DNA of 64,000 bases from Sphyrna mokarran (lineage: Eukaryota). The position numbers and the translations under genes were made by a program. A model generated the notes under the pieces. It had not been told where the DNA came from and searched no databases. It saw only the letters and a program-made list of their open reading frames with translations. Shown piece by piece: positions 1 through 64,000 of the stretch (the first letter of the stretch is position 1; each line of letters begins with the position of its first letter). The stretch is from positions 36,642,001 to 36,706,000 of the forward strand of contig JAGIQG010000003.1 of the NCBI GenBank assembly GCA_024679065.1, in the 5' to 3' direction.

Positions 1-164
1 AGGGAGCCAGAGTAATTGTCCTTAGTACTAGGAAGGGAGTTGCTCCTAGCCAAATTGCACAGTGCCCATCTGGACATATTTAAGATGTAAATGTTCATCA
101 GGAGTTATCTATGGAGGCATGGCATTGATGCTGAATCTAGTGAATAATGCTAATTACAACAAGG

Positions 165-800
165 ATTGCCTGCTATAGCCCCATTGCATCCTTGAGAATG
201 GACAGCCAATCATGGATATGAGTTCATGTTGATTATGTGGGGCCATTCTTGGGTGCAATGTTTTTGCTCCTTTTTGGATGTCCATTCAAAGTGGATGGAA
301 GTATTTGAAATGAAGTCTACGACATCAAACACTACAATTGAAAGATTGTGTCAATGCTTTTTCGACCCACGGGATATCTGGAATCATAGTGTTGGAAAAT
401 GGAACAGGAATGCTGAACCTCAAAATTTCACCTCTTTGAGTGGTTTCAAGCATTTCGGCTCGGTGGCTTACCACCCAACACCCAATGGATTGCCTGAATG
501 AGCAGTCCAAACCTTCAATCTGGGCCTTTATAAAACATTTTAAGAAGTCTCACAACACCAGGTTACACCAGGCCTTATGAAGCAATCATGGGCAACCCTG
601 GAGACCAGAATCTCATGATTCCTTCTAGACTGTAGAATCACTCCACATTCTACAGTGAGAGTCCCACCAGCAGTGTTGTTGTTAGGCTGGAGTCTTGGAA
701 TAAATGTGCCTCAAGTTAGGACTCAGGAGTTGCTATATCAAAAACAAGACCTTTGTCTAATGAAGTGTATATATAAAGGAGAAACATCTGGAAGCTTGTA
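165..800 (+). mobile_element. Degenerate Gypsy LTR retrotransposon integrase region
   Basis: Broken frames give PLHP-W-EW...VHVDYVGPF-LG-MF...DVHSKWMEVFEMKSTTSNTTIERL...YHPTPNGL, the typical Gypsy integrase core; stops and frameshifts present. Confidence 0.85.
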
Positions 801-1116
801 GTCCATTTAAGAATCAGGAGTTGTCCCAACAGTCAGTACTGCTGCCTGAAGCCATTTTGCTGCCTATCTAAGCAGTGAAGTACTAAGTCAGCTTGTGACA
901 GATGAGTCTTGTCTCCATGGAAACAGACGAAGCTGAATTACCAGTATCTGGTGCAATCGTTTCTGCAGGAAGCAACCCTAACAGAGGAGTTATGCACGCC
1001 ATTAGAATTAGAAATCACCTGAAAGATTCAATTTATGCTGGACTGAATGCGCACTTTTAATGCCCAAATTATTGGGGACCAAGTAAGTTAAATGTTATCA
1101 ATGTATAAAAGAACAT

Positions 1117-1354
1117 AAGGGGAAGGGATGCAGTGTTGTTCCCTTTAAGGGGCAATCGGTAAGAGGGTCACATGACCCAGGTAACCAATCAAGAACCAGA
1201 GTAAGTGGGAATATCACTATAAGAAATGTGGGCTTTAGTATCAGTTCAACTCTTGAAACTGATTGGCAGCCATGAGGCTGCAGAGCTGTATATTATATTT
1301 ATATGTAAATATTACAGCTGTGATTTACCTAACTGGTGGACAGGAATTATTACA
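1117..1354 (+). mobile_element. Polypurine tract plus 3' LTR of the Gypsy element
   Basis: Purine tract AAGGGGAAGGGA at 1117-1128 directly followed by TG (1129) and ending ATTATTACA (1354); similar to the reverse complement of the LTR at 32981-33188. Confidence 0.7.
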
Positions 1355-1877
1355 ATGCCTATGTCTCCATTGATTCCTGAGAGATCTCATTATCAATTAT
1401 CACTATTGCTCTTGTTTCTTTCTGTCTTTTCATTGTAATATTCTAATGGCTATCTTCAATTCACACTCTTGTTCTCACTTGGGTTATTCCAGCGGATTGT
1501 AGGTCTTCAGTGAATTTGGTCAACAAGATAGTTGCTGTGACTTTCCTTGTGAGGTTTGAAGAGTATTTCTGCTCCAGTGAACTCAATAAAGGAAATTCTT
1601 GCCTTGAGAATCTCCTTATCCTTTTTAAAGCATACAAGCATCTTCAGCCTTCAGAAATTATTCAACTTCCATGCTCAGGATCTGTTTGTTTATGCTACTG
1701 GTGACCCATAGATTATTAGAATCCCAATTCACATAAGTACATGACTTTCCCATCTAATTTAGGTATTATCCACCTGCAGAACTTGCACATTAATATTTGA
1801 AGCAACAACAGAGATCAAGTTTCAAATGAGTATGTAACCCACTCACTTCTATTTGCACACCTTGCCAAGTTTTGACA

Positions 1878-2011
1878 GGATAGTATGGTTAAATTATGGG
1901 CAGCAGGCGGGTAAGTGGAACTGAACCACTATCAGATCAGTCATGATCTTATTGAATGGTGGGGCAGGCTCGAGGGACTAGATGGCCTACTTCTGCTCTT
2001 ATTTCTTATGT
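1878..2011 (+). mobile_element. CR1 LINE 3' end fragment
   Basis: ...GATCTTATTGAATGGTGGGGCAGGCTCGAGGGACTAGATGGCCTACTTCTGCTCTTATTTCTTATGT, the same tail as the CR1 ending near 53600. Confidence 0.8.
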
Positions 2012-3109
2012 AAATTTACTCCCTGGTGAAAATTAGCCTCTTCTTTCGTATAGTAAGATGAAATCTAATCTACTCTTACAGTGTAAACATTATGACCAAA
2101 GCTTTGCTTTATTTTGTACATTCTGCGATCAAGCTACTGGTCCTGACAATGACAGTGAAATTACTCAAATTACTGACAGCGAGATAAACAGTTCAAATGT
2201 GCATTATGTGGTCAGCATTTTGAACGGACATTTGTAGTCATGGACTCATTTTGTTCACTTGTTCTGACTAATTACTAAACAAACAAAAATTGCAGAGTAC
2301 AGCACTATTGCAGTGAGATACACCATTATCTGTGCCAACATTAATGAGTTTCACATAAATTATTAATCAGAAGTATAATGGTTAATCAGTTATTAACAAA
2401 CAGACTGCACTTATGGAAAAATAGCTTTGGTATTTTTGGGCTAGATTTGACATTTGAAGTCAGTATTTCTCTGGTGCAGCTTATTATTGCCTCAGCTCAT
2501 CAATCAATGGGTAGAATTTTCCCAAGCCCTCACCAGCATGTTTGATGGTAAGCAGACTGGAAGAATATGGCAGGAGGACCAAAGGTCTGTTTCATGCCAG
2601 CATGAATTTACAACTGGATTTTCCACTGGCACCTGCTGTGATGGGTTGAAACCTCTGGAATTTGTAACCCTGGATCAGGGATGTATTTGCAGGTGGATCT
2701 TCCAGATCTGGTGTGCTGGGCAGGGTCCATCTTCCAGCCTCAGAACGTGCCTGGAACTTCTCAGGAAGTTCACCTTCTTTCTTCAAGTGATGTTGGCTGC
2801 CTTTTCAGTTTGGGCACAAGGGCAGACCATACACCATCCAGACCTGTCGTGTTATTGAATACTGCATGAAGCACTAGGAGTGCATAATTAATGAGGTCAT
2901 GGCTGGAAGATTTTGCATGTTTTCCCACTGGCCACTTCAGCGGGAAATACGCAAGGTTCCTGCCTCCACCACAGCACGTAGAGTGGGTGGAATTCTTCCA
3001 TTTTGAGGCTAGCAGTCAAAAATATCAACGGAAAGAAAAGTGTAAACTTAAAGCAAAAAAAATCAGGACCAGCAAAGTGTTTTTTATACAGTAAAATGGT
3101 TTAAATATA

Positions 3110-3276
3110 AAACACCAACAAAATGATGGAAAATTTCAGCAGGTCTGATAGCATCTGTTGGAAAAGAATATAGCCAACATTTCTAGTCTAGATGGCGCTT
3201 TGTCAGACCGGCTGAGATTTTCCAGCATTTTCTGTTTTTGGTCCAGATTCCAGCATCCATAGTATTTTGCTTTTAT
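3110..3276. mobile_element. Penelope-like element terminal fragment in inverted (hairpin) arrangement
   Basis: Arms 3120-3148 and 3203-3231 are reverse complements (3 mismatches in 29); the minus strand carries a decayed hammerhead-like core CTGACAA...GAAA; same family at 33595-33719. Confidence 0.6.
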
Positions 3277-5984
3277 CTAAATATAAAAAAGAATGAAAGT
3301 AGTCCCTACAAATCCAGAAGTTCTGTTTCATTTTTCAAAGACACTTGGTCAGATTCCATTACCCAAGGAGCTCATTTTTATCAATATGTTATAAATGTTG
3401 CATTCTATTTTCATAACAAATTTTACACAGTGGGTAAGATATTGGGCTCGTTAACCACCAATTTAGGGTGCAACAAATCCCTTAAGTCCAAAATGGCATC
3501 AGCAGCAGCATGAGCACATTACATATGAATCTCACTGGATGTTGTTTTGATGAATGTGTTAACACACCAGCAAGGAATGGTTGCTAAAAGTGCACGGAAC
3601 AGGAATTGATATCTTCTGCCTTTGCTTGGACAATACACATTTCTGGTGCTTCTATTGCTGTTTGAAGTTGTAAATGTCTGTGGAAATAATTGGCATATGC
3701 TAAAGAAGTTTTGGTGACTTCAAGACTTCTCAAATAGGGCACTAGTAGATATTCACCAGCGTGACAAGCTGTTGGGAGAGGGAGAAAACTTCTCAGCAGG
3801 AAGCAATATTTGTCTCAGTATAAAGCAGCAGTTCTTCTACTTGAATCTCTACGGAAAAACATGTGAGACATCTTTACTTTGGGAATGACCCTGCCATTGA
3901 AATCTGAGCATGTTGCAGTCACAGCCAGAACATCAGAGCATGCCTAGATCTGCACTGCCATGGGCTATGAAGTTGATATTGGCCATGAACCTGCATGTGT
4001 GTAGGTTCCTTCCAGGTAAGAGCTGAAATTAGCAGTTTGCCATCCACTGTGGCATAAAGAGAGTGCTGAGGCTCTCTGAGAAATAATTGCATTTTACACT
4101 CTTGCTTAAGGCAAGTAAATAGAATGAGAATATGGCTTCTCCAGGATTGCAGACTTACTTATAATTCAGTGCCACAGACTGCATTCATTGCTTTGGAAAC
4201 ACCACCTGTCAATGCTGGAACTGAAATAGATTGCGCATCTCAACATCCAGCTGGCATGTTACCATACTGTTGTGAAACCATTGTTTTATAATAAATGACT
4301 TTATGAATCTATAGACTGGAAATCACTAATTGAACTTTAGAAAGTAACAAAGCCACATTTCTATTACTTTAAATCACAGCTAAAGATGGCTGCCAATCTA
4401 TATCACTAATTTATACATTCCAAAGCCACTAAATTGGAGAAACAGCAAAAACTCACCAGGAACAATTGCAATGAAGGAGTATGAATGAAGGACATCTCCC
4501 CTCCCAATAGCAAAGCATCCAGGCAATCACCTGGGTATCCAACTAAATGGAGATAAATCATTTGATGTAATCACTTGTATAATGGCCCTCGAGCTTTGAA
4601 AGAAAATTTCTCAGACATCATCTAAGCATAGGTGATATGGTGATGTAGTAGTTAACACTGCTGCCTCACAGCTCCAGAAATCTTGGACTCCCCATGACCA
4701 TGAATTGGAGTAAGCAGTTAAGGGAAGGGCAAGAATTGCAGTGAAGTAATTTTAAGCAAGTAAATCAAACAACAGAATCCACTAGCCATAACTACATTTG
4801 GATCATTGGGTAGTTGGAGAGTGGGTCCTGTGGCAGCCTACTCTTGGTGCATTTAAGCAATAAAGAAATGCTACAGAGGACTGGTCAGAGACAAAAAATG
4901 ACATGGGTTATTCACTGCTGATATGACTGGTCAGTCTCTGATGAGCAATCCACTCAGACATATATGTAGTATGAAAATAGTAAGATGTTGTAGAACAGAC
5001 CATTGGCTTGTCGGAACAATTGTTCCACTGTGTGTGGCCCACTCTGGAGGAACCCTGCAGTACTTAGCCAAGTGGGGTGAAGATTCTTGGCTGGCAGTTG
5101 TGTGCTTCACAACCTTGTCATCAAGAGGCTACAGTGGTTCCGACTAACTATATCCACCAGTTCCAGAAATAGGAGCATTAGGAGGAGGATGAAGGGAGGA
5201 TACAAGCTAGACAGCTGCTTTCTTCTCTGGCTGTCTGTGTGGAACTCAATGTGTGATATCGTTAACCACAACTCCAATTCTCCATTCATCATCAGTCCAA
5301 ATTCTAACTTGCCTTTCCCACTGATCTTATTTGCAGCTACTTTGCCACATGCAAAAATAAAACACTGCAAAAAAAAACTTTCAAAACCAAATTTATAAAT
5401 AAATTCTTACCACATTGCATAATGTTTTAATGTATGCTTTCTCCTATTTAAATGTATGTGCTAATATCTTTAGCAGATATAAGCACGCATGGATGGCATC
5501 ATTGGCAATGCAGGTTTTAGTGGAGCTAGTCTTGCTGTGAGGGATCTGCGTAACTAGATGCCTTTAGTTTAGAATCCATGCTGTGCTGTATTTTGATATT
5601 TTTGTAAGTTAAAAAAAGATTGAATACCATAATGCATTTGACTATATTTTTGTGGCCAAGTTACCACACATATTAAAATCCATTACCACTCTTAGTACCT
5701 GTCATCCATTTCTCTTTGCCTTACCTGATGCTCCTCCTACAGTGCTATGCCAGTGCTGGTTGGTGGAAGGCTGCTTTCTGCCAGTAGGGGAGATGGCTGA
5801 GCTTGGAGATCGACTTCTGGAAGCTCTGGGGCTAAAAGGCTGAGTTGTGGACTGCACCATCTCAGCACAGATAACAGCAGACCGGGCTGGGTGACAGATG
5901 GGCAACAACACACTGAAATAACGTCCTAAAAAGTACTTAAAATCAAGAGGTAAAAAGTAATTGAAAAACGAATAAAACTAAAAA

Positions 5985-6230
5985 AGTTAGTTTATTCAGT
6001 GACAAGTAAGGTTTATGTTAACACTGCAGTAAAATTCAATTAGTCACCACAGTCGAGCGCCTGTTTGAGTCAATGCACATAACCACTGTCTTTCAGAATG
6101 TGGGAGGAAACCCAAGCAGACACAGGGAGAACGTGCAAACTTCATACAGAAGTGACTCAAGCCAGGAATCGAACCTGAGACCTTGGTAGTGTGATGCAGC
6201 AATACTAATCACTGTGCTACCATGCCGCCT
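5985..6230 (-). mobile_element. HE1/V-SINE-type tRNA-derived SINE (tail type B)
   Basis: Reverse complement has a tRNA-like head (A box, GGTTCGATTCC B box), V-domain TTTGCACGTTCTCCC...TTTCCTCCCACA and an AATAAA-ending tail. Confidence 0.85.
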
Positions 6231-6231
6231 A

Positions 6232-7840
6232 AAGGCTGACAAACCCCGAGGACCTGATGGATTTCGTCCTAGGCCCTTTAAAAGGAATGGCTGCTAAAAT
6301 AAAAGATGCATCCATTGTAATTTTCCTAAATTCTGGAAAGTCCCATCTGATTGGAAAATAGCAAATGTAACACCTCTATGCGAGAAAGGAAGGAAGCAGA
6401 AATGAGAAAATTGTAAACCAGTTAGCCTAACATTCGCAGAGGGAAAATGTTAGAATCTATTGTTAAGGAGGTTATAACAGGGCATTTGGAAAATCTTAAT
6501 GCAATCAGGCAGGGTCAACATGGTTTTGTGAAAGGGAAATCACATTTGACTCATTTACTGGAGTTCTTCTGAGAGAGTAACAAGTGATGTGGATAAGGGA
6601 GAATTTGTAGATATGATGCATTTAGTTTTCCAAAAGAGGTTTGATAAGATGCCATATCAAAGACTATTATATAAAATAAGAGATCATGGTGTAGGGGGTT
6701 AACACATTAGCATGTGTAGAGAATTGCCTGGCAAACGGAAAACAGAGTAGGGATAAATGTAACTCTGCCAACTGTGTGTGGTGCCTAAATGATTTATAAT
6801 CTATATCAATCATTTTGATGAAGGGACCAATTTGCTAATGACACAAAAATAGGTAGGAAAGTAAATTGTGATGAGGACATTAAGCATCTGCAGAGGGATT
6901 TAGATAGGTTAATTGAGTGAGTAAAAATCTAGCAGATGATGTATAATATGGGAAAATGCACACTTTGAAAGGAAGGATAGAAAAGCAGTATATTACTTGA
7001 ATGAAGAGAGATTGCAACATAGAGGGATCAAGGTGTCATGAACACAAAATTAGCATCCAGGTAAACCAAGTGATTAGGAAGGCCAAATTGAATGCCTATT
7101 GTAAGGGAAATGGAACCTATAAAACTCAAACTTTTACTGCAGCTATATAGGCCCTTAGCCAGACTACATCTGGAGTACTGTGTATAATTTTGATTTTTTT
7201 TTAGTTGAAAAAAGATATAATTGCATTAGAAGGAATTCAGAGATGGTTCGCTCAACCCTTTAACTCTTTTTTGAGTTAAAAGCTGTAACTTTTGTGACAG
7301 GTTGGAACAGATTGGGCCTATACCCAAATTAGTTTAAAAAATTGAGAGGCAATCATATTAATACATACAAAATTCTGAGGGAATGTGACAGTGGTAAAGA
7401 TTAGAAATAGGAGACATGGTTTAAGAATATACTCTCCCTTTTTACGACTGAAGTGAGGAAATTTTTTTTCTCTCATTGGCTGGAACTTTACTGTCTTGCC
7501 CGCCATGGGAATTGGAGTGAGCAAGGGGTGTACCACGGAAAGGTCTGTTAACCTCAGGTGGGATTCTACAGTTTTGGGATGAGCAAGGCCATGAAATCCC
7601 ACTTGTATCTCTGAAATTCTCTTTCTCAGAGAATAGTAGAAGCTGAGGTCATTGAATTTATTCAAGGCAGGGTCGGATTGAATTTTGAAAGATAAGGGAG
7701 TCAAGGGTAATGGGAGTGGTGGGAGGGGATGGGAGCGGACAGGAAGGTGGACCACAAGCGGATCAACCACGATCTCATTGAAAGGCTGAGCAGACTTAGA
7801 GTCGAATGGCCTATACCTATACCTAAGTTCTGTGCTCCTT
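6232..7840 (+). mobile_element. Degenerate CR1 LINE ORF2 (RT) plus 3' tail, interrupted by a MITE
   Basis: Remnant peptides KADK-PGPDG, DWKIANVTPL, QHGFVKGKS-LT-LLEFF, RPHLEYC-like; CR1 tail at about 7750-7840; many stops. Confidence 0.9.
7478..7602 (-). mobile_element. Short MITE (Harbinger-like family) nested in CR1
   Basis: Imperfect TIRs GGCTGGAACTTTAC / ATGAAATCCCAC; internal sequence matches 56108-56237 in reverse orientation. Confidence 0.65.
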
Positions 7841-7874
7841 TTGAAAGGGAGAATCGGGTCTGGGGTCCAAAAAA

Positions 7875-8952
7875 AATGTGTGGGTTAGGTTGATTGGCCA
7901 AAGTGTCAGAGATGAGCAGGTTAATACTGCGCCCAGTTCTGGTCTCCGTACTATCGGAAGGATGTGGAGTCCTTGGAGAGAGTGCAGAGGAGGTTTACCA
8001 GGATGCTGCCTGGTATGGAAGGACTGTCTTATGAGGAACGAATAGATAGACTGGGGTTGTTTTCCCTTGAAAGACGTCGGCTTAGAGGGTATCTCATAGA
8101 GGTGTATAAGATTATAAGGGGTATAGATAGAGTAAATGGAGGTAAACTTTTTCCACCTTTAGAAATGGATAGGACGAGAGGTCATGGCCATAGGGTGAAG
8201 GGGGCTATGTATAGGACGAATATTAGAGGGCAGTTTTTCACACAAAGGGTAGTGGGGGTGTGGAATGCACTGCCGAGTAAGGTGGTGGGAGCAGGCACGC
8301 TGGGGCTGTTTAAGGGTCTCTTGGACAGCCACATGAGCGGTATGCAGATAGAGGGATATATTAGGACTGTTTAACTACGGCTTTTTTCCACAGGTAATTC
8401 GGTCCATAATTTGAGCACGCATTCGGCAGGTGGTGCGGGTACAGCTCTTGGATGTTGATTCATGGGTTGCCTGGTACCTCATGTCGTATATGAGTGCTTT
8501 ATGTGGACCACCTGAAGGGCACCATGACAGCTCAGAGACTATCGATGTGGCTGTGCAGACACTTGGAATTGGGCCGGTGTCTGCGGGAGTTTGCGCGTTC
8601 TCCCCGTGGTTGCGTGGGTTTTCTCCGGGCACTCCGGTTTCCTCCCACAACCCAAAAATTCGCTCTTAGGCTGATTGGGTAACAAATTGTCCCTATGGTG
8701 AAAATTTTCCAAATTAGGATTAATATATATATTATTATATAGGAATATTAAAATAGGGTAATGTATTTGGTATTACGGTGGCGCGGGCTCGTTGGGCCGA
8801 AGGGCCTGTTTCCCGTGCTGTGTTGCTTAATTAATTAATTAATTAAATGTGTGCAGTTATGGGAATAGGGCTTGGATGGGATTACAGCCGGTACAGACTC
8901 GATGAACCAAATGACCTCCTTCTGCCCTGTAGGGATTCTATAATTCTATGAT
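7875..8952 (+). mobile_element. HE1-type SINE 3' portion (7875-7924 and 8847-8952) split by a CR1 insertion
   Basis: GGTTAGGTTGATTGGCCA...GCAGGTTAA upstream and ATGTGTG...GGGATTCTATAATTCTATG downstream are consecutive parts of the SINE seen in other copies such as 58407-58602. Confidence 0.7.
7925..8846 (+). mobile_element. Young 5'-truncated CR1 LINE with long V-domain-containing 3'UTR and (TAAT)n tail
   Basis: Open ORF2 C-terminus YCAQFWSPYYRKDVESLERVQRRFTRM...GQFFTQRVVGVWNALP, stop at 8374; CpGs retained; CR1 terminal motif GGGCCGAAGGGCCTGTTTCCCGTGCTGT, then TTAA repeats. Confidence 0.9.
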
Positions 8953-8999
8953 AGTAAATTCATGCTCTGTGCCATTGCCACTCCCCATGACACCACGTC

Positions 9000-10636
9000 A
9001 ATATTAGTAATCTAGGAGAATAGGTGCAATGCTGCAAGTTTTTCTCACCTTGGTAATTACAGACAGCAGAGTGAAACAACAGCTTGCATAACAGTTGTAC
9101 GAACTACTACTGCAACAGGTGGTTTCTGCTTGTGCTTCAGTATAAACTAATATTTGCCATCAGATGTGTATCATGGTTGGGTCCACATGTGTACTGATGG
9201 GCTTGGCCACCCACCATTTCCTTACAGAGGAGGATGGGCTTCAATCCCTATATAAATTCCTGTGCCAACTTCATGCCAGACTCTTCCTGGTTCTATGATA
9301 TTGACTATAGACCTTTTGGCAGGCATCCTAATGTAGTAAGCATACAGTTGTGCATACCCATTAGTGTTCTGAAGGCTGACCATTGACATACTCGACTGAG
9401 TTCTCTGCAGCAGAGTTAATGTACAACCTCTCCCTCTGGTTAGCTGATACCTACATGATTCTTGCGCCCTTCGCAGATTGCAGCTGCTTACGCCTGGTGT
9501 CTCACCATATGCAAGTCCCATCTCTTTATTACCTCTTAAATTACGAACAGTGTGAGAATCTGAGCTGGAGCTGTGAATGTGAACTAGACTGATGGTGTGT
9601 CTTCTTCATCACTGCCTTCTTGCTGTTCCGACACTGCTTGACCAGGTTACAAATTTTAGTTATCTGAAAGAAAATGGGCACAAGGGTAAGGTTATGATGT
9701 GGGAAGGGAGTGGCATATGGGTAGGTAAGAGGTGCATGCTTATACCATCTGGAGCTTGTAAATTAGACGAGAGTGTGATTAACAGGTTAAGAGGAAGAGG
9801 ATTAGATACCAAGATACAGTCATTTTCAATGATTTCAACTCCTGCACTGACAATAACCATTGGAGTAATGGCAGTGGAGTGTTCTCCATCAGGATTAGGA
9901 TATAGCAGTATGTTTGTTTCCTGATGGCTGGCACCTGCTACCTCCTCTTGTGCTCCACAAGAGAAAGGAAAATGTATTGTCGGGTGTTGTGAAATTTCTG
10001 TTTGGGCATGTGGTTTAATGGCTAGCAGTGTGTGCAAGCTATTAGATACAGTTGTGAGACTTGCAACAGTGCTGTGTATGAATCATGTGAATGTTAGATA
10101 TGAGTCCTGATGGAGTGTAATGAAGTGAGCTGTGTGTGAAACACAGTTTGTACAATCTGGCATCTGAAAATGCATTCATTGATTTTTGACCACTTGTGTG
10201 AGGCTATAGAACAGCATCAGGGCTTGATTCCAGACACTGGCCTCAAGAGCTACCCGCTCCCATGGCATTCTGAGCATGCATCTGGAAGGCCCTTTTTGAT
10301 ACTGCACATGTCTAATCCTTTACGCTTTCTCCACCAACACTTTGAATGTCATGTCCAATCCTAGAGGCCGTTCTGTGCTATGTTGTGGCATTCTGCATGG
10401 TTTTTCTGGTCAAACTCCCTTTCTACATGATTGCTGATGCCTGTCTCAGCCCCAATCCACCAATTTAAAAAGTGAAGACTGGCTTTAAGTGGCGCTAGCC
10501 ATTCATAATATAATCGCCTGCTGATGCATCCAGCCAGTGAACAATAGGGACAGATGCTAAAATCACCACCCCAACCAACAGGCCCAGTTCAAAAAGGCAG
10601 CACACTCCACAATTTCAGGGCTGTTGAATTTACCCT
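9000..10636 (-). mobile_element. Degenerate Harbinger-type DNA transposon with Myb/SANT-like protein remnant
   Basis: Minus strand about 10185-10400 gives fragments TFKVLVEK...RPSRCMLRMPWERVALEA...LTQVVK, resembling Harbinger Myb/SANT-like ORFs; GAATTTACCC terminus near 10635. The left boundary is uncertain. Confidence 0.5.
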
Positions 10637-11249
10637 CCAACATTTTAAAAACTTGTCCAAAATAAGTTTTGTTTACTTGCAGCAGTTTTTGATGAAATAA
10701 TCTGGTTCAAGATGGATAGGATATTAACTAGTCAGCTAGGTTGATACAGCTGTCAAACTTCACACAAAAATTGAGTCGTCAAATCCTTTCAATTTTCTGT
10801 CAGCTTTCATATTTCCCTAAATTAAGAAAAATCTAATTGCATAAGCTATGTAACTGCTGACATTGTAACTTGTGCATTAATTTGCACAGCACTACATAGC
10901 ATATACCCCAAAACTCAAATCTGCTGATTTACAAGGTTTATGCTTTAGGCACAGCTTGTTAAGTGCATTCTAAAAAAACAGGAGTGCGACACGGTAGCTT
11001 TCCATATATTTTGTCAGCTGGCTCAATTAAGCATGTGATTCAGTATGAAGGCAGAGCAATTTTCTACACCTGCAGGGATTCACAAATTCCACAGGCATTA
11101 ACCACGTCATCTGTGCTGCAATATAAATCCCAATTGGTTAATTTAAAACTACCTGACCAAGGATGACTAAATGTAAAAATATCCTTTTCTGTGCACTGAT
11201 GTCTGAAAACAGGAGCTCATTTAAGAATTCATATGTACACTGTATCAAA

Positions 11250-11590
11250 TTCTCACAGGGCTGGACAGTCAGATGCAATCATGAAAGTTCCTCTGGCTGG
11301 AGTTCTAGAACAGGTGGTCACAGTCTTGGGATATGGGGTAGTCCATTTAGGGCTGAAGTGAGGAGAAACCTCTTCACTCAGGGTGGTGAACCTATGGAGT
11401 TCTATACCACAGAACTGTGGAGTCTAAGTCTTCAAATATTTAAGAAGGAAATAAATTTCTAGACTATAAAGTTGACAGGGGGTGTGGGGATAGCAATGGT
11501 GTATAACTTTTGAGCTGGGGTATCATCCATTCACATATTGAATGTGGGAGCAGGGTTTAGAGACCTACTATACTAATTTTTATGTTTCCA
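11250..11590 (+). mobile_element. CR1 LINE 3' fragment
   Basis: SRTGGHSLGIWGSPFRAEVRRNLFTQ remnant plus a decayed CR1 tail. Confidence 0.8.
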
Positions 11591-11686
11591 AGTGCTGTCA
11601 TTGTGCATATTTTAATTGTTTCATCTTGATTAGTCTTTCACAACGTTGAAGTGTGTGAAAAATCTATATTAAGTTTACATTTAAAT

Positions 11687-12178
11687 AGAAGCTAGAAGCA
11701 GGAGTAGGCCATTCAGCCAGTTGAGCGTGCTCTGCCATTCATTTTGATCATGGCTGATCATATATTCGTAGAAGCCCTACGGTGCAGATGGAAGCCATTC
11801 GGCCCAACAAGTTTGTATTGATTACAATTCCATCCAGGCCCTATCCCTAAACCCTATGCATTTACTCTAGTTAGTTCCCGTGATATTAAGGGATAATTTA
11901 ACCAATCCTAACCTGCACATCTTTGGACTTTGGGAGGAAACTGGATCTAATCATCAAATTCAATATCTTGATTTCCCTGCCCCACTATATCCTTTGGTCC
12001 CTCTAGCTCCTGGAGCTGTATCTAATTTTGTCTTGAAATTGGACAACACTTTGGCCTCAACTATATTCTGTGACAGTAAATTCCACACACTCGCCACCCT
12101 CTGGGAAAAGAAACTCCTCCTCACCTTAGTTCTAAAAGATTCATCCCTATGAATCAGACTATGACCCCTTGTCCTGGA
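11687..12178 (-). mobile_element. CR1 3' fragment with nested HE1-type SINE piece (about 11768-11945)
   Basis: Reverse CR1 tail AGCAGGAGTAGGCCATTCAGCC...TGATCATGGCTGATCA, interrupted by a reverse SINE (CACATCTTTGGACTTTGGGAGGAAAC), then CR1 resumes. Confidence 0.75.
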
Positions 12179-13414
12179 TATGATTTGTACATTGACAAAA
12201 TACCTCCTGAGGTTCAGTTTTCTGTAGGAGTGGCAATCTCAACAGTTTGAACAGCAGTCCCGAAAAGCAGAATATTTAAATGGTGAATAACACAACACAT
12301 CTTTTATTATTATGATGAATATTAGTTTACCTAAGATTTTAGGTTTTGTTTGCATTACTGTGCTCATTTAGGTCCATGTACATGGTCAGTCATATTCATG
12401 TGTATATTGATCCAACTTTTTCCATTCAAAATCATGTGGCAGAGATTTCCTCTCTATTCATAAGGCTGTAAAGTGCAATCAATTCTGGCCTAGCCAACAA
12501 TATCCTGCAAATGAATAAAAAAAAATTGTAATTTATAAATTCAAATTTTTATCTTAAATTATTGAATCTAGCACAATCTATTACTAGGTGGTATTTAATG
12601 CTGTTGACATTGGACTTTCCTTTCAGCCGTACAGTAAATGAAAATTAAAAGCAATTCAAATTGGTAAAGGATAGAAGTTGTCATGGAACACAGGTGCAGA
12701 TGAAAGTGTCCCTTGATAGTTGTGTTGCTGTGGCAGGATATTGTGGGAATTGTAATGCTAAAGCAGCTTGAACTCCAAGCAGTCATTTTGTGAGTTCACT
12801 TGGGATTTTCAGCAGTGTTTGTTTTCCACTCTACGTCCACCTTACTCGTACCACTGCTGTAATTCTAAGACGCCAACAACCGAATAACGCCTTCCCCAAA
12901 GCACCATTCTTCATTGTGTCAATGTCTAGGCAGTAAATAATTGCAGCTTTTTTTTTAATCATGGGAAGCGTCACAAGCAAGCCCAGTCTTGTCCTGTTCT
13001 AATGAATAAGAATGTTTCGGCAGATATCAACGGATACTGAACAGGCATGAGATTGCAGGTTGATTTCCCCACTTCCCTCAGCCTGTAGGACAATGAGGCC
13101 AAACATAATAGGGTAGCACTGTGGAAGGATGGAACAAAGACCAATGCCAAAGGCAGGGAATTCTAATTGGGTAGTTTCCATGACCATGGCCTGGGATACA
13201 ATGCATTGTGGAGCATCAGGAAGAAGAGGTGTAATGGTTTCAAGGATGGCATGTGTAAAGTGCATCTTGATGATCATGGCCATACCCTGGCAGGTCAGTA
13301 AGTTTTTGCAAATGTTTATTGACAGATTTCCCATTATCCAGCCGTCAGAGTTTCATTTTGTATATTTTGACCCCTTGAAGAAACTGTAAACCAAAATAAC
13401 CAGATATACTAAAC

Positions 13415-13665
13415 AAAGTTTTTAAAGTTTATTTATTAGTGTCACAAGTAAGCCTGCATTAATGCTGCAGTGAAGTTACTGTGAAAATCCCCTAGTTGCC
13501 ACACCCTGGCATTTGTTCAGGTACATTGAGGGAGAATTTATCATGGCCAATGCACTAAACTCGCACATCTTTCGGACCGTGGGAGGAAACCTGAGCACCC
13601 GGAGGAAAACCACACAGGAAGAACGTGCAGTCTCGGCACAGACACTGACCCAAGCCTGGAATCCT
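13415..13665 (-). mobile_element. HE1/V-SINE-type SINE (tail type B)
   Basis: AAAGTTTATTTATTAGTGTCACAAGT...GTGGGAGGAAACC-GAGCACCCGGAGGAAA. Confidence 0.85.
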
Positions 13666-15101
13666 AAATACAGAAAATATCATCAAGATTTCACTTTTTG
13701 TAACTTCTGTTTCAGCACAATTCAGTACGAATGCAAATCAACCATGGATAAAGGCAAATGATACTTGTAATAAAAAGGTAACCTTCACTTCAAATAGTCA
13801 ATACAGGAAAGATGCATCTTCTACAACCGCAAGCCCATGGCACAAAACGTTTTCTAATTTAGTCTTTTAGTACACAGGATCTCTAGCTTAGTTAATTTCA
13901 TCCACAAGTCACCCTCACTGGCAGCCATATTCCATCCAAATCCAAGTTCTTTTGAAACACTCGTCACCTGAATGTTACAGGATCCAACAGTATCTCCTTG
14001 TTAAGTTCACAACAGTTTTAATCGCAAAGGCTTTCTGAATGCTCCTTTATCCATCCCTTTACAAACCCTGTCATATAGTCTGTTCGGATTTGGCAAAACT
14101 GAAGCAGCTGCAGTAAAATCATTCAATTCACAATCTCTGATTAGTCCTATCTTCAGATTTTTGTCCTATTTAATTGTATCACACACATATACAAAGCTCT
14201 TTGTAATTGTGACTTGTCTGTTCATCCCTCTGTCTTAACTTTCCTTTGTCTACAGCTTGTCTTTGTGTCTGCCAGCTACATTGCTTTCCTCTTGGTACTG
14301 CTTCCAGGTCACGTGGATCAGTATTTCTTATTGTTCAAGAAAATCATAATTGATCCCATTACAAATGATGTGATTTCTTAAAAGTCTTTCAAAAATATTC
14401 TTCAAACTACTTTGATTTCTGATATTTTAAATAAATCACATTTTATTCTCCTTATGTACTGCTTCGCAGGTCATCACAGTAGTGTCTTCAGTCAGAAAGG
14501 TATCCCAATTGTGCCTGTAACAGCATAAACTGCAACAAGCCCTGAACTAATTAGATGCCTCCTCTCCAAACCCACATACATCAGCAAGGTCATCGTGATG
14601 GGATTTCAACATCAATGTCACTAACACTAACCTAGCTAGTTTCAACTAAACCACTAAAAGTACTGTTGACACTTATGATCTTCCTGGTCGAGCATGCCTC
14701 AGTGTCACAACAACTGTTGTATTTAAGTACTAAATGTTCAGAAACTCTGTGACTTTATCAAGCATTCCCTGCCCGACAAGGCAAATTAATGTATTTTTAA
14801 TGAGAAGCAGCATTGCAGAAGGAGCAAAGTTCAAGATTTTCCATCTAATTAAATGAATAGACCTCAGAGGCATTTCTGTTTGGCAATGTACATACTGGGG
14901 CAGAGAATTGGCCCTAACAATAAATATTGGCATCATTTTGAGAGTTATCTTGAATCTAGCAGTATGTCCAAAATTAAATGCATGGTTGACATTATAATTA
15001 GATTCCAAAGGGTCAGAAGAGTCTCTACTGAACAATCTGTCATTGTAATCAAAATAAAGTATGGGAGAGGATTGTCATGTTAACTCAAGAATTAAGTTTT
15101 A

Positions 15102-15380
15102 GATAGCACAAGTGGTTAGCATTGCTGCTTCACAGCACCAGGGACCTGAGTTCGATTCCTGGCTTGGGTCACAGTCTGTGTGAAGTTTGCATGTTCTCCC
15201 CGTGTTTGTTTGTGTGGGTTTCCTCTGAGTGCTCCAGTTTCCTCCCACGTTCTGAAAATGTGCTGGTTAGGCGCATTGACGCGAACAGACGCCAGACTGT
15301 GGCAACTAAGGGAATTTCACAGTGACTTCATTGCAGTGTTAATGTAAGCCTTACTTGTCACTAATAAATAAACTTTTTTT
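15102..15380 (+). mobile_element. HE1/V-SINE-type SINE (tail type B)
   Basis: AGTGGTTAGCATTGCTGC head, GAGTTCGATTCC B box, V-domain, tail ...CTTGTCACTAATAAATAAAC. Confidence 0.85.
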
Positions 15381-16284
15381 TTTAGTCTCAGTCGTCTACT
15401 TAGTTTCTGATCATGGAGCCTAAAAAGGAGCACTAAATAAGCATTGTTAGTACAAAGCATGGAGTTAATCATCAAACCAAATCCATTTGTGCAAGTAATT
15501 TCACAGAAAATCATTTCTGTTCAACCTAAATTATAGATGAACTTTGAATTTTCCCAGAGGTGATGGAGTAGTGCTAGGAACAGTCATGTCTAATCCATTA
15601 TCGGCTCCCTATCACCTTTCTCATCACCTGTGCCCCGTGCCTGCAAAATAGGTGAACCGTGTGGGGAAAGAAAGCTCGGGGTGAATATGCGTGGCCCATA
15701 TTTTTCAGATAGTAATGACAGCAAAGCTGCAACTTCAAGTGTCCACTGAGTGGTTAAACATAGAACTCCAATAAATGCTGTTAGTGAATCTACATTTCTC
15801 CATAGGGTGCTCTGTTGAAATCAATTAGAAATGGCAGTGCTGAAGAGAACTTGTCCTTCTACAAAAGCACTGTCAACATATATTCTGTAATATAGCTTTT
15901 AAAAAAATCTGTGCCGTCTTAATGCAGTATATTTGTTTTAAATTGTATATTAATTCGATTAGTAACTTCTCTGGTTCTCGGAAACTAATTCAGAATTAGT
16001 TTTATGTCATTTTTTTCCATTCTGCTAATTCTAAATTTTTTTTGAAAGTGTTTGGATTACATACATCCAAAGCTAAAAACAGTTGTTTTGCTCTCTGTAA
16101 AATGAATAAATAAGTGAAGATTAATCAGTGTGCTTTACTTTCTGATTTTCTAATGGTGAGAATCCTTCAATGTGATTTGCTGCTAACCTGGTTTGATAAC
16201 ACATGGCTGAATGCCTGAAGATCCCCTTGCTACCACATTCAAATCAACATCAGTGAATTGAAATCCATGCCATACAGATCACTA

Positions 16285-16710
16285 GCTTTTTATTAATTTG
16301 TGGGACATGGACATTGCTGGCTGGCCAGCATTTATCACCCCCATCTCTAGTTGCCCTTGGACTGGGTGACTTGCTAGGTTATTTCAGAGAGCAGTTGAGA
16401 AACAGAAACATCGCTGAGGCTTTGGGGTCACGTAGGCCAGACCAGGTAAAGTCAGCAGTTTTCCTCCCCTAAAGGATGTTAGACATTTGTGGGCAACTTT
16501 CTCATGGTCACCAATAAGTGCCATCCCTTTGGAACGAATTATATTTATTTATAATTTGTTCATGGAATGTGGGCAGTACTGACTGGGCCACCATTTGTTG
16601 CCTATCCTGAATTGTCCAGAGTAGCTTGCTGGGCCATTTCGGAGGGCATTCAAAAATTGATCAGTGGGGGTCTGGAATCACATGTAGGTTGCTAGCCCAA
16701 ATGAGGCCAA
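16285..16710 (-). mobile_element. Two tandem fragments of the second tRNA-SINE family
   Basis: Twice: GGGA/GGAATGTGGGC-like...GGCCA(G/C)CATTT...TTGCT(A/G)GG...CA(C)ATGTAGG, matching 55479-55850. Confidence 0.7.
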
Positions 16711-17461
16711 ACATAACAGGATGGCCACCAAAGTCATCCAAGCCAAAAGGGCCAATTAGACAGAAAGCTGCCATCAATATGGACCTGAGAAGAGCATTTA
16801 AAATAAGTGATGGAGAAAGGAAAATAAGAAATAGTGCACCAATTGTGACTTCAGTATCAAACATTTTGTCAATATATTAATTTTTATTATAATCATGTTT
16901 ACAGTGTTTATTGAAGCAATAGCCCTTGAATATGTGCCTCAGCCCTCAACTTTCTGGGGACATCTCATCAAACCACCCCCTCCCCACACCCCACCACCCC
17001 CAACCAAGTATTTGCTTGAACCCAGGCTAACCTTGTGCAAGCACTTCCTTCATGTAACATCATCACACTCTTATACCTCCACCCCACTGCTCCATTTAAC
17101 CCTCACCACCTATTGCACTTGCACTTGCCCTCAGTTTGCACCCTGGGAGTCCACCACAAGTCCCTCCCTGTGAACCCCCCCAACCCCCAATGCCCACTCA
17201 GACCTGCAGAGCCCCTGCCATGGCTTTGTTCATTCTGTTGTTCCTTCTGACTCCCTGAGAACACCACCCTCCCCCCCCCCCCCACATTCCCTAAGATATC
17301 CTCTTTCCCCAACACCCTCAATTGCTGCCTCCTAGATCTCAATCCCAGCTGCACCTCTTCATTCCTCTCCTCATGGTCTTTCAAACAAACCAATTCTGAC
17401 CTGCCGACAATACCTCCTGTAGTCTTCCAGCTAGAACTAAACCATGGGTGTCTGGGTGAAG

Positions 17462-18412
17462 CTATGGACTTTAGTAAGGTGTTTGATAAGGTCCCCCATG
17501 CAAGGCTTCTGGAGAAGGTGAGAGGGCATGGGATCCAAAGGGCTTTAGCCTCGTGGATCCAGAACTGGCTTGCCGGCAGAAGGCAGAATGTTGTTGTGGA
17601 TGGTCTTGTTCTGCATGGAAGTCGGTAATCAGTGGAGTGCCCCAGGGATCTGTTCTGGGACCCCTGCTGTTTGTCATTTTCATAAATGACCTGGATGAGG
17701 AATTGGAGGGATGGGTTAGCAAGTTCGCCGACGATACAAAGGTATGTTGTGGATGGTCTGGAGGGATGCCAAAAGTTGCAGCGGGACATAGACAGGATGC
17801 AAGACTGGGCGGAGAAGTGGCAGATGGACTTCAACGCAGATAAATGTGTAGTGGTCCATTTTGACAGGAATAATGGGATGAAGGAGTACAATATAAGGGG
17901 TAGGAGTCTTAGCTGTATTGTAGAGCAGAAGGATCTCGGGGTCCGGGTCCATAGACACTTAAATTGGCCTCGCAGGTGGAGGAAGTGGTCAAGAAGGCGT
18001 ACGGTGTATTGGCCTTCATTAATCGACAAATAGAGTTTAGGAGTCAGGAGGTAATGATGCAGCTCTATAAGACTCTTGTCAGACCCCAGTTGGAGTATTG
18101 TGCGCAGTTCTGGTCGCCTTATTATAGGAAGGATGTAGAGGCTATTGAGAGGTTCAGAGGAGATTTACAAGGATGCTGCCTAGATTGGGAGGCAGGTCTT
18201 ATGAAGATAGGTTGAGGGAGCTGGGACTCTTCTTACTGAGAGACGTAGGTTGAGAGGCGACCTGATAGAGGTTTATAAAATGTTGAGAGGAATAGATAGG
18301 GTAGACTCTCGGAGACTATTTCCCCGAGCTGAAATGGTCACTACGAGAGGACACAGATTTAAGGTGCAGGGAAGCAAATACAAAGGAGATGTCAGGGGTA
18401 GGTTTTTCACTG
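17462..18412 (+). mobile_element. CR1 LINE ORF2 RT domain, frameshifted and truncated at both ends
   Basis: [63 protein letters not shown]. Confidence 0.95.
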
Positions 18413-20089
18413 AGGGTTTCCTCCAGACGCTCTAGTTTCCTCCCACAGTCCAAAGATGTAGAGGGTAGATGGATTATCCATCCCATCATGGGGGCAGGGG
18501 CACATGAGAAAATTTCACCTTTTTGTGTTTTACTGTCAACAGTAGACTGAACATATACTGGTGGCAAATATCTTCAGCAGTTAATTGCAATCATTCCAGT
18601 TTCTAGATGCCCATTTGTCAGAATGATAAATGTCTTGAATATAAAAATGGAACAGATAAGGGTATTAACGGCCGAACTATTAGGTTTGCTGTTGACGTGT
18701 TGAGGAAAAAAATGTGTAAGAAGGCTGAACTTGAAGGAGAAGTTCAGACATTGGACTAATGATTGATGACTACGTTTAACTTGTCTAACTCTGATCTGAA
18801 TACCTGGAAATTCGGTGACACTGTGCTTATTTTACACATACAAAACATGAATTCCCTGCTTCCTTCTCAATTGCTCAGTCACTCTCCCAGTAACTTTATC
18901 CCACAAAATAACTGCTTCCCCCTCCCCCCTCCCGACTTTTCCAACATCAAGCTGAGAAGTGTAACTGATGATAACAGTGGCCAACAATTCAAAATGTTTG
19001 TTAGTGTGCTGCTTGCAGACATCTGACAAGCTTCTCATGTGCCTGATCTCATTTTTAATGTATTGACAAGAAAATTAATTTCAATAGCAATCTATCTTGC
19101 TGAAGGTAGGTGTAAATGCATTTTGTAAAATCTCAGCAAGTCAGCTAAATATAAGACAAGCATCGCGTGAAGCTGTACAGTCTGAATTCTAGAGTCCAAG
19201 TCTAAAAATTTTGTGATGAATCAAATCGTTGTTTAAGTGAGACCATTTACCGAATATTACGTTCAGATTTAGCCTTAGAGGGATAGTGTTGCCTAAGAAG
19301 ATTTCCAGAAGGAAGTAACCAAATGGATTCCATAGTAGGATGAAGAAATCCCCCAAAACTTATTTTCTAGTAGCAAAATGAAAAGCATAATTAAAAAAAA
19401 AGTTTCTAAAATAAAAACAAAATAAGGTTATATACAAATTAGAGAAAAGTAGAGTATTTGTAATAAATTAGGGGTGTCTGGCAAATTTCTTTCAAAAGTA
19501 AAAAAATCATTATTTAAGCAAATATGTAGAAGAAACTTTTTATGTTTAATTTTTGGAACAAGCTGTAACCTCTTGCAGTGAGAAAACTTCTTATGGAAGA
19601 GAACTGAACAAATTTACGTTGCGGAAGGAAGATAATGGATCTAATAAGCCTAGATCTAGCGCAATGTCACCATAATGATATAAATGAGCTGACGTTTGGG
19701 TATATGGGGAATTGGAATATATCAATGACTAGAAATGGGAATAATAGCATTTCATTAGATTAAAAAAGCTTAATAGGTTGAGTCATATTTGATTTCACAT
19801 TATTAGATTCTAATAAATATTCATGAAATTAATATCCATTGTGAGTTTTAACAAATGAGGCTAAAATTTGTTGCTTATATTGCCTTTAAGAATGTAGTGA
19901 TGAATGATTTTCTTGAACTACTGAAGGCCTTGTCGTAATGATACACGCACAGTGCTGTTAGGAAAAAAAATGGTTCATGTGAGCCCACTGCTTTCTGACT
20001 TAGAGATTCCCAGTCCTGATTCTAGTTTCACTCTCCCCATCTCCAAATTCTTACCTTTAAAAATCTTGGCTTCTCCAATTCCAGTTTGT

Positions 20090-20245
20090 TGGATGCATTG
20101 GCTATGCTAAATTGTCCCTTAGTGTCACAGGGACTAGCTGGAGTAAATGTGTCGAGTTATGGGGAAAGGGCCTGGGTGGGATTGTGGTCGGTACAGACTC
20201 GATGGGCCGAATGGCCTTCTTCCGCACTGTAGCTATTCTATGATG
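20090..20245 (+). mobile_element. HE1-type SINE 3' part (CR1-like tail A)
   Basis: CATTGGCTATGCTAAATTGTCCCTTAGTG...GATGGGCCGAATGGCCTTCTTCCGCACTGTAG. Confidence 0.8.
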
Positions 20246-20822
20246 ATTTTTCTTTACATTACCATTGGCTAATCTTTTTCAGTTGCCTGGGCCCTAAGCT
20301 GTGACCAGAATTTTGCATACAGAGTTCAGGTGCGCATGAAATTGTGTGAGAAAATGATGTTCATCTCAATGTCATTGTGCATTTGTGTGAAATCAATTGG
20401 TGGGTACATGGGAGAGTCAAAAGCATGCCAGCCCACAATCAAGAAGCTATCTTAAATTAACTTAACATCAATTGACTGGAATTTTACATTGCCCATCTGT
20501 CTTTACAAATAACAGGCAGACTGACTGGTAAAGTGGCCTTTACATGGAAGCTGCAAACTTGATCCAGGGCAAGATTGAAAGATCAAGGCTGAAATAAAAT
20601 TAACAGATGTGTCAGGTGACTGAGGTATGATTGTGCTGCCTAGACGTTTGTGGGACAGTTGTACTGCCTATCTATTTTCACAGGTCAACAATAGCTGTCT
20701 CCCTGGGGGAGCATGTTGGAAGCACCAGCCTTCACCATCCCTTTTGTTGGTACCTAGACTGTTCACATCCTCCCCAGCAATGTTCTGCCTTTCACAGTAT
20801 GCCTTTCAAATTACTGCCTTTT

Positions 20823-21130
20823 GGGCAGCACAGTGGTTAGCACTGCTGCCTCACAGCTCCAGAGATTTTGGTTCGATTTCCAGCTTGGGTCACTGTCTGT
20901 GTGGAGTTGCACATTCTCCCAGTGTCTGGAGCATCCAAGTTTCCTCCGGATGCTGCAGTTTCCTGCCACAGACTAAAGATGTGCCAATTAGATTGATTGG
21001 CTATGCTAAATTGCCCCTTAGTATCCTGGGATGTGTAGGTTAGAGGGATTAGTAAAGTAAATGTGTGGGATTGTTGTCAGTGCAGACCCAATGGGCCAAA
21101 TGGCCTCCTTCTGCACAGTAGAGTTTCTAT
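20823..21130 (+). mobile_element. HE1/V-SINE-type SINE, full length (tail A)
   Basis: GGGCAGCACAGTGGTTAGCACTGCTGCCTCACAGC head, GGTTCGATTTCC, V-domain, CR1-like tail. Confidence 0.9.
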
Positions 21131-22559
21131 CAAACTACCTGACTGTTAATTAGCCAATGTAAAATTGTGCTTCAGGATTGACCATGGCCAGGAATGAGTT
21201 TCATGTTTGTTTTAGGACACAGTAAGTACATTCACTACGCAAGCGAAAAATTCCCCTTCTAAATCTGTCTATCCTCGGATATAATGTGCCCTTAATGCCT
21301 ACTGCTTGGACCAGTTTATTTGTCACCAACTATCCTAGCACTTTCTTAACTTATTTTGTTTGATAATGATCTTGTGAAAATTTTACTTTACGAAAGATGT
21401 TGTAAGCATCCTCCTTAACAGGGTCCAATGAAATTATTAATGTAGGTCAAAGGTGAAGCACATATGCCAACTGTGTATCACTTTAACAAAAGATACCGTA
21501 GTTATGTTACAAAATTTATAATCTAAAAATTTGGTCACACCTAAATGCATCAGCAGCCAAGCAATACTGTTTCTCTGACCTTGCAAGCCTTAAGTCGAAG
21601 AGCTGTGGATACCAGCTGGGTAAGTCTAGCAGTTCACCACTGGAGACCAATAGAATTTCAGTCCGCATGAATTGCTGCGGGTTGTTAAGTGGCAGTGGTG
21701 GTGAAATCAATCAGGGGGTGGAAAGGGCAAATCAGGACAGGGTTGATCAGGCAAGCAGGTGGCCAGCAGCACCCTGCAGTTTTCATTACACACCTGGAAA
21801 AGGGAACTCCTGTCAGCTCCACAATTAGATAAATATATTTTACCAAAACCTCCCCTTTAATGGATTTCTTCCTTTAAGTACCATCGACTAGGCTGCAGGT
21901 GAACTTGTTCTTCTGAATGCAGCCTGCTGAACTGGGTTTTAACACAATGTAAATTAATGCAATTAAACCATACTTTGAGTTAAGCTTTTACAGTCATAAC
22001 ATTTTACACACTAGCAACAACAAAGGAGAGTGTTCCAGCATTGTTGAATCTGAATGGAGAATGTTTTTACCAAAGGTGCTTGACCTGGAAAGGGTTGAAA
22101 CTGATACTGCATGCTAAAAACGGAAGATACCATTCTTCGATGCCAAACTGATGAGTGCAAAAAAAGCCCCAATTTATAAATAAAATTCCAACGAGACCAG
22201 TAATAATCGTGCCTGTTAATAGCAATGACCCAATTAAAGAATTGTTTGGATTTATAAGGCTCCCATCCTCCCACTTGCAAATCATCCTTCCTTCTGTCAT
22301 AAGTCCCCTGCAGAGATTCAAAATGAGTTGATATTGCTGTTACTTATGCTGTTCTGCTTTCTACTTAAAGATTAGACCAACTCACCTTTATAGGTAATTA
22401 TTATATGAATGTTTGAATAATAATCATTTAAGTTGTCACTAAACTTCCATTACTGAGCATCGTTCTAAATGGCTCAGTTGGATTAAAATCTATCTGTTCT
22501 TCAACTGAGATACATTGTTATATAAAAAAAATCTCAATTTTCTGATTTCTCTTTCTGCA

Positions 22560-23465
22560 CCCATGGCACTTAGGACTTAATTCATGGCTGGTTGTGCCTC
22601 AGTAGTTTTGCTAACTGACCTATTGCCTTCCTCGGTGTCTCCCCTTGTCTATTTGCTTCTCTAAAATCAATCTCAAAATTTCATCCTATTCCACCCTTTG
22701 TTGACCTTGCCCTTCAAGCCCACAACCTTCTTGCATCAAATCCTATTTGTCAATCCAGCAATCCTCCACCACTCTCCTTCATCCTGAAAAATTACCTCTC
22801 ACTTGCAAACAAGTATTCTTCATCCACAGATTTATTCTAACAAAATCTAGCTCACAGCTCACTACCTTTCCCCTATCCCCAAGGCATCTTACTTGAGAAA
22901 GCACTATGTCTACCAAATGATCACTGTAGCGGGAATGTATCATTCTAATTGAGATATTGCTCAGTTTTTTTTTTCCTGGCGTTACCCTTTTTCTCACTTA
23001 ATCATCACATTCCACTTTTAAGGGTTTTCTTGCCCAACACTTGCTCAAGACTCTCAAAACAAAATCATTCATCTGCCTTAATTTTCCACCAATTCTTTGA
23101 CTATCTCTGACTATCTAAAATTATACCAATATTTTGTGTCCAAAGTCAAACTTCTTTGTGTTTGGAATCACTGGTGGCTCTGGCTGACACACTTCAACAG
23201 ATTCCCAGTTCCATCGCCTGCCCTTCAATCATTAAGTTATCACAGTTGCTATTCTTTGTTCTTTCTCTCTGTTTGCTCTCAGCTTACTCAACACATCAGT
23301 GAAGCTCATTGCCTGCTTCTGTGAGGCCCTGCCAATGTAACTTGTCAATCTCAGCATCCTTATTGAGAGGTGCATGATGTCAGCAATATCCTACTTCCTT
23401 CAAAACCATTATCTCTCCCATCTCAAAAACTTCATCCACTTTTTTTCAAGCCCTATCTTAGATCT
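22560..23465 (+). mobile_element. Probable old L2-like LINE remnant
   Basis: Strongly pyrimidine-skewed degenerate block of the kind seen in sense-strand L2; no clear peptide recovered. Confidence 0.35.
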
Positions 23466-23479
23466 TCCCTTCCTTTTTG

Positions 23480-23885
23480 ACTTGCTTTATTATTGTTGCA
23501 TGTATTAATGTAGAGTGAAAAGTATTTTTTGCACACTATACAGATAAAGCATACTGTTCATAGAGAAGGAAAGGAGAGTACTGAATGTATGCATTCTTAG
23601 AGTACAGAATTTTAAATGGGTTGGTATGTGACCTCAGGCTTTTGCACCTTTTTTCTCAACGGAGGAAGATGGAAGAGAGAATATCCGAGGTGCTTAATTA
23701 CATTGGCTGTTTTGGTAAGGCAGTGGGAAGTATGGACAGAGTTAATGGATGGGAGTGATCATTTTCATGATGGATTGGGCTATATTCATGACCTTTTGTA
23801 GTTCCTTGCGGTTTTGGGCAGAGCAGGAGCCATACCAAGCTATGATACAGTCAGAAAGAATGCTTTCTATGGTGCCTCTGTTTAA
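23480..23885 (-). mobile_element. Rex1/Babar-like LINE 3' fragment
   Basis: RGTIESILSDCIIAWYGSCSAQNRKELQKVMNIAQSI matches the Rex1-type C-terminal motif (TIESILS-CITAWYG-CS); tail ...TTTTCACTCTACATTAATACATGCAACAATAATAAA. Confidence 0.8.
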
Positions 23886-24015
23886 AAAAAAAATCATCTC
23901 CGAATAAAATTCTATCCTGCAGTTTTGCTCCCGCTGCCCATTCAACTCTTTTAACCTGGCTTTTGTCTCATTCATTGTGCTGGCTGCACTAATAAAAATC
24001 ACACATTATTTTGAA

Positions 24016-24325
24016 CACGGTGGCACAGTGGTTCGACTGCAGCACCAGGGATCCAGATTCAATTCCTGGCTTGGGTTACTGACTGGAGTTTTAGCATTCT
24101 CTCCGTGTCTGTGAGAGTTTCCTCCAGGTGCTCTAGTTTCCTTCCACAATCCAAAGAGGTGCAGGTTAGGTTGACAGGTCAATTTAGCATGGCCATAGTG
24201 TCAGGGGGTTAATGTGGTAAATACGTGGTGTTACGGAAATAGGGCTTGGGTGGGATTGTAGTTGGATCAGCCTTAATGGGCTGAATGGCCTCCTGCACTG
24301 TATGAATTCTGTGATTTTTATGATC
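24016..24325 (+). mobile_element. HE1/V-SINE-type SINE (tail A)
   Basis: CACGGTGGCACAGTGGTT head, V-domain, GGGCTGAATGGCCTCCTGCACTGT tail. Confidence 0.85.
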
Positions 24326-24978
24326 TATCCTAATTTTCCTAACTCTGAGCTTTGCTTCAACACAAATGGTGGCATCAACTTCTCCCAAAAAGGAGTGAAG
24401 GCTTAAAGTGGCGCATTGGATGTGGGTTAAGTGAATTGTTTTTCTCTAAATGGTCTTGAGAGTAAAACTACTCTCTACTTTCAAAACTTTCCCCTTTGAC
24501 CGAATCCGGGATTCTTGCATCCTAGTGTTTCCATTCCCTTCCCCCACTTTCTCAATGCTATTTCTTTTTTTTGCTTAACTTGACAGCAATATTTATATAA
24601 ATGGTTGTTCTCATCGCTGTTGTCATACTTTTTCTCAATGGTTAGATAGATCTTGACTTTGTGCCTAGTACAAAATAAGTAATATTTGAAGATTGGAAGT
24701 GTTATAAAATAAATTACTGTCTTGCTGTCATTTAGTATTATTGTGCAGAGTGAAGAATTGACCCCATTGCGTCATGAATGGCAGAAACCCAAGCTAGTAG
24801 GAGAGAAAATCCTAACTTTGCTATGTTTTACAGCAGAAATGTCTGGACACAAACATATTATGAGGCTGATTTAAACTTGAGTAGTTTGTGGGAGGCATTT
24901 TGTTATCTACTGGAGGAACTAGTGAGAAGCTGTGGAGCCATTGTGAGTGTTAACATCATTTTGGTATAAATGAAGCAT

Positions 24979-25349
24979 GGGAGAGGCGATGGCCTAGTGG
25001 TATTATCATTGGACTATTAATCCAGAAACTCAGCTAATGTGCTGGGGGTCCAGGTTCAAATCCTGCCACAGCAGATGGTAAAATTTGAATTCAGTAAAAA
25101 AAAAAAATACCTGGAATTAAAAATCTACTGATGACCATGAAACCATTGTTGATTGCTGGGGAAAAACCCATGTGGTTCAATAATGTTCTTTGGGGAAGGA
25201 AATCTGCCATCCTTGCCTGGCCTGGTCTGAAAGTGACTCCTGAGCCAAAGCTATGTGCTTGACTCTCAACTGCCCACCAAGGGCACCTCAGGATGGGTAA
25301 CAAATGCTGGCCAGCCAGCGAAGCCAGTGTTTCACAAATGAATAAAAAA
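24979..25349 (+). mobile_element. Second tRNA-derived SINE family, full length
   Basis: A box TGGCCTAGTGG (24990-25000), B box GGTTCAAATCC (25053-25063), central body GGAAGGAAATCTGCCATCCTT..., tail AAATGCTGGCC...AATGAATAAAAAA. Confidence 0.85.
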
Positions 25350-25782
25350 GAACCCATGTTCACAGGCACCACGAAGAAAGGTGACTTGAGAAATTTAACA
25401 GCTCTGATACAGGATTAAGTCTCAGGACTAAAGTTAATTGTGGGGATATCTGGAGCAAAGGTAGTCACCAATGGGCCAGAAGATTTCATGAAGCTAGGAT
25501 ATTTAATCCTCTTTCTGGTCTTTAAAGAAACAGGAATGTACCTTTTTTCTGAAAGGTTTCCAGCAGCCGGTTAAGAATAGCTGGTCATACTTAAAAAATA
25601 TTTAATTTTTTGAGTTAGAAAGCCAATGGACAGGGCAAACCCCAAATCCATTTCCTTGATTGTTCCAAAAACCAATTCAAACTTGATCCAATTCATGGTT
25701 CTCAGAAAAGGGACATACTTGATCCAAGCTGACAGAAATGGGCATTACACCTGATCTCTCGCTTGATTCTATGTGACATGAT

Positions 25783-26115
25783 GGCACATAATTGGCGCTG
25801 GTACCTCACAGCGCCAGGGACCCAGGTTCAATTCCAGCCTTGAGTGACTGCACAGACTCCACACAGACATTCTCCTTGCATCTGCATGGGTTTGCTCCAA
25901 CTCTGTCCTGTAGTCCAAAGATGTGCAGATTAGATGGGGTGGCCAAGTTAAATTGCCCTAAGATGTGTAAGTTAGATGGATTTAGCCATGATAAAGTAAA
26001 TGTATGGGATCATAGAGGGTGGGGGAAAAGACCTGTGTAAGGTATTCTGCCAGAGAGCGTTGGTGCAAACTTTCAATGGGCCGAATGGCGGCCTCCTGCA
26101 CTATAGGGATTCTAT
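25783..26115 (+). mobile_element. HE1-type SINE (tail A)
   Basis: CCTCACAGCGCCAGGGACCCAGGTTCAATTCC...TGGGCCGAATGGC...GGGATTCTAT. Confidence 0.8.
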
Positions 26116-26871
26116 CTTAGCCAAAAGCTCAACCCAGGTCATATTGCTCAATGCCTGCTACCAATGGGCAGAATCATCTTCACTTCACCAAATGCTACCT
26201 CAAAAATGCTTTGTGGGTCTAGTTACATCAAAGGACGTTGAATTATATAAGTAGGCTTTGTGGGCTGCTCAAATGAAGTCCGCAGTGACCTTTGCAGATG
26301 AATTGGGAACAGGAACTGGCCTTGCAATTTCCTGGCTTTGATTTGAACTTTCCTATATGAAAATCAGTCTGAGGGGTTGTTGATGGCCAAGATGTTGAAC
26401 ATTTGCTATGTTTTGCATTCCCTGAAAATTCTCTGTTCCAGCAGATTTATCACAAATGAATGTATAATGTATCAGGAAGAACATGTAAAATTCTCCCTAA
26501 TTCCTGTCTGTCAATGACTAGTAACAACCCCAACTACTGTGGGATTTACCACTTGACTTTAAGTTGTTAATTATTTCAAGTAAGTGAATTAATCAGAGTA
26601 TGACATAGAAATTAGTGCAAATTCTTGAGATACATTAGGCCATGGTGCCAAGCTGGGATTTTCATCAAAATTGAACATAATCCCTAAAATCAGCTGAATA
26701 TCAGAATTGATGGCATCAGAGGGGCTGTATTGAAGGGCTAGCCTCAATTCCAGGAGGCATGAAGTTGACTTTCTATTTAACTTTGCTGGATTCTCAAATA
26801 ACTCACTAGTAATTTGAAAGCTGGCAATACAAAAGGGCTGATAAGTCATATTCTGTGCAGCTGCCTAAACA

Positions 26872-27574
26872 GGGCAGAATTTTCCAATGCCATGACGAAC
26901 GTGGTCAATTGTGATTCTGAGCATAGTGGGAGGAGGGGGAGAAAGGAGGAAAGAATTTGATGGAGCACTAGAAAGATAAATTTTGCACCATCATGGATTT
27001 CACGCGGATTTCTGCTTGTGTCTACTATGGTGAATCAGAAAACCTGCTGGCGGCTGTATGAGCCTGATAGGATGGAAATAAAGGCCTGGCCAGAATCCTA
27101 CCACCCTTCCCCTCCATGCCCGATTCTCTATCGTGCCTGTTGGAAAACACAACAGTCCAGGACGTATCTGGAATAGCATGGCATGTGGAAATAGGCATTT
27201 AATTGAAGAATGCTTTGACTGTTGCTGGAGTTTGGGATGGAGGCCACCAGTGACCTTGGACCCTGGAACACCACAATAGTGGATTTTCCAACTTCAGTGT
27301 CAGAGAAAACATCCACCTTCTAGCCTCAGCATGTTTGTGGGGCTACATCTTTTTTGGGAAATCCATCTTTTTCAGTGATGATGGGCACCTTTTAAATGTG
27401 GCAACCAGATATGATGGTGGAACATGGGCAGTTAAGCTCCCCCCACCACGGAATATGTGTTAACCTCCGGGATGCATAATTGAGGTCTGGGCCAAAAGAT
27501 ATGGTGTGATTTCCTGCTGGCCTCCAACGGGAAATATTCCCCATTCCCACTCCAGATGGGAGAGAATTCCACCC
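26872..27574. mobile_element. Non-autonomous DNA transposon (Harbinger-like) with short TIRs
   Basis: Begins GGGCAGAATTTTCC and ends GAGAGAATTCCACCC (imperfect inverted repeat like the MITE termini). Confidence 0.45.
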
Positions 27575-28764
27575 GTAATGAATGGTATTAATAGGCACAA
27601 TAGTGTATAACACCGTAATTGTTTTTGTTAACAAGCATATGCTCACTTCTTAGGATCTTGAAATACAGAATGTGCTTGTCGACATCCTGCGGAACCCCTA
27701 CTGAGTCAATTGCCTTTGCATTAAAAGCTGAAGTGCTGGAATACATGAACAGCGATCCCCATAATCTGTACATAGCAGTACACCTAGTTGCAAAGAAGAG
27801 CCTTGAAATGCTAATTGGTTTTCTTTCTCCACAGATGCAGCCAGATCTGCTGAGTTCTAGCACTTCCTGTTACTACTTATTTCTGTCTGTGCTGGATATG
27901 CAACACACTCAAACATTTCAGCTTTTAATGAAAGAAGAATAAATTTAAATTGAACCCATAACAGGACTAAGTTCAGAAGGGTAATGCAGAAACAATGTTT
28001 AAAAAATAGCTCTTGGAGGGAAACATGTGGTTACATGGACTGTGAAGCCTAACGGAGAAAAAGGCATGGGTAATGAGACGGGTTAGAAACAGTGCAGGTA
28101 TGGACAGAGTTGAAAGCAAAATTGACGTTATTTGTTTCCTTCTAGAATCCATGGTTTTTCCTTGAGCGTCTTGGCTTATTTTTAACTGGCACAATGCATC
28201 TCTGCAATGGTTCTACTCTTTTACACCCAAGGCTGCTTTCTACACTGAGTAAGCAGGAATAAGTGGGGAAATTGATTTCACGAACAGTTTGTTTTTCAGT
28301 TTTGTCCACGGTTTGCCACTGCAAGCCTAGAGTTCTTAATCTTTCTGTCTTTCATTTCCCTTCCTAAGGCTTCCACTTCAATCCAGATACACTAAGTCTC
28401 ATTCCACAGTAACGGCCACTTACCCAAGCATCATCTCTTGCCATCCCTACTTGAATTAGTCACCAGCGCAGTGCCATACATTGCAAATGCGAAGAGCGAG
28501 CCCAAGAGAAAGCAAAGGATAGGGAATAGAGTACAGTTGAAGATCGGGTAGCAACTGCTAAGAATGTAGTTAGTCCACTGATGAGGAAATGCCACTGTAT
28601 GGCATTTCCTGGAGTTGCTGATGAATTGTGAAAGATGGGAGGGATAGGTTATCCTGTCAGTCGTATGGGATGTCATTTGTGACTTTGGCTAGTGATGTTC
28701 AATATTGTGACAGGGGTGGAAATCTGATGGAGGGATTCAAATACAGAGTCCTGGGAAAGATGGG

Positions 28765-29060
28765 TTTAGAATCCTACAGTGTAGAAGAAGACCATTCAGC
28801 CCATCTAGTCTGCACCAACCCCTATCCCCATAACCCTATGCATTTACCCCAGCTAGTCACCTTGACACTAAGGGACATCTTTATCAAAGTCAATTCCCCT
28901 AACTCCCACATCTTTAGACTGTGGGAGGAAACCGGAGCACCTGGGAGAAATTCACGCAGAAATTGGGAGAATGTCAAACTCCACACAGACAGTGACCGAA
29001 GGCAGGAATTGAACCCGGGTCCCTGAAGCAGCAGTGCTAACTACTATGCTACCGTGCTGC
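28765..29060 (-). mobile_element. HE1/V-SINE-type SINE (tail A)
   Basis: TAGAATCCTACAGTGTAGAAG...GTGGGAGGAAACCGGAGCACC...GGAATTGAACCCGGGTCCCTG...CTACCGTGCTGC. Confidence 0.85.
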
Positions 29061-30568
29061 TTTTGGCATTGATCCAAGAAGGCCAGGTGCCTGCTTGAAA
29101 TGGGTGTTGGGATTCCAATTTGCATATGTAGTGCATCTGATGCTAGCTGTAGAGCCTTGATACAAAATGTGTCTACATATAGATAGAGAGCTTGTGCTAT
29201 GTATGCTTAAACTGGCTATTCTGGTCATGAGCAGCCTCACCCGTGATCCTTTAAAGAGGCTACTGGGAGCTGCCCCAAAAACAACCTGCCATGTGGCTAG
29301 TTATATTTCTGTGGAGCCACAAGGAGTGTGAGTATGCTGATTGGTTTCACACCAGGATAATTTGAGAGTGCATGTCCTCAGGCCTTCTGCTGCTGTTCCA
29401 CCATAAGTGCAGAGGTTTAACGGCAAGCTCGTTTGCGAACTGGATTTTTGCCAAAGTTACAACAGCACAGCGGGAGAAGCCCTGAGGAAATTGAATGCTG
29501 TAATTTCATGAAATTTATAATAGAGACTTTGTGATAATTATGCATTTTGAATTCAGCTCAGCAAATTGTGGAGATATCCAGTCCTATTGTTTACTAAACG
29601 TTTTAGTATTTGAAGTTGCTCTGCAACATTTCCCCAAATTTACAGAAACTGAAACAACATTACAGTTTTGGAGAAGTAGAATCGGCTTATTTGCCCTTTA
29701 ATGATACTGGTGCCAAATCATCTTGTCAATTTGATGAGCATTATTCTTGATAGTGATTAGAAGCTGCTGAAAAGAAATTTGCATTGCATTCTTATACAAC
29801 TAAGGGCAACTGCACAAGCAGCGCAAGAAGATGAGAATCAAAGGTCAGGAAAACCCAGTGTGCATTTTAATGATTGTGATTAAAAGCTAAGAATGTGAAT
29901 CATATTGTATGAATGATAGTATCCAGGTCAAAAGGGCAGAGAGTGGAATATTGCCATGAATAATTCGGTGATATTTGCAAAGATTGTGGGTGGGATTTTG
30001 AGCTGGCACTCTCTGTACGTTGGATCACCAGCATTGGCAGAACAATTGTGATTCTCTCCAGAGAGATCGTGTTTCCAGATTTTTTCCTTGCCCCTTACTG
30101 GTGAGGCCACAAGGCTCATGCTTGTTTTTAAAAAAAAAATGCAAACCTCATTTAATATAATTAACAGGCCCCCACCCCCTTGTCCCATGATTCCCCTTCA
30201 CTAAATATTTATATCTCTGATGTGATATCACTTTTTTGTGAGGTTCTCAATAGATTTGGCCAAATGAGAAACTGTCAGGGGGATCCCTTGCGACAGGGGA
30301 GGGGTGGCAGAGCAAAGTATAGCTCTTAGAGGAGAGGGACGTGGCTACTTACAACCCTGACACTGCCCTGTGGCACAAGTTGGTATTGAAGGAGGGTTGG
30401 ATTGCCGGTGATTGGTGGAGTGGGACTGGAGAGAAGAAGCCTCAATACCTCTGTGGTTGGGGGAGGAAGAATTAACTTTATGTTCTGATTTGGAGCATAC
30501 TTTCAAAAAGATGTAAATCACGCCCACTTTGTTTTGACTGAGAGGCTCAAAAACTAGAGAGAAAACCA

Positions 30569-30780
30569 GTCTGCGTGGGTTTCCTCCCGGGTGCTCTGGT
30601 TTCCTCTCAGTCCAAAGATGCAGAAGTTATGTGAATTGGCCATGCTAAGTTGACCCTTGGTGTTGGGGAAATGGCAAACTAAACACATAGAGTTACAGGG
30701 ATAGAGCCCAGATGGGATTGTTATTGCCGTAGACTCAATGGGCCAAATGACTTCCCCGGCACTGTGGCGATTCTATGAAA
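30569..30780 (+). mobile_element. 5'-truncated HE1-type SINE (tail A)
   Basis: GTCTGCGTGGGTTTCCTCC...ATGGGCCAAATGAC...GATTCTATG. Confidence 0.8.
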
Positions 30781-31057
30781 ATGATTGTAGACAGTCTTAA
30801 AACTTTCAGAGAGTTCCAGAAGTTTACAAAAGCCTTCTAACTTCAACCAAAAGACTAAACTGCTTTCTGCAGTTTGCTGTTACTGACCCAGGACTGCACA
30901 TAAACACTTTATCACATAACCCTTTCAATCACTAGTCAGAAATACCAAAGGAATTTCAGTGAACAAACGCGAATTAGCATAACCACTTGCAAAGCCAAAA
31001 TGTATAATTATCCTACTCTCCCCGAATCATCTGAGTTGTATTTCACTCAGACATACT

Positions 31058-31153
31058 AGCCAGGATTTTACAACCTCGCTTTGGTGAGGCTCATGAAATC
31101 TTGCCTGAAGCCAACAGAAAATTTTTATTCTGCATGCCAGTAAAATTCTGGCC
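31058..31153 (+). mobile_element. Short MITE (Harbinger-like family)
   Basis: TIRs GCCAGGATTTTAC / GTAAAATTCTGGC. Confidence 0.65.
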
Positions 31154-31264
31154 ACTGCCTGTGGCATAAGAACTGAATTTTTAAATGTTCTCCTTAAACA
31201 TTTAAAAAAAACCCATATATCAATAATTGCACTACTGTCATCACAGCATGCACTGGAATAGATC

Positions 31265-31293
31265 TGTGTGTGTATGTGTGTGTGTGTGTGTGT
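31265..31293. repeat. (TG)n microsatellite
   Basis: About 14 TG units with one TA interruption. Confidence 0.9.
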
Positions 31294-31299
31294 TTATCT

Positions 31300-33188
31300 T
31301 GACATGCCCTCAGGAAGTGTCATCTAATTAGGGTTGCTGGGATATGTGACTCATATCCAGATTTGTGTATGATTAACCTGCCAGTTTTGTGTACAGGTCA
31401 TCAGTTCTCCGGTTTGGATGTTTATCCAGTTTTGCTGTCTAATTAACTGTTAGCTTATAGTGCAGATGGTCTTTTCCACTTTCAATATGGGGACTATCGA
31501 TGTTGTCCATTCGAAGAACTGAACTGGCTAGATAATGCCTAGTTCTTCCAATCTGTTTAACTCAGTATCCACTTTCTCTTGTACGATGGGTGATACTGGT
31601 GTTGCTCTAAAGAATTGGGGCATTGCTTCTAAAGCCACATAAATTTTAGCTTGTAGCTCTTTGATTTTGCCTAATCTCTCATATGTTCTTACCAAGTCAG
31701 ACACTCCTTCCTACACACAAAATCACGGTCCAATGCAACTTAATATTTTTTAAGCCAATTGCAGCTGAGAAGACTTTGTCTTTCTATCACTGGGAATTGG
31801 GTGGAATATGGTCTTTAGCGTACAGGAACCATTGTGGTACCTCTTTTATTTCTATTGTCTCTACCATGTAAGTCTTCAACTTGACAGAAGTGCTCTTCAA
31901 GTTCAATGGTTGGACTCTTAGGTAGTGAAATGTATGATTGCCCATCACAGTGGCTGATGCTCTTGTATCCACTTCCATCTTAAGAGGTTTCCCACTTACC
32001 CAAAGCATTACAGTAATGGACTCCATCTAGTCTGTTTATAGATTCAACAGAGAGCAAATACTAGAATCATTGTGCTAGGTTCTTCCACACTGTGTACATT
32101 GTAACATCTTGGTGGATCAATTTCTTGGCAATCTTGACTTAGCTCTCTGCTGCTTTATCAAATGGCAATGAAAATAGTTAACATCCTTAAATTGACATGA
32201 GTCAGTAATGTGATTACCTCTACATTGGTAATGTTCCCACTTAAGCATTACTGACTGACTATTGTTTCATTGATGGCTGAAATTGTTTTCGACTTCATGA
32301 CTGCTTCAGCGGGTTTTAACACCATGGCTGGCTGCAGGTTACAAGCCTAACTAATAAACGACACTATTTTATGCGCTCTGCAGCTCCTGCACCCTCTTCA
32401 GTTCTTTCCATGGCCGGCACTACGTCCACTGCACATTTAAAACTGATGTCAACCTCTACAATCAACCTATATTGAATAGCATCATTGTTCATGCTACAGC
32501 CAAACCCATCCCATACAAATTTTGTTTAGGGTGGCTCCAAAATGACAATACTCCAATAATTGCTTCAGTTCGACAATGTAAATTAGCATCAATTCACCTG
32601 GGGTTCTCACTGTCAAATTCAATTTGAATCTCCTTGATATGATGACTGAGGTTGCAGTTGAGCCTTCACTAAAGCCAAGGCTCACTAAAAGTTTTGGAGT
32701 TGGGCCTGCTTGGGGCTGTAAGACTACAAGCAAGGTTATAGGTTGGAGTTCCTCAAACACATGGGAGGATTACTTTGCATTTTGCCTCCTCTCCTATTTC
32801 ATTGTGTTGAAAATAATACCCACGACCCTCAGTGTATTGTGTCCGTGGAGAGGTCAGATGAGTCTGTTTGGCCAAAGGGAGGTATTCTGGTGAGTAGCTT
32901 TTTTTTCCCTTGAAACTTGAATTAAAACAAGATATTCACAAAGGCAGTATCAGGATAATTTATTCTTGTCACCAGATAGATGTAAAGATGCACTTTCGCA
33001 GACTTCATTAAGCAACACAAAAGGTATTTATTAATCAGATTTGTAGAGCAGTCTCATAGCTATAGCTTGCTCCCAAAATGTCTCTTTGCCTATCCCACCA
33101 TCTGATGATTCCACACCCTTGATTCCTGATAGGTCACTCAGACCATGTGACTCTTTACTGTATTGCCTTTAAAGGAATGATTACGACA
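31300..33188 (-). mobile_element. Degenerate Gypsy element: 5' LTR, PBS, gag, protease and start of RT
   Basis: LTR 32981-33188 ends TACA and is followed by PBS-like TGGTGACAAGAA; gag remnant; protease MEVDTRASATVMG (DTGA-like); RT start FFRATPV...KVDTELNRLEELGII-PVQFFEW...YKLTVN. Confidence 0.85.
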
Positions 33189-33594
33189 AAGATCATAAAA
33201 AACAGTATCTGTACATTCATTTACCATCTCAAGATTTGTAGAAATGACAAAACAACTCATTGTAGAATTCTAAAATATTACCACTGCTTAAAGTGGAATA
33301 TTATTGATTGCACTTTAAACTTGTGGAAAAAATGATCACAAAGTAGAAATCATGTGGCTCACCCTATGTTGTTCTCTCCTAACGTGCACTCCCACATGGC
33401 TAATTAGCTAATAGTACAAATGCCCCCTGCTGCAGCCTGGAATTACCGTACAGTTTAAAAGTTCATAGCCACCATTTTCACTAAATTATCATTGTAAAAG
33501 TTTTTATTTTCATTGTTTTCCCTAGGCCATCATTACCAGCTAACTGTAAAACCTCTATATTGTTGATGTTTCCTGCCTGTCTACATTGCCACCT

Positions 33595-33719
33595 GTGACA
33601 AAGTGTCATCCAGACTCAAAACATTAGCTCTATTCTCTTTCCACAGATGCTGTCAGACCCTCTGAGATTTTCCAGCATTTTCTGTTTTTGTTTCAGCATC
33701 TGCAGTAATTTGCTTTTAT
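33595..33719 (+). mobile_element. Penelope-like terminal fragment
   Basis: TGACAAAGTGTCATCCAGACTCAAAACATT...CCACAGATGCTGTCAGACC...GATTTTCCAGCATTTTCTG, homologous to 3110-3276. Confidence 0.6.
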
Positions 33720-34750
33720 ACTGTTTATATGCTTGTTTTGAAGACTCCTTGTCTTTAGCAAAGTAAACTTCAGTCCTGTAAGTGAGAATGCTTTTGTTTG
33801 GCTGTGAGTGCAGTACTCTTAATACCGCTGTTTCAGTCCCATTTGTGGGGCTTGCTGAAAAAGTATTGGTTTGTCTGCTGTTTCTCCCCATTCTCCAGGT
33901 CTCTGGCAGAAGGTTAAATAACCCAAATAAAATTCCAGGGTCTTTGTGTCGAAGTTTATACCCATTTGGAAGAGACCTGAACTTGTGGGGAGTGAACTTA
34001 CCAGCCGTTCATGCCACGTTACCATTGCTGCGAGTTGAGAATTTGGCACCCAGCCAATTCTCCATTCACTGTGGCAGGATGGGAAAATCCCGCTGGCATG
34101 AATGATGGTGGCATTCCAGCTTTAGTATATGGGGAGCAGGCTGTTGGTGCTTTATTAATTTTAAAGGCTGAGATTAAGAATGCAAAAAAACTGTTGGATT
34201 ATTGGAAGTAAAAAAGCATTGAGATATTACCATTGGATATAATTGATGCCAGATGCATGTGGTTTACAGTTATAAATCTCTGACAATATTTTGCAGACAA
34301 AACATTCCAGAAATAGACTCACTCTGTACTAATGATGCTGTGGTAAGCAGTTCTTGGTTAGAAATGTTACATTTCCTCTGAGGAACTTGGCAAGCTGCGT
34401 CACTCACCTCCCTTGTTATCCAATTAACCTAGGTTATTTTTAATCATTCAGTATAATCCATGCGTCTCATGGGTTTCCTCCGGGTGCTCAGGTTTCCTCC
34501 CACAGTCCAAAATATGTAACTAAAAGCAGCCACTCTTATAGCAGCTTGTTAACCACAAGATTCAAAATGAGGAAAAACCTTTTTAGTTTCATTTATCCAA
34601 AGAGAAACCACAGAAATTCACCCCTACATGTTAAGAAAATTAGTTCACATATGTGACTTGTTCAATGTCAACTGACATGAAGGTGAATTTCTCTAAATTT
34701 TTAGTAACCACTCATGGGATGTAGACACTGCAGAGAAGACCAACATTTAT

Positions 34751-34875
34751 CGTTCACTTCACCTGATGAAGGAGCAATTCTTTGAAAGCTTGTGCTTTCA
34801 ACTAAATCTGTTGGACTACAAGCTGGTGTTGTGACCTCTCATCTTGTCCATCCCAGCTCGACACTGGCATCTCCA
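34751..34875 (+). mobile_element. Penelope-type terminal fragment with minimal hammerhead core, flanked by a 10-bp direct repeat
   Basis: CTGATGA-AGGAGCAATTCTTT-GAAAGCTT at 34763-34791; CAACATTTAT at 34741-34750 and 34876-34885. Confidence 0.7.
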
Positions 34876-35020
34876 CAACATTTATTGTCCAATCTTATTT
34901 CTATTGTGAAAATAGCAGTCTGTGTGCTGTAGATACATGTACATTTGATGCTAGTTAGAGATGATTGTTCATTTGAAGTGTGTCTCTGGGTCTGTACCCT
35001 GGAACCATGACGAAGAATAT

Positions 35021-35125
35021 GGCTGGGATTTTATGATCTCGCTTGAGCAAGGTCAATAGAGAATTTCGTTCCATTAGCCTCACCTGCCCCAATTCCAGGT
35101 CGGGCATAGCTGTAAAATTCCAGCC
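35021..35125 (+). mobile_element. Short MITE (Harbinger-like family)
   Basis: TIRs GGCTGGGATTTTA / TAAAATTCCAGCC. Confidence 0.7.
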
Positions 35126-35499
35126 ATTATTTGAGTCAGAATGATTTGGCAGTGTTGCTGTGTGCTTGTTGACTTTGCCCTTCTAGCTATTGGAGGTTGC
35201 AAGTATGGAAGATGCTATCTAAGGAGCCTTGGCAAGATGCTAAAGCGCAACTTGTAGATTGTATACATTGCAGCCAAAGTATACCAGTAGAGGCAATGAA
35301 TGGCACCTTGTTGGATATTTTAAACAATCAGAAAAATAGCAAACTATAAGATAGACAGACAAGAAATCTTTGGGGAAACTGGTCATTGTAAAAGTGTGTG
35401 CTGAATTGCTGCAAGAGCCAATTAGATATCTTGTTCAAGAGAAATATTTTGAGGGATTTAGTAGCAGATTGGTGTTCAGATTGATCAGAAAGTATTTAT

Positions 35500-35690
35500 C
35501 TATTTGTTAACGGAATGTGGTTGTTGCTGGCTAGGCCAGCATTTATTGCAATCCTTAATAATCTCTGAGAAGGTGATGAGCTGCTTTATGAATCTCAGCA
35601 GTTTGTGTGGTGTTATGGCACCCACAGTGCTATTTAGGGAGGATTTTGATCCCGTGACAGTGAAGTAATGGTGATATACTTAGGATTGTC
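35500..35690 (-). mobile_element. LINE 3' end fragment (partner of the second SINE family)
   Basis: GCTGGCTAGGCCAGCATTTATTGC...TGAGAAGGTGATGAGCTGC...CACAGTGCTATTTAGGGAGGATTTTGA. Confidence 0.65.
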
Positions 35691-35944
35691 TGCAATCCCA
35701 GCAGTGGCCTCCAGGCCAGGTGGCGCTGCTGGCCCTCCAATTGTCTGACAGCACCTGGAGATAGGACATGCAGCCTCAGAAGGGGTGGGAACCATGACCT
35801 TGGCCAATTAGTTGCCTGAGGTGTGCAAAATAGACTTGCAATTTCCAAGACTGGTGGAGGCGAGCTCACGTTTTGTCTCTCCAACCACTGGGAAGGGCCA
35901 CTGTTTTCAATATCTGCCCAGTGACCAGAGAGGCAAAGGCCTCC

Positions 35945-36150
35945 AGAGTGGCATAGTGGTTAGCTTTGCTGCCTCACAGCGCCAGGGACCTAGGTTCAAT
36001 TCCAGCTTCTGGTCACTGTCTGTGTGGAGTGTGAATGTTCTCCTTGTGTCTGCATGGATTTCCTCTGGGTGCTCTGGTTTCTTCCCACAGTCCAAAGATG
36101 TGATGGTTAAGTTGACTGGCCATGGTAAATTGCCCCTTGGTGTCAGGGGA
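35945..36150 (+). mobile_element. HE1/V-SINE-type SINE, 3'-truncated
   Basis: GTGGCATAGTGGTTAGC...GGTTCAATTCC...V-domain. Confidence 0.85.
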
Positions 36151-36886
36151 ACTGACACAGGGTGTCAGGAATATGCTGTTTATATCGCTAATTCTTCGCA
36201 GCTAGTCCTAAAATTTATCAGCTTACTAGTTACTGATATGTAGATAATATTTCTGTATTCTAAAACCAGGTTAACATTTCTATCGTAGCACAATTTGCTG
36301 GGTTTTTGATACATTCTTTTGGATCCTGATGCTTTGTAGATCTCTTGGGCGTTAGTGGGCACCTCATAATGAACCAGTACGTTTTTTGGTGAACTTGGAA
36401 GAATCTTTCAATGCACAACTTAACAGTGTGGGAATATATCACATCCTTGGTAATGAAAAATGTAATGAAACTGTTCCCAAAATCTAATATGCTATTAAAT
36501 TCACATATTAGATTTTCCATGATATTAGATTAATGCAATCTCCTCTTCACTGTTTCCCAGACATTGCTCTAGGAAGCATAAAGTTGAATCTATACACAAG
36601 TGATGGAGCGGCATGACACCTGAACCCTTTGTTTACTGGATAACAAAGTGGAAATGTTGCTTATGAGGTGTGAGCACTGTTTGCCTTGAGAGCAATGGTG
36701 CAGCATACTTCACCAAATCAACCCAGAGAATCTGTGAAAGAAATCAAAAGAAGATGGCAGACTATAAATGGGTAACCAAGATATGGCAACACATTAGTAA
36801 TGTACACTATGTAGATGGCTGAAATAGACAAATGTTAACTGTATATACCATATTCCAGGTGTTGACTCATCAGTGACTTGTGCAGA

Positions 36887-37310
36887 TAGAATCATAGAAT
36901 CCCTTATATAATGCAGAAGGAGGCCTTTTGACCTATTGAGTCTGCAGCGATCCTCCAACAGAGCAACTTAACTCCAGACCACCTGTTGTAGCAAGAATTT
37001 GCTACTTCTTTACTCCATCCCCAAGCAATCAAGGCAATATTCAATTTGCTTCCCTAATTACTTGCTCTACCTACATAATAACTGTATGTTTCACTTATGA
37101 GGATTGTCAAATCCCTCTGTACGTAGAGGATTCTGTATTCTCTATCCATGTAAGTAATATTTTACTTCTATGCTCTTCCTATCAAGATGATAACCTTACA
37201 TTTTCTTGTGTTATTACCTATCTGCTCAATGTTTTCCCAATCAGTTAACCTATCTCTATTCTTTGGCAGTCTCTGTCCTCACATTTTGCTTTCCTATCTA
37301 TGTTAGTATT
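36887..37310 (-). mobile_element. SINE tail plus degenerate CR1 fragment
   Basis: TAGAATCATAGAATC...GCAGAAGGAGGCC reverse tail, followed by reverse CR1-like ORF2 sequence. Confidence 0.55.
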
Positions 37311-38009
37311 ATTCCATTGGCCTGAATTTTTCAAATGATGGGATTTCCTTTCCTGCCTTCTGAAGAGTGAGTGCCCAGCAGCCACTTCATGCTCAAATGA
37401 GCATCAATTGACTGTAGGCAGGACCTCCACCCCTGAGTTGAGAGAAAGCTCCATCTTGCTGTAAAATTGTTGAGGTCAGGGCAGGTGGGAACCCAAAGGG
37501 TTCCTTCAATCCCACGCTTCCCATCGACTCCCAAGAACCACTGGTGGGGGAGTGTGGAATGAGTTAACAGATATTTTAGGTACTGAGAACAAAAATGAGC
37601 CTTAAGGGTGTGCTTGAACCAATTGCAGTTTCGTGCAATTACACTTTCACATGAGGATAATTTAAATTTGTACAATGCCTTTTGAATTGCTCCCACTCTG
37701 ACTAGAACATGAGAAAAATGCACTTTATAGGCAAAATAAAATGTCGTTGTTTCCAAATTGAATTAACATAGTTGATTTTCTTAAGAATACAAAACTACCT
37801 GCACCACTAGGGTCACTATCCCTCCAAACATTCCTTGTCCAATTCCTTCTTCAAATTTGTGACTATGAAGGGTCAGTTTTATTTCTCCATTCTGGATGAG
37901 CTTAGCGATCATCTATTTTGGTCCTCTCTTGATTGTACACCTCCGCCTCCTGTAGCAAATTATATTTCGGAACATGCTAGCAATTGCTGGACCATACCCC
38001 CTTTCCTAT

Positions 38010-38300
38010 GCTACATCATTGCAGAGTAGTTTGCAGTCAATTCCTTGCCTGGGTAACTGTCCGTGCAGAGTCTGCGTATTCTCCCTGCATCTACTTGGAT
38101 TTCCTTCAGGCGCTCCAATTTCCTCCCACAGTCTGAAAGATGCGCTGATTAAGCACATTGGCCATGCTAAATTCTCCCTCAGTGTACCCAAACAGGCGCT
38201 GGAGTATGGTGACTAGAGGATTTTCACAGTAACTTAATTGTAGTGTTAATGTAAGCCTACTAGTGACACCAGGAAATAAACTTCAACTTAAACTTAACAT
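38010..38300 (+). mobile_element. HE1/V-SINE-type SINE (tail B)
   Basis: V-domain, GGCCATGCTAAATTCTCCCTCAGTGTACCC, tail TTTTCACAGTAAC...GTAAGCCTACTAGTGACA. Confidence 0.8.
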
Positions 38301-41260
38301 AGTATTTTTTATGAGCTGAACTTTTCTGAACAATGTCTTCCATTGCAATACTGCCCTGCAGCTTCTGTAGTGTGAAGAAAAGTGACAAAAATGGTACATG
38401 TTCTCACAGATTGGAAGCTCGTTCTCCGAAGATGCCAGAGAAGAATGTTTACTTTGCATTCATGTCTTCTTTGGATGAAAAGTATGCATGTATACAACAG
38501 CGACTAATTAACTTGGCATTTCTCATGATGCCAATTGGTATTTCTCATGATGCCATTTCCCAAGCCTCCTTGAGGAAGACAAACCTAACACTATATTCAC
38601 TTGCCTCAGCTGCTTCCATCTATGTAGCTTGCACATCAGATTTAACATTTTGCCAGCTGATTGTTATTCTTGTTTTACTGCAACTTTTGTCACAACACAT
38701 TCAAGTTATTATTGTTTTCTGAGAAAGGCTTAGACATATTCCTCATTGCATATATTTCAGCAAGTTTATGCTTTTACACCTCATTTAAATGCTAGGTTGA
38801 AATTTGGCAAAGGACTTTTAGTTATAATCAGCATTCCTTTAAAAGTTAGTGGCTCAGCTCATCTTTATAAATGCCTACAAAACAAAATGTATCCTTATGT
38901 TCCTGTATGGGGAACATAAAAAATGGGAACAGCATTTTTGTGTAAACTTCAATAAGGACCACCTCGTATATAACTATACCATTGTCATTGATGCAACCCT
39001 GATTTTATAATTCTTGCTAAATCTGAATCCTGATTTCTTATAGTTTAGTGATTCTGGAGTAGACGGTATGTTTCTTATGGTGAAAGCAAAGCAATCCAAT
39101 TCACAATGACCATGGGATGCATACAATGAAAGGTGAATATGGTGGATTCTAACATGCTGAAATCATCAGTAATTGGGGGTAACTCGCTCAAAGTGACATT
39201 TAATGGAATTGCTGCTTCATAATTAGCAATAATGCAGCTTCTACTACACTCTCAGGGAGCTGCTGCTGGATGACTTTGGTGTAAATAGGGGTCCAATGAA
39301 GTAAATAAAACTCCAATTGCCATTTTGGAGAGGAATTGCTTGGAATATGCTGTAAACTCTGACCGCTGATGATGAAGCCGAAGGATCTCTGCCTGAGGTA
39401 AGTTTTTAAGTCATTTTTGTTTAGACCCGGCAAGGCACTACAGAAATAATCTTTGCTGCTCCAGATCCCAGAGCAGTGGTGGGCTATCTGGGTCCAGATG
39501 TTACATGCAGCTCCTCTGGTTCTGAGTGCGGCCCATAAGACATTTTATTGACTTTTGCCCATGCGCAAGGTTATCACATTTCACTAATATTTGTCTGTAT
39601 CGTTTTTTTTTTGCTATCAGTATGACTGAAGCGATATGCATGTAAAACAAGGGCAAGTGTAATGAGATGCATGCTGATTACACACATTAACTATGAGAAC
39701 AGGGCACTCCCTCTGTGTCCATAGTGTAAATATTTATTTTTGATTTTGCCATTTTGAAGTTGATAGTTAAGTGTGCATTTTCTTATAACTCCTTAAGAAT
39801 ATTCACAGTGAGTTAAATGTATTTAATTTTATTTAAGTGGTTATGCGGTCCACTGAGATGAAGGAGGGCCACTCGGGTGGCCCACTCATTAGCCTAAGTT
39901 GCTCATCACTGCTCTGGAAACATAACTGGGGTTATTGCTTTCCCAGCATTTCTCATTTCCAAAAACTGTAAACATCGGACATACCTTCCTGTGACCGTGC
40001 CCTTTGGATCACCTAGCTTGCATGAAGTGATCTGAATTGGGATATAGTTTTAATGGTTCTGCTTTCTTGGACTCCAAATAACTGGGAGGCGCCATTGATC
40101 AGCTGACCTGAAGGACCTGACCTCAATGAGAAAGGAAGTAAATTTACTTCCTATCTTTCAAAATGGAAGAAAGTTATCCCCTCTTTCCCCCCTTCTATTC
40201 CTCCCCCATCCATCCCTCTTTTCTGGCTCCAACATCAACCCCTCTTTCTCCCCCAGAATAATTTACCTGGAACAATTCCAAACAGTGGAAGGAAGCACAA
40301 AAGAAGCAAATGAAAGTAATAATAAGAAACATAACTTGAACAGTGCCAATAATTAGCAAGAGTTTTTATCATTTTAGCCTAGAACTTTGTGTCCAGAGGA
40401 TCATACTCTGGAGGTGCCCCAAGCTGTGTGTTGAGGGATCCTTTTGGAGGTTCCCATAACTACACAGGAATTGCCCAGGAAGTTTCAACTGCATCAGGGA
40501 CCTATCAAAGCTCAACTTAAGTCAATACAGATGAGTTCAGGTGTGACAAATGCCAAGACTTGCAGGGAAACAATATTGGGGCCAACATTAATGTGTACGG
40601 ATTCAGATACATTCAACTGTCTCTCCTGAATCAGTCAGTTATTGAAATTAGCTCCTTAGAATTTAGGATCAAATGTATCAGATACTCCTTTAATTAGAAG
40701 AGAATATTGACTGGTTTCACATGATACAACCCAGAGGGAAACAACACCTATATGTGCAAATACATGAATCCATAATAATTTCTAATGAATCATTTCATAA
40801 ATTATTCACAACTGTCTTGAATTTAATATTAAATAGCATTGTCTGGTTCTTTAATTAGCAAATAAATTATGCAAAATACTGCAGTTGCTGAAAATCTGAA
40901 ATCAAAAGCAGAAAATTCTGGAAGTAAGCAGTAGGTCTAGAGAGAAACAGATTTAAAAGGCCAGATTTACGCTGCAGAGGATGTTAGCTTGAGTCAGGAC
41001 ATTGTTGGCATTGCTCTGCATCACAAACCAGCTGTCCAGTCAACTGAGCCAACCAAGGGTTTGTTTGAACTCAACACTAATTCAAATGGATGTGCTAAGT
41101 TTGGACTCTTGCCCATGTGATTCATTCCCTGCTTCTTTTCCCCCACCAGTCTGGATGGGGATGGAACTTCCACACCTTGCTCCTGTTGCCATTATTGAAG
41201 GTTCTCGCTGAGGCTTACTTTATACAGAGGCCTGCTGTTATTGAGCTGTCTGCTCTGACT

Positions 41261-41938
41261 ATGGGGAAGAAGCGTGTGACCATCATCCTCTCCGGCTGTG
41301 GGGTCTACAATGGCAGTGAGCTACACGAGTCCTCGGCAGCGATGGTTCATCTGAGCCGAGCTGGCGCGGAGGTACAACTCTATGCCCCCAATGTGAACCA
41401 GATGCATGTTGTAAACCATATGACCGGCCAACCAACCGAGGAGGTGCGCATTGTGCTGGTGGAGAACAGCCGGATCGCCAGGGGTAACGTCAAGGACCTG
41501 GGCGAGCTCAGTATTAATGACACCGACGCGCTGATCATTCCAGGTGGTTTTGGAGTTGCTAAGAATCTGAGCAACTGGGCAGTGAAAGGAAAGGACTTCA
41601 CGGTGGAGGCATCAGTCGAATCCACCATAAAGAAATTTCATGCTACAAAGAAACCCATTGGCCTGTGCTGCATCTCTCCAGTGTTGGCGGCTAAACCCAT
41701 TCCTGGGTGTGAATTAACTGTGGGCTATGATACAGAATGTGAAAAGTAGCCCTATGCAAAAACAGACCAAGCCATGGCAGATTTAGGTTGCAAACATGTC
41801 AACAAGCACATGAATGAAACACATATTGATAAGCAAAATAAATTGGTGACGACCAGTGCCTTCATGTGCAATGCTCCCATCCATGAGGTTTTTGATGGAA
41901 TTGGGGAAATGGTGAAAGAGGTCTTGAAGATGGCATAA
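41261..41938 (+). pseudogene. GATD3: Processed pseudogene of a GATD3/ES1-like (glutamine amidotransferase-like class 1, DJ-1/PfpI superfamily) gene
   Basis: Intronless 225-codon frame [33 protein letters not shown]...RIARG...[16 protein letters not shown]...[16 protein letters not shown]...ECEK*PYAKT...NKLVTTSAFMCNAPIHEVFDGIGEMVKEVLKMA*. In-frame TAG at 41747-41749 at the conserved Trp of KWPYA; 3'UTR, ATTAAA and A13 follow. Confidence 0.93.
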
Positions 41939-42071
41939 ATCTTTCAATTGATGGAATAAATTGAAGAGATTCAAAAATTCTATTTACTAGAATATGTATT
42001 TGTCAGTACATTGTGTTTTGAAGGAATATTTAAATCCTTGTATCAGTGTTGTGAAAGCTCTAATTTAACAG

Positions 42072-42101
42072 ATTAAAGGAATGTTCTGAAAAAAAAAAAA
42101 A
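42072..42101 (+). other. Polyadenylation signal and retro-copied poly(A) tail
   Basis: ATTAAA at 42072-42077; run of 13 A at 42089-42101. Confidence 0.85.
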
Positions 42102-42545
42102 TTGGTCCACCTTGTTGTCTAACGAGGGGCATACATGCGATGGGTCATGAGAGGACTGCATTTGGATCTTTTTCGTGAGTATCCTACTGCTTCACGTCGT
42201 TAGTGTGTACTTGACCTGGACCATCTGATGGGCAACACAACAGCTCAGTGACTATCGCTGTGCTGTGCAGATACATGGATTTGGGCCTGTGTCTGTGGGA
42301 GTTTGCGCATTCTCCCCGTGCTTGCGTGGTTTTCTCCGGGTGCTCCGGTTTCCTCCCACATCCCAAAGATGTGCTCTTAGGCTAATTGGCAAAACAAATT
42401 CTCCCTAAATTGTCTCAAATTTGGTTTTTAATCCATAGATCTATAAATACGGACAAGGATCGCGGGTAGAGGTGGGGACATCGGGGTGGCGGCGCGGGCT
42501 CGTTGGGCCGAAGGGCCTGTTTCCCGTGCTGTTTTGTTCTTTGTC
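42102..42545 (+). mobile_element. CR1 LINE 3'UTR (V-domain-containing family) fused to the pseudogene poly(A)
   Basis: Collinear homology to 8399-8825, including TGGACCA-CTGA-GGGCA, ACAGCTCAG-GACTATCG, the V-domain and an identical GCGCGGGCTCGTTGGGCCGAAGGGCCTGTTTCCCGTGCTGT terminus. Confidence 0.9.
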
Positions 42546-43629
42546 TCTAGTGATGATCCAACTATTATGTGAAAATCTGGCTTCTGTTCTAGTGCTATTA
42601 CTTTGTTAGAACTTTTGATGAAAGCTCACAGACATAAAATAATGCTTTGATTGTTGGTATAATCATTGATTTTGCAGTCATTACTTTGCCCTTGTTTTTC
42701 TGACAGTCACACATCCTTCCCTCTACCATAGACATTCATGCTGAAATACCTACTTCTCATGCTCAATGAGTTTGGGCACTTTAGCATCATCACCTGCAGC
42801 TTTACTATCAAATGATGTTGATAGCTTTGCTAAATTTTGGTAACTAGCTGTGCCATGACAGGCAAACTCTGGTGTCTAGAGCTTTCTCAATGACCAGATG
42901 CTCCCTAGAGAATCTTCCTTGTACTGCTCCATCCTTGTCCTCAACTGTTTATTGTAATTGGCGCTGAACTCCTCTGCCTTTAATTTCAGTGGGAACTGCT
43001 TTCTTTGTTGCTGCCTTTTTGATCACATCATCCATGCCCTTTAGACTTCCTTGTGTCGGGGGGTGTTTGGATATTCTGGTAAAGCTGTAACTAGTATAAC
43101 GAGATAGCCAAGGTGCAGTGCGTGACAGTCTATTAGACTTTAATTCAAGAAGCTCTTGAAGCATTCAAAGCTTTTTTTCATCCAGGCCTCCCTTCGCAAT
43201 TAGAGAGCGGATTGCTTGGCTTCAAAGACGGGTTCTATTACCATGATGTTAGCCTCAAACAAGTCAGCGGTTTCTGCTCCAGCTTCCCTCACTTTGATTG
43301 AACAGGTGCTCACCAACATTCCCAGGCAAGAACTGAGGAAAATAGAATATATTTCACAACACCATTTACGAGACTGCACCATTTTAATTTTCTTCAAGAG
43401 CAGAAACTCCAGATTTATGAGTAATGAATCTATTAGAATCGTAGAAACTACAGTGCAGAAGTAGGGCATTCAGCCCATTAAGTCTGCACCGACTCTCCGG
43501 AGCATCTCTCACAGACCCTGTCCCATAACCTGTTAATTCACACTCCCACTAACATGTTAAGTGAAACTGCAGAGCTGACTTTCCCACCAAGGAAAAAATT
43601 ATGGAAAAGTACAATTTTGTCTTGCTTAT

Positions 43630-43835
43630 AGAGACATAGAGAAGATAGGAGCAGGAGGAAGCCATTTGGCCCTTCAAACCTGCTGTGCCATTCATCACAA
43701 TCATGGCTGATTGTCCAACTCAATAGCTTAATCCTGTTTTCTCCCCATAACATTTGATCCCATTTGCCCCAAGTGCTGTATCTAGCTGTCACTTGAATGC
43801 ATTCAATATTTTGGCATCAACTACTTCCTGAGGTA
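43630..43835 (-). mobile_element. CR1 3' end fragment
   Basis: ATAGGAGCAGGAGGAAGCCATTTGGCCCTTCAAACCTGCTG...ATCATGGCTGAT reverse CR1 tail. Confidence 0.8.
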
Positions 43836-44677
43836 GTTTTTAAGCTTGTTGCCTCTGTTTAAGACTGACTGTGTAGATCACTGGACACAGACATTAGGCA
43901 CCATTCTCATTTTCCATTGAAAACAATTGAAAGGAAAATGGCACTGTTTAAGATGGGCAGACAATCCACCTCTACACTAGCTTCAGACATGGGCAGTAAG
44001 TGGAAAATCTAGCTCCCAGGTTTTAAACTAATTTTGTTAGTTTTCATTTCAGAAAGTGGGTTTGAAGAACTAGTAGCTATGGCAGTTATTGGCAAAACAA
44101 AATACAGACTTGATGAAGAACTATTTTTTAAAATCTAATTTAATTAAAGCTTTTTTCCTAGGAGATAATTTTGTAAAACATGAGCAATTTAATTTTCAAA
44201 AGTTTTCAGTTAAGAAAAGCAAGCTAATTGCATCCTCTGTGGAAAATTTTTATTGAGTCTTTCGAATAGCTAACCATGTTGCCTCTGTTAACTAATTGTA
44301 AACATTGGAATTAATTAGTGGTGTGTAAATCACTAAATAAGTATATTGTCACCAAATACAATATTAAAGTGTTTTTCATATTTAAAACTCGCTTGATCTT
44401 GGTAGAGGGCAGGCAGCCTGGGAATAGGGTGTGTGGGTTGTTGATTTGTCAGCAACAGTCCAGGGTGAGTCAGCTTTGATTCTCTCGGCACTCCTCCTGT
44501 TCAGTGCTGCCAGACCTATCATCTTCCCCTCAGCAATACTTCTCACACTAGAACATTTCCTCCAACTATCTCCTTCTCAAGTGCTCCCAGATGCAGTTAC
44601 TCCATTATTTACACTCTGATCCCCATTGAGTCTGACTCAAATTTCTGCTTTTCTCCTACATTTGCTGCCCAACCATC

Positions 44678-44850
44678 CTCCCGGACACTGGTAATCCCCG
44701 CACTGTCACTGCTCCCGGACACTGGTAATCCCCGCACTGTCACTGCTCCCGGACACTGGTAATCCCCGCACTGTCACTGGTAATCCCTGCACTGTCACTG
44801 CTCCCGGACACTGGTAATCCCCGCACTGTCACTGCTCCCGGACACTGGTA
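44678..44850. repeat. 34-bp minisatellite
   Basis: Unit CTCCCGGACACTGGTAATCCCCGCACTGTCACTG: four full copies, one 21-bp partial (44780-44800) and a terminal 16-bp partial. Confidence 0.95.
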
Positions 44851-46495
44851 TTGTTCCAGAATGCTGCAGTCTTTGTTTAGTATTCTCAGACCATGTCTGA
44901 CCCTCAAGCTTTGTAGACTAAAGGACACTCTGATACAGTGGTCCACTCATCAATAGTGACAGCTCTGGGAGACTTTATCCAGTGTTACAAGATCAGGTGC
45001 AACATTATGGACTTGACAATCACCTCTGTGCCCCCCATTTGTTTCTTTATATCCCTTTTTTTATAACCCAAGATGTTCCATAATGACAGACCCGAGTATG
45101 TCCACCCTTGTGAATCAATGCAGTAAAAATGTTGTGCTGTCAGTGCTTTCCCTGTAGTTTCAAAATAACTCAAGATTTTCTCAATCCCAATTCTGTCAGA
45201 TCTAGAAGTCTATCCTGAGCACAATACGGCATCAAAGCCTCCCTGAAAGCAGCACCCAGCCTAACCAATAACTACCACAGTTGTGACCCACCCTAAAACC
45301 CCAGTGTTCCAGATTCTAACTCCTCCCCAGTGCATGCAGTTTTATCCTCTACCACCACAATAATCAAATGTTGATGGCTTTTACAGAAAAATGGACACAG
45401 TTACAAATTTTGTCCTCCAAAGCATCAATAAAAAAGTCTTAGTTTATCATCGATTTTGACAAGTGACATGGAAGTTAAGATCACATTAATATTTGCAAGC
45501 AGTTAGCACTGGCAGTTCTACTGAATGCTTTCAAGTTTGTTTTTATAAAGTGAAAACACAGCCCTGACAACAGCAGCTATAATGACAGTGGATTTAGGGA
45601 TGTTTTGCCAAGAGAAGGATTTATCCTCTACTTAACTTCCCCCCAAATCCTGCTGAGATCCTGTGATTTGAGATTTTCCTGCTTATCTTTTTTTGGATGA
45701 CCCTCTAAATGGACTCTCAATTAGTGCTCCAAGGATGAAAAGAGCACTATGAAGTCCACCTGCCCCACTTCCATCTGTGCCTTTGCACGCTGTCGCTATA
45801 AAGACTTCCTCCCTGCCAACATCGTTTCCACTATCTGTCTGAAAATCTGGAACTGTTTTGGCAATATAAAAGGGTATATTTGCATTGCTCCTCTTTTCAT
45901 CTGTTTCAATTATGAAACAATTTTCCAAGGCGCATAGGAAATGAAAATCTGACAATGCTATAAATAAACAATACACAATTCCTCAATCTTTATGTTTCAT
46001 AATCTTCATAATGCATTGTTGAAATAACTGCACAATTATATGCTGCTGATATAGAATTATAATGCTTTAAAGCAGAATTAAAGGAATCTATGAACACTGT
46101 ATGAACAAGAGAGAGATGGGCAAACTGCCCTGATTTCCTCTTGCCACCTGTCTATAAGCAGAAGGTGTATTGACTTATTGTTAATTATAAGTTTGCAATG
46201 ATCTGTTTTCTCAAATCTACGGTCTGTGTGATCCAATTTGCTAATAACTCACAACAGAACCATGTCATGCTTAACTTGGAAGGTCAGTTTATTTTGCATT
46301 CAAAACCCAAGGGAGGAGTGTTTAAAGCTTCCCACTCCACTATACACAGATAGTAAACAGGGGATAGAAAAAGGAGTTTCACAACTATAGATACTAACAG
46401 TACAATGATTATAAAAGTGAATAATAGTTCATATGATTTCTAGAGTCCAGTGTCAGTGAAATGATAAATCCTTTTACATAAGAGGTCAGTAACAT

Positions 46496-46631
46496 CTGGC
46501 ATTGGACTGGAGTAGGCACAGTAAGAAGTCTCAACAACTCCAGGTTAGGGACTCATTTGGTGAAGGATTAGTGCTCCAAAAGCTCAAGATTCCAAACAAA
46601 TCTGTTGGACTTAAACCTGCCATTGTAAGAG
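46496..46631. mobile_element. Penelope-type terminal fragments in inverted arrangement
   Basis: 46496-46547 is the reverse of, and 46553-46631 the forward form of, the family at 34751-34875 (decayed TTGGTGAAGGA...TCCAAAAGCTC core). Confidence 0.6.
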
Positions 46632-48804
46632 CTCAAGTTCAGCTAGCTGGAAACAAAATTGTAGTTTGCAGTTGATATGGATAGACAAATGAAGTGGATA
46701 CAGAGGCTGAATCAGTTTTGTAAGTGACGGTAGGAAATCTTCCAGCACATACAAGCTCAGAGGACCCAAGAGATTATTTGCTCAGCAGGGTGGCTGGAGT
46801 CCTGTCCAGTTGATAAAATAACAAACTGAAGAATTCTCAATTCACAAAGGCAAAGAGAGATTTCAAAATGGTCATTCGAGTCATGCGACCTTCTTTCTCC
46901 ACAATGGCTTCCAAAAGAGATCTTTATCAAGTGTCAGGAACTGGTTTTGATTTCAGGATTGATGATGTCCTGGTCATTTTGTTGTTGACAGAGTTTTACC
47001 ATCCATATTGAGGGTTTGATATTCTCACATCAGCCCCACATCAGAGGCCCTGCCTACCACGCTATAGAATTATGTCTAGGTTAGGGCAGACAGGATCTTG
47101 GAGGGAATCCTGTCTTTGCAATTTTATGCTGTCCCCATGTGGACTCCCGCTAGTCCCACACTTAGAATGTGCAGGGATGAGTGGGGTGCATAAAACTTTT
47201 TTCATGAAGTTTGCACTTTCATACATTCCTGCATTACATGTTTTTTATTTGATGTATAATTTTAGGCTGATAGTCCAAGCAACTGTTGCTTTCTTCAATA
47301 AAAATCAAGCAACTGGGGTTTGCAAGCTATTAATTTGGATATAAATAGTAGCTGCTTATTTGTAATTACGTGACAAGGTTAAAAAAAAGTGCTCACATTG
47401 GTCATTTCAGAGTTATTAGGCCAGATTTTTAAGCCATTCAAATTCCACACACTTGCACAGTTAAAATAATGTAGGTGGTTTCAGAAATGCAGTCAAGTAA
47501 TTAGACCTTATGCACATTTTATTAAACCACAAGTGACTAACTGGCATTCAATAAATGTTAATTTTCATATAATTATTACAATTATTTTCATTAAATGCTA
47601 TCTCTTTTACCTTCATTTATTATGAAATGCCCATTGAAAAATTGTCAACCTGCTTTTGTGTTTATGCAGCATGTTAATGCTTCTATATTTAATATGCATT
47701 TTACATCTTACCAAAATAGCTTATTGTTTATTATATTTCTATAATTATAGGAGCAATTATTTTTGTTGCTTACCACATGTTGAAAGGAATTGGAGTTTGC
47801 AGCATGTTGATCACCAGTTTCTACTTTAATCAGTTATCCCAATTTTACTAACTCTTAAAGAAGTCAGTTGTATTTGGGAATATTAGAGGTTATTGATATG
47901 TGAATGAAAAATAAGAACTCGTTTGTACTTAAACTGAAGCCAGCAATTTCCTCATTTAGTATACACCTTTAAAAATTCGGTCCATCATGTATCATATATC
48001 TCTATAATTTTGATATGAACAGCCCATAAGGTTAGACTCAAAATGACTACAGATATCTTTCACAACATACCAGTTCCCTTTGTCCTACCACTCATTAGCA
48101 CATCCAGTTAAGGTTCATCTCCAACGATGAAAATACAGTTTCATTTAGAGCATAGTCACTTGGTCAACTCCCATCAACTTAATGCAGGAGGTAAAAGTAA
48201 GAAGCTTATCTGGGGACTTGTTTTTGCATAAGCAAATTTAAACAAATTGCAATCCAAGATCTATTGTAAAAGAGTTCTGTGGTTAAAAAGACAATGACCA
48301 GAATTCTATAGCTGCCCAGTGCCACTGCCAACAAGAATGGAGAATTTGGCTCAGCCAAATCTCTATTCACTGCAGCGGGACTAGAGAATCCCAACTGCGG
48401 ATGAGATTAGAGAATTGGTAAGTCAGAGTGCAGCTTGCCTGTTTCACTGCCATCTGTTTCATCCTGACCTTTTTCATGAAGCAACACTGTCATTTCATGC
48501 TGATCTTTGTGGATCCCTGCAGCTCAGCATCAGTGATTGTATTTTGTGTGATGTTGGAAGGGAAACAGTTAAGCCATTATGGTCATGGCTCAACAAGAAC
48601 AGGTTGGCTTTAACTTAAGCTGCAGGCATGCAATTTACCTGCATGCTTCAGCAATTGGACACCCCACCACAGCTGAATTGTTTGCTCAGCGTGCTCACAG
48701 CTGAAACTATTCTTCCAATGTCCTGATGATTACATTGTATGATTAAAGTAAAAAAAACTAAACTTATTGTTTGCACATTTATTTATATTTTTTTCTCAAG
48801 TTTT

Positions 48805-49105
48805 AATTGTACAGTGCAGAAGGAGGCCATTTGCTCATCAAGTCTGCACCTAACATAATCCCATCCAGCCTCTATCCCTATGCATGTACCTGAGCTACTT
48901 CCACTGACACTAAGGGGCAACATAGCATGGCTAATCCCATCTATCTTTGGACTATAGGAAGAAACCAGAGCACCCAAAAGAAACCCACATAGATATGGTG
49001 AGAATATACTAACTCCACACAGACTATGCCCAAGCTAGGAATTGAACCCAGGTCCCTGGCGCTGTGAGGCAGCAGTTCTAACCATTGCCACTGTACTGCC
49101 CCATT
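48805..49105 (-). mobile_element. HE1/V-SINE-type SINE (tail A)
   Basis: TACAGTGCAGAAGGAGGCCATT...GGAATTGAACCCAGGTCCCTGGCGCTGTGAGGCAGCAG. Confidence 0.85.
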
Positions 49106-51344
49106 TTAAGATCTTTAAAACTTATCTGTAAGGTCTATCATCTCAATTTTCTATTTTTAAAAATGTAAAGAATTATCACAAACAGTAAAAGTTTTGTATT
49201 TTACTCCCAGCAGTGATTTGTTTTGAATATTTCTATTTAAACCATGGACAAGGAAATTACTGCACCTTGCTGTGAGTGAATTAAATTAACATAGTTAAAT
49301 ATGAAATAGTTATTGACTGATGTTATTTCAGATCGCTTGTACTCTCATCTTCAGAGTTTCTTTAGATTACTTCCCTCCAGTGATATCTTGAAACTGCTAT
49401 TTTTCAAAGAAATATTATGGAGGGGAAAATGTTTGCATAAATGAAGGTCTGACTTAGTTCATAATTTTGTAACTATTTGATTGTGAACTCAGCCTTGATG
49501 CTGCTACTGACTCTTCAAACTTCAAAGTCTTATTCCCACAAGAAGATATTGAGGCTTTCCAATAATCATATCAAGACATGCATTTTGAAGAAAATGTGCA
49601 TAACAAGAGCTTTAAATGAGTAAATAATGGCATACAAAAAACATCTTGAGCCCTGAAGCAAGGTGGATAATGAAAAACAGAAATATAATTTTGTTATTGT
49701 CTGCGTTTGACAAATGTTATAAGATTATAACAATTTTCAAGCAAATAAAATGCTTATAGTACAAAAAATATCTGGAGAATGTCAGATTTAATATTTTCTC
49801 TAATATTTCTTTGCAATTTGTGTGCCATAAAGTTTCCACCCATGGTACAATGTTTCTTCTGGCCTGAGGGCAAATGGATGCTTTTTTTTGTGATTGGCTA
49901 ACCTGTAGCAAGCAGTTCCATGAAGAATATCAGTGATGTAGCAACGATGTTTTGGATGTTTCCATTGCTCACTTCATGCTTTGGTTACAAAATAATGTTT
50001 TTTGTTACCAATTTAAAATTTTATTTCAATTCTAAGAATGTGATAAAAGTGTTAGTATGACTAAAACATATATTGAAACGCAAAGTTATAAATTGAACGG
50101 TAATAGCTCAAAGTCTTTTGACACAAGTCATTGTTGATTTCACTGTTGTAGGGGAAAGGCGCTAGGGCTGCAGATAAGGGTGTTACCATGGTGATGAAGG
50201 AGATACCGAGGGAGGAGTCTGGAGAAGGAAAACCCCTCCTCACTGTAACATCACAGGTGGGCAGCATCATGCCAATACCAAGTTGGCATGTGGTCATTCA
50301 GTCATGTGAACTGAATGTGAGGACAATGTTATGAAACACAGTTAAGATGGAAGACTCTTCCTTACATGTGATTAATTCCGTTCATAATGATGTAACATCC
50401 AATTAATGTTTACCTAACTGTATCATTATTAACATCCATCCCCATCATGTGTTTAATTGCCTTCAAATCATCCTCTCAGAAGGACTCACCTTTTTGAATG
50501 TTTACAAAGGATATCATCGTTCATAATATCCTCAAATGCTCTCAGATTTGCAAAATCAAGACGAGCAGCATTTTGGTGCATTACTTGGACTAAATTAAAG
50601 TGTGAGACTGATATTAGTCTGCTCGCATGAGGCTGAATACTGCTGCTGAAGAATTCATTTAAAAACATATTTTTAAGATGAACTTCATTACTATAACTTG
50701 CTATTCAAATTAATTTTAAACCCTCAGAGTGCATACTATTGATTTCACAAAGGGTAATCCTGTGAAATAAAATGCTTAAGAATCTGATTTAGAGCACAAA
50801 TCATTTTTGTTTCCTCTTGCCCAGTCACATCAAAGCATAATGTGCATCTGTTCAAGCTTATGCTTTATTTTCTATTTATGATCCATTGGCATTTGTGAAA
50901 GAGCCCATTACTAATGTGAGCCATCTTTTGATAAATGTGATTTGGATTCTATCTTGCTTTTTGAAGTTTTCTTTCAATGTCATCAGTGCTTTTGTTGGTA
51001 CTATCTAATTGTGCTATATCTTAATAGACCAAAATGTTTTGTTGTGCATCAATATTAACATACTTATCCCTTTGTGGCTAAGTACAAAGCTCTAAATTGC
51101 TGATTTCTGTATTAAATGGCACATTAAATTTTCACTTTTCTCTCGTTAATTTCATTGAAATGGATAGCGTGTAATTTCAACCCTTTCCCATCCAGCAATA
51201 TTTGCAAAAATGTTTGGTGTTGGAAATCTAGCTATTCTATTACACCCCAGCAATAACTTCTGTAACAGTCAGACATAAGAGTAAATAAAGACACAAGCTC
51301 ATGCCTATGTTTCCTGTCTGTGGATATCTAGACACCCCTAGAAT

Positions 51345-51660
51345 ATCGGTGGCACAGTGGTTAGCACTACTTCCGTACAGTGCCAGGGACCAGGGTTCAA
51401 TTCCAGCCTCAGGTCACTATCTGTGTGGAGTTTCCATGCCCTCCCATGTCTTCATGGATGTCCTCCAAGTGCTCCAGTTTCCTCCCAGAGCCCAAAGATG
51501 AGTGGGTTAGGTGGATTGGCCATGCTAAATGATAACTCTGCATCAGGGGGATTAGCAGGGTAAATACACAGGATTGTAGGGACAGAGCAGGATTATTGTC
51601 GCTGCAGGCTCAATGGGGCGAGTGTGACCTCTTTCTTTACTGTAGAGATTCTATGATTTC
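51345..51660 (+). mobile_element. HE1/V-SINE-type SINE (tail A)
   Basis: CGGTGGCACAGTGGTTAGCAC...GGTTCAATTCC...GATTCTATGATT. Confidence 0.85.
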
Positions 51661-52635
51661 TACAATATGGCCCTCAGTCAGGACCCGGTGTTAAGGTTGG
51701 TCATGCAACCTTCACCAGCAGGGGCAGATGTGTGAACTACTTGTGTACTTAAGCCATGATTGAAGTCAAGTGAGGCTAAAAATATTTTGTTTTCTTTCTT
51801 AATACGTGACCCTTGACATACTACTTTTTTGAAGCAATTTAAAGGTTGTCCATTAAGATTAACTAAGTGCCTCAGTTTCAAAAAAACCCTATAAATTGTT
51901 CAGAAATGTTAAGTGGGAACCATCTGGCTAAGTGATTTGAATCACTAGCTATGAATGGTTCAGCCAGGATTAGTCAGAAAATATTAAGAAGAAATAAAAC
52001 CTCTTTTAATTTCTGCACAACTATTTTAAACACCCAGATCAAGCCCCACATGAGAACCCCCTCCCCACGGGCGACTCATCCACCCTCTCCTAACTAATCA
52101 GCTCTTCATGGCATTCTGCAAATTCCTATATATCTGATTAGACTGCATTGTAGCCTCAGGAACTCTTCCCATGCAGGTCAAAGCAGTTCTCTCCATTGCA
52201 GATTTCAAAAGCAACTAAATGCACATTAAAGCCTTGTAATTCCAGCAGTCCATCACTTTCCGAAGCTAGTTGAAATTTATGATCCAATTACTCAAATTAA
52301 AATGATGTTCTTGGAGTTGATGTATTCCAGCACTCCTCCATTTCCCAATGGTCACAGAAGGCCTCAAGACTATCAGCAGACACTGTGTGCTTTCTCTCCA
52401 GGAGCACTTGGGTATAGATGTAGTTACTGTGAGAGGCAGACAAATGGGATAAATGACCACCTGTTGTCTGGAACCCTTCCTGTATACAACACCATGGTTC
52501 TACCTGAACCACATAGACTGTAGTGAGCCATTTGAACCACTACCTATCTTCTCAGGGAAAGTACATAATGGCTAACAAATGCTGGCCTTACCAGTGACAC
52601 TCCCATTCCATAAAAGAACAAAAATAGTGCAATTG

Positions 52636-53605
52636 TTTACAATTGCATAGATGATTTGGAGTTGGGGACCAAGTGTAGCATGTCAAAAGTCACAAATGAC
52701 ACTAGATGGGTGGCAAAGCGAAGTGTGCAGAGGACACTGAAACTCTGCAAAGGGATACAGATTGCCTAAGTGAGTGGGCGAGGATCTGGCAGATGGAATA
52801 TGATGTTGGTAAGTGTGAGATTGTCCATTTTGACAGGAATAACAGCAAAATGGATTATTCTTTAAATGGTAAAAAATTGCAGCATGCTGCTATGGAAAGG
52901 GACTGAATGTCCTTGTGCAGGAATCTCAAGGAGTTGGTTTGCAGGTGCAGCAGATTATTAAAAAGGCAAATGGAGTTTTGTCCTTCGTTGCTAGAGGAAT
53001 GGAGTTTAAAAACAGCAATGTTATGTTGCAGCTGTATAAGGTGCTGGTGAGGCCACATCTCGAGTACTGTGTACAGTTTTGGTCTCCTTACTTGAAAGGA
53101 TATACTGGCACTGGAGGAGGTGCAGAGGAGATTCACTAAGTTGATTTCAGAGTTGAGAGGGTTGGCTTATGAGGAGAGACTGAGTAGACTGGGGTTATAT
53201 TCATTGGAATTCAGAAGAACGAGGAGAGATCTTATAGAAACATATACGATTATGAAGGGAATAGATAAGATAGAAGCAAGAAAGTTGTTCCCAAAGGTGG
53301 GTGAAACTAGAATTAAGGGGCATCTCCCCAAAATAAGGGGAAGCAGATTTAGGACTGAGTTGAGGAGGAACTTCTTCACACAAAGGTGAATCTGTGGAAT
53401 TCCCTCCCCGGTGAAGCAGTTGAGGTTATCTAATTAAATGTTTTTAAGACAAGGATAGATAAATATTTGAACAGTATAGGAATGGGTTATAGTGAGCGGA
53501 TAGATAACTGGAGTTGAATCCACAAAGATCTGCCCTGATCTTATTGAATGGTGGAGCAGGCTCAAAGGGCCAGATAGCCTATTCCTACTCCTAGTTATGT
53601 TTTGA
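52636..53605 (+). mobile_element. 5'-truncated CR1 LINE
   Basis: LQRDTDCLSEWARIWQMEY, RPHLEYCVQFWSPYL, QRRFTKLI, FRTELRRNFFTQR and a CR1 tail. Confidence 0.93.
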
Positions 53606-53859
53606 TGTTTGGATTATATTTCCCTCCCACCTCATGAAATTTGACAAAATAGCGGCAGCATGCAGAGTTTTGGCAAGCAGGACTTCAGATCTATTGGACT
53701 GCCAAAACAAGAGGGAATGTAAATACGTCACTGAAATCAAACACAGACAATTCAGTCATGGAAATTGGATAGCTTGGATTTCCCAGAACACCAAGGAATT
53801 TCAGACTAGGTTATCAGAAACATGTACATTTGCTGCTAGTTGTGTTTTCTTGATGATCT

Positions 53860-54470
53860 AACAGCATAAAAGGCCATTCGGCCCCATCAAGTCTGTTCCA
53901 TCGTTCAAGAAGATCATGGCTAATCTAATTGTGGCCTCAGTTCCATTTTCCTGCCTGTGCCCCCAAAGCCCTTCACTCCCTTATCAAAAATCTATTTAAT
54001 TTAGCTTTGAATATATTCAATGGTTCAGCCTCTACTGGTCTCTGGAGAAAAGAATTCCACAACTCCCAAGAGAGAAAAAAAACCTCATCTCAGCCTTAAC
54101 TGGGGACCACAAATTTTTAAACTTTTGTCTCCTATCGTGCTAGAGACCTCATAGGAGGCAACCTCCTCTCAGCATTCACCCTAGCAAGGTCCTTCAAGAT
54201 CTTTAGGTGGAATATCAAGGCTTCATCACCCCATTGCAAATGACTGTCCCCCTCATTCTTCTAAACTCCAATGGACATAGGTCCAACGTTTCCTCATAAG
54301 GTCACTCCTTCATCTCAGAAATCAGTCAAGTGAGTCTTCTCTGAACTGCTTCTCACCCAATGATGCCCTTTCATAAGAAAAAAAGACCAAAACTGTACTC
54401 TGTTCCCTGTACAACACTTACCCACTTTTAGACTCAGTTCACCTTGCTATAAACATCAAGATTTCATTTG
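53860..54470 (-). mobile_element. Degenerate CR1 3' fragment
   Basis: Reverse tail AGGCCATTCGGCCCCATCAAGTCTGTTCC...ATCATGGCT, then reverse ORF2-like sequence. Confidence 0.75.
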
Positions 54471-54814
54471 TCAATAGTAAATTTAATGCCAATATATATT
54501 ATTCCGAAGAATATTAAGTAACTCAGATGGATGTCCAGACTCCCAAAATCAGAAGTGATGATGCGATCAGTACTGTATTTCTGGGTCCAGTAAAGGTTAT
54601 GGTATCAGTATATCTCACTGTAATTTGATGTCGAGAGTACATCAGGGGTTTCTGACTCGTTAATCCTGTTGGAAATCCCTGTCACATTGCCATCAATGGC
54701 AAAGTTAACCTTCCTATTTCCATTAGCCTACTGCATAAGGTAGCTGATCACTCTTCCCCAATGTCCATCTGAATCCTTCTGGAACAAAGAGCTCAGCACA
54801 TCAGTGGTCTTTTA

Positions 54815-55103
54815 GGCAGCATGGTGATACAGTAGTTAGCACTGCTGCCTCACAGTGCCAAAGACCTGGGTTCAATTCCAGCCCTGTGGGTCACTGTGTG
54901 CAGAGTTTACACTTTCTCCCCATGTCTTTGTGGTTTCCTCCCACACACTGAAAGGTGTGCTGGTTAGGTGCATTGGCCATGCTAAATTTTCCCTCTGTGT
55001 ACCTGAACAGGTGCTGGAGTATGGCGACCAGAGGATTTTCAGAGTAACTTCATTGTAGTATTAATGTAAGCCTACTTGTGACACTAATAAACAAACTTAC
55101 TTA
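54815..55103 (+). mobile_element. HE1/V-SINE-type SINE (tail B)
   Basis: tRNA-like head with GGGTTCAATTCC; tail GTAAGCCTACTTGTGACACTAATAAACAAAC. Confidence 0.85.
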
Positions 55104-55478
55104 TGCTCAACAGTGCCCTCATTCTATACAGGCAATCTATTAAGATGCAGGATTAGTGGGATTTTCAGGTTATGCTAGGGATCAGTAGATCTGGGTTAAG
55201 GCTTTTTATGAACTGGAATGGAATTCGGTCCTATATTTCTAAATCAACATGGAAAGTTACACATAATCAGTTAATCCTTTGATAGGAACAGTAAACTATT
55301 GTGGAACAAAGGTAGATTGCACATAAATCAGAAAAATCTGATAAATAGAAGCATCCACTAAATGCTTCCATTTCAATTTATAGTTGGGTTGAATTGAAAC
55401 TGTCCTTAAAATGATCCAGATTTGTGCTCTCCTCATACCCAGCACATTCTTCCTTCAGAATCCATGGAAAATGCATAC

Positions 55479-55850
55479 TTTTTATTCTTTGGGATGTGGG
55501 TGTCCCCAGAATGGCCAGCATTTGTTGTCCATCCCTAATCACCCTTGAACTGAGTGGCTTGCTAGGCTTTCAGAGGGGTGGATAAGAGTCAACATATTTC
55601 TGTGGGTCTGGATCCACATGTAGGCTCAACCAGGTAAGGATGGCCGATTTCACATTAATGGGCTTTAATGACAATCTCAGATAGTTGTCATGGTCACCAT
55701 TACTGAGACTAGTTTTGTATTCCAGATTTTTTGTTAATTGAATTTAAATTCCACTAGCTGCCATGGTGGGATTTGAATCTGTGTCCACAGAGCATTAGTC
55801 TTGGCCTTAGGATTACTAATCCAGTGACATTGCAACTATACCACCATCTC
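55479..55850 (-). mobile_element. Second tRNA-derived SINE family, near full length
   Basis: Reverse-complement homolog of 24979-25349 (GGGATTTGAATC reverse B box near 55770). Confidence 0.85.
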
Positions 55851-56107
55851 ATGTCCCCCAGCAGTAGGTCAAAAATATATATCTTCATGAATTACTCATA
55901 GTCACTAGTATTTTAAATAGTCATTCTGGCTTTGTGCTCTCAGCTTGATCTTTCCTTTTGTCAGCCATGAAAAGCTAATTGAGCATCCTTGAACATGGTC
56001 TTTGTGTGCAGAAGAAAGCGAAAAAACACATTTCTAAGTGCTATCCCCTTAATTCTGAAGGGGACTGAAATACGTTTGATTCCATACAGGGACTAGGTCA
56101 CTTCCAT

Positions 56108-56237
56108 GGGCAGAGTTTTCCAGCTGCGCTTGCCCCCAAACTGGAAAATGTCACCTGAGGCCAACAGACTTTTCCGTGCTCCACCTGTCCCTCGCCTGCT
56201 CCAATTCTTGTGATGGGTGGAATGGGCAAATTTACCC
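56108..56237 (+). mobile_element. Short MITE (Harbinger-like family)
   Basis: GGGCAGAGTTTTCC / GGCAAATTTACCC termini; internal CACCTGAGGCCAACAGACTTTTCCGTG shared with 7478-7602. Confidence 0.65.
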
Positions 56238-57984
56238 ATATGTGTTTGCGAAGGGCCTAATGCCTATTTCCAGATTTCTTCTTGGAAATTTGTCAATACT
56301 GAGGGTACTGTTCCTACTGCGTCTAAATATTGACCTGTAAAAGAATTTCTGGAGGCCACCGTTACAAGTCACAAAGGGCAGAAATATTGTTCCCCAGCTA
56401 TGTTCATCCCCATCCTGTATTCCTAATCCCACATTCTTCTACCCTCCTCCACCACCACCGACCCCACCCACCAGAAGGTTTACTTGAGGATTGGTGCTAT
56501 GTGGCAGCTCGTACAAATGGAGTGTGGAATTTAGCAGGTTATGTCTGGAGCTTCTATAGGTGCCTGTAAATATTACAAAGCATGAAGCTAAGTTTTTGTC
56601 ATGTTTTCCATTCCTTTGGTTTCTGATATGTGCTACTCGTTGCACACCCAGTATTAAGCCAGTTTCTAGGCTGATATTTTGCCAGTAGTACAAATGATAA
56701 ACTAAATTAATTCTGTGAGGATGTTGATTATGTTTTTGCCTCCAAGGTAAATGATACAAAATGTTAAACATTAGCCAGTCAAACTTTAACACACAGCCAT
56801 AATTTTTTCTAATTTTACAATATTCTTAATGCACACTATTAGGATTTATTACTTATCATTTTCATTTAAAAGTTAAAGCTTTGATTTTTTTTTTCTGAAT
56901 ATATTGCTTTGGGCCTAAGTAATATAGTAAGTTAGGTATTGTCATTCTGCTCAGATGTAAATTTGGATCCAGGCCAGATTGGTGGGTTATAAACAACATA
57001 ATTTGATTTTTTAAAAATTCATTTATAGAATGTGGGCATTGCTGGCTAGGCCAACATTTATTGCCCATCCCTTACCCTTGAGAAGGTGGTGTGAACAGCC
57101 TTGGCACCTTTATGCTACCAGTATCCTTTTTAAGATCTGTTGTCAATCCTGGTCCTTGTACTACTATAAGGGTTCCTTATGCATTATTGGGATTACTGTA
57201 ACCTCAGTTACACATGGGCAATAAACCTCCCTCTAATAGTAGTACAAGGACCAGGGCCAAACTTCTTGGAAAGAGGCTGGCTGCAGAAAATCCACCTGGA
57301 TTGACAACAGATCTTAAAAAGGGTACTGGTAACATACACAAAGTCATTGGAAAGTACCCCAGGAAGGCTTCAGGAACATAAAGGTGCCAAGGCCAAGAGC
57401 TACGTAGATCCAGAGGCCCAACCTAAATACTTCAAGGCACAAACCAGTCCCCTATGTCCTATGTACCAAAGTAGAGGCTGAATTGGAATTCTAGAGAAAG
57501 CTGCATTTTATGCCTAGTACAATTTATCGGATGGGTCATGCCAGTAGTCCCAATTTTAAAATGTGAGAACTTAGTTGGTTTATCTGCAGAAACTATAAAT
57601 TGATGGTCAACAGAGCTTCCTGCTTAGACAGATTCCACACACACAAGATTTGTATGAAAACTGGCTGGAGGGGTCATACATCTTCCAAATTAGATATGAG
57701 CCATGCATACCTCCAGCTGGAGCTTGAGGTGTCATCCAGGAAATATATAATGTAAGTACTCACTATGAATGCACTCTTTCTTGCCATTTGGAGTGTTTTT
57801 GGCTTGCACTATTTTGGAAAGGGTGACAGAGAACATACTTCAAGGGATGTCCAGAGTTGCAGTCTATTTGAATGAAATTTTAATCCCAGGAGGCACTGTA
57901 AAGGAGCACAATAGAGTTGAAGTCTTTCCCAAGTTTCATCATTTACTATGGAAAATCATGTCAAACCTGGTAACCCTATCTCTT

Positions 57985-58290
57985 TTTTCATTTGTGGGAC
58001 ATGGACATCACTGGCTGACATTCATTGCCTAACCCTAGTTGCATTTGGAGGGTAGTTGAGATTACACATCACTGGGGCCAGACCAGGTAACGATAGCAGA
58101 TTTCCTTCCTAAAAAAAAATTAGTGGATCATGTGGGTTTTTCTGACAATTGACAATGCTTCGTGGTCATCAGTAGATTCTTAGTTCCAGATTTTATTTTA
58201 TTGAATTCAAATTCCACTATCTGTCATGGCAGTTTGAATCTGGGTTACTAGAACATTAGCTGAATTTCTGGATTACTAGGCTAGTAATAC
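57985..58290 (-). mobile_element. Second tRNA-derived SINE family copy nested in Gypsy
   Basis: Homologous to 24979-25349 in reverse. Confidence 0.75.
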
Positions 58291-58406
58291 CTTTGGGAGG
58301 CTGTGACCCTGCTGGTACCTGTCCATGTCATGCTTAAAAAAAATCAGTAATGTTCTTGGCCAAATGTCACAGGAGAAAACATTTACAAATATCAAACAGC
58401 AATTGC

Positions 58407-58602
58407 TGTCCAAAGATGTGTGGGTTAGTTTGATTGGCCATGTTAAAATTGCCTTTTAGTGGCCTGAGATATGCAGGTTAGAGGGATTAGCGGGTAAATG
58501 TGTAGGGATATGGGGAAGGCGCCTGGGTGGGATTGTGATCATTGCAGACTCGATAGGCCAGATGGCCTCTTCGTGCACTGTAGGGTTTCTATGAATTCTA
58601 TG
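58407..58602 (+). mobile_element. 5'-truncated HE1-type SINE nested in Gypsy (tail A)
   Basis: TCCAAAGATGTGTGGGTTAG...GCACTGTAGGGTTTCTATGAATTCTATG. Confidence 0.85.
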
Positions 58603-59834
58603 AATCTGTCGACAAACGTATTGGTCCTTTACAATCCACTGAGACCGCTTATCATAACCTGTGATGTCTCCCCACTGAGGTTAGCATTTATTTTGTGGGG
58701 AACCTGGGTGCTTGTCTCACATCCAGGTCAACAACAAATACTCCATGAATTGCATAACGGCCACTCAGGGATTTCTAAAATGTACGCAAGAAGCTACGTC
58801 TGGTGGCCTGGTATGGACAAGGCCATTGAAAAACTGATTAGGCAGTGTAAAACCTGCCAGGAAAATCAAAAGGTCTCACCAACAGCCTCATTGCAACCCT
58901 TGGAAATGACCAGGGAGACCCTGAGTGTGAGTGCACACAGTCTTTATGGGCTCTATACTCTTAATTCCAATTGATGCTCACTCACAATGGATCAACGTGC
59001 ATCAAATGGTCTCTACTACTTCTTACAGCATCAATAGAAAGACTCTGACAATCTTTATGTACACCTGGTATACCTGAGCTCCTTGTGGGGACAACAGAAT
59101 CCCATTTACCAGCAGGAAGTTTCAAACCTTCGTGAACACAAATGGAATAACGTACATCCACATAACTCCCTATCAGCTATTTTCAAATGGCTAAGTGAGT
59201 AGTCTAGGTATTTAAAAACAATTTGAAGAAACAAAAAAACAGACTCTTTAGAAACAAAACTTGCACTTCTCTTTTTCATTTGTAGCACAACATCACATGT
59301 GATGGGACTAACTCCAGCAGAGCTATTGATGGGTCAACACTTTTGACCTGGTCTCTCTCTCTCCTGAATCTGGTTGGCAAAATTGAAGAGAAACAAAAAG
59401 CCTGAAAAAAAGAGGCCACAATGGATATCAACCTGACAGGACCTTCAAATCAGAAGTTACCATTCACGTTTAGAATTTCAGAGATGATTCCCCGTGTATC
59501 TGAGGAGCTATCCTTTCAAAAACTGGATCAGTGTCATATACGGTAAAGACTGGGGAGGAGGCTATTTAAAAAAATGCCGATTATCTCCTCTATTGTGAAC
59601 CATCCACAGGGGTTGGCTGCATCTCATAACACTTTTCTGCAGATGAAAAACTCTACCCACAGCCAAGAGAGGTCTACGAGTACTCCACCTCAGAAATGGA
59701 GACGGAGGCAGTGGAATTGCAGTCAGCAATCATCATAGAGGACAGGCTCCCTACAGTACCCTTTGACATTCCAGAAGGAAGAGACATTCACTCACTCTGT
59801 GTGCACTTCCTGACCAAACCATGCAAACAAGAGG

Positions 59835-62070
59835 AATGAGGCCAAGGGCAACGGTTAGATTGTCTCTTGTTGGATATGGTAATTGCCTGGTACTTGTATG
59901 GCTTGAATGTTACTTACCACATATCAGCCCAAGCCTGAAAATTATCCTAATCTTGCTGCATTTGGACATGAATTGCTTCAGTACCTGAGGAGTTGCGAAT
60001 GATGCTGAAGATTGTACAGTCATCAGCAAACATCCCCACTTCTGACCTTATGATGCAAAGAAAGTAATTTATGAAGCAGTGAAGATGGTTGGGCCTAGGA
60101 CATTACCCTGAGGATCTCAAAGTGATATCCTGGAACTAAAATGATTGACTCCAGTTCTGCTAGGGCTCCTTAATGCCATATTTGGTCAAATACTGTCTTG
60201 ATGTCAAGGGCCGTCATTCTTATCTCATCTCTGGCGTTCAGCTCTTATCCATGTTTGAATCAAGGTTGTAAGAGGTCAGGAGCTGAATGACCCTGATGGA
60301 TTCCCAACTGATCGTCAGTGTGCAGGTTATTGCTGAGTAAGTGCCACTTGATACTCTGTTGAAGACCCCTTCCATCACTTTACTGATGATCAAGAGTACT
60401 CTAATGGGGCGGTAATTGGTTGGGTTGTAACTGTCCTGTTTCTTGTGTACAGACCATAACTGTGCAATTTTCCACATTGACGGATGGATGTCAATGTTGT
60501 AGCTGAACTGGATTAGCTTGGCTAGGGCACAGCAGGTTGTGGAGGCACAAGTTTCCACTACTATTGCTAGAATGTTGTTTGGATCTATACTGCCTTTGCA
60601 GTATCAGTGCCTTTAGCTGTTTCTTGCTATCACATGGAGTGAATTGAATTGGCTGAAGACTGACATCTGTGATCCTGGGACCTCCGGAGGAAGCTGTGAT
60701 GGATCATCCACTCAGTATTCTGGCTGAAAATTGTTGCGAATGATCAGCCTTATTATTTGCACTGATGTGCTGGCCTCCCCTATCTTTGAAGATGGGGATA
60801 TTTATGGAGCCTCCACCTCCAGTGAGTTGGATGTGGCAGGACTGCAGAGCTTAGATCTGATCCATTGGTTGCAAAATTGCTTAGCTCTGTCTACTACTTG
60901 CTTATGCTGTTTTGTATGCAGGTAATATTGTGTTGTCACTTCAGATTGACAGCTTATTTTTAGGCCTGGTGTTGCTCCTGCTATGCCCTCCTGCACTCTT
61001 CTTTGAACCAGAGTTGATCTACTAGCTTGATGGTGGTGGTATGCCGTGAGTTGCAGACTGTAGTTGAATACAATTCTGCTGCAGCTGATGGCCCACAGCA
61101 CTTCATGCATGCCCAGCTTTGAGTTACGAGATCTGTTCAAAATCTGTTCGATTTGGCGTGTTGATGGTGCCACTTGGCATGACGGAAAGTATCCTCAATG
61201 TGAAAATGGTCTTTGTTTCCACTAGAACTGTCCAGTGGTCACTCCAATTGAAACGTCTATGGACAAATGAATCTGCGGCAGACAGGTTGCTGAAGATGAG
61301 ATCAAATATGTTGTTTTTCCTCTTATTGGTTCACCCATCACCTGCCACAGACCCAATCTAGCAGCTACATTCTTTATGACTCAGCCAAGTCTGTGGACGC
61401 TACCGAGCCACTCTTGGTACTGGACAGTGAAGTTCTCCACCAAGTACATTCTACACCCATGCCACCCTCAATGCTTCCTCCAAGTGGTATTCAACATGGA
61501 AAAGTACTGATTCATCAGCTAAGAGGAATTATACCTAGTAACAAGCAGGAAGTCCTGATACCATGAAAGTTCATGAGGTCCAGAGTCAATGTTGAGGACT
61601 TCCTCCCAACTGTATATCACTGTGCTGTCACCTTTGCTGGATTTACCCTGCAGGTGGGACAGGACATGCCTAGAGATAGTAATGGGGTATGGGATAATGT
61701 CTGTAAGGTATGATTCTGTGAAAGTGACTGTGCTAAATTGTTGCTTGACTAGGCTGAGACATCTCTTCCAGTGGCACAAACCCCCAAATTTTAGTAAGGA
61801 GAACTTTGCAAGGTCAACAAAGCTTGGTTTTCCATTGTTATTTCCAGTGCCTAAGTCAATGCAGGGTAGTCTGTCTAGTTTTGTCCCCTTTATTTAGTTT
61901 TCTTTATAGTTGCTGGATACAACTGAGTTTCTTGTGAGAGCATTTCAGAGTCAATCACATTTCTGGTGTCACATGTAGGCCAGAGCAGGTAAGGATGCAG
62001 TTTTCCTTTCCTAAAGGACATTTAGTTAAAAAAATTATGACAATTTTTTCAATTTTTGGATGAATTTCAG
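59835..62070 (-). mobile_element. Degenerate LINE (CR1/L2 group; APE endonuclease plus RT) whose 5' end is SINE-body-like
   Basis: Endonuclease remnant VKQQ...TESYLTD...VLNIDSGPHELSW; RT remnants LAKLIQFSYN...WKIAQ..VHKKQDSYNPTNYRPI..LIISKVMEG and RSEVGMFADD; 61921-62070 matches the second SINE body. Confidence 0.85.
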
Positions 62071-63804
62071 TCAGCAATACATACTGTCAAGAATTTGATG
62101 GGAATAAATTGATAGTTTTACTGTCAAAAGTAACAAATGGCTGTCAAAAATTTAAATGAAAGAAATCATATTGATGCACTTTGGGACATGGTTGAATAAA
62201 AATATATGGGCAGGTGTGTTTCCATAACTAAAACATTTTCTATTTAACCTGGAGACTTTTGATGCTGACAGTGGATGCTAAATAAAATTGGGAAGGAGGG
62301 ATGGTGAGATGCTGGAAACAATCTGAGAATCTGCATTACAAGTAAACCAAAAAGCTTAAAAATGCTGCAATTGTTGAAGATTCCAGCACATCTTCTGTTG
62401 AGGTTGTTTCTTCATGTTGGATATAAAGTTATGTTGTTTTATAACAATGGGAATGTTATGTCATGTCACTGATTTATGTAACTGAATAACTCAGATTTTA
62501 TTATTAGTAAGAGTTTCTGAATGCTGTTATGAACCCTGCTGATGTTATATGCAAAAGTGTCCTAAATTGAAACATTGATTCATAATGGTATATATTTGTT
62601 TGAATTAATGGGAAGAGCAATGTACAACTCAGTGAGAAAACAGTCTAGTTTTATGCATACAATGAATAAAATGTATTCATTAAAGTTATTAAAAATCAAG
62701 AATGATTAATATGCACTAAGTAACGAACCAATGCATCTCAAATTACCCCTTGATCCCACAATATACCCACGTTCCCTGAACTCACTAAAACACAACTTTT
62801 TTTTTTCCCCCAAACAGTGTGCATTTTAGCAACTTTATAAGTCAAATCTGTCATTGTTACCACACAATTAGATGACCAGATCTGAGAAACCATCCTTTGC
62901 TGGCTCAATGAAGATACTAAACTGCATCTTACAGAGGAGAATATCTAATCCTGCTGTGGCTTTAAATGTTAGCTAGAATGTGCCTCTATGGCTCTGCTCA
63001 GAGACAAGCCTCACTTCTCTGCCTGTTTGGCTGTTGGATGAAAAGCTAATTGCCTTCTCCCAAGAGGGTGCTAGCTGTTATATTGTTCAGCTGTTTTGAT
63101 ATGTCATTCTATGGATTTGGCTATCCCTCAAATTCCTTACCTTTTTTAGAAGTCATTCATTATATAGCTCAACTGACTCTGATAAACAATTATTGAGATG
63201 GCAATTCACACTTCAAGTTTTCTAGACACCTGCTAATCTTGTTACTAGGTAAATTGCATCTTGTATTCCTCTAGATGCAAACTAGTTTTGTTACTTGTCT
63301 ATTATGTTGTTTTCATTTCAAGTTCAGCTATTGATTTAGTTAATTTCCCTAAATTCTTAGCTACACTATTTAATGGTGACTTGAGGATCAAATTCTTCAG
63401 CTGTCCATTATTCTGTAAGAGGAATGAATATAGGTCCTCTTTACATTTCTTTATCCTTATTCCTTTGTGTTAATTTTCATCTTCACCATGTTAAATCTAT
63501 GTTTACACCGTAGAGTGGTATGCAGAATAACTGGTTGAAGATAAGTAATTGGAATTTAGCAGTAGTGAGGAAAGCAATGGCTTTTAGTATTGTGAGGAAA
63601 TGGTTCTGGATGTTTGTACCAGTCTGAGCATTGTCTTGGAATGTTGTAGCTCCAGGATGGACATAGTAGCTTGTGTTGTTATCTAACATCACTGTGGAAT
63701 ACTGGGGTAGAATGTGTGGTTTGGCTCACTGGCTGATTCCTCTTGTCTGCCATCAGAGAGGGGAAAGAGTTGGCTTGGTAGAGTTTGTTTATAAATTTCT
63801 AATT

Positions 63805-63870
63805 AGGGATGAGCAACAAATGCTGGCAGAGCTAGCGACACCCACTTCCTATAAAAGAATATAAAAAAAA
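63805..63870 (+). mobile_element. 3' tail fragment of the second SINE/LINE family
   Basis: AATTAGGGATGAGCAACAAATGCTGGC...AAGAATATAAAAAAA. Confidence 0.65.
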
Positions 63871-64000
63871 AATCACATAACAAAACACTGAAGTTAAATG
63901 TTTTATGTTTTTGTATATGAATGCCTTTTTCTCAGGCCATGTCTCTCATTGCTGCTTAATCTCTATTTCTCTCACTAATTAGAATATTTCAGATGGTCTG

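What the first reader, a model, noticed from the sequence alone, without database searches (positions are those of the whole stretch)
8375..8846. A CR1 LINE family whose 3'UTR contains the V-SINE core domain
Seen: directly after an open CR1 ORF2 stop (8374) comes a 3'UTR containing GTGTCTGCGGGAGTTTGCGCGTTCTCCCCGTG...TTTCCTCCCACA (about 8577-8690). This is the central domain of the HE1-type SINEs scattered through the window, but with no tRNA head. A diverged second copy (42102-42545) has the same order of unique segment, V-domain and CR1 terminus, so this is a family architecture rather than a one-off nesting. Established: the V-domain is the conserved core of vertebrate V-SINEs and its origin and function are unclear. 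Inference: either the V-domain derives from a CR1 3'UTR, or a CR1 lineage captured it and kept it as a functional RNA element.
Basis: partly seen in the sequence, partly recalled or inferred. Interest (0 to 1): 0.7.

Follow-up and report, generated by a model that had tools for sequence, protein, structure and literature searches.

The report
CR1 tail holding a captured V-SINE
A jumping gene of a shark-like fish appears to have swallowed one of its own short parasites whole and now carries it as its tail end, which could show what the parasite's long-conserved core sequence is for.

Summary
The sequence is as described, but 'no tRNA head' is wrong. Directly upstream of the V-domain both copies carry a decayed HE1-type tRNA head. 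Position 8517 is the best ungapped match to the local SINE head among 126,225 background positions; the B box is deleted. SINE similarity also continues past the V-domain. So a nearly whole V-SINE sits in this CR1 3'UTR, and the direction is SINE to LINE: the V-domain does not come from CR1.

ORF2 ends at its natural stop, there is one CR1-type tail, and ORF2 plus UTR interrupt an older HE1 whose halves rejoin, so they moved as one unit. The two copies are CpG-rich, share V-region states absent from local SINEs, and differ 9% in V against 31-42% in flanking segments, which suggests constraint. The 'unique' segment folds as a strong hairpin.

Weak point: only one copy shows ORF2 joined to the UTR. 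The second is fused to a retrocopy's poly(A) and starts near the stop, so a non-autonomous element is not excluded. No genome or read data were obtained. Closest precedent: MER6. Ten literature searches found no LINE with a V-domain; Repbase and Dfam were not checked.

The parts
7860..7924 (+). left part of an older HE1-type SINE that the CR1 copy interrupts
   Evidence: aligns to the middle of the local SINE majority and stops where the right part resumes; junction letters
7925..8374 (+). 3' end of CR1 ORF2 (5'-truncated copy), open, natural stop
   Evidence: P0045 is 88% identical and ends at the same residue
8375..8390 (+). short linker after the stop
   Evidence: read directly; no counterpart in the second copy
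8391..8514 (+). 'unique' segment: one long predicted hairpin, origin unknown, not SINE-like, no Rfam family
   Evidence: z -4.7, 0/300 shuffles; z -5.1, 0/200; 0 of 60 random windows reached z -3; no similarity to the SINE majority, 262/500; Rfam only E>=2.6
8517..8577 (+). decayed tRNA-derived head of a V-SINE: A-box half recognisable, 18 nt shorter than the local SINE head, B box missing; predicted to refold into two small hairpins
   Evidence: 27/51 ungapped identity, rank 1 of 126,225; robustness; best B-box match has 3 mismatches; folds
8577..8696 (+). V-domain and the HE1-type body that follows it
   Evidence: post-V part aligns to the SINE majority, 0/500 shuffles
8697..8776 (+). AT-rich spacer, poorly conserved
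   Evidence: 43/71 identical to the second copy, 24/500 shuffles; no significant match to the SINE majority, 69/500
8777..8825 (+). CR1-type 3' stem-loop tail, the only one in the insertion
   Evidence: 47/49 identical to the second copy; stem-loop fold; its translation matches 10/10 residues of a read-through CR1 tail in P0028; 33/46 to the local SINE tail
8827..8846 (+). (TTAA)5 terminal repeat; a possible 4-bp target duplication cannot be told from it
8847..8950 (+). right part of the interrupted HE1-type SINE, with its own SINE tail
41261..42101 (+). processed pseudogene of a DJ-1/PfpI-family gene (ES1/GATD3-like, name recalled): one in-frame stop at 41747-41749, ATTAAA at 42072, poly(A) 42089-42101
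   Evidence: (Pfam PF01965, E 2.8e-5, below the curated cut-off)
42102..42545 (+). second copy of the UTR unit (hairpin segment, decayed head, V-domain, body, CR1 tail), joined directly to the poly(A); no ORF2

Best explanation
An elasmobranch-type CR1 subfamily acquired a nearly whole HE1-like V-SINE in its 3'UTR, once and long ago. Either the SINE inserted upstream of the LINE's tail and the two homologous tails were reduced to one, or reverse transcriptase switched template. The passenger lost its Pol III B box, by an 18-nt deletion that fits two short repeats flanking the box, and so cannot be copied as a SINE. It is now copied as part of the LINE mRNA, whose 3' stem-loop is what ORF2p recognises. 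At least two sub-lineages descend from that event. The 8 kb copy is a 5'-truncated insertion of one into an old HE1; the 42 kb copy is a shorter one of the other, finished by a template switch onto a cellular mRNA's poly(A). The V-domain, head remnant and tail diverged far less between the lineages than the hairpin segment and spacer, which suggests the captured RNA is now under constraint in cis (RNA folding, stability or RNP assembly). Shown: anatomy, head remnant, natural stop, single tail, rejoining host, conservation contrast. Inferred: family-wide linkage to ORF2, the route of capture, the template switch, any function.
For: Head remnant in SINE register in both copies, 61 nt from V instead of 79. 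SINE similarity continues past V (0/500 in both copies). ORF2 ends at the same residue as an 88% relative. ORF2 and UTR sit between two halves of one older SINE with a single tail; a one-off nesting seen at about 11945-11690 (minus strand) leaves two tails. The outer 5-bp stem of the hairpin (8391-8395 with 8510-8514) uses bases upstream of where the 42 kb copy starts, so that start may be a truncation. Neither copy has an intact B box or any small-RNA head. The two copies share 12 states absent from the majority of 9 local SINEs over 114 columns (2 at the ragged alignment end), and are 87% identical to each other against 61-78% to the SINEs. CpG observed/expected is 0.85 and 0.75, against 0.11-0.51 in five SINE copies and 0.22 in the window, so the divergence is probably lineage evolution rather than decay. 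Identity by module: V 72/79, head 51/60, tail 47/49, against 47/68 and 35/60 (hairpin segment) and 43/71 (spacer); V versus the better half of the hairpin segment p=0.0013.
Against: Only 1 of 2 copies shows the ORF2-UTR junction, and no third copy was found anywhere. The 42 kb copy begins only about 23 nt downstream of where the stop would lie, which suits an element with its own 5' end, and it shows that this RNA does get fused to other RNAs. LINE/V-SINE junctions arise by chance in this genome: two unrelated ones lie in the same 64 kb (near 11945 and 18411). The tree joins the two copies with only 67% bootstrap. Module borders and the head block were chosen after looking at the alignment. 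The conservation contrast rests on two sequences and could partly reflect gene conversion from abundant SINEs (the 42 kb copy has only 2 private differences from the SINE majority, the 8 kb copy 8). The long hairpin is not the best fold of the 42 kb copy (z -1.5 to -1.7; forced fold -30.6 against -40.4 kcal/mol), RNAalifold chose another structure, and the pair-shuffle control was not significant (67/500).
Confidence: 0.65

Rival explanations
1. The unit 8398-8846 is a non-autonomous, promoter-less or Pol II-read retroelement (hairpin, decayed head, V, CR1 tail) with its own 5' end at the hairpin base. It is mobilised by CR1 and was joined to a CR1 RNA here and to an mRNA at 42 kb by two separate template switches.
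For: Homology between the copies starts at almost the same place, about 23 nt after the stop; the 42 kb copy is such a chimera; only one ORF2 junction is seen.
Against: The 42 kb switch landed on the acceptor's 3' end (poly(A)), whereas at 8 kb the CR1's own tail is absent, so the switch would have had to land inside a short UTR. The hairpin's outer stem extends upstream of the shared start. No promoter-bearing head was found.
Confidence: 0.2
2. The LINE carries the captured SINE as a family trait, but as a neutral passenger. The higher similarity in V comes from gene conversion or template exchange with the abundant HE1 SINEs, or from chance with two sequences.
For: Two sequences only; the 42 kb copy is close to the SINE majority in V; V is proposed as a recombination hot spot (PMC5804259, passages).
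Against: The head remnant is 85% identical between the copies but only 27/51 to the SINE head, which conversion from SINEs cannot produce; 12 shared non-SINE states. This rival shares the capture history with the best explanation and differs only on function; its confidence is not additive with it.
Confidence: 0.3
3. Sequential one-off nesting at 8 kb: a CR1 inserted, a separate V-SINE family with a long 5' extension inserted behind its stop, and a deletion removed the CR1's own tail.
For: Two other chance LINE/SINE junctions lie in the window.
Against: It needs three events in a CpG-rich, young-looking insertion; the host SINE rejoins cleanly behind a single tail; there is no intact Pol III head.
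Confidence: 0.08
4. The V-domain originated in a CR1 3'UTR, and V-SINEs took it from there.
For: Kojima 2018 shows that SINE bodies can derive from LINE UTRs, for the RTE and Vingi clades (PMC5786205).
Against: A tRNA-head remnant precedes V in SINE register. Three other CR1 3' ends in the window have short UTRs without V, and a fourth has only a nested SINE fragment. 0 of 82 fetched loci with CR1 relatives (39-59% identity; not all reach the UTR) hit the V profile. V-SINEs occur in cnidarians, molluscs and insects.
Confidence: 0.02

Closest known systems
MER6/MER6A (Tc1/mariner MITE carrying an Ac1-like V-SINE; PMC6887750, parts 1-3 of 5 read)
   Same: A V-SINE captured by another mobile element, unable to move on its own after loss of its head, and spread as a passenger.
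   Different: The carrier is a non-autonomous DNA transposon with no RNA stage. Here it appears to be a protein-coding retrotransposon, so V rides on the RNA that reverse transcriptase binds; the head is decayed rather than absent.
HE1 V-SINE and its partner LINE HER1 of sharks and rays (listed in PMC3747384, passages; the original papers were not readable; the label HE1 for the local SINEs is recalled)
   Same: tRNA head, V-domain, body and CR1-type stem-loop tail in the same order and near the same lengths.
   Different: B box deleted, A box degenerate, about 140 nt of extra hairpin sequence and an ORF2 upstream; the tail is of LINE type, 33/46 to the local SINE tail.
Ingi-3_AC and RTE-1_DAn (PMC5786205, parts 1-4 of 5 read)
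   Same: [quoted passage not shown]
   Different: Short pieces, other clades, 5'UTR in the first case; not a near-complete SINE with a V-domain in front of the tail.
Canonical vertebrate CR1 (PMC13343379, passages)
   Same: APE-RT ORF2 relatives, 5' truncation, stem-loop plus microsatellite end.
   Different: 3'UTR of about 470 nt, against about 70-100 nt in the other CR1 ends examined here.

Membership tests
CR1 LINE | ORF2 with APE and RT domains, CR1-clade sequence | tested here: met
   Only the last 149 aa are present, with no Pfam hit of their own; 66-68% identical to full-length APE+RT proteins P0002, P0003, P0007. Clade name rests on the look of relatives and tail; no RT tree was possible.
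CR1 LINE | 3' stem-loop followed by a short microsatellite | tested here: met
   8777-8825 stem-loop, z -1.5 to -2.2 (8 kb) and -1.9 to -3.0 (42 kb); (TTAA)5 at 8827-8846
CR1 LINE | multi-copy family with this 3'UTR joined to ORF2 | tested here: inconclusive
   1 of 2 window copies shows the junction; no genome was held; outside searches found no further copy
CR1 LINE | ORF1, full-length structure, activity | not testable with these tools
   copy is 5'-truncated at 7925
V-SINE (HE1 type) | V-domain, about 80 bp | tested here: met
   61-78% identical to 9 local SINE copies; compared only with the window's own SINEs, not with a published V consensus
V-SINE (HE1 type) | tRNA-derived head with intact A and B boxes at the element's 5' end | tested here: not met
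   remnant present but B box deleted (best match 3 mismatches) and about 120-140 nt of other sequence upstream; ARAGORN found nothing but also misses the true SINE heads
V-SINE (HE1 type) | LINE-derived tail | tested here: met
SINE with another small-RNA head (5S, 7SL, U snRNA) | head similar to a known small RNA | tested here: not met
   Rfam on 8360-8600 and 42090-42310: 4 matches, all E>=2.6 and far below gathering scores
chimeric retrocopy (mRNA 5' part, retroelement 3' part) | intronless frame, poly(A), direct join to the element, one target duplication around both | tested here: inconclusive
   frame, ATTAAA, poly(A) and direct join seen; no duplication of 7 bp or more found between 40901-41265 and 42531-42580; that the parent gene has introns is recalled

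The most novel reading that the evidence does not exclude
A protein-coding CR1 lineage has kept a captured V-SINE for a long time because the V-domain and the refolded head work in cis on the LINE RNA. This would be the first SINE highly conserved domain found under selection in a LINE, and would show that V has a role in retrotransposition itself, independent of Pol III transcription. The same structured 3' module also lets a sequence-stringent CR1 make processed pseudogenes by template switch.
Probability: 0.3. Interest if true: 0.7.

Novelty: new variant of a known kind. Interest (0 to 1): 0.48.

Why it matters
Why SINE core domains stay conserved for hundreds of millions of years is an open question. 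[quoted passage not shown] A CR1 family carrying V in its own 3'UTR would be a counterexample and a natural experiment. V is cut off from Pol III transcription, copied with its own reverse transcriptase, and can be deleted in a reporter assay. It does not explain where V came from. Practically, such a LINE would be split into LINE and SINE pieces by repeat annotation and would inflate SINE counts.

Tried and rejected
No whole genome was available, and no read-level test of the junction was obtained, so copy number and linkage stay open.

Run index: 17 of 20 listed runs hold part of 7925-8846. One run holds 0.91 of the words and may be the source; one holds 0.48 (same species label); three other organisms hold 0.23-0.32. 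None was laid, so which part they hold is unknown; the 12 rows under 0.2 are no evidence.

Searches that found nothing: exact patterns for the head region, 0 hits in metagenome and viral contigs; blastn in plasmids. None hit the V profile; the hairpin segment and tail gave only chance-level hits, E>=0.07. Searches for gene calls that run through the UTR gave nothing: 164 stored proteins (tail matches only), one word search, one phmmer search with 3 repeat-like hits. Earlier findings: none.

Free nhmmer and global alignment failed to show the head in the 8 kb copy; only the ungapped profile did. A hammerhead-like core near 8510 was considered by eye and dropped: the second conserved motif is missing and Rfam gave nothing. 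A 5S-derived head was considered from a short look-alike (recalled) and dropped. Conservation of the full long hairpin in the 42 kb copy: supported by one test (26 of 33 pairs kept, 20.1 +/- 2.3 expected, P=0.009), not by three others; only the outer stems are clearly shared.

Literature: ten searches gave no report of a V-domain in a LINE. Ogiwara 2002 is not held. The consensus table of PMC13343379 is readable only to 400 letters per cell, so the 3' ends, which could already hold this family, were not seen. Repbase and Dfam could not be searched.

Full report
Setting. The window is non-coding, repeat-rich DNA. Relatives of its CR1 proteins are named from Mustelus, Stegostoma, Chiloscyllium, Hypanus, Mobula and Leucoraja, so an elasmobranch source is inferred. 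No genome was held, so the analysis rests on the 64 kb, protein relatives, distant loci and papers. The label HE1 for the local SINEs is recalled; their head, V-domain and tail were defined from the window's own copies.

Observation. The frame 7925-8374 is open for 149 aa and matches the C-terminus of APE-RT proteins. P0045, 88% identical, ends at the same residue, and P0046, P0049 and P0059 end within a residue of it, so the stop is natural and marks a subfamily. The V-domain begins at 8577. The second copy at 42102-42545 is collinear. Identity by module, borders set by eye: first half of the unique segment 35/60, second half 47/68, next 60 nt 51/60, V 72/79, post-V 32/39, spacer 43/71, tail 47/49.

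The head is there. The 61 nt in front of V looked like the local SINE head. Free searches were weak: nhmmer found neither copy, and global alignment gave 396/2000 shuffles for the 8 kb copy and 3/2000 for the 42 kb copy. An ungapped profile of the first 51 head columns, from 9 local SINEs, was then scanned over both strands with 11 true heads masked. Position 8517 was the best of 126,225 positions (27/51 identical, many of the rest transitions) and 42230 ranked 15. The block was chosen after seeing the alignment, so I varied it: 4 scorings by 6 blocks. 8517 ranked 1-3 for the two longest blocks, 3-11 for three others, and 212-376 for the shortest. 42230 ranked 1 in all four scorings for the 30 columns before its one-base deletion, and 13-1068 for blocks that cross it. 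Ten random 5-of-9 profiles ranked 8517 first or second. The head-to-V distance is 61 nt against 79 in the SINE majority. The missing 18 nt are the stretch with the B box, which in the SINE lies between two copies of TGGG; a deletion between them is my inference. The best B-box match in either copy has 3 mismatches, and Rfam finds no small-RNA head. SINE similarity continues beyond V (0/500 shuffles in both copies) but not through the spacer (69/500 and 376/500). So the UTR holds head remnant, V and body of one V-SINE, and the transfer went from SINE to LINE.

One insertion. 7860-7924 and 8847-8950 are consecutive parts of one older SINE, and the CR1 piece sits between them with TTAA on both sides. 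Only one tail lies inside. Its translation matches a read-through CR1 tail 10/10 (P0028), while it is 33/46 to the SINE tail. The window shows what a one-off nesting looks like: near 11945 (minus strand) a truncated SINE sits in a CR1 UTR and both tails remain. Three more CR1 ends in the window (near 7800, 43650 minus, 53560) and loci L001 and L081 have UTRs of about 70-100 nt without V. None of 82 fetched loci with CR1 relatives (39-59% identity, not all reaching the UTR) hit the V profile. The long UTR is thus a derived state.

Two lineages. Over 114 columns with a clear SINE majority, the two copies share 12 non-SINE states (2 at the ragged end), with 8 and 2 private ones. They are 87% identical to each other and 61-78% to 9 SINEs; bootstrap for the pair is only 67%. 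CpG observed/expected is 0.85 and 0.75, against 0.11-0.51 in five SINE copies and 0.22 in the window, and their terminal repeats differ. They read as young insertions of two lineages that split long ago. V is then more conserved than the neighbouring segments (p=0.0013 against the second half of the unique segment, 1e-5 against the spacer) but not more than the dead head (p=0.29). That the head remnant is 85% conserved between copies while about 53% like the SINE head argues against simple conversion from SINEs and for a new constraint. It remains a two-sequence result.

Structure. 8391-8514 folds as one long hairpin: z -4.7 (0/300) and -5.1 (0/200); none of 60 random windows reached -3. In the 42 kb copy 26 of 33 mapped pairs still pair, against 20.1 expected from random substitution (P=0.009). 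But its own best fold keeps only the outer stems (z -1.5), RNAalifold chose another structure there and the pair-shuffle control was not significant (67/500). The head remnant folds into the same two small hairpins in both copies; the second pairs with the start of V and has one two-sided change and no broken pair (z -2.8 and -2.1).

The second copy and the main doubt. It has no ORF2. It starts directly after the poly(A) of an intronless DJ-1/PfpI-family retrocopy with one in-frame stop (the ES1/GATD3 name is recalled). CR1 proteins are thought to recognise their own RNA, which limits retrocopy formation (PMC5470649, passages), so a template switch from the element's RNA to the mRNA is the likely route; no shared target duplication was found. 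The copy starts about 23 nt downstream of where the stop would be. That may be chance truncation, since the hairpin's outer stem begins further upstream. It equally fits a non-autonomous element with that 5' end, fused once to a CR1 RNA. A second chance LINE/V junction at 18411 shows such joins are not rare. No third copy was found outside, and no read-level test was obtained. The run index lists three other organisms with 0.23-0.32 of the words. That is more than V and tail alone could supply by my count (about an eighth), so relatives exist in other species, but their structure is unknown.

Known cases. MER6 is a DNA transposon that captured a V-SINE minus its head (PMC6887750, parts 1-3 of 5). 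Kojima 2018 compared Repbase SINEs and LINEs, traced bodies only to RTE and Vingi 5' regions, noted Ingi-3_AC and RTE-1_DAn, and states that nothing like the conserved bodies had been found (PMC5786205, parts 1-4 of 5; supplement search 0 hits). Luchetti and Mantovani 2016 say no such domain has been found in LINEs and date V to early animals (PMC5804259, passages). Passages of PMC4824008, PMC3747384, PMC5499810, PMC7245038, PMC11481361 and PMC13343379 add background and no LINE with V. Ten searches found none either; the library lacks most subscription papers, Ogiwara 2002 was not held, the 3' ends of the 2026 CR1 consensi could not be seen, and Repbase and Dfam were not searchable. The family may already be deposited unremarked.

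Verdict. It works like a CR1 whose 3'UTR includes a captured, promoter-dead V-SINE (0.65). It is not a V-SINE by the head criterion, and it says nothing new on the origin of V. It is a new variant of a known kind (capture of a SINE by another element), of moderate interest because it could make the function of V testable.

Noticed in passing
window 41261-42545: Processed pseudogene (DJ-1/PfpI family, ES1/GATD3-like by recall) whose poly(A) is joined directly to a CR1-type 3' end: a candidate template-switch chimera, of interest because CR1 is thought not to mobilise mRNAs on its own.
   Followed up: partly
window 17464-18475: A decayed CR1 ORF2 breaks off at 18414 and runs straight into the 3' half of a V-domain with no tail after it; a different, probably one-off, LINE/SINE junction.
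   Followed up: no
window about 11945-11690, minus strand: 5'-truncated HE1-type SINE nested just after the stop of a CR1, with both the SINE tail and the LINE tail kept; shows how a capture could begin.
   Followed up: partly
window 15096-15390, 6231-5990 (minus), 54812-55105, 13663-13425 (minus), 38037-38290: A second V-SINE type shares head and V-domain with the HE1 type but has a different, non-CR1-looking tail; two of the five copies (6231, 54812) share a short deletion inside V. The partner LINE was not identified.
   Followed up: no
window 8369-8398: The linker after the stop reads like a 3' splice site (branch-like motif, pyrimidine run, CAG) followed at once by a GT donor-like motif; may be chance, but splicing here would give an RNA starting near where the 42 kb copy starts.
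   Followed up: no
window 6229-7830: An older, heavily decayed CR1 of another subfamily lies just upstream, with its own short UTR and tail ending near 7830.
   Followed up: partly
P0001, P0002, P0005; locus L081 369-880: Vertebrate-type CR1 sequences filed under bacterial names (Klebsiella, Carnobacterium, Proteus, Fredinandcohnia); they look like host contamination in bacterial assemblies.
   Followed up: no
window 58498-58974, minus strand: Open frame that resembles the integrase zinc-binding region of a Gypsy-type LTR retrotransposon (by eye and recall).
   Followed up: no
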